Source of the DNA: a virus
Lineage: Duplodnaviria; Caudoviricetes
Reading direction: 5' to 3' (one strand)
Virus record (IMG/VR): IMGVR_UViG_3300048819_000066
Span: 1-30,677 of that record
Length of the DNA stretch: 30,677 nt
The notes under the pieces were generated by a model. The model ran no database searches, was not told the DNA's origin, and saw nothing but the letters and a program-made list of their open reading frames with translations. Each line of letters opens with the position of its first letter. Positions within the stretch are counted from its first letter, which is position 1. Shown piece after piece: positions 1 to 30,677 of this stretch. A program made the position numbers and the translations under genes.

Positions 1-43
1 GCTTTAATGGCCTTATAGCTGATAAGGTAGAAAAGGAAATCTT

Positions 44-340
44 GTGGCTTTAGGTGGAAAAAGAGAAGGCTCTGGACGCAAGAAGGGCACTTTAAATAAG
101 CCTACTCAAGATCTATTTGATATATGTTCTAAACACAATGTTAACGTATTTGAGGCCATGATTATGTTAACAGCTAATGAGCAAGATCCAACCAAAAAGT
201 TTGAGCGACTAGCAAAGGTTGCACCTTATTTATATCCACAACGAAAAGCCGTAGAAATGAATGCTACTGTCACCAACAATGAAGAACATCAAAAAGAAAT
301 TGATCGTTATGCGGAAATGCTAGCAAAGGCTAAAGGCTAA
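44..340 (+). CDS. Putative terminase small subunit
   Basis: GTG start after an AAGGA SD. N-terminal GGKREGSGRKKGTLNK resembles TerS-like proteins. Lies just upstream of TerL. Confidence 0.65.
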   Translation: MALGGKREGSGRKKGTLNKPTQDLFDICSKHNVNVFEAMIMLTANEQDPTKKFERLAKVAPYLYPQRKAVEMNATVTNNEEHQKEIDRYAEMLAKAKG

Positions 341-546
341 TGCGTAAACCTATTTTCTGTAATAAGTGTAAACAATTAAAGCCTCAAGGTAGAGACATTG
401 TAGGTCTTGGTTGGCTAGTTTGTGAATGTGATACTCCAAAGCTTCCAAAAGGCGCAAAGCTTGCTGAAGCTAAAGCAACTCAAGACTTAGCGAAGCTTGC
501 GTTGGACGCAATCAAATCTAAAGATCCTTTTGTATTCAAAGAATGA
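340..546 (+). CDS. Hypothetical protein with CxxC...CxC motif; carries an in-frame copy of the 24-bp element
   Basis: Coupled to both neighbours (TAATG, ATGA overlaps). CNKC and CEC motifs. Confidence 0.6.
   Translation: MRKPIFCNKCKQLKPQGRDIVGLGWLVCECDTPKLPKGAKLAEAKATQDLAKLALDAIKSKDPFVFKE
489..512 (+). repeat. 24-bp double-hairpin element, copy 1 (AGCGAAGCTTGCGTTGGACGCAAT)
   Basis: Exact reverse complement of the copies at 29207-29230 and 29246-29269. Read as LAKLALDAI in ORF 340-546. Confidence 0.95.
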
Positions 547-1247
547 TTAAAGATCTTAAAAACCATGACTTTGACTTTCAGAAACATGCTTATAAAAAAG
601 CACTAGCTTTAACCTTTAAACAAGACTTATTTGCTCTAGCCCATGTTGGTCTAGGTTATGAGGCTATGACTAAGCATACGCATAAGCCTATCACTGACAT
701 GCTAATGAGCCCAACGAAGAAGAAGCTTTTAGTTATTCCAAGAGGCTGCTTTAAGTCTTCAATCGCTTCAATATCCTTTCCAATATGGCTATTGATCAAT
801 GATCCAAATAGACGAATATTAATAGACTCAGAGCTTTACACTAATTCATGCAGGTTCTTGCGTGAGATTAAAGGTCACTTAACATCAAAGATTATGATTG
901 ATTTATTCGGTGAATTTGTAGGACCAACATGGACTGAATCAGAGCTTATCATTAAGCAACGAACTAAGGTCTATAAGGAAGCTTCGATCACTTGTTCAGG
1001 CATTGGTGCGCAGAAGACATCACAGCATTATGATTATATCATTGCCGATGACTTAAGTTCGATGGACAATGCCATGAGTGACGATCAGCGGGACAAGGTT
1101 ATTAACCATTATAAGCTCTATATTAGCTTGCTTGAACCAGGTGGGACTATCGTTGTGATAGGTACAAGGTTCAGCCACGGCGATATTGTTCAGCATATTA
1201 TTGATAATGAGATCGATCCTGAACAACGAAAGGGATTAATTGTCTGA
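543..1247 (+). CDS. terL: Terminase large subunit, N-terminal ATPase half (split gene)
   Basis: Walker A-like LLVIPRGCFKSS, Walker B YIIADD, coupling motif VIGTRF. Stops (TGA) about 25 aa after the coupling motif, with no nuclease domain. Confidence 0.88.
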   Translation: MIKDLKNHDFDFQKHAYKKALALTFKQDLFALAHVGLGYEAMTKHTHKPITDMLMSPTKKKLLVIPRGCFKSSIASISFPIWLLINDPNRRILIDSELYTNSCRFLREIKGHLTSKIMIDLFGEFVGPTWTESELIIKQRTKVYKEASITCSGIGAQKTSQHYDYIIADDLSSMDNAMSDDQRDKVINHYKLYISLLEPGGTIVVIGTRFSHGDIVQHIIDNEIDPEQRKGLIV

Positions 1248-1270
1248 TTTAAGACCTAAAGGAGATATAA

Positions 1271-1525
1271 ATGAGAAAGAAAAACAATGACAACAATCTC
1301 GCAAGCATTGGCGTTCCTTTGGAGATTACTGTTACTAATCCAAAGACTAAATCAAAGCATAAATGTCCTTGCTTAATGCCAATGGATTGCATCGGAATGG
1401 ACTATGCTACATTTACAAAGAGTTATGGACCGCATATTGTTAATGCAGTTCATGATTTATTGCAGCACAAAAGCTTTACCAAAGGTCTAGATAGCAAAGA
1501 ATCAAGCTTGATTTTAAGTCCTTAA
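1271..1525 (+). CDS. Hypothetical protein between the terminase halves
   Basis: Strong SD TAAAGGAG. 84 aa. No HNH, GIY-YIG or LAGLIDADG motif seen. Confidence 0.7.
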   Translation: MRKKNNDNNLASIGVPLEITVTNPKTKSKHKCPCLMPMDCIGMDYATFTKSYGPHIVNAVHDLLQHKSFTKGLDSKESSLILSP

Positions 1526-1559
1526 TATGTAGCAATAGTTACTTCATGGAGGAAGTCGT

Positions 1560-1952
1560 ATGCATATAAATTTTCCTATGTCTCAAGGTCTTGGAGTTAC
1601 AACATTCCAAACAGCTAATGGCACATCATTCACTTACATTGCTAATATTAGAAATCAGATAGGTGTTGCGATATTTGCTGGAACTTCAGGCATTGAGATT
1701 GCTGGAATGGGTGTGAGTTATGGACCTTCGTCTATCACATTAATCAATGGTGTTACAACAACACTTACCTTTATGAATTCGAATGGGTCTAGTCTTTTGC
1801 TTGCGCCTAATGGCTCTGGCTTGCCAGTGTTTAACACTATCCTTGAGCCTTTGAGCTTCTTTACAGGTGCTCCGATTTGGTTGAGCCAGCGAGCTAATAG
1901 CTTGACCGTAACAGTGGCTTATTTCACATCGGATGCCTTTGGCAATCAATGA
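1560..1952 (+). CDS. G/S/T-rich, nearly uncharged, probably virion-associated protein between the terminase halves
   Basis: SD GGAGG. Shares NGSSLL and G-[VL]-TTF motifs with the proteins at 8900 and 9782. Its stop overlaps the ATG of the nuclease half. Confidence 0.7.
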   Translation: MHINFPMSQGLGVTTFQTANGTSFTYIANIRNQIGVAIFAGTSGIEIAGMGVSYGPSSITLINGVTTTLTFMNSNGSSLLLAPNGSGLPVFNTILEPLSFFTGAPIWLSQRANSLTVTVAYFTSDAFGNQ

Positions 1953-2740
1953 GTGATAGTGATTGGGATGTGCTTTATAAGTCTTGTTATAATGATGATG
2001 GCTCTCTTTTATTCCCAGAGCGATTAAGTGAAGAATTTCTACAATCAGCTAAGCGTCACATGGGAAGTCAGTTCTTTTCTAATCAATACTTAAACAAAGT
2101 CATTGACGAATCAGCTAAACCGTTTAAAAAGCAATGGTTAAGATACTATGAGGAAATACCTGAAAATGTATACCGATTCATATTTATTGATCCAGCAATC
2201 TCTCAGTCTGATGCTGCTGATTTTACTGCTGTCGCTGTTGTTGCTGTAGATGAGCAAAAGCAGTGGTATTTAGAACATAGTTCAAAGCATAAGATAACCC
2301 CGACTAAGATCATGAATTTATTATTTCAATTGTGTGAACGCTTTAACCCTATGAAGATAGGCATTGAAGATGTAGCCTTTCAAAAAGTGCTAGTTTACAT
2401 GGCATTTGAAGAAATGGAACGTCGTAACATTTGGTTGCCGCTAGAGGGGATTAAGCCACCTAATGACAAAAGCAAGCAAATGAAGATTTTAGGCTTGATT
2501 CCCCGATTTGAATGGGGAAGGATTTTAATTAATAGAGGACTTTATGACTTTGAAAATGAGTACCTTGACTATGCAGGAGAAAGATCAAAGCATGATGACT
2601 TGTTAGATGCGTTGTCGAGCATTGAAGCTCTGATAACATACCCTACAAATAACACGGAGGAAATTAAAGATGTCCCACCAAACCACCCCGACTACGAAAG
2701 ACAATACAGGCTCAAGCTCCAAAGAGGACAAAAGTCCTAA
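1949..2740 (+). CDS. terL: Terminase large subunit, C-terminal RNase H-like nuclease half (split gene)
   Basis: Linker-like DGSLLFPERLS. Catalytic-type motifs FIFIDPA, IGIEDVAFQK and HDDLLDALS typical of the TerL nuclease domain. Confidence 0.88.
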   Translation: MSDSDWDVLYKSCYNDDGSLLFPERLSEEFLQSAKRHMGSQFFSNQYLNKVIDESAKPFKKQWLRYYEEIPENVYRFIFIDPAISQSDAADFTAVAVVAVDEQKQWYLEHSSKHKITPTKIMNLLFQLCERFNPMKIGIEDVAFQKVLVYMAFEEMERRNIWLPLEGIKPPNDKSKQMKILGLIPRFEWGRILINRGLYDFENEYLDYAGERSKHDDLLDALSSIEALITYPTNNTEEIKDVPPNHPDYERQYRLKLQRGQKS

Positions 2741-3002
2741 AGTTAAACCTTTTGATAAGGATATTATAGCGTCAACTCGCGATGAGTATGAAAAAGCTGT
2801 ATCTTATTCACGTCGTGAGAAAGTTCCATATCCTGTCTTTGTTACTGAAGATATATTTGACGTTATTACAGACGGTGATAACAAAGTGCCATTGTTTCAT
2901 AAAGGTGATGGCACTCCTGCTGGTAAAGCTGTCGCAGTTATTCCTTTTGATCGTAAAGACGAAGGTCTTTCCATGCTTTCAGGTGGAAAAAAGATCTTAT
3001 AA
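2670..3002 (+). CDS. Hypothetical protein
   Basis: SD GGAGG before the ATG at 2670. Overlaps the 3' end of the nuclease half by 71 nt. TAATG-coupled to the next ORF. Confidence 0.55.
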   Translation: MSHQTTPTTKDNTGSSSKEDKSPKVKPFDKDIIASTRDEYEKAVSYSRREKVPYPVFVTEDIFDVITDGDNKVPLFHKGDGTPAGKAVAVIPFDRKDEGLSMLSGGKKIL

Positions 3003-3250
3003 TGGAATTAATTGTAATTTCTGGTCTTGTATTTTTATTGATCTTAAGTAACGCTTTATGGACATGGAATACTCACAAGCTTCTAAATAAATTGATGTCT
3101 CGTGATTTTTTTGTGTATCAGCAAGCTAAACAGATACCAAAAGCTGCTGATGCTGAACTAGCAGAGGCGCTTAAAAATGTTAAGATACCAGTCCAAAACG
3201 GTCCAAATGAATTGGATTCACTGGACGAATTGATTAACAGAACGTTTTAA
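3002..3250 (+). CDS. Hypothetical membrane-anchored protein
   Basis: N-terminal hydrophobic helix LIVISGLVFLLILSNALW. Confidence 0.65.
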   Translation: MELIVISGLVFLLILSNALWTWNTHKLLNKLMSRDFFVYQQAKQIPKAADAELAEALKNVKIPVQNGPNELDSLDELINRTF

Positions 3251-3263
3251 ATTATAACCAAAC

Positions 3264-3305
3264 AGCCTTAGCAACCTAGGTTCTAGGGCTCCACTAATAG
3301 CGGAG
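3264..3305 (+). promoter_or_regulatory. Hairpin(s) in the leader of the portal gene
   Basis: AGCCTTAG...CTAGGGCT stem (one G-U) enclosing the palindrome AACCTAGGTT. A following CTCC...GGAG pairing could mask the SD. Confidence 0.35.
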
Positions 3306-3314
3306 ACTCAAGGG

Positions 3315-5435
3315 ATGAGTTTATTCGATCGTGGGCAAGGAAAGCCTACAGGTGATGACGGCGAAGGCCCTTCAGGTGTTATGCCTGTCGACGATGCTAG
3401 TGATCAACCTGATGCTGATAAGAAACTAGCTTCATTTATTAAAGACAAAGTTGAAGAGTCAAGGCGATCTTCTAGTCGTATATCCAACGAAGGCGTTTGG
3501 ATGACGAATATTGCATATTTATTGGGGTTTTATGGAGTCTATTTCGATACTACATTACGACAATACCAGCCAGCACAGAATAACAATACAAGCTACATGT
3601 CGAGAAACAAGCTCCAAGTTAATAAGATTTTACCGACTGTGCAAAATCGCTTGGCTCGTCTTTGCAAAAATCCGCCAAAGTATGAAGTAAGACCTAACTC
3701 GAATGACACTCACGATAAAGAAGCTGCAACCCTATCTTTACAAGTTCTTAACTATATCATGGATAAAGAGAAGGCGACCGCTAAGCGCCAAGAGCTCTAT
3801 ATGTGGATGCAAGAAATAGGGCATAGCTACATCAAGGTTTGCTGGGATGAACAAGCTGGTGAGCCTATGGTTGATCCTGAGACCGATGAGCAGGATGGTT
3901 ATGAGGGCGATGTAAGATTAGAAGTAGTACCAGGTTTAGAGGTTTTTCCAGATCCTATAGCAAAGAATCTTGATGAAGCGCAGTGGGTAGCTCAAGCAAA
4001 GCTTAGAAAACTTGATTACTTTAAAACGCATTATCCTGAACGCGGTGATTTGGTAAAAGAAGAAGGAACTTGGCTGCTCAGTACGCAGTACGAAACCCGC
4101 ATTAATTCCCTTAACGTTAGGGGGCAAGGTCAAACAGGTGCTCAGACTTTCGCCAAGAATACTGCTATCGAGCTTATCTATTATGAGCGCAGAACCAAGA
4201 AATATCCCAATGGCAGAATGATTGTCTCCGCTAATGGCGTCCTTCTTATGGATAAGGAATTGCCTTGTGGCGAGATTCCCCTTGTTAAGTTCGATGACGT
4301 CCTCATTGGTGGCAAGTATTACTCTGAAAGTCTCATCACTCATCTTCGTCCCCTCCAAGATCAATTCAATTGGTTATATTCAAAACGTACTTCATGGGTC
4401 AATAAATTACTAGCTGGAAAATATTTAGCTCCAAAAGGTCATGGAATTATTCAAGAAGCTTTCGATGACACATCTGGTGAAATTATTGAATATAACCCAG
4501 GTCCTCAAGGTCAAAAGCCAGAGGCCATACAAACTCCAATGATACCTCAATATGCTTATCAAGAAGAAGATCGTCTGCAATCTTCGATGTTTGATATTTC
4601 AGGCATTAACGAAGTTTCAAGGGGTCAAGTTCCAACTGCTGGTATTCCAGCCATAGGAATGCAATTCTTAATGGAGCAAGATGATACTAGAATTGGTATC
4701 GTAACAGAGAATAATGAAAATGGTTGGGCAGCAGTTGGCTCCCTTGTGCTTAAATATGTGGAAAAGTATTATGCATTAGAGCGAACTATTAAAATCGCAG
4801 GTCCAAGGCTTGAATATACAGTTAAATCATTTCAAGGAAAAGACATCCGTAAACATACGGATGTTATGGTCATTCGTGGCTCTACATTGCCAGGAAGTAA
4901 AGTGCTTAAACGTCAAGAAATTCTTAACCTTCGTTCACAAGGTTTATTCGGTAATCCAAACGACCCTCAAGTTATTCAAAAAGTAATGGATATGCTTGAG
5001 TATGGTGATTCTTACCTAGCTTGGGAAGAACAAGGCATAGACATGGCTCAAATAGAGAATGATTTAGAGCTTATTGAACAGGAAACTATTCCTGATTTGA
5101 ATGAGTTTGATAATCATGAGCTACATATTAAGCGTAAAAATCTCTATAGAAAATCAGATAAGGTTAAGAAACTAAGCGACACTGCAATGAAGATATTAAT
5201 ATTCGATATAGAGAGACGCATTCAGCTTCTAACTCTATCTAGAAACCCTCAATTAATAGCTCAAGCGCAACAAGTTGCCGTAGCACAACAACAAATAAAC
5301 GCAGGAAAAGCACAATTCATGGCAAATGCTGGAAATCTAACTTCTGGGAACCCACCAGGAATGCCAAGCGGTCCACCACAAGGTGTTGCTCCACTTGGGC
5401 CACCTCAGCCACCAGTGCCACCACCACAAACTTAA
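3315..5435 (+). CDS. Portal protein (P22-like podoviral type)
   Basis: 706 aa, follows TerL. Motifs NKILPTV, FPDPIAKNLDEAQW, LRPLQDQFN and ISGINEVSRG resemble podoviral portals. Q/P-rich C-terminal tail. Confidence 0.85.
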   Translation: MSLFDRGQGKPTGDDGEGPSGVMPVDDASDQPDADKKLASFIKDKVEESRRSSSRISNEGVWMTNIAYLLGFYGVYFDTTLRQYQPAQNNNTSYMSRNKLQVNKILPTVQNRLARLCKNPPKYEVRPNSNDTHDKEAATLSLQVLNYIMDKEKATAKRQELYMWMQEIGHSYIKVCWDEQAGEPMVDPETDEQDGYEGDVRLEVVPGLEVFPDPIAKNLDEAQWVAQAKLRKLDYFKTHYPERGDLVKEEGTWLLSTQYETRINSLNVRGQGQTGAQTFAKNTAIELIYYERRTKKYPNGRMIVSANGVLLMDKELPCGEIPLVKFDDVLIGGKYYSESLITHLRPLQDQFNWLYSKRTSWVNKLLAGKYLAPKGHGIIQEAFDDTSGEIIEYNPGPQGQKPEAIQTPMIPQYAYQEEDRLQSSMFDISGINEVSRGQVPTAGIPAIGMQFLMEQDDTRIGIVTENNENGWAAVGSLVLKYVEKYYALERTIKIAGPRLEYTVKSFQGKDIRKHTDVMVIRGSTLPGSKVLKRQEILNLRSQGLFGNPNDPQVIQKVMDMLEYGDSYLAWEEQGIDMAQIENDLELIEQETIPDLNEFDNHELHIKRKNLYRKSDKVKKLSDTAMKILIFDIERRIQLLTLSRNPQLIAQAQQVAVAQQQINAGKAQFMANAGNLTSGNPPGMPSGPPQGVAPLGPPQPPVPPPQT

Positions 5436-5444
5436 AGGAGATTT

Positions 5445-6284
5445 ATGAAAGAACATATGATGGAAGCTATTAAACGTAAGAAATTTCAAAAACAATATGA
5501 GTCTGATTCTGAAGGCGAACATTCAGAGGGTCAGTCTGCAAAAGAAGGTGATCAAGAACTTGCTCCTGAAGGTGGCATGAGTCCTCATTCAGAACAAGGA
5601 AGTCATTCTAGAGATGCTCTGCTTGGTCATCCACCTGAACATCCAGCTTTAAAGGCAACACGTCCTGCTGATTTACAAGGTGAAACACAATTAGGAAAAG
5701 AAATAGGATTTGATCATGAATCACACGGCTCTCCGGCTAATTCAAAGAATTTATTCATTGATACTAAAAAAGATCCACACGATCCAGTCGATCTTAATAG
5801 ACATCGCAATATGGCTGGTGACGGTTCGAATCCTAAATATGATAATATGGGTGTTGATGAGCATGTAGATGTCCGTAAACAAGCCTCTAAACTCACTGGT
5901 AAGAATGCAATAGCTGGTGAAGCACAAAAACGTCATGAACGTGGTTTTGTTAATTCAAAAATGGACATCGCTAGTAAAGAATCAAGTGCTGGGTCTAACT
6001 TCGGTCGTGACGCTGGAACTGATTCAGAAGATGCAGTTAAACACAATTCACTTCAAGCGGGCTTTGGAGCACCACAATCAAAAGTAAATCGCTCAGGCAG
6101 CGCCAAACAAGGTTGGGACATGGATGAAGAAGGCGCTAATGGCCGTGACAGTTTCTACAAAGCTGGTGGCGAAACAGATCATGATGGTGATGAAGAAGGT
6201 CATAGCATAAAATCTCGTATGACTGGTTTTAAAAGCGCAAGAGCGAAGCTTGATGGATTCTTATCTAAAATGAAAAAAAGCTAA
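5445..6284 (+). CDS. Hypothetical disordered, charged protein (H/D/E/G-rich)
   Basis: SD AAGGAG. Low hydrophobicity. Sits between portal and scaffold. Confidence 0.7.
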   Translation: MKEHMMEAIKRKKFQKQYESDSEGEHSEGQSAKEGDQELAPEGGMSPHSEQGSHSRDALLGHPPEHPALKATRPADLQGETQLGKEIGFDHESHGSPANSKNLFIDTKKDPHDPVDLNRHRNMAGDGSNPKYDNMGVDEHVDVRKQASKLTGKNAIAGEAQKRHERGFVNSKMDIASKESSAGSNFGRDAGTDSEDAVKHNSLQAGFGAPQSKVNRSGSAKQGWDMDEEGANGRDSFYKAGGETDHDGDEEGHSIKSRMTGFKSARAKLDGFLSKMKKS

Positions 6285-6306
6285 TATCTAATAAAGGAGT
6301 AACCCC

Positions 6307-7215
6307 ATGGAACAAGAATTAAATAACAACATTAACGAAACACAACCGTCCAATGAACCAGCTAGTGGTAGCGATCAAGCTGGCGCTAGTGGTTCAGATA
6401 ACGGAAGTTTTGCTCCAGACTCGGGAGGTTCTAGTCCGTATGATTTATCGAAGGCTGAAAAAGTTCTTTTTGATGGTAAAGAAATGTCTACTGAAGAACT
6501 TAGGAAAGGCTACTATCGCCAACAAGATTATACCAAAAAAACCCAAAGTATTGCCGAACAAAAGCGTCAATTTGAAGAAGAAAGACGCAGTTATCAAATT
6601 GAGCAAGAAAAAGCGCAAAGTTTCGAAGAGAATTTAGATATTGATATTGATAATGTTTTAAAAAATCCGTCACTAGAAGCTAAATTCAAAGAAATCTATC
6701 CTGTGAAATATCACAAGTTCTTAGATCAAGCTTTGAAATTTACTTTTGGCGACAAAACGTCACCTGATTATGAAGTTCGTACCTTGAAGGAGCAATTCAA
6801 AGCTATTCAAGACAACATTCAAACGCAAAATATGGAGCGTGCAAAGCAAGCATTTGAAAAGCAAGTTTCTCAAGATTCAGAAATCTTAGAATCTGCTATT
6901 TCAAGACTCTCTAGCAAGTATCCAAAGGCATTTGAGGACGTTGTTTTGGCTAGAGCTGAATACCTCGCTGCTTCGATAAAAAAGGATGCTAATTTCAACG
7001 CAAATTTCACTCAAATGTTAGAAAAACTCTACAAAGAGAATCATACAGAGATCGATAATTTGCTGAAGCGAGAATATAAACAAAAAGTTGAATCACAAAA
7101 ACAAGCAAACACTCGTGCAAGAGATGTTGGCAAAGGCGGCGGAACACCTGCGGCTGGTCCAACTAAACTTAAGCTAAAAGATGTGAAGAATCATATCTTG
7201 GGCGGCATGAGCTAA
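6307..7215 (+). CDS. Capsid scaffolding protein
   Basis: Acidic disordered N-terminus, ELRKGYYRQQDYTKKTQ motif typical of phage scaffolds, coiled-coil character, directly before the major capsid gene. Confidence 0.8.
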   Translation: MEQELNNNINETQPSNEPASGSDQAGASGSDNGSFAPDSGGSSPYDLSKAEKVLFDGKEMSTEELRKGYYRQQDYTKKTQSIAEQKRQFEEERRSYQIEQEKAQSFEENLDIDIDNVLKNPSLEAKFKEIYPVKYHKFLDQALKFTFGDKTSPDYEVRTLKEQFKAIQDNIQTQNMERAKQAFEKQVSQDSEILESAISRLSSKYPKAFEDVVLARAEYLAASIKKDANFNANFTQMLEKLYKENHTEIDNLLKREYKQKVESQKQANTRARDVGKGGGTPAAGPTKLKLKDVKNHILGGMS

Positions 7216-7228
7216 CAAGGAGCTATAA

Positions 7229-8446
7229 ATGGCTAATCAGTTTCAAAACTTAACCTCCGGCTTGGCGGAGCTAAAAAATTTCTACCAAGGACCGATCGTC
7301 GATCAGTTTTCTGAAGACGTTCCAGTCTATCGTGGAGCAGAGAAAATCAAGCAAGGATGGTCTGGATTACAAGTAATTAGACCATTACGCGTTGTTAAAA
7401 ACATGGGTATCGGTGCAGTGGCAGATAATGGAACCTTACCTTCAATCGGTCGTCAAACTACCGTACAAGCTATCATTGCAGCGAAGTTTAACTATCTTCG
7501 TTTCGGTGTTACTGGTCCTATGATCAAATCTAGTCAATCTGATACAGGATCATTCGTTCGCACAGCGGCTTATGAACTTGAAATGGGATACAAAGATTTG
7601 ATGAATGATTGCAATCGACAATTCGGTTGGTCTGGATCTGGAATCTTAGCAACAGTTTCTTCTGCTGCTTCTGGTTCTACATCATTAACAATCGCAGGTC
7701 GAGAATCAGTCGAGCCAGCACTTAAATTCGTAGACGTTGGTTTGGTGTTTGATATTACAGATGGTACAACCATCTATGCTTCAGGAGTAGTTGTTAACTC
7801 AATTTCTTCTGGAACTCCAACATCATCAACAGCGACACTTGTATTAAATCAAGCTGTTACTGCAACGACTGCTTATTATTTGATTCGTTCTGGATCACTT
7901 AATAATGAAATTCAAGGTTTATTAACTGCTCTTGATGGCAATACTACAACTATTTACAACGTAAATCGTGCTAGTTATTTGTCATATCAAGGTAACGTTA
8001 ATAACTTAAGTGCTGCACAATTAACATTGAATCAAATTCAGTTTGCATACAATGAAGGTATGAGACGTGGTGGAGCGAAATACTCTGCGATTTACTCAGA
8101 TTTTCCTAGTTTGCAATACTATCAAAAACTACTCACACCAGATAAACGCTATGTAAATACTGTTAAAGGTGATGGTGGATTCGCTAATAAAGACAAATTC
8201 TATTTGGATTTTAATGGCATTCCATGGGTAGCAGATAAAGATAGTCCTCAACGTATTTTCATTTTGCCAGAAGACGCATTTAAAAACTACGTCTTAGCAG
8301 AAATGGAATTCGCTGATGAAACAGGTTCTATGTACATCGCGCAAACTTCTACAGATGCATTTGAAGTGCGTGTGCGTTTATTCACTAATCTATTCAATGA
8401 ACAACCAGCAGCTTGCGCTGTTGTACAAAACTACACATCTCCATAA
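7229..8446 (+). CDS. Major capsid protein (HK97 fold, with an S/T-rich insertion domain)
   Basis: 405 aa, SD AAGGAG, follows the scaffold gene. C-terminal LDFNGIPWVADKDSP...IFIL is typical of MCPs. Confidence 0.85.
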   Translation: MANQFQNLTSGLAELKNFYQGPIVDQFSEDVPVYRGAEKIKQGWSGLQVIRPLRVVKNMGIGAVADNGTLPSIGRQTTVQAIIAAKFNYLRFGVTGPMIKSSQSDTGSFVRTAAYELEMGYKDLMNDCNRQFGWSGSGILATVSSAASGSTSLTIAGRESVEPALKFVDVGLVFDITDGTTIYASGVVVNSISSGTPTSSTATLVLNQAVTATTAYYLIRSGSLNNEIQGLLTALDGNTTTIYNVNRASYLSYQGNVNNLSAAQLTLNQIQFAYNEGMRRGGAKYSAIYSDFPSLQYYQKLLTPDKRYVNTVKGDGGFANKDKFYLDFNGIPWVADKDSPQRIFILPEDAFKNYVLAEMEFADETGSMYIAQTSTDAFEVRVRLFTNLFNEQPAACAVVQNYTSP

Positions 8447-8454
8447 GGAATTGT

Positions 8455-8898
8455 ATGTCTCATAGAGCAAGACGAATCACAAAAGCAATTTCAGATTATG
8501 ATTATGACCTTTATGCAAAAGATGATCATGGAACAATTAGGATCTATCGAAAGTGTAAAGAACTTCATAAAGAGAAATTAACTTATGATTTAGATGTTCT
8601 TAACATCGTTAGGAATGATTATCTTGTTATGAGTCTTACAGACACTTGGGGAGTGCGTGGTAAAGCCGTTGATTGGGGTATTGAGCCGATTTTAGCAAGA
8701 ATCAAAGCTCTAGATCTTTGGAACTCAGATAATTTGTCTTCTGAATTCTTTAAACAAGAAGAGAAGGACGAGTTAGCGAGGGGAAAAGCTTTCAGGAATA
8801 ATGTTGAGAGTTTTCTTTATGATTTCAAAGCGGGTTTTGCGAAAGCTACTAACGACATTAATACTTCAAACATGTCTAAATTAAATAAAGGAGTTTAA
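8455..8898 (+). CDS. Hypothetical protein
   Basis: Likely start is the ATG at 8455 (MSHRARR), after SD TAAGGA. Confidence 0.7.
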   Translation: MSHRARRITKAISDYDYDLYAKDDHGTIRIYRKCKELHKEKLTYDLDVLNIVRNDYLVMSLTDTWGVRGKAVDWGIEPILARIKALDLWNSDNLSSEFFKQEEKDELARGKAFRNNVESFLYDFKAGFAKATNDINTSNMSKLNKGV

Positions 8899-8899
8899 A

Positions 8900-9334
8900 A
8901 TGGCTATAGTTAATAGAGATAAAGACGCATCAGAACAACGTTACGTCTTTACATTTAATTCACAGGTTACTGTGGGTGTATCAGGCCTAATCCAACTAGG
9001 AATGGTACCTTGCGGGGCTCAAATTCTGCAAATCGCAATGGCAGCACTTGGTATTTCAGGATCACCAATAGTTGGATTACAAATTCAACGATTCGTTGTT
9101 GGGTCTGGACTTACAACTTTTGCTTTGAACGGTTCTAGTCTTTTGACTATGCAAGCGTTTTCTACATCTGGTTTGCAATTGCAAATATTACCAGCAAGTG
9201 GAAACTCGTTAGCATTGTTACAAAAAGGCGACCTTATGCAATTAGTAACCAGTGGTGCAAACACAGCAGCTCAATACGTCGCTGAGTGTGTTGTCCAAAT
9301 TTTACAAGACGTTAAATCAGATTACGGGGTGTAA
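8900..9334 (+). CDS. Putative capsid decoration/cement protein, paralog 1 of 3
   Basis: NRDKDASEQR ... GISGSP ... QIQRFVVGSG ... ANTAA ... DYGV, shared with the next two ORFs. Beta-rich. Close to the MCP gene. Confidence 0.65.
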   Translation: MAIVNRDKDASEQRYVFTFNSQVTVGVSGLIQLGMVPCGAQILQIAMAALGISGSPIVGLQIQRFVVGSGLTTFALNGSSLLTMQAFSTSGLQLQILPASGNSLALLQKGDLMQLVTSGANTAAQYVAECVVQILQDVKSDYGV

Positions 9335-9335
9335 C

Positions 9336-9779
9336 ATGTTTGAACAAAACAAAGGTGTACAAAATAAAGATAAGGATGCCTCAGAGCAACGAAATGTTTA
9401 CTCATTCAACTCTGTTGCTGCTGTTGGAACTGTTCTATCAATTCCACTAGGAGTTGTTGGATCATCTCAAACAATCATTTGTGGACAAATCGCTTCTACT
9501 GGTTTGTCAGGATCACCAACTGGTTCTCTACAAATCAGCAGATTTATTGTCGGTACTGGTTCAACTCTTATTACTCCAATGAGTGCCAGTATTTTGACGA
9601 TAGTTACCTATGGAACAAGTGGCGCTCAGGCACTACCAGCATCAATTGGATCTTGTTATGGTCTATTGTCAGGTGATGAATTAATATGGCTAACTGCAAC
9701 TGCTAATACGGCTGCTAGTTATTCTATTAATATTGTAACTCAACAATTACAGGCAGTAAGAACAGATTACGGGGTGTAA
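9336..9779 (+). CDS. Putative capsid decoration/cement protein, paralog 2 of 3
   Basis: Likely start is the ATG at 9336. KDKDASEQR, GLSGSP, QISRFIVGTG, ANTAA, DYGV. Confidence 0.65.
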   Translation: MFEQNKGVQNKDKDASEQRNVYSFNSVAAVGTVLSIPLGVVGSSQTIICGQIASTGLSGSPTGSLQISRFIVGTGSTLITPMSASILTIVTYGTSGAQALPASIGSCYGLLSGDELIWLTATANTAASYSINIVTQQLQAVRTDYGV

Positions 9780-9781
9780 TC

Positions 9782-10225
9782 ATGGGTATTATAAACAGAG
9801 ATAAAAATATTACAGAGCAAGTGGATAATTGGGATGTGCAAACAACAGTTGTTGGCGTATCTATTATTATTCCTCTGGTGAATGTTCCATACACTGGTAA
9901 TATTCAAAAAGTTGTAATGTCTGCATTTGGTTTATCAGGCTCTCCACAAATTCAATTACAGATTCAACGATTTATTGTTGGAACTGGCAATACTATTATT
10001 ACATTGAATGGATCAAGCCTTTTAACTGCGCAAGCATACTCAACTTCTGGTTTGCAAACGTTTGTGTTACCATCATTATCCAGCACTTTAATTCAACTGC
10101 AACCGAATGATCAGTTGCAAGCGGTTACAAGTGTTGCAAATACTGCTGCGACATATTCGTTTAATTCCATTATTATGTGTTTACAGGATTTCAAAACACA
10201 ATATGGATTATTCGTGGGAATTTAA
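9782..10225 (+). CDS. Putative capsid decoration/cement protein, paralog 3 of 3
   Basis: NRDKNITEQ, GLSGSP, QIQRFIVGTG, LNGSSLLT, ANTAA, QYG. Confidence 0.65.
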   Translation: MGIINRDKNITEQVDNWDVQTTVVGVSIIIPLVNVPYTGNIQKVVMSAFGLSGSPQIQLQIQRFIVGTGNTIITLNGSSLLTAQAYSTSGLQTFVLPSLSSTLIQLQPNDQLQAVTSVANTAATYSFNSIIMCLQDFKTQYGLFVGI

Positions 10226-10234
10226 TATAAAATA

Positions 10235-10302
10235 AAGCTGTCTAGGTGGGGTTCTTAGGCAGCTTATCGTCAGAGTGAATTAAAAACTCACTCTGGTGTT
10301 TT
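10235..10302 (+). terminator. Two tandem hairpins after the head-gene block (possible terminator or attenuator)
   Basis: AAGCTGTCTA/TAGGCAGCTT (10235-10265) and CAGAGTGA/TCACTCTG (10271-10295), followed by GTGTTTT. Confidence 0.5.
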
Positions 10303-10327
10303 ACGAACATTAGTGAGTTGGGGAAAT

Positions 10328-10627
10328 ATGCCTTATAAATCAAAAGCTCAAGAGCGATTCTTTCATACTGAGACTGCTGCAAATGAAGGCATTAAGCCTA
10401 ATCAAGTAGCAGAATGGGATCAAGCAAGTAAGGGTAAAAGATTGCCTGAGCGCGCGGCGAAAACCAATGCGCATAAACATGCTCATAAGGCTATGGGCCA
10501 AGCTCATATAGAAGCAAAAAAGTTGACTCCAGATAAAGAACATCCAGAATATAAAAAGATTCCTCCAATGAAAGCAGCACATTTGCTTTATGAAAAGCAT
10601 GTTGCGAGCAAGAAGGCTAAGGTATAA
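10328..10627 (+). CDS. Small basic hypothetical protein (MPYKSKAQ-type phage protein)
   Basis: Likely start is the ATG at 10328 after TGGGGA. K/H-rich. TAATG-coupled to the next ORF. Confidence 0.65.
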   Translation: MPYKSKAQERFFHTETAANEGIKPNQVAEWDQASKGKRLPERAAKTNAHKHAHKAMGQAHIEAKKLTPDKEHPEYKKIPPMKAAHLLYEKHVASKKAKV

Positions 10628-11556
10628 TGGGTCAACCTAATTTCGGTGGTTTATTCTCTTCTGATCCAGCTTCATCTTCGTCAAAGACTGCTCCTACAGT
10701 TCAAGCATTCTTACAAACAAATTATTATACTTTTACAATCACATCTCATGCTTTTAGCTTAGCAGCTACTTACACAAATAATAGTTCTACATTTACGACT
10801 GTGTATGCATCAACAACTAGCGGAACTACGACACTTGTTGCTTATGTTTCAAGTGGAACAAATGCACCATCATCTTCTGGCACTTTAACTTACGCTTCTG
10901 GAAGTCCTACTGGAAACATCACTTTTTCCGCTGTCTCGTCTAGTGGAACTTATTTCACTCCAACCGTAACACCGCTTTACTTAAAAGTTATATTAGTCGG
11001 AGCTGGTGGTGGTGGTGGTGGATCACAAAGCTCGACTCCAGGTGGACAAGGTGGAAGTGGTGGAGCTTCTACATTTAATAGTGGTGCACTTTCTGCTGGT
11101 GGTGGAACTGGTGGAAAAGGAAATACAGAATCAGGTGGTTGCACTCCTGGTGCTGGTGGAACAAATTCTACTACTGGCACTATTTTAATTAGTGTTACTG
11201 GTGGTGGTGGTAATCCAAGCGATAACTCAAGTTCTATTGGTGGTGGACCTGGTGGAGGTAACGGTGGCAGTTCTGTATTGGGTGGTGCAGGTAGCGGTGG
11301 TAACACTGTTGTTGCTACTAATGGCGGTAATGGCGCTTTTAATACTGGTGGTGGTGGCGGTGGTGGTGGTGAATCATATGGTTCTTACTCTGGTGCATCT
11401 GGTGGCGGATCTGGTGGCTATTTAGAAGCTATTATTTCTTCACCTGCTGCAAGTTATACATTTGCCGTAGGAATCGGCGGGACTGCTGGAACTGGAACAA
11501 CAACTGGTGGTGTTGGTGGTACAGGGGTCGTAATAGTTCAGGAGTTTTACCAATGA
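10627..11556 (+). CDS. Glycine-rich virion fibre/appendage protein
   Basis: S/T-rich N-terminal half. C-terminal glycine-rich domain framed by LKVILVGAGGGGGG ... GGTGVVIVQEFY, the common phage Gly-rich (polyglycine-II type) module. Confidence 0.75.
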   Translation: MGQPNFGGLFSSDPASSSSKTAPTVQAFLQTNYYTFTITSHAFSLAATYTNNSSTFTTVYASTTSGTTTLVAYVSSGTNAPSSSGTLTYASGSPTGNITFSAVSSSGTYFTPTVTPLYLKVILVGAGGGGGGSQSSTPGGQGGSGGASTFNSGALSAGGGTGGKGNTESGGCTPGAGGTNSTTGTILISVTGGGGNPSDNSSSIGGGPGGGNGGSSVLGGAGSGGNTVVATNGGNGAFNTGGGGGGGGESYGSYSGASGGGSGGYLEAIISSPAASYTFAVGIGGTAGTGTTTGGVGGTGVVIVQEFYQ

Positions 11557-12188
11557 ATACTAAAACATATTTGCTTAAATGGGGATCCGGTGATCCTCGT
11601 CCTAACACAGGAATGACACCAACATTCTTACAATTCTTTGATAGTACCGGACAAACTTATGCTCCACCTTCAATAGCTGAAGTGAAATATGGTGGCTCTA
11701 CTGCAACAGGTGTTTATGGCTTTAGCTACGCTATAGGAATATCAACTCTAAATCCAATTTACTTTCTAGCTTATTCAGTCACTACAGTTTCAAGTGGACT
11801 AACATCTGATCAATATATTACTGGTGTGCTTGATCCAGTGTTAGCCATTGATCAAGCAATAGGTATAACAACAATTAATTTAGGCTCAACAGTTCTAGGT
11901 ATTGGCATAACTCTTCTAGCAATCGGAACAACATTACCTAGTATTATGGCATTTAATTCATCATTCATTGGGTCAACTGCATCTAGCTTTGGAACTACTG
12001 GTGTAGATCCAACAACTGTATTTGGATATTTGAAACGTCTTCAAGAATTGCTTGAAGGTGATCAAGTATTCAGTGCAGCAGGTGGAACATTCCTAATGTA
12101 TAATCGAGGAGCACTTGGAACAACGACGCTACTTCGATCTAAACTAATTTCAAATTCTGGATCTTCTGTGACGAAATCCGGAGATTAA
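11553..12188 (+). CDS. Putative virion structural protein, G/S/T-rich
   Basis: ATGA coupling. Many GIT/GST/GTT motifs. Located in the structural operon. Confidence 0.65.
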   Translation: MNTKTYLLKWGSGDPRPNTGMTPTFLQFFDSTGQTYAPPSIAEVKYGGSTATGVYGFSYAIGISTLNPIYFLAYSVTTVSSGLTSDQYITGVLDPVLAIDQAIGITTINLGSTVLGIGITLLAIGTTLPSIMAFNSSFIGSTASSFGTTGVDPTTVFGYLKRLQELLEGDQVFSAAGGTFLMYNRGALGTTTLLRSKLISNSGSSVTKSGD

Positions 12189-12216
12189 TCATTAACCCCC
12201 ATAAGAAAGGAATCTT

Positions 12217-14487
12217 ATGAAAAGACCTACAATAGCACTATGCTGTATAGCTAAAAATGAAGCAGGAAATATCGAAAAACTTACAAAGTCTGTAGAAGGA
12301 TGCTTTGATAAGCTTTATCTAACTGATACTGGATCAACCGACAACACGGTTGAAATAGCCAAGAAGCTTGGTTGGGAAGTAAGCCATTTTGAATGGGTAC
12401 ATGACTTCTCAAAAGCAAGGAATTTCAATTTCTCTCAAAGCAAAGAAGATTATGTCATGTGGCTTGATCTTGATGATTTATTAACAGGACGAGATGGTTT
12501 CATTAAATGGCGTGATAATTCCATGCAATTTGCTGATTATTGGCTCGCTACTTATGACTATGCTCATGATCATGAAGGTAAACCCGCTGTAAGCTTCGCT
12601 AGAGAGCGAGTTGTTAAGAATAGGCACTCACCTACCTCATGGAAGCATTTTCTTCATGAGGGCATTCCTGGTAAGCCTGGTGAGACTATGAACATGGTAC
12701 CAACAACTGTTTGGAAGGTATCTCATCAACGAACAGCCGAAGATTTGGCTAATGATAAGGGTAGAAATCTTAAAATATTTGAAAACTACATGAAGGACAA
12801 TAAACTTGATGCAAGAATGAAGTTCTATTATGGAAAAGAACTCTTCGAGATTCAACGTCCTGATGAGGCAATTCATCCATTATTAGACGCTGCAAGTGAT
12901 CCTGTAAGTGAGCCTCATGACAGATTGCTTGCGATTCAATATGCTGCTTTTGCGTGTATGTCAGCAGCAGCAATGCTTAATCCACAGAATATTACAGCTA
13001 AAGAAAAAGCAGATAAATTATATTATGATGCTATCAAAATAGCAGGGCAAGGTTTGCAATTAGACTCTCACCGAGCTGAATATTGGACAGTCATTGGTGA
13101 CTCATACGTTAAACTCAGTAAACTTAAAGAAGCTATACCATATTATAGCGCAGCGATGAAGTGTGAACCTGTAGGATTGTCAGGCCAAGCTTATTCATCT
13201 CCTATATTTAGCTTTTTAGATACAAGCACTAAATATCCAAGAAACCAACTTATTCGTTGTTACTTCCATTTAGGAAATCTTTCTAAAGCAAAGGAATTAG
13301 CTGAGGAAACTCAAAGTCTTTATCCAAATGAAGAAACAAAAATAATCTTAGAAGAGATCAAAAAACAAGACGCTATTTCTAATGGTTATAAAACTGCAAA
13401 AGAGTGTGATGACATAGTTTTTACTTGTCCAATGCAAGGCATGTATGAGTGGGACGAGGAAATTTATAAAACAAAAGGAATGGGTGGCAGTGAAACAGCG
13501 TGTATTGAAATGGCGAAAAACCTCAAAGAAAAAACCGGAAAACGTGTTATTGTTTTTAATGGTCGTGCTGCATCTCTTGTGGCTTCTTCAGGTGTTGAGT
13601 ACAGACCAAGTGCTGAAATAGCTGATTATATGTCAAAACATAAACCAAGCATTCACATTGCTTGGAGACATAATATTAAATGCACTGATGCTAGAACATA
13701 TTTATGGTGTCATGATCTTTACACACCTTCGGTTGAATCAGTTCAAAACTTTGATAAGCAAATCTGCTTAAGCCAATTCCATAAACGATACGTTTCTTCT
13801 ATTCAAGGACTTCCAGAGAATAAGATCTGGGTTTCTAGAAATGGTATTGTACCAGAGAGATTCAAAGATCGAAAAAATATTAAAAAGAATCCAATGAAGT
13901 TAGTTTATCCTTCAAGCCCTGATCGTGGCCTAGATAAATTGATTAAAATTTTAGATATTGTAAGATCTAAGCATCCAGTAGAGCTGCATGTGTTTTATGG
14001 ATTTGAAAACTTATATAAATCAGGTCCAGCAATGACAGCATTAGCAGATTCTTTAAAATTAATGATTTCAGAAAGACCTTGGATAACATATCATGGAAAC
14101 ACCGAACAAAAAGAACTCACCAAACACATTTGCGAAGCATCTCTCTGGGTACATCCAGCAAACTTCATTGAGAGCTTTTGCATCACCGCGATCGAAACAA
14201 TCTGCGCTGGAACATATCCTATTACTCGAACGCTGGGTGCGCTACAGGACACTCTCAGAGAAGCAAGCCAGAACAGCTACGCTTATTTATTTGAGACCAA
14301 CGGGATTCATGTCACCGAGGATGAGTATGCAGTTTGGGCAAATAAGGTGTGTGAAGCACTAGAAACCAAAATCTGGGAAAAGATCGACGTAAGTCCAGAA
14401 AAGTATTCTTGGTCTTCTGTAGCAGATGAATGGATTGATGAAATGGGATTAAACTCTAAAGCAAAGCTTAGTGTTATAGGAGCATAA
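12217..14487 (+). CDS. Bifunctional glycosyltransferase: GT2 (GT-A) + TPR + GT4-like (GT-B)
   Basis: GT2 motifs IAKNEA, DTGSTDNT, DFSKARN and WLDLDD (DxD). Central TPR-like helices (FYYGKEL, RAEYWTVIGDSY). GT-B motifs GGSETA, SRNGI, SSPDRGL and the EX7E motif ESFCITAIE. Confidence 0.9.
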   Translation: MKRPTIALCCIAKNEAGNIEKLTKSVEGCFDKLYLTDTGSTDNTVEIAKKLGWEVSHFEWVHDFSKARNFNFSQSKEDYVMWLDLDDLLTGRDGFIKWRDNSMQFADYWLATYDYAHDHEGKPAVSFARERVVKNRHSPTSWKHFLHEGIPGKPGETMNMVPTTVWKVSHQRTAEDLANDKGRNLKIFENYMKDNKLDARMKFYYGKELFEIQRPDEAIHPLLDAASDPVSEPHDRLLAIQYAAFACMSAAAMLNPQNITAKEKADKLYYDAIKIAGQGLQLDSHRAEYWTVIGDSYVKLSKLKEAIPYYSAAMKCEPVGLSGQAYSSPIFSFLDTSTKYPRNQLIRCYFHLGNLSKAKELAEETQSLYPNEETKIILEEIKKQDAISNGYKTAKECDDIVFTCPMQGMYEWDEEIYKTKGMGGSETACIEMAKNLKEKTGKRVIVFNGRAASLVASSGVEYRPSAEIADYMSKHKPSIHIAWRHNIKCTDARTYLWCHDLYTPSVESVQNFDKQICLSQFHKRYVSSIQGLPENKIWVSRNGIVPERFKDRKNIKKNPMKLVYPSSPDRGLDKLIKILDIVRSKHPVELHVFYGFENLYKSGPAMTALADSLKLMISERPWITYHGNTEQKELTKHICEASLWVHPANFIESFCITAIETICAGTYPITRTLGALQDTLREASQNSYAYLFETNGIHVTEDEYAVWANKVCEALETKIWEKIDVSPEKYSWSSVADEWIDEMGLNSKAKLSVIGA

Positions 14488-14757
14488 TTGTTAATACCTG
14501 CATCGTTTGTCATTAATAGTTTTGGCTTAGAAGCTAGAGGCCTTTTCAAACCTATTAATGACATACAAGGCACTCAATTAGTCGTAGGTCCGTATGGATT
14601 AATGACGTATGGACTTGCGTTTAGAGTTGATGAACAATGGGCAATAGGGTTTTCAAGTGTGTCTACTGCATGGACTAACTCGTTTAGTTTACCATCAACA
14701 TCATGGACACTGGCTTTTTCGTTACCAACAACTACATGGACCCCACAATCTTTCTAA
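14488..14757 (+). CDS. Hypothetical protein with C-terminal [ST]xWT repeats
   Basis: TTG start with SD AGGAG. Repeats STAWT, STSWT, TTTWT. Confidence 0.6.
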   Translation: MLIPASFVINSFGLEARGLFKPINDIQGTQLVVGPYGLMTYGLAFRVDEQWAIGFSSVSTAWTNSFSLPSTSWTLAFSLPTTTWTPQSF

Positions 14758-14768
14758 TGGAGGTTTAA

Positions 14769-15437
14769 ATGGCAATGACATTTCAAAGTATGCAGACTGC
14801 TGTATCATATATAGTTGATGATTTAAATTTCAGTTATTTTACAACTGCTCAAGTTCAATTCTGGCTTAACAATGCTCAACGTGAAGTTCAAAAGAAATTA
14901 CTTCAAACTGCTGGTAACTGGTACATGCTTCCAGTAAATACTTCTACAGTTCAAAATCAATCTGATTATGTTTTACCAAGCAATTTCTTAAAAGTTCATA
15001 GATGTGAGTTAGTGCTTAGTGGGACACCACCGAACGAAGTTAAAGGACCAATTCAATTTGTAACTCCAAATGAGATTGATCTTTTACCACCTGGTCCTGG
15101 CACTCCAAGTTGTGCTTACGTTAAACAAAACATCATGAGTATTTTTCCTGCACCAGATACATCAGGACAAACTCTAAGAATTTACTACTCGTATTTAGTA
15201 GCTGACATGGTTAATCCAACTGATAACCCTGATGTTCCATATCAATATGAAGAATTAATTCCATTATTAGCTTCAAGAGATGCTTTTATTAAAGATCAAA
15301 GAGATCCAGCGCCGCTTGATCAAAAGATAGCTTACTATGATGAGATGATGAAAAAAGATGCTGAACAAAGAGATATTTCTCAAGGCCGACGAATTGTAAC
15401 AACTGAAGGTTCAAGTTGGTACACTGCTGCTTATTAG
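14769..15437 (+). CDS. Head-tail adaptor / tail tubular protein A-like
   Basis: WLNNAQREV ... DYVLPSNFLKV ... IFPAPD ... LRIYY ... PDVPYQYEELI pattern of podoviral adaptors. Precedes the nozzle-like gene. Confidence 0.75.
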   Translation: MAMTFQSMQTAVSYIVDDLNFSYFTTAQVQFWLNNAQREVQKKLLQTAGNWYMLPVNTSTVQNQSDYVLPSNFLKVHRCELVLSGTPPNEVKGPIQFVTPNEIDLLPPGPGTPSCAYVKQNIMSIFPAPDTSGQTLRIYYSYLVADMVNPTDNPDVPYQYEELIPLLASRDAFIKDQRDPAPLDQKIAYYDEMMKKDAEQRDISQGRRIVTTEGSSWYTAAY

Positions 15438-15443
15438 GGGTTT

Positions 15444-17933
15444 ATGCCGTATCAAAGAATGAAAGAAGATACATTTAATATTTTTGGTGGAATAAACCAG
15501 AAGGCTTCTATTGCTGATGTATCACCATTAGAGTTTCTTGATATTTCAAACATGGATTTTGAGCGTCAAGGCGGTCTTCAACAACGACCTGGAACTACGT
15601 TTTATGCTGGAACAGCCAATTTAAACCAAACACTATTACTAACAGCTAATGGTTATACTGGTATTGGTGGAACACAGTCATATATGATTAGTGTCCCAAC
15701 TGGTGCCACAATTTTTGGCTATACGATTGCTTCAATCACTGAATTTACTAATCTTCAAGGTGCATCTTTCATAACTTATGATCAGCCTGGTGGCTTTGCT
15801 TATGGCACATCATTGCCAGCAATTGGATCTTTTAGTTTGCAACAAATGTATTTCGTAACTGGTGCTTCACAAATTAATTATTTATTTGATCCTGCTGGTA
15901 GAACGATTGGCTCAAGTACAGGCTCATATCCTGTAAATCCATTATGGGATTTTAAAGTATTCGTAAATAGATTATTTATGTGTAATGGGGACCATTTCTA
16001 TAAATGGGACGGTAACACATCATCTATTTTAGCAGCCTATCAAGGTGATACTTATTTTTCTGCATTTCTTGGTGCAACGGTTGCTGGTGGAGTAAGTGCG
16101 GCTGCTGGTGCTATATATTGGCTAAATGGTGGATCATTCTTTTTTGGAAACATAAATTCATTTGCAAGTAATGGTACAACATTCGCCATGAGTTCAAGTG
16201 GAATAGGCGTCATTCCTGCTGGTGCAACACTTTATTTATTTAGTGGTACAGGTTCACCACTAATTGGTTTTTCTGGTTTTATTAATGCTTGGAATTCAGT
16301 AGCTTTTTATCCAACGGTAGAAAATGTTTTTAATTATTGCCTTCCAAGTCCAGGCTTTTCAATTTATGCCTCTCCTGTATATGCGCTTTACACAACTCAA
16401 CTTATTGCTTTAGGCGTAAGCTTTCCTGGTGCTATTGGAACGACTCAATTTTATAATTCTGCTACATATACATTTTCATTTGGATATATAAATGATCGTG
16501 GGTTTCATGGTCCAGTCACTCAACCACTAACAGTAAATATATCATTAACTCCTGGTTGGACAACTTATGCTGGAGGCTCATGCGGTCTTTATGTTCCATA
16601 TATTTATATCTTTGGATTTTCAAATATCGTAAATGGGTTTAATGGGCCTGGTAATAGTTATTTAATTACAGGATTTTCTTGTTATGATGGTTATGGAATA
16701 GGATGCTCTGGAACTCAGAGTTATAATAGTGCTTCTATTATTTTACCAACTGGACAAACAGCTTTAGCAAAAGGTGTTATCTACAGAGATAACGGATCTG
16801 GAACTGGCAGATATTTCTCAGGTTATGCTTATCCTGAGAGTATTAATCTTCAATATCCTTATGCTTACCCTTTTGCTTTTACAGATAATGGACAAGCAAC
16901 CAGTGGTGTTGCAGAGCCAACTTGTATATTTGCAACACTTGCTCCTCAATATTTAGAAATATTTAATAATCAAATGTTTATGTGTGGGTTTTCTCAGGCA
17001 CCGAGTACAGTGCAATTCTCAGATATTGGTGAGCCAGAAAGTATTCAACCACAGAATAACTTTGATTTTAGAACTAATGATGGTGATTTCTTAACTGGAA
17101 TGAAGGCAGCTTTTGGAAGCTTGTTCTTATTTAAGAATAAAAGCTTTGCTGTGCTAAATGGGACTGATCCAACAAACTTTGATTTAGTTCCAATCTCTGA
17201 TCAATATGGAAGTATTTCTCATCGAGCGATAGCGACATATCAAAGCTATTTAATGTTTTTAGATAAAAAAGGAATTGTCCTTTATAATGGCGCTATTCCT
17301 ATGATTGCATCTACAAAACTTGATCCAATATTTGCTAATATGAATCTAGCGGCAGCCGCGAAAACTGCTTGGATGATGCATGTTAAGCAAAAAAACCAAG
17401 TGTGGTGTGGAATTCCAGTAAATGGTTCAACTATGGTTAATCAAATTATTGTTTATGATTACATCACTAATGCTTGGACTCATCATGATGGATTAAATGC
17501 AGCTTGTGCAGCCATAGGTTTTGGCAATCAAGCATTGCCTACTCCATTTATCGGTGGATATTCAAATGCAATTTCATACTTTGGCGCAAGCTTGACCTCT
17601 GATGCTTTCACAGTCGGTGGAACTATTAGCATGTATGCTCAGACAAGATTTTTTGCAGACCTTGGTCAATCAGTAGAGAAAATGTGGCGAAGACTTTTCA
17701 TGAATACTCTTTCAGCTCAAGGTGCCACTAACTTATGGCTTATTTCTTTGTATGCTAACTTTGCAAGTACGCCTTCGATTACATTCATTCAAGGTGGACA
17801 ATCGTTTCAATCTAGATCTGACTTTGGTGTATCTGCTAAGACTTTATCGGTAAGATTTTCTTCTGGTACTAATTCAGATACATTACAATTATTAGGACTC
17901 ACAATTGAGTCGCGTTTTCACAGATCAACATAG
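15444..17933 (+). CDS. Tail nozzle / head-closure protein (P22 gp10 or tail tubular B-like), with a large low-charge insertion
   Basis: N-terminal FGGIN...GGLQQRPGT, and propeller-like repeats FNNQMFMCG, VQFSDIGEPES, LFLFKN, IIVYDYITNAW. Follows the adaptor gene. Confidence 0.72.
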   Translation: MPYQRMKEDTFNIFGGINQKASIADVSPLEFLDISNMDFERQGGLQQRPGTTFYAGTANLNQTLLLTANGYTGIGGTQSYMISVPTGATIFGYTIASITEFTNLQGASFITYDQPGGFAYGTSLPAIGSFSLQQMYFVTGASQINYLFDPAGRTIGSSTGSYPVNPLWDFKVFVNRLFMCNGDHFYKWDGNTSSILAAYQGDTYFSAFLGATVAGGVSAAAGAIYWLNGGSFFFGNINSFASNGTTFAMSSSGIGVIPAGATLYLFSGTGSPLIGFSGFINAWNSVAFYPTVENVFNYCLPSPGFSIYASPVYALYTTQLIALGVSFPGAIGTTQFYNSATYTFSFGYINDRGFHGPVTQPLTVNISLTPGWTTYAGGSCGLYVPYIYIFGFSNIVNGFNGPGNSYLITGFSCYDGYGIGCSGTQSYNSASIILPTGQTALAKGVIYRDNGSGTGRYFSGYAYPESINLQYPYAYPFAFTDNGQATSGVAEPTCIFATLAPQYLEIFNNQMFMCGFSQAPSTVQFSDIGEPESIQPQNNFDFRTNDGDFLTGMKAAFGSLFLFKNKSFAVLNGTDPTNFDLVPISDQYGSISHRAIATYQSYLMFLDKKGIVLYNGAIPMIASTKLDPIFANMNLAAAAKTAWMMHVKQKNQVWCGIPVNGSTMVNQIIVYDYITNAWTHHDGLNAACAAIGFGNQALPTPFIGGYSNAISYFGASLTSDAFTVGGTISMYAQTRFFADLGQSVEKMWRRLFMNTLSAQGATNLWLISLYANFASTPSITFIQGGQSFQSRSDFGVSAKTLSVRFSSGTNSDTLQLLGLTIESRFHRST

Positions 17934-17940
17934 AGGATAT

Positions 17941-18282
17941 ATGAGTAAAGTAAATCAAATCAACATAACTAATCTTACTGATGTTACAACACTTGTTAGA
18001 ATACTTTCACCATTTCTTTCTCAGGCTCAGACAGCTTTTCAGAATGGCATAAATTTTCAAGATAACTTTGTAGCCACAACTGTGGTTGTAGGGTTTCCAA
18101 GTATAGCTAATCAAAATATACAAGTAGCTCATGGTTTAGCGACGACTCCTATTGGATTTTTATCTATTTTACCTAGACAGGCTTGTAATGTTTATGCTGG
18201 AAGCTCTACAATATTTGGAGCGACGTTTGCTAACTTAAAGTGTAGTGTTGCAGGGGCAACATGCACAATTTTGTTCTTTTAA
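17941..18282 (+). CDS. Putative tail-associated protein
   Basis: Likely start is the ATG at 17941 after GAGGA. VAHGLATTP motif (HGL/HNL-type, seen in tail-associated proteins). Confidence 0.6.
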   Translation: MSKVNQINITNLTDVTTLVRILSPFLSQAQTAFQNGINFQDNFVATTVVVGFPSIANQNIQVAHGLATTPIGFLSILPRQACNVYAGSSTIFGATFANLKCSVAGATCTILFF

Positions 18283-18291
18283 GGAGAATAT

Positions 18292-19077
18292 ATGGCTTCG
18301 CCACTAAGTTTTACTGCTTATGACAGTTCACAAACACCACAAGCAAATGCTGCTGCAATGATATCGAATCAGAATCAAAATTATTCTGATTTCCTTAATA
18401 ATTTACCTCAGTATCAAAGCAGTCTTCAGAATCAAGCAATAGATCAGGGCAATCAGCAATACACTAATCAAAAACAAGCGATTGATCAGAACGCTAATTC
18501 TAGAGGACTTCTTTTTTCAGGTCTTAAACAAGGTGCTGAACAAAATGCTGCTACAAGCGCAGCTAATCAGACTCAAAGTAATATAGCTCAAGGAAATGCT
18601 AATTTATCTAACTATGCTCAAAACTATGGGAATCAAGTAGCTCAAAGTAATATCGCTAATTATCAAGGAAATGTTAATTCGGCTTTAAATCAATACCAGA
18701 CTCAGCTTGGATCATATAATCAAGGTCAACAATTTAGCGGTCAGATGTTTGGTGGGATTCTAGGCACTGCTGGATTAGTTGCAGGTGGAATTGGAATGGG
18801 ATCAGATGAGAATCTTAAAGATGATGTTAAAGATGATGATGGTGAAGCTCAAAAAATGATTGATAATCTTAAGGCTAAGTCATTTAGTTATAAAGATGAT
18901 CCTGAGAAGAAAACTCAACTTGGGATATTAGCTCAAGATATGGAAAAGAGTCCTATGGGTAAAGCAGTGGTTATTGAGACTCCAAAAGGTAAAGGCTTAG
19001 ATATTGGTAAGACTTTATCTGCAATGATGGCAGTACAATCAGTAATGAATAAACGCTTGAAAAAAGCTGGTGCATAA
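18292..19077 (+). CDS. Q/N-rich internal virion/ejection-like protein with a C-terminal peptidase S74 (intramolecular chaperone) domain
   Basis: SDENLKDDV ... FSYK ... LGILAQDME matches the S74 autocleavage pattern. Preceded by the hydrophobic Gly-rich segment MFGGILGTAGLVAGGIG. Confidence 0.72.
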   Translation: MASPLSFTAYDSSQTPQANAAAMISNQNQNYSDFLNNLPQYQSSLQNQAIDQGNQQYTNQKQAIDQNANSRGLLFSGLKQGAEQNAATSAANQTQSNIAQGNANLSNYAQNYGNQVAQSNIANYQGNVNSALNQYQTQLGSYNQGQQFSGQMFGGILGTAGLVAGGIGMGSDENLKDDVKDDDGEAQKMIDNLKAKSFSYKDDPEKKTQLGILAQDMEKSPMGKAVVIETPKGKGLDIGKTLSAMMAVQSVMNKRLKKAGA

Positions 19078-19829
19078 TGGGAAGTATTTTTGATATAGGT
19101 AATGATCTAAACCAGATTGGTCAAGGTATCTCTAATACACCATTAAACGGGATTGTAAATAGTGTTGGAAATGTGTTTGATACACTTTCAGGCAAATCTT
19201 CACCACCTACTTACAACGCTCCAACGATGGACCCTACTTCTCAAGCTCAGATTGCTGGCCAAGAAAACAATTTAATGAAGACTCCTCAACAACAAACTGC
19301 TGGGATCATGAATAACACAGGTGCCGCAGGAGCAGTACAGAATCAGACTCAAAATCAAGTTAATGAGCAGAATGAGCAAGGCGGTGGTGGCATTAACGGC
19401 ATGACTCAAGCTATTGGCAATAAAGCACAGAAGAACTTTGCTACAAGCCAAGGCAGATTACAGCAGAATGCGAACCTCCAAGGCCAGCAAATGGCTAACA
19501 CTCAACAAAACCAAGCTGCAATGCAAGCTATCGCGCTTAGCAACGCTCAGGCTGGTGTTACGAATGCCACTAACCAATTACAGCTTCAATACAATCAAGC
19601 TCAATATAACACCATTTCAAGCATTATGGCTGGTGCTGGAACAGGTGCAGGTTATTACTTTGGTAAAAAATCAGTTCCAGGCGCTTTGAATCCTGATCTA
19701 AATGCTCAAGCAGATTCTATTGAAAATCAATTTACAAATCCTGCTGGTGAGAGTTCTACTGGATATTTAGGAAGCGATGTTTCAACCGTTTCACCAGGAT
19801 TGTTGGGCTCTGATAATTATAACTGGTAA
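19077..19829 (+). CDS. Q/N-rich putative DNA ejection (pilot) protein
   Basis: Q/N/A helical composition with the Gly-rich hydrophobic patch ISSIMAGAGTGAGYYFG. Position after the nozzle gene. Confidence 0.6.
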   Translation: MGSIFDIGNDLNQIGQGISNTPLNGIVNSVGNVFDTLSGKSSPPTYNAPTMDPTSQAQIAGQENNLMKTPQQQTAGIMNNTGAAGAVQNQTQNQVNEQNEQGGGGINGMTQAIGNKAQKNFATSQGRLQQNANLQGQQMANTQQNQAAMQAIALSNAQAGVTNATNQLQLQYNQAQYNTISSIMAGAGTGAGYYFGKKSVPGALNPDLNAQADSIENQFTNPAGESSTGYLGSDVSTVSPGLLGSDNYNW

Positions 19830-19838
19830 GGAGTTTTT

Positions 19839-21185
19839 ATGGCAGATAATGGAGCAACATCAGGTGGTATAGGTGCAGGGCTATTAGCCTTTACTAATAC
19901 CTACATGAAGGCTAAACAACAAGAACAAGACAATGCTATCAATCAGAAATACGCTGATATGGCATCGCAAAGAGAGCAAAGAGAGGGTCTTGCTCAAGGC
20001 ATGACTCTTGGTCCAGATGGGCAATATCAATTAACTCCTGAACAAGACGCTTTAAGAAAAGCCAAAGCTCAAGCTGAAGCTGGTGCTTATGGCGAAGAAT
20101 ATGAATCACAACAACCTGGCTCTGACACATCTAACGAGATGTTTAAATTCACAAAAGCTAGAATGAATCAAGTACAGCCTGGTTATGAAGTTCCAGAAGG
20201 TAAATCAGCAGACTTTTATAAATCTGAATACGGTCAATTTATTCCTGAACAAGAATCTTTTTCAAATCAACAAAAAGTAGCTAAAACAAAAGCAGATGAA
20301 TTTTTACAAGGTCTTAACCTTAAAGGTACTGTTCAAAAAGAAATTCAAAATAATAAAGGTGAAATTCAAAAAACTCTTCAAGATATGAAAGATCAGAGCA
20401 ATGCTGATAAATATCAAACTTTAAAAGATCAGAAAGAAAAGGAATTAGCCGCACAAAAAGAAAAATATGAAGCTCAGTTTGCACAACAATCTAAAGAGAA
20501 GGAAAAAGATAGACAAAATGCTCTTGATAAACAAGCTTTGGCAAATCAAGGAAAGAAAAAAGGCCCTGGTACTCCACCTGCTCAAGTTCAAATGGACAAA
20601 TTTTTTGCTAAAGATTGGAACGCTTACACAAATGGCGGAAGTGAGGATGTAGAAGAAGGAATAGATAAGATGAAAAAAGCTGAAGACTTTTTATCTAAAA
20701 ATCCTAATGCTACAGGTCCAGGAATGAAATATGTTCCAGATGTTACGAGAGGAATGCTTGGCACTGTAGCGCCATCAACAGGTGGTCAAGAAGCACTAAA
20801 AGTAAAAAAAGATATGCTTGATGGTTCTCTTGCAGCTATTAAAGGGCTTGGGCGTATTAATCAAAAAGAATTTGAATTTGCTTTAAACCAAGCATGGGAT
20901 GACAATGCTCCGGCTCAACAAAATATGGAGCGTATTCAGCAATTAAGAAAAAAAATAGAAGCTAAACAACAAGACATGGAAACTAAAGGAAGCTATTTTG
21001 AAAGTCATAATTCAAGTCTTAACGGATTATCTAGTGCTAATCCTAGCAGACAAAAAGGCTTAGTCCAAGCGCCTCAAGAACAACCTAAAACTATTAGAAT
21101 GCAAGATCCTCATGGAAAAATAAGATTAGTCCCAATTAATCAAAAAGATGCAGCAATTAAAGCAGGTGGGAGAGTGGTGCAATAA
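19839..21185 (+). CDS. Putative DNA ejection / internal virion protein
   Basis: 448 aa, K/Q/E coiled coils, SD AAGGAG. Position matches P22 gp7/gp20/gp16-like genes. Confidence 0.6.
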   Translation: MADNGATSGGIGAGLLAFTNTYMKAKQQEQDNAINQKYADMASQREQREGLAQGMTLGPDGQYQLTPEQDALRKAKAQAEAGAYGEEYESQQPGSDTSNEMFKFTKARMNQVQPGYEVPEGKSADFYKSEYGQFIPEQESFSNQQKVAKTKADEFLQGLNLKGTVQKEIQNNKGEIQKTLQDMKDQSNADKYQTLKDQKEKELAAQKEKYEAQFAQQSKEKEKDRQNALDKQALANQGKKKGPGTPPAQVQMDKFFAKDWNAYTNGGSEDVEEGIDKMKKAEDFLSKNPNATGPGMKYVPDVTRGMLGTVAPSTGGQEALKVKKDMLDGSLAAIKGLGRINQKEFEFALNQAWDDNAPAQQNMERIQQLRKKIEAKQQDMETKGSYFESHNSSLNGLSSANPSRQKGLVQAPQEQPKTIRMQDPHGKIRLVPINQKDAAIKAGGRVVQ

Positions 21186-22657
21186 TGGCTGATGCTGCTT
21201 TTAACTGGGACGATCATCCTATAGAAAAATCAGATTCTTCAGGATCTTTTAACTGGGACGATCATCCAATTGATCAATCATATAAAGACAGTCTTGGTTA
21301 TAAAGCTCTTGGATATTTACCTGCTGCTGGAATGGCCGCTGGTGGTCTTGCTGGCGCAGCCGGTTCAATGGGGTTAGCTAGTATCCCACTTGCTGGAATT
21401 GGTGGGGTTGGTGGAAAAGCAGTAGAGCAAGTATTAAAACAAAAAATCTATGGTGAAGACCCTGGATCTTATGAAAAAGTTTATAAAGATCAAGCTGGTT
21501 CAGGAATAAACTCAATGGAAGCTGAAATGGGTGGGCAAATGCTTCCTGCTATTGCAAACGATCCGAATGTTTTAGGTGGAATTAAAAATTATGGAACAAA
21601 AATAATTGAAGGTTCCACAGGAGTTCCGATTGAACTTATAAAAGCATATAAAAATGATCGTGATGCTTTAGTTAATATGAAGAATCAATCAGGTGGAAAT
21701 CCAGCAATAGCATCAGAGCAAATTAAGAATAAATGGGGAAATATAATTCAAGATACAAAAGATGTTGCAAACAATGAAATATCTCAAGGTTTAAAAGAAA
21801 GCAATAAATCAATTAAGGTTGATGATGTAGTTAAAAACTTAAATAATATTAGAGATCAGTTAAAACCTGATATTCACTCTCAAGATATTGCACAAATTGA
21901 TCATATTGTTAATACTATTAAAAATAGAACTTATGGCGAGCCAGGTAATACATATCTTGCTAATGTAAGAGGAACTCCGGCTCAAGCACCAGGTAAACCA
22001 GGCGAGCCAGGTACATATCTTAGTAAACCAGGCGAGCCAGGTAATACATATCTTGCTAATGTAAGAGGGACTCCGGCTCAACTACCAAGATCAACAAGTG
22101 ATAGAATGCCTATACAGGATGCAAATGAATTGAAACGTTGGTTACAATCTTTGATAGACACTCATTATGCTAAACCTGGTGAAATATTTAATCATGGTGG
22201 ACCTGGAATAGAGGCAGCTAAAGATACTGCAAGAGAGCTTAGATTAAGGGTTGCTGATGCTGAACCAAGAGTTGCTAATGGTCTAAGTTCGCTTCAAAAA
22301 CTTCATGAAATAGATAATGATATTAAAGGTAATTTACTTAATCCTGCTGCTTCAGAAAAATCATTAATAAATGTAGGAAATAATAAAGATCAAGCTGGAA
22401 TAAGAGATTTAAGTAGGCTTGGAAATATTATTGGACATGATACAGTAGGAGACGCACAAAAACTTGCTGCTGCGAAAGAGTTTGGTTTTATGAATGGTCC
22501 AACTAATAAAGTGTCTACACAAGATCTTGTGCAAGCTGTTCCAAAAACAGCCATGAAACTAGGTACATTTACCGCTGGCAAATTAGGAAAATATATACCT
22601 AACGGTATTCCATCAAGTTTAGCTAGAGGATATTTATCACCTGATGCAAATAAATAA
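21185..22657 (+). CDS. Putative DNA ejection protein with internal repeats
   Basis: FNWDDHPI twice at the N-terminus, glycine zipper AAGMAAGGLAGAAG...AGIGGVGG, and an internal GEPG duplication. Confidence 0.65.
   Translation: MADAAFNWDDHPIEKSDSSGSFNWDDHPIDQSYKDSLGYKALGYLPAAGMAAGGLAGAAGSMGLASIPLAGIGGVGGKAVEQVLKQKIYGEDPGSYEKVYKDQAGSGINSMEAEMGGQMLPAIANDPNVLGGIKNYGTKIIEGSTGVPIELIKAYKNDRDALVNMKNQSGGNPAIASEQIKNKWGNIIQDTKDVANNEISQGLKESNKSIKVDDVVKNLNNIRDQLKPDIHSQDIAQIDHIVNTIKNRTYGEPGNTYLANVRGTPAQAPGKPGEPGTYLSKPGEPGNTYLANVRGTPAQLPRSTSDRMPIQDANELKRWLQSLIDTHYAKPGEIFNHGGPGIEAAKDTARELRLRVADAEPRVANGLSSLQKLHEIDNDIKGNLLNPAASEKSLINVGNNKDQAGIRDLSRLGNIIGHDTVGDAQKLAAAKEFGFMNGPTNKVSTQDLVQAVPKTAMKLGTFTAGKLGKYIPNGIPSSLARGYLSPDANK
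21935..22081 (+). repeat. In-frame duplication: 51-bp unit twice (1 mismatch) plus GKPGEPG sub-repeats
   Basis: 21935-21985 and 22031-22081 both encode GEPGNTYLANVRGTPAQ. Confidence 0.9.
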
Positions 22658-22676
22658 TTAACAAATAGGAGTAAAA

Positions 22677-22919
22677 ATGGGCTACAACAAATTTCCAGAC
22701 AAGAATTCACTATATCAAGGTAAAACAATCAGTCCTGAAGAAGCTGATGAAGATACAACTCCGGCCACACCACCATGGAATAAAACTCAAGCTAAGATGC
22801 CTGAATGGGAAGATCTAACACCAGAGCAAAAAGCTGTGTACGGAAGTCCTATGAAGTATGCGCGTAAGCGAATGACTTATTTACAAACTGCAGTTGATGA
22901 GGATAACTCAGGTTCATAA
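22677..22919 (+). CDS. Hypothetical protein
   Basis: SD AGGAG. TAATG-coupled to the next ORF. Confidence 0.6.
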   Translation: MGYNKFPDKNSLYQGKTISPEEADEDTTPATPPWNKTQAKMPEWEDLTPEQKAVYGSPMKYARKRMTYLQTAVDEDNSGS

Positions 22920-23113
22920 TGAATAAAAACCCTGGATTCGTTAAGATTAAATCGCCTCAAGCTTTAGAAGAAGACATTCAGCTTGATAATCCAATTGCTA
23001 CGGCATTGAAACGCAGAAGAAAGATACTTGCTGCTGATCGAGGCCAAAACGCACCACCAGAGGATAGCTTTGGAAACCCTACAATAGATCCAGAACAGCA
23101 GGACCAAACATGA
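22919..23113 (+). CDS. Hypothetical protein
   Basis: Translationally coupled on both sides. Confidence 0.55.
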   Translation: MNKNPGFVKIKSPQALEEDIQLDNPIATALKRRRKILAADRGQNAPPEDSFGNPTIDPEQQDQT

Positions 23114-23346
23114 GAATAAAAGAAATGCGCATGAACATGAAAACTGATTTAACCCCAGTTGGTCATGTTGCTCAGACAAATCCAAATGTGAGACGAAGTT
23201 CGATGCAAGAAGCACTCAGCCAAAGACGAGTTGGGCGTATTGCAAAACCAAAGCTTTTAAACCAAAATACTTCACAAATGCCGATTATGCCTAATAGCGA
23301 AGATAGCGTTGGACGCAATGGCATATCAACTGAAGCGGAGGAATAG
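23110..23346 (+). CDS. Hypothetical protein carrying an in-frame copy of the 24-bp element
   Basis: ATGA coupling. The element reads as SEDSVGRN. Confidence 0.55.
   Translation: MRIKEMRMNMKTDLTPVGHVAQTNPNVRRSSMQEALSQRRVGRIAKPKLLNQNTSQMPIMPNSEDSVGRNGISTEAEE
23296..23319 (+). repeat. 24-bp double-hairpin element, copy 2 (AGCGAAGATAGCGTTGGACGCAAT)
   Basis: 23/24 identical to copy 3. Confidence 0.9.
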
Positions 23347-23541
23347 ATGGATGATTTCTTTTATAAATCGCTTGTTATGAATGCTATGCACGGACTTTTG
23401 GCTGGTGATTGTACGAGTGACAGAAAATATATAGATGAGCCTGGAAAGAAAAAAGAGCAAAAGCTAGCTGATGATGCTTTTAAAATTGCTAATGAGTTTG
23501 CAAAAAGGTTTAATGAATTAGAGAGTAAGAAAACAGGATGA
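23347..23541 (+). CDS. Hypothetical protein
   Basis: SD GGAGG. AMHGLLA...ADDAFKIA pattern common in small phage proteins. Confidence 0.6.
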   Translation: MDDFFYKSLVMNAMHGLLAGDCTSDRKYIDEPGKKKEQKLADDAFKIANEFAKRFNELESKKTG

Positions 23542-23780
23542 TTTTTATGAGTAAGATTACTGAAAATACGTTGTTACCATTATCGCTTGTTAGTATATTA
23601 ATAGGCGGTATTTTCTGGCTATCGACAATGTATTCAAAGGTCGAGGCTCATGAAGAGAATCTTAATAAGATTCAAAATCAGCAGACTGCTTTTATTGCTT
23701 CAGATAATAATTTCAAAGAAGAAGTTATTGACAGACTTGCGCGAATTGAGACTAAACTAGAATCTAAACCTAAAAAATAA
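23538..23780 (+). CDS. Membrane protein with a coiled coil (holin/haemolysin-like candidate)
   Basis: TM segment LLPLSLVSILIGGIFWL and C-terminal RLARIETKLE. Confidence 0.55.
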   Translation: MIFMSKITENTLLPLSLVSILIGGIFWLSTMYSKVEAHEENLNKIQNQQTAFIASDNNFKEEVIDRLARIETKLESKPKK

Positions 23781-23790
23781 GGAGATTTTT

Positions 23791-24012
23791 ATGACTATTG
23801 CATTTCAAGGATCGAAAACACAAGCAATGTTAAAATCAATGGCATCTGCATGTATTCAAATTGCAGCAGCTCAAATTGTGCCTGTGGCAGAAGAGATTAT
23901 TGGTTGGTTTTTACCTGCTAGTACACAAGCAGAGGCAGCTATTATTGAGGCAGCAATTAACCCAGCAGCAGAGACGGCTGTAGCAGCGGCAGCAGCAGGT
24001 ATTGAGCCTTGA
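23791..24012 (+). CDS. Ala-rich hypothetical protein
   Basis: SD TAAGGAG. Confidence 0.6.
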   Translation: MTIAFQGSKTQAMLKSMASACIQIAAAQIVPVAEEIIGWFLPASTQAEAAIIEAAINPAAETAVAAAAAGIEP

Positions 24013-24161
24013 GCATTTGGCATTATTTAAGCGCACTTCTATTCTGGGAGTTTTGCTTAGGCTTTACTAAATACAAATCTACTGTAGGTTGGATTTTAGC
24101 AGGACTTATATTCTGTTTACTGTTTACTTTTGAGCTATGGCATAGAAGACATAAGCCATGA
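24009..24161 (+). CDS. 50-aa two-TM membrane protein (holin candidate; not in the ORF track)
   Basis: TTG start overlaps the previous TGA and its stop overlaps the next ATG. Sequence MSIWHYLSALLFWEFCLGFTKYKSTVGWILAGLIFCLLFTFELWHRRHKP, with a basic tail. Confidence 0.55.
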   Translation: MSIWHYLSALLFWEFCLGFTKYKSTVGWILAGLIFCLLFTFELWHRRHKP

Positions 24162-24487
24162 GCACAGATGTTGTCATTGGTGGAGATTCTATTTTTGCCA
24201 AGAACTTAGAGCAGGGCTTAATTGATGTAGGAGTAGCAGCGGCAGAGACTTCTTTAGCTGCATCACAACCTTGGACTAACCTTCCTATAGTTCATTGGCT
24301 AGTGGATAATGGCATTCAGTTTGGCATATCAGCGGTAGCACAAGAAGCTGATAACATTATTTACACTATTTATGTATCAGTTAAAGATTCAATTCAAGCG
24401 CAGCAATATATTCAAGCTCAAAGTTCTGGCAATCAATCAAACATAGATGCAGTAGGTGATGCTATCATCGGTTTAGGTAATGAATGA
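24158..24487 (+). CDS. Hypothetical protein
   Basis: ATGA coupling on both sides. Confidence 0.6.
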   Translation: MSTDVVIGGDSIFAKNLEQGLIDVGVAAAETSLAASQPWTNLPIVHWLVDNGIQFGISAVAQEADNIIYTIYVSVKDSIQAQQYIQAQSSGNQSNIDAVGDAIIGLGNE

Positions 24488-24867
24488 ATACAAGAGATAT
24501 ATTAGAATATTACATTGTTTGTTTATGCATTTGCCTAGCGTTTGGCATATTATTCGGCTGTGCCCAGAATCCAACTCCGCCTAATGTTGCAATCGGATTC
24601 AGCGATGCGCTAGAACATGCTAATTTTCATCCATTAATGACTGGTGCTGATTTTCAAGTCGATATGCAAGGACATAACTATACTCAGAATGGGCAGAATC
24701 TAAACTATGATCAAATGAGAAATTTATTCTTTTACATCTCACCTTGGGATTATGTTTTGATAAAGAACTTCATTTTGCAATATTGTCATGACAGACCTGA
24801 TATTTGTACTTACTCACAAGTACAAGTTTTTTTTTCAAATCTAGATAGTCACTTGCGTAATCCGTAA
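24484..24867 (+). CDS. Putative lipoprotein (o-spanin-like candidate)
   Basis: Hydrophobic signal ending in the lipobox-like LFGC, followed by a Pro-rich linker. Last + strand gene. Confidence 0.55.
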   Translation: MNTRDILEYYIVCLCICLAFGILFGCAQNPTPPNVAIGFSDALEHANFHPLMTGADFQVDMQGHNYTQNGQNLNYDQMRNLFFYISPWDYVLIKNFILQYCHDRPDICTYSQVQVFFSNLDSHLRNP

Positions 24868-24874
24868 GCTTGAG

Positions 24875-24991
24875 CTAGTAACCAAGCAACCTTCTCCAAG
24901 CCCATAACCAGAATACAATCTGACCAAATGTCAGTAGCATGGTTATTACGATAGGTGCTAGGAGTGAGTAGTATCGACATTGTTTATTCAT
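24875..24991 (-). CDS. 38-aa membrane peptide (not in the ORF track)
   Basis: SD AGGAG. Sequence MNKQCRYYSLLAPIVITMLLTFGQIVFWLWAWRRLLGY. Start lies within the 17-bp repeat. Confidence 0.4.
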   Translation of the reverse strand: MNKQCRYYSLLAPIVITMLLTFGQIVFWLWAWRRLLGY

Positions 24992-25771
24992 AACAGTCCG
25001 TACTCCTACGACTACCGCTTTTCTTCACAGAAAACTCCGCAGTCTATGTTAAATTCTTTTAAATCTTGGCCCTTATCGTTTAGGTCTAATTCGTCTAGGA
25101 AAATTCGCTGGCCTTTGACTCGGACCAACCGCGCTCCAATGCGACGAGATTGCTCCGCTCTTAATGCAAAAACCCCAGGATGCTTTTCCCTAACGAGATT
25201 CCAATAAGTCGGGCTTGTGGCTTTCACACATCCGATGCAATTCGCATTTGGATAGCCCATCTTGTAAACCCTTGGCACTTCAATACCAGCCTTTAAAATT
25301 ATGTCAAAACAGTCCTGCTTAGTTAAATTTTCTTCAATTAAAACAGGCAAGACGTTTGATCTTTCAGATTCGACAAATCTTTGATGTCTTTTAACTTCAT
25401 CGGCAGTAAAGCCTAAAACGTGCATATCTATTTTAGTATCACAATGTTTTTCATACCACTGGCGAGCTTTTTTCTTTAGCTCAATAGTACATGGAGCGCC
25501 CTTTGGGCCTGACATAAATTTTCGCTTATTCCAAACCTCAACAGCAGAGGCACTTGTGAAATCTGGGTTGGTTATTATTTTAATTGGTATTTCAATCCAT
25601 TTTTCTATGTCCTTCAAAAATCTTAAATTGTCCTGATCTTCTTCTATTACTGGATTGTAAATCACAGAAACCGTATGGCCGTTTTTATAATATCGCTCAA
25701 CTGTTTTCTTTGCTGCTACTGCACTGGCGACACCACAGCTAAACCATACGGCGATATTCATAACAGTCCGT
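24985..25771 (-). repeat. 17-bp direct repeats ACGGACTGTTATGAATA (24985-25001 and 25755-25771) flanking the PAPS-reductase-like gene
   Basis: Identical 17-mers, each containing a start codon. Confidence 0.85.
25012..25761 (-). CDS. PAPS reductase-like / PP-loop adenine nucleotide alpha hydrolase family protein
   Basis: Likely start MNIAVW at 25761. PP-loop-like WFSCGVASAVA, CTIELKK, LGFTADE, and the Cys cluster NANCIGCVK ... CGVFC. Confidence 0.75.
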   Translation of the reverse strand: MNIAVWFSCGVASAVAAKKTVERYYKNGHTVSVIYNPVIEEDQDNLRFLKDIEKWIEIPIKIITNPDFTSASAVEVWNKRKFMSGPKGAPCTIELKKKARQWYEKHCDTKIDMHVLGFTADEVKRHQRFVESERSNVLPVLIEENLTKQDCFDIILKAGIEVPRVYKMGYPNANCIGCVKATSPTYWNLVREKHPGVFALRAEQSRRIGARLVRVKGQRIFLDELDLNDKGQDLKEFNIDCGVFCEEKR

Positions 25772-25828
25772 TCGCTTTCATTAGCACAAGTGCCAGCGCA
25801 AGCCAAGCTCCTGCCTGATAATAGCCTC

Positions 25829-26017
25829 TCAAGGGGCACTACCTTCACGACTGCCATCAGCGAATTTTGGCTCTCGCTTTTCTATTATACTGAGAAAAAT
25901 TTCCATCCCATTAAACATTCCCATAAAATATTCGTCCATTGACTCAGTAGAAGCTAAGTGTTGCTGCTGAATATCTTTTAGATTTTGAAGCAATTTATGA
26001 AACTCTAGCTCAGTCAT
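25829..26017 (-). CDS. Hypothetical protein (MTELEF...)
   Basis: ATG at 26017 with SD AAGGGG, overlapping the TGA of the full-length MTase frame. Confidence 0.6.
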   Translation of the reverse strand: MTELEFHKLLQNLKDIQQQHLASTESMDEYFMGMFNGMEIFLSIIEKREPKFADGSREGSAP

Positions 26018-26442
26018 ATTTTCCCCTTTAAAATAAACATTCCAATATGGCGACCAATACCTGGACCACTGGATCCGTCTTCTGTCGCGCACCATTTAAC
26101 ATCCTTCAAATTTCTAACCTCTGCGCCATTTTATAATAACATCAAAAGCCATTTGTCAACAGGATAAACCAGGACAACATTTTTGCCTTTGGCCTGTTCT
26201 GCAATGGCCTTGCGAACCCATGCCGTCGGTCCCTTTTTCTTTCCTTCATGCATGATGGATCCAAACGGAGGATTGACCCAGTTTGATCGGCCCCAATCAT
26301 CTTTCAGTCCATCAAACGAATCAGGCCTTGGGAAAGGGCATGGATCAAAGTCAAAATTGAACTCAAGCTGCAGGGCCTCCATAAGCTCAGGCGGCGTAAG
26401 CCAATAGTGCTTTCCATCCTTATTCCCAGTTTCAAAGCTCAT
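26014..26442 (-). pseudogene. Phage DNA N6-adenine methyltransferase (Dam-like, NPPF) interrupted by an in-frame TAA at 26131-26133
   Basis: WLTPPEL, FDFDPC and WVNPPF motifs. The frame continues past TAA as NGAEVRNLKDVKWCATEDGSSGPGIGRHIGMFILKGKI to a TGA coupled (ATGA) to the next gene. Confidence 0.75.
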
Positions 26443-26765
26443 TTGGTAGTCTCGTCTGCTAATAAATGAGCCCATCGCCGTCCTGCTACTATCTCAAAAG
26501 CATTGCTGCGTCCGATACCGTATTTCTTAGCAAGCTTAGTCGCTGACATGCCTTCTTTATATTCCTTACGAATAGCGGCACCCATTTCGTCGATTGCCGG
26601 ACTTCTTTTTTTACTTCCATGCCAATCGCAAGAGTTATCCGAGCCGTCCTTGCAGGGATCTTTATGCCAAATTGTGATGAAAGACTCTCTATAAGAACCC
26701 AGAGATGTCTTTCTCTTCCAAGGATATTTTATTTCTAAGGCAACGGTTAATGGATCATGCATCAT
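26439..26765 (-). CDS. Hypothetical protein with a C-terminal helix-turn-helix
   Basis: [27 protein letters not shown] is HTH-like. ATGA coupling. Confidence 0.6.
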
Positions 26766-27130
26766 TCCCCCTTGGCCGTCTGATTAGGACTAATGTTATT
26801 CGTTTTATCCCGACCGAGCAGCGTGTTGATTGATTTAAGAGTTTTAAGAATGTCTTGATACATTTGATATTCTGGCTCGTATTCTTTAATATGCTGATAA
26901 CCAGATTCAAACATAAAATCATGTGCAGTCTGTAGCGATTTAACAGCAACCTCAATCGCCTCGTCTTTAGTTTCGTCTTTAGTTTTCAACTGCGCCCTCA
27001 GCTCTGCAACTTCTGCGTTATGAGCGTTCCAGCCGTAAATGAAATGTTGTTCTACGCTTGGATATAGTCCATTTTTATAACAGTGCTCTGCATATGTTTC
27101 AGCAGCGGAATCACGTTTGGCGTTGGTCAT
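26762..27130 (-). CDS. Hypothetical protein ending in the junction repeat (SPNQTAKGE)
   Basis: Coupled ORF with a FIYGWNA motif common in small phage proteins. Confidence 0.6.
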   Translation of the reverse strand: MTNAKRDSAAETYAEHCYKNGLYPSVEQHFIYGWNAHNAEVAELRAQLKTKDETKDEAIEVAVKSLQTAHDFMFESGYQHIKEYEPEYQMYQDILKTLKSINTLLGRDKTNNISPNQTAKGE

Positions 27131-27189
27131 TTTACAGCCTCATAAGTCATTTCAACTCTCTTTTGATGGACAACTTCAATGGCCTTCAT
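27127..27189 (-). CDS. 20-aa minigene MKAIEVVHQKRVEMTYEAVK
   Basis: ATGA overlaps at both ends; fills the intergenic gap exactly. Confidence 0.4.
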   Translation of the reverse strand: MKAIEVVHQKRVEMTYEAVK

Positions 27190-27698
27190 TCATTCCCCTT
27201 GGCCGTCTGATTAGGACTATTTTTGCGCTCTACAGTAACAATTGTATCGTTGTGGGCGGCACCATGAGAAACGAGAAGAATTTCTTCGATTTCAAATCCC
27301 CTAGATTTTCCAAGTCCATTGCTATTCCACCCGAAAGAAATGCATAGACCTCCTGGTTGAATTATCAATGAGGCCCTGTTCTTTTCTTCTGTCCACTGAT
27401 TTTGAGTATCCTCCTTGGAGACGGCCAACCCGATACTTTTATAACATTCGCTTATTTGTCTTGGCGAATAAGGAGGATCAAATAGAACCCCGCGCATAGA
27501 AGAATATGGGAAATTTCTTAACGTCTCAATAGCTGAAAAGCCTGTGCTTAAATCTTGGGATGTTTCTGCAATACTTGAACTTCCACAGAATGGATCTATC
27601 CAACCTATGCCAACCTCATATCTTGCAAGAAGTTCTTTTATTGGCGTTATTTTAAATGTCCATCTATTTGGCATGGCCCAAACGCGCTCTATCCTCAT
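27186..27698 (-). CDS. Adenine-specific DNA methyltransferase-like protein
   Basis: Motif I IDPFCG followed by motif IV LFDPPY. WAMPNRWTF N-terminus typical of this short phage family. Confidence 0.75.
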   Translation of the reverse strand: MRIERVWAMPNRWTFKITPIKELLARYEVGIGWIDPFCGSSSIAETSQDLSTGFSAIETLRNFPYSSMRGVLFDPPYSPRQISECYKSIGLAVSKEDTQNQWTEEKNRASLIIQPGGLCISFGWNSNGLGKSRGFEIEEILLVSHGAAHNDTIVTVERKNSPNQTAKGNE

Positions 27699-28018
27699 TC
27701 TTCACCTCTGGTGGTCTGATTAGGAGTGCATTTTACAGGCTTTAACTTAACTTCAGCGCCGCATTGGGCGCATGTGCCTTCCCATGGTTGATGCTTTCCG
27801 TAGACAGTGCGCACTTTATCTTCGGGATGTTCACATTTATTTTCCATTGTTAGTCCTTTGATGACGACGAATTTTATCTTTAATCGAATAATCAGTGTCC
27901 AAAACACTCTTTTAAACCAAGGATCAAGTCTGGCATTTACCTCAGTGATTGTTTTTTCATCCCATGGATTGTGCTGGCAAGGATAGTGCCAACAATCGCA
28001 AGCTCTAAAATAACTCAT
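27695..28018 (-). CDS. Cys-rich hypothetical protein; probably two fused cassettes (internal start at 27847, MENKCEH...CAQC)
   Basis: Internal SD AAAGGA plus ATG at 27847, just after the 15-bp junction repeat. Confidence 0.5.
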   Translation of the reverse strand: MSYFRACDCWHYPCQHNPWDEKTITEVNARLDPWFKRVFWTLIIRLKIKFVVIKGLTMENKCEHPEDKVRTVYGKHQPWEGTCAQCGAEVKLKPVKCTPNQTTRGEE

Positions 28019-28134
28019 TTTCCTGCCGTCCTTTGATGACGAACATCGCTCTTATCCGTTTTCCTAGATCCACACCAGTTGAACCACTGCCCATGGTTGA
28101 AATTTCATTTGCTCTCCTTTGATAACTATCCTTC

Positions 28135-28158
28135 ATTGCGTCCAACGCTAGCTTCGCT
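28135..28158 (-). repeat. 24-bp double-hairpin element, copy 3 (AGCGAAGCTAGCGTTGGACGCAAT)
   Basis: Overlaps the TAG stop of the upstream ORF and supplies the ATG (28136) of a 43-aa ORF ending at 28005. Confidence 0.95.
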
Positions 28159-28351
28159 ATGACCATGACCGTGACCCTGACCATGACCCTGACCCTGACC
28201 CTGACCATGACCGTGACCCTGACCGTGACCCTGACTCTGACCCTGACCATGACCGTGACCCTGACTCTGACCATGACCGTGACCCTGACTCTGACCATGA
28301 CCATGGCCCTGACAACAATGATCTATTTCTGTAACTTTTAGGACTATACAT
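28157..28351 (-). CDS. Low-complexity X-Ser dipeptide-repeat protein (W/G/R/E-S x24)
   Basis: ATG at 28351 with SD GGAGG inside element copy 4. Encoded by the hexamer array. Confidence 0.55.
28160..28303. repeat. Hexamer microsatellite, 24 units of TGACC[A/C/G] or TGACTC
   Basis: Directly visible tandem array. Confidence 0.95.
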
Positions 28352-28376
28352 TGCGGCCTCCAACGCTAGCTTCGCT
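28350..28376 (-). repeat. Element copy 4, 27-bp variant (AGCGAAGCTAGCGTTGGAGGCCGCAAT)
   Basis: A 3-nt insertion creates a GGAGG SD. Fills the gap between the TAA at 28378 and the next ATG. Confidence 0.85.
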
Positions 28377-28377
28377 C

Positions 28378-28647
28378 TTAGCTCTTACTTTTTCCGAATG
28401 ATTCGATCATTCCGCGTTGGACATACCATTCTTTAGAATTCAATTTTTGAATATCAGCATAGTTTTTATCTGACCAAGATCCAACGCCATAAACAATAGC
28501 AGCATCATCTAGTTTAACAAATGTGTCATTAACTCCGATGATTACACCTTCGTAGAAGTAACCAGCGCACATTATTAAAACTCTTTCTCCTAGTAAAGAT
28601 TCTAAGCCTTCACCTTGTATTTCAGTAACCGAAACTATCTTTTTCAT
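28378..28647 (-). CDS. Small Sm/LSm-like beta-barrel protein
   Basis: LLGERVLI...YEGVIIGVNDTFVKLDDA resembles an Sm1 motif. Confidence 0.55.
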   Translation of the reverse strand: MKKIVSVTEIQGEGLESLLGERVLIMCAGYFYEGVIIGVNDTFVKLDDAAIVYGVGSWSDKNYADIQKLNSKEWYVQRGMIESFGKSKS

Positions 28648-28799
28648 TTCTCATCCTTCCTGTTAGTCTGATCGTCTGGAGTGCTATCGGACTCTCTTAG
28701 CTCATCCCACTTACAAAACCAGTAGTGAGTGCATTCTTCAAGATATTCTGAAAGCCAACTTACGACGCAATAAATGCCCCAATATAATTTAAGTCTCAT
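28644..28799 (-). CDS. 51-aa hypothetical protein (not in the ORF track)
   Basis: MRLKLYWG...TPDDQTNRKDEK. ATGA-coupled to 28647. Confidence 0.5.
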   Translation of the reverse strand: MRLKLYWGIYCVVSWLSEYLEECTHYWFCKWDELRESDSTPDDQTNRKDEK

Positions 28800-28801
28800 T
28801 T

Positions 28802-28924
28802 TTATAAACTATCCTTTAGTGCTACAAACACAAACACAATTAAAAGTACTGCATAAACAACATCCATGATAAGTAGCTTTCGTTCTTTGAAGGTTAGGCT
28901 GTAGTAGTAATTAAGGGGATTCAT
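28802..28924 (-). CDS. 40-aa membrane peptide (not in the ORF track)
   Basis: SD GAGGT. Sequence MNPLNYYYSLTFKERKLLIMDVVYAVLLIVFVFVALKDSL. Confidence 0.5.
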   Translation of the reverse strand: MNPLNYYYSLTFKERKLLIMDVVYAVLLIVFVFVALKDSL

Positions 28925-28943
28925 ATATTTACCTCAATCATGC

Positions 28944-29153
28944 TCATTGCATATCACTTTCTGAAACTTTAGTTATCTGAATTTTGTATTTAATGTTTTC
29001 ATCTTCACCACAATAGATAGTAGCACCAGTGGAGTTTTCATCTTCTTCAAGAAGTTTTATTATCTCACGAACTTGCCTTGAAGCTGATTCATCTATAGTC
29101 TTAGATTCTTCATCTACATTAAATTCAAAATCTCTTATATCATTCATGCGCAT
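28944..29153 (-). CDS. Acidic hypothetical protein
   Basis: SD AAGGAGG. Strongly D/E-rich. Confidence 0.6.
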   Translation of the reverse strand: MRMNDIRDFEFNVDEESKTIDESASRQVREIIKLLEEDENSTGATIYCGEDENIKYKIQITKVSESDMQ

Positions 29154-29206
29154 CCTCCTTCTAAGACCCCGCTACTGTTGTTAACAAAAATCAACCTAAA
29201 GGCATC

Positions 29207-29230
29207 ATTGCGTCCAACGCAAGCTTCGCT
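29207..29230 (-). repeat. 24-bp double-hairpin element, copy 5
   Basis: Exact match to copy 1 (reverse complement). Confidence 0.95.
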
Positions 29231-29245
29231 TATACAGCAGCGGGG

Positions 29246-29269
29246 ATTGCGTCCAACGCAAGCTTCGCT
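29246..29269 (-). repeat. 24-bp double-hairpin element, copy 6
   Basis: Exact match. 15 nt from copy 5 and 2 nt after the TGA of the methyltransferase gene. Confidence 0.95.
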
Positions 29270-29271
29270 AA

Positions 29272-30042
29272 TCATTTCAGCTTCCCTATCAATACCATTA
29301 CTGGATTATCAGCATAATTAAAACTATATTCTGGAAACAATCTAAACGCTTCAGCAATGAACTCATTCGGAGTGTAAGCTCTTAAGTGATGAATTCCTTC
29401 TTTGTCCCAGTTAGGTGTTCCACTTTCAAATGTATATTTAGGAGTTGATAATAAAACATATTCTGGCAACACCTTACACTTGCGATCAAAGGCGTATCTA
29501 ATCTCATCTACATTGCTTAGATGCTCGATAATCTCGTAAGCCACGAATATACTAGTGTTGGACGCATAGCCTTCACAGCTTGCTATATAATCATCGACAT
29601 AGTGTTTAAGTAATATTTCTTTAGCTGATGCTTTCGCTTCGCTGTTTAAAGTTAAGCATTCATAAGTGAAGTTAAGCTTTGCTATGCAAAGACCAATAGC
29701 GAAAGTAAAATCACCAGGTCCCATGTCGACAATGTGTGGAACTATGTTATTATCATTGAATTCTTTAACTGTATTTCTTAAGCATACACCTCGCATAGTG
29801 GTATTAAGGAATTCATGAGACCATTCATTAGACTTTGGCAGCTCTCTAGAATCATGTAGAAGATCATAGGCAAGAGTGATGTTACAATTAATTTTTGCTA
29901 TGAGTTTTTTAATCGATTCTGGCTTATTATCTCTATAGTAGGCTGGTAAGTTATTAAGAAGTGCTAGAGCACGTTCTGTCTCATCGGCTTCCACTAATTG
30001 TTTCGCAGCATCTAAAAAAACATCTTCATTGAATCTAATCAT
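29272..30042 (-). CDS. Class I SAM-dependent methyltransferase with a helical N-terminal domain
   Basis: Motif I IVDMGPGD, plus AYEIIEHL, LLSTP and HLRAYT, typical of Methyltransf_11/23-like small-molecule or glycan methyltransferases. Confidence 0.7.
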   Translation of the reverse strand: MIRFNEDVFLDAAKQLVEADETERALALLNNLPAYYRDNKPESIKKLIAKINCNITLAYDLLHDSRELPKSNEWSHEFLNTTMRGVCLRNTVKEFNDNNIVPHIVDMGPGDFTFAIGLCIAKLNFTYECLTLNSEAKASAKEILLKHYVDDYIASCEGYASNTSIFVAYEIIEHLSNVDEIRYAFDRKCKVLPEYVLLSTPKYTFESGTPNWDKEGIHHLRAYTPNEFIAEAFRLFPEYSFNYADNPVMVLIGKLK

Positions 30043-30677
30043 TTCAATCTCAATTCAAAGTATTGAACCGGAGGTTTTCGATACATTTCTAAATTAATAC
30101 CGATAAGATCGGGGATTTTAGCATACTCAATAGCTCCTTTTCGTTCAATCCATGAAGCGGTGACTCTGCCCCAGGCTAGGCTTTTATCTTTTGGTGTTAT
30201 TGATTTAAGGATTTCTTTTTCAGCATCGGCTATTTCCTGTAGTGCTTTGATTTGCAGAGTTACATCTTCATAATATTTAAGGTGTGCTACAATATCATCA
30301 CTTATTGGTTCACTAGGCGGTATACGAGTGACAACGCAGTTATGGAACCAAAGGGCTGTTTTAAGTAAAGTAGCTTGATGATCTTTATCTGCTTTTACTT
30401 CGACAGAATGGAACATGATACCCTTCTCATCTCTTTTACCATTAGTAGCAACATAGATTAGATTTTCACAACCTGTTACGAATAACTGCCATTGAAGTTG
30501 ATCAAGGTGATGTTTTGGTATGATGTCATTGCATATTAAATCAAAGTTTTCACGACCAACATACTTTATTTCAAGCACTAAGTTATCGTTTGGATTTATT
30601 GCTTCCATATATCCATCCAGCGAAGCTTTTGCCCATGGGTATTGATTATGAGATACGCATAGAGGCTCGAATGTTTC
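30039..30677 (-). CDS. YqaJ / lambda-exonuclease family recombination nuclease (5' end outside the window)
   Basis: Frame is open to the window edge: ...YPWAKASLDG...LVLEIKY...QLQWQLFVTG. Confidence 0.85.
   Translation of the reverse strand, partial: ETFEPLCVSHNQYPWAKASLDGYMEAINPNDNLVLEIKYVGRENFDLICNDIIPKHHLDQLQWQLFVTGCENLIYVATNGKRDEKGIMFHSVEVKADKDHQATLLKTALWFHNCVVTRIPPSEPISDDIVAHLKYYEDVTLQIKALQEIADAEKEILKSITPKDKSLAWGRVTASWIERKGAIEYAKIPDLIGINLEMYRKPPVQYFELRLK

Follow-up and report, generated by a model that had tools for sequence, protein, structure and literature searches.

The large terminase subunit (TerL) of the virus studied here is encoded by two separately started genes whose boundary lies inside the ATPase module, and the same fission, maintained by selection, is a real property of an entire viral clade. 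The products of the two genes likely reassemble at a 1:1 ratio without any splicing, with the second gene donating the strand and lid that the first lacks. The window, by which we mean the whole stretch of DNA analyzed, is the entire virus record of 30,677 bases, a single contig without terminal repeats, whereas the genomes of its relatives are 34–41 kb. The features relevant to the argument are as follows.

44..340, + strand: putative small terminase, 98 aa, so named from its position only
543..1247, + strand: TerL gene 1, 234 aa, comprising an N-terminal lid part and the ASCE ATPase core, from motifs and fold match
1271..1525, + strand: 84-aa gap gene, function not assigned, present in the nearest relatives only
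1560..1952, + strand: 130-aa gap gene, likely a divergent member of a beta-sandwich family, from a profile–profile match
1949..2740, + strand: TerL gene 2, 263 aa, comprising a predicted strand and lid, a linker, an RNase H-like nuclease, and a C-terminal motif
3315..5435, + strand: portal protein, P22/SU10-like (PF16510, E 3.5e-30)

The four ORFs from gene 1 to gene 2 lie where a first-pass annotation of the sequence had placed them, and its description of their surroundings also held: the terL halves are separated by 701 nt, gene 1 stops 24 residues past the coupling motif GTRF (about 25 had been given), Shine–Dalgarno (SD)-like sequences precede both gap ORFs, and an ATGA overlap joins the end of the 130-aa gene to the beginning of gene 2. 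Gene 2 itself is preceded by a weak SD-like sequence only. The halves sit in different frames, and the intervening sequence has stops in all three frames. On the terminase model phrog_38, gene 1 covers positions 284–464 and gene 2 positions 468–716. The Pfam search that had been proposed for each half recognized gene 2 as Terminase_6C (E 2.7e-8) but gave no match for gene 1. The matches of the 98-aa ORF in PHROGs, phrog_15261 and phrog_8771, are both families of unknown function. Genes for the scaffold and the major head protein follow the portal gene, and the head module is intact. Promoter and terminator scans gave results at or below chance.

A single contig from a second peat sample (X2) covers positions 1–6000 of the window with three differing letters and with neither joints nor loose ends, although it is nearly identical to the window and could be related to the source record. 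Because this contig spans the region and the split recurs throughout the clade, misassembly, which the first-pass annotation had proposed to check at the gap, and sequencing error are ruled out, and the split is real. Frameshifting or readthrough is ruled out as well, because all frames are stopped between the halves and the gaps of relatives reach 8.7 kb.

Gene 1 carries the Walker A (PRGCFKS), Walker B (IIADD), and coupling (GTRF) motifs of a packaging ATPase, and R67, K71, D169, D170, and G207-T208-R209 are invariant in all 69 gene 1 sequences aligned. Its structure, predicted from gene 1 alone with a pLDDT of 92.9, has PhiV-1 TerL as the best fold match (Z 22.9, rmsd 2.5, 216 residues aligned). 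The model aligns to residues 100–306 of T4 gp17, whose ATPase chain has 360 residues, and to residues 4–204 of P74-26, 9–189 of D6E, and 4–165 of Sf6; by this comparison, the end of gene 1 falls 40–50 residues short of the end of the ATPase module in solved terminases. The lid residues Y213 and R224 and the linker 230–241 described for D6E (PMC5727402), as well as the Sf6 lid glutamate E187, which is reported to belong to an arginine toggle (PMC7617512), all lie beyond the aligned range. As judged from the predicted model, gene 1 is an ATPase core that lacks the last strand and the C-terminal lid. The model of phrog_4758 (243 positions) matches gene 1 at E 3e-17 over nearly its full length.

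From residue 5 onward, gene 2 aligns to the segment that follows the cut point in fused relatives (profile probability 100%), in which the strand that opens gene 2 comes directly after that point. The equivalent segment of the fused kin maps to approximately residues 221–293 of PhiV-1 TerL, and the gene 2 profile itself had no sequence match in the PDB. On the basis of the profile alignment and these residue ranges, approximately residues 6–50 of gene 2 are predicted to be the last ATPase strand and the lid; the assignment of its first residues to the last sheet strand of the ATPase is probable and depends in part on the general topology of terminases. Because gene 1 aligns short of the solved lids and the start of gene 2 maps there, gene 2 is not a nuclease alone. 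The first-pass annotation had proposed a clean division into ATPase and nuclease with an inter-domain linker at the start of gene 2, but this needs revision: by the mapping, that “linker” is the last ATPase strand plus the lid, i.e., the 40–50 residues that gene 1 lacks. In this segment, L26, L31, G39, Y47, and N49 are invariant in 38 of 38 split sequences, as are the nuclease residues D81, E140, D217, and D220, and the catalytic motifs are retained in both halves, as had been noted. The match of gene 2 to phrog_5573 (250 positions; E 1.4e-24) also extends over nearly the full model length.

Both terL halves are under purifying selection, with dN/dS of 0.03–0.13 for gene 1 and 0.03–0.07 for gene 2; of 11 pairs, 5 and 4, respectively, could be estimated, and the rest were saturated at synonymous sites. 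Several residues around the cut are characteristic of the split form: E223 of gene 1 is found in 66 of 69 split sequences versus 21 of 58 fused ones, W6 of gene 2 in 37/38 versus 9/58, and N45 in 36/38 versus 7/58, while Y10 is present in 36/38 split sequences and is outside the four commonest residues at that position in the fused ones. In addition, a motif at the C terminus of gene 2 is present in all 38 split but only 2 of 58 fused sequences. The split set is, however, composed of closer kin than the fused set (mean column identity 55% versus 28%), and such clade-specific residues may therefore reflect ancestry rather than an interface.

The split recurs in many relatives. A search with gene 1 among proteins of 128–410 residues found 891, the best 120 of which are 181–263 aa long and 50–97% identical. 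Among longer proteins, the searches retrieved first intein-bearing half-proteins and then fused terminases, with at most 45% identity to gene 1 over most of the length of gene 1 and no more than 38% identity to gene 2; when gene 2 was the sole protein query against viral contigs, zero loci were returned. The best match in a GenBank phage is 34% identical, and the clade has no cultured member. The 174 loci fetched, together with the window, formed 131 groups at 95% identity, which consisted of 50 split loci with both halves visible, 61 in which only the ATPase stop was seen and no nuclease lay inside the fetched flank, 16 fused loci, and 4 cut by contig ends, proportions that are biased and are not natural frequencies because the search patterns were derived from split members. 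In 109 of the 131, the ATPase ORF ends 14–43 residues past the coupling motif, and the 105 split ATPases scored have the same range, with a median of 24. Two of the 50 split loci were set aside, namely, a fused gene with an apparent frameshift (L159) and a terminase cut elsewhere (L006; MW202554.1), and the remaining 48 have gaps of −1 to 3835 nt with a median of about 1.2 kb.

Searches of whole records located the nuclease gene further downstream on the same strand, with gaps of up to 8.7 kb. Gene 2 was present in 45 of the 46 records searched, the exception being a contig that ends just past gene 1, and exactly one match per half, none of them fused, was obtained in all 21 records that are at least 90% complete. 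A second intact terL, named in the first-pass annotation as evidence that would contradict its proposal, was found neither in the window, a 30.7-kb contig, nor in these 21 near-complete relatives. The proposal of a stable two-gene terminase is thus borne out by the single copy of each half in near-complete relatives and by the selection on both, and the synteny comparison it had suggested gave a recurring split with variable gap content.

The split terminases form one clade with a single origin. In an unrooted FastTree phylogeny of the ATPase (196 rows), a single fused row, P0141, falls together with 120 split rows on one branch with SH support of 93, and in an unrooted tree of gene 2 (79 rows, IQ-TREE quick mode), the 38 split rows group with P0141 at an SH-aLRT of 100. 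The junction loop of P0141 is longer and resembles the tails of split ATPases, and the C-terminal motif of the clade is retained. Given this position inside the split branch, the tail-like loop, and the motif, P0141 is best read as a probable re-fusion of a split terL, as far as unrooted trees allow. The pairwise identities of the two halves correlate (r 0.69, with 0 of 2000 permutations as high), but their nearest neighbors agree in only 16 of 38 loci, and tight co-evolution is not supported. Some exchange of halves may have occurred.

A single-chain TerL might still be restored by an unrecognized intron, by ribosomal bypass, or by protein trans-splicing, but we consider this extremely unlikely. 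An intron-split terL with splicing confirmed has been described in Jug phages (PMC12880540); an Rfam search of the window and of 21 related loci, however, detected no intron, in line with the first-pass annotation, which saw no room for an intron core in the gap. In one relative (L024), the stop codon of the first half and the start codon of the second share a base, and this gap of −1 nt leaves no room for any splicing element. A split-intein terminase has been reported from environmental loci (PMC2677866), and ordinary cis inteins exist within both halves in some relatives, but a Hint/intein Pfam search on both window halves gave no match, and variable gene 1 tails of 14–43 residues combined with gene 2 starts at most 11 codons from the terminase match leave no room for intein halves. 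HNH-AP2 genes occupy 2 of 48 gaps of relatives, whereas a Pfam search of the window gap detected no homing endonuclease, in line with the first-pass annotation. The 800-nt gap region folds with a z of −2.3 (20 shuffles), but three of the 15 control windows drawn from other parts of the genome reach −2.3 or below, and z ranged from −1.6 to +1.3 for nine short gaps in relatives. Moreover, gaps of up to 8.7 kb are filled with ordinary genes, and start codons are retained at the cut. A contig from an RNA library is colinear with positions 1501–2403 without joints, although it does not extend to gene 1 and could derive from DNA; the coverage by RNA run X3 is patchy over the entire genome and, therefore, provides no evidence of transcription.

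The arrangement of the starts agrees with independent translation of gene 2. Its start codon is no more than 11 codons from the conserved strand in 47 of the 48 split loci and exactly one codon ahead of it in 29, and the preceding ORF stops within −11 to +5 nt of the start in 36, which suggests translational coupling. In the preferred reading of two unspliced halves, translation of gene 2 would be coupled to whichever gene precedes it, and its N-terminal strand and lid would dock on the ATPase core, making each motor subunit a heterodimer. The conserved residues around the cut and the new C-terminal motif of gene 2 might strengthen this non-covalent join. A role of the motif as a clasp is plausible by analogy, because the C-terminal arm of D6E is described as contacting the ATPase site (PMC5727402). 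Once the halves had become independent, the cut could serve as an insertion site in the late operon for fibre-like, glycosyltransferase, and other genes.

The first-pass annotation had also raised the possibility that the halves assemble at different stoichiometry. This seems unlikely, since gene 2 opens with the ATPase part that gene 1 is missing, and a 1:1 heterodimer is more probable than free stoichiometry for the same reason. An explicit form of loose coupling, in which the gene 1 product builds an ATPase ring without a lid and the gene 2 product binds in fewer copies or only at initiation and termination, is improbable in our judgment. It would agree with the confident model obtained for gene 1 alone, with the difference between the halves in identity in some genome pairs, such as L022/L036 (84% versus 97%), and with the report that the D6E ATPase domain, lid included, has far higher activity in isolation than within the full-length protein (PMC5727402). 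Against it, the lid segment at the start of gene 2 is strongly conserved, with five residues invariant in 38 of 38 sequences, and the lids of D6E and Sf6 are reported to carry ATP-site and force-transmitting residues (PMC5727402, PMC7617512), for which reason each ATPase should need its own copy of the lid.

A further reading, which we offer tentatively as a possibility, holds that the lid is supplied in trans by strand complementation from the nuclease chain together with the new C-terminal clasp, and that the ATPase is switched on only once bound, which would constitute an assembly checkpoint and may blunt recognition by Avs. The sensors Avs1–3 are reported to recognize large terminases (PMC11564622); that the split terL provides an escape from them is speculation.

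The designation of the gap genes as “passengers” in the first-pass annotation fits the 84-aa gene and most of the gap cargo, but the 130-aa gene likely belongs to a clade-typical family that occurs in the majority of gaps. The 84-aa gene was found only in the nearest relatives (L002, L003, and L009), with pN of 0.29–0.32 versus pS of 0.66–0.79, and had no match among Pfam, PHROGs, or Atlas features; in the ESM Atlas, neither gap protein matched a named family. The 130-aa gene is, on a profile–profile match (probability 75.7%, E 2.4e-5), likely a divergent member of an ~105-aa family that accounts for 43 of 146 gap ORFs in 39 loci. One member is predicted to be an eight-stranded beta-sandwich (mean pLDDT 82) and resembles small uncharacterised phage proteins in BFVD (best E 1.5e-4). 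Further cargo in relatives includes glycosyltransferases, a methylase, and the HNH-AP2 endonucleases. In addition, an ~270-aa family occurs in 11 gaps, and its homolog, with 35% identity, is located at the far end of the window.

The distribution of the beta-sandwich family raises the question of whether this protein of ~105–130 aa might be a third subunit or a chaperone that clamps both halves, for which we see very little likelihood. The family is present in the gaps of 42 of 50 split representatives, a count that is circular because the profile was built from the same set, and it follows the ATPase in 37 of another 61 loci, but was found in 0 of 16 fused loci. Among whole records, it was detected in 11 of 14 split versus 0 of 13 fused ones, but no more than 2 of those 13 are near-complete, and it was not found in two split records that are 93–94% complete (G017 and G045). 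No column of the family is conserved at 90%. The gene is frequently duplicated, and long fibre-like genes directly follow it, features that make a virion accessory role more likely than a motor role for this candidate, as far as can be judged from sequence.

A natural separation of the lid from the ATPase core would be of use beyond this clade. Models of the packaging motor (PMC5727402, PMC7617512) disagree on the way in which force passes from the ATPase through the lid and nuclease, and a lid-detached core would permit mix-and-match tests using the core with or without the lid, mixed rings, and altered stoichiometry. TerL is one of the main markers in phage taxonomy, and an analysis based on it would take this large clade for fragmented or pseudogenised, or would miss the half-genes. 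The cut also offers room, up to 8.7 kb of it, for cargo in the form of fibre-like and glycosyltransferase genes.

One of the closest known systems is T7-type TerL. The PhiV-1 protein (PDB 8DGC chain E) shares the ATPase fold and motifs with gene 1 (Z 22.9) and is matched over its entire length by the profile of fused relatives (E 1.3e-30), but TerL of this type (PhiV-1; T7 gp19 models 4BIJ/4BIL) is one polypeptide, whereas the strand, lid, and nuclease reside on a separate chain here. Separate terL ORFs with genes between them are also seen in the intron-interrupted terL of Jug phages and in split-intein “fractured genes” (PMC12880540, PMC2677866); according to these sources, such a terL is spliced back together or has the elements for it, while neither an intron core nor terminal intein halves were found here. 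A functional precedent for an essential phage enzyme in two unspliced pieces is NrdA of Aeromonas phage Aeh1 (nrdA-a/mobE/nrdA-b), whose pieces are reported to assemble without RNA or protein splicing (PMC3045599). In that different enzyme, however, as the same report describes it, the split is due to a resident homing endonuclease and the tails at the cut are essential, in contrast to the changing cargo, the endonuclease in only 2 of 48 gaps, and the variable gene 1 tail in the present clade. The two terL coding sequences of phiPDS1, for which its authors suspect a possible assembly problem (PMC10773633), look like a frameshift and would hence not make a firm precedent. The half-length terminase models phrog_4758 and phrog_5573 are distant matches to the window halves, and their nearly full-length alignments indicate that similarly cut terminases are already in databases.

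In terL itself, a division into two genes is found in cluster AY Arthrobacter phages, most of which, according to the published descriptions (PMC11920828, PMC12820723), have the ATPase domain in one gene and the nuclease domain in the next. BillyTP (gp2/gp3; PP978841) and BlueShadow are cultured, viable phages, and their TerL, like that of the clade described here, comes from two genes. The terL genes of BillyTP are, however, consecutive and overlapping with no cargo between them, whereas two genes intervene in the window, and the cut in BillyTP comes later, shortly before the nuclease: gp2 is 359 aa long, and gp3 has its first catalytic Asp at residue 15, as opposed to residue 81 in gene 2. 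The literature surveyed, which included few subscription papers, contained no description of a terminase that is divided within the ATPase and whose halves lie apart. A two-gene terL as such is already known, and what differs in the present clade is that the cut lies inside the ATPase and that the halves are separated by a cargo slot.

Among the relatives, inteins of the ordinary cis type lie inside both half-genes of the split terL (P0121-P0131, P0133 and P0209-P0211), at sites that include, in gene 1, the vicinity of Walker A or Walker B and, in gene 2, the stretch between the last catalytic aspartates. Two related loci also carry a free-standing endonuclease gene immediately upstream of gene 2, whose start it overlaps:

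L002:6330-6806, HNH-AP2 endonuclease gene
L063:7017-7511, HNH-AP2 endonuclease gene

An unnamed family of about 270 residues occupies the terminase gap of 11 relatives. In L002 and L003 a member lies upstream of terS, and two whole virus records (G003 and G005) each contain several copies. The window encodes a homolog (35%) elsewhere, and another gap gene, in L045, has a weak Pfam match to ART-PolyVal (ADP-ribosyltransferase), slightly below the curated cut-off. GT2 genes recur in terminase gaps as well, which, together with a multidomain protein within the virion gene block of the window, hints at virion glycosylation.

Window 29272-30042, minus strand, 256-aa ORF, homolog of the gap family
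L045:5062-6633, 523-aa gap gene
Window 12217-14487, 756 aa, domains GT2, TPR and GT1
Window 28005-28304, minus strand, low-complexity repeat region yielding a [12 protein letters not shown] ORF

Contigs of run X2, the second peat sample, are broken close to this last region. At window 29206-29246, 39 bases are absent from one X2 contig, 24 letters fitting either side, and this skip suggests variation in repeat copy number.

Nested within the split clade in both trees is a one-chain terminase with a tail-like linker, P0141, apparently a re-fusion of split terL. The terL of a podovirus in GenBank is divided at a point other than that of the split clade:

L006, MW202554.1 32005-34542, one gene with ATPase, apparent intein and lid, followed by an ORF of 62 aa and a gene for the nuclease only

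Because L006 is placed outside the split clade in the ATPase tree, its split is likely an independent fission.
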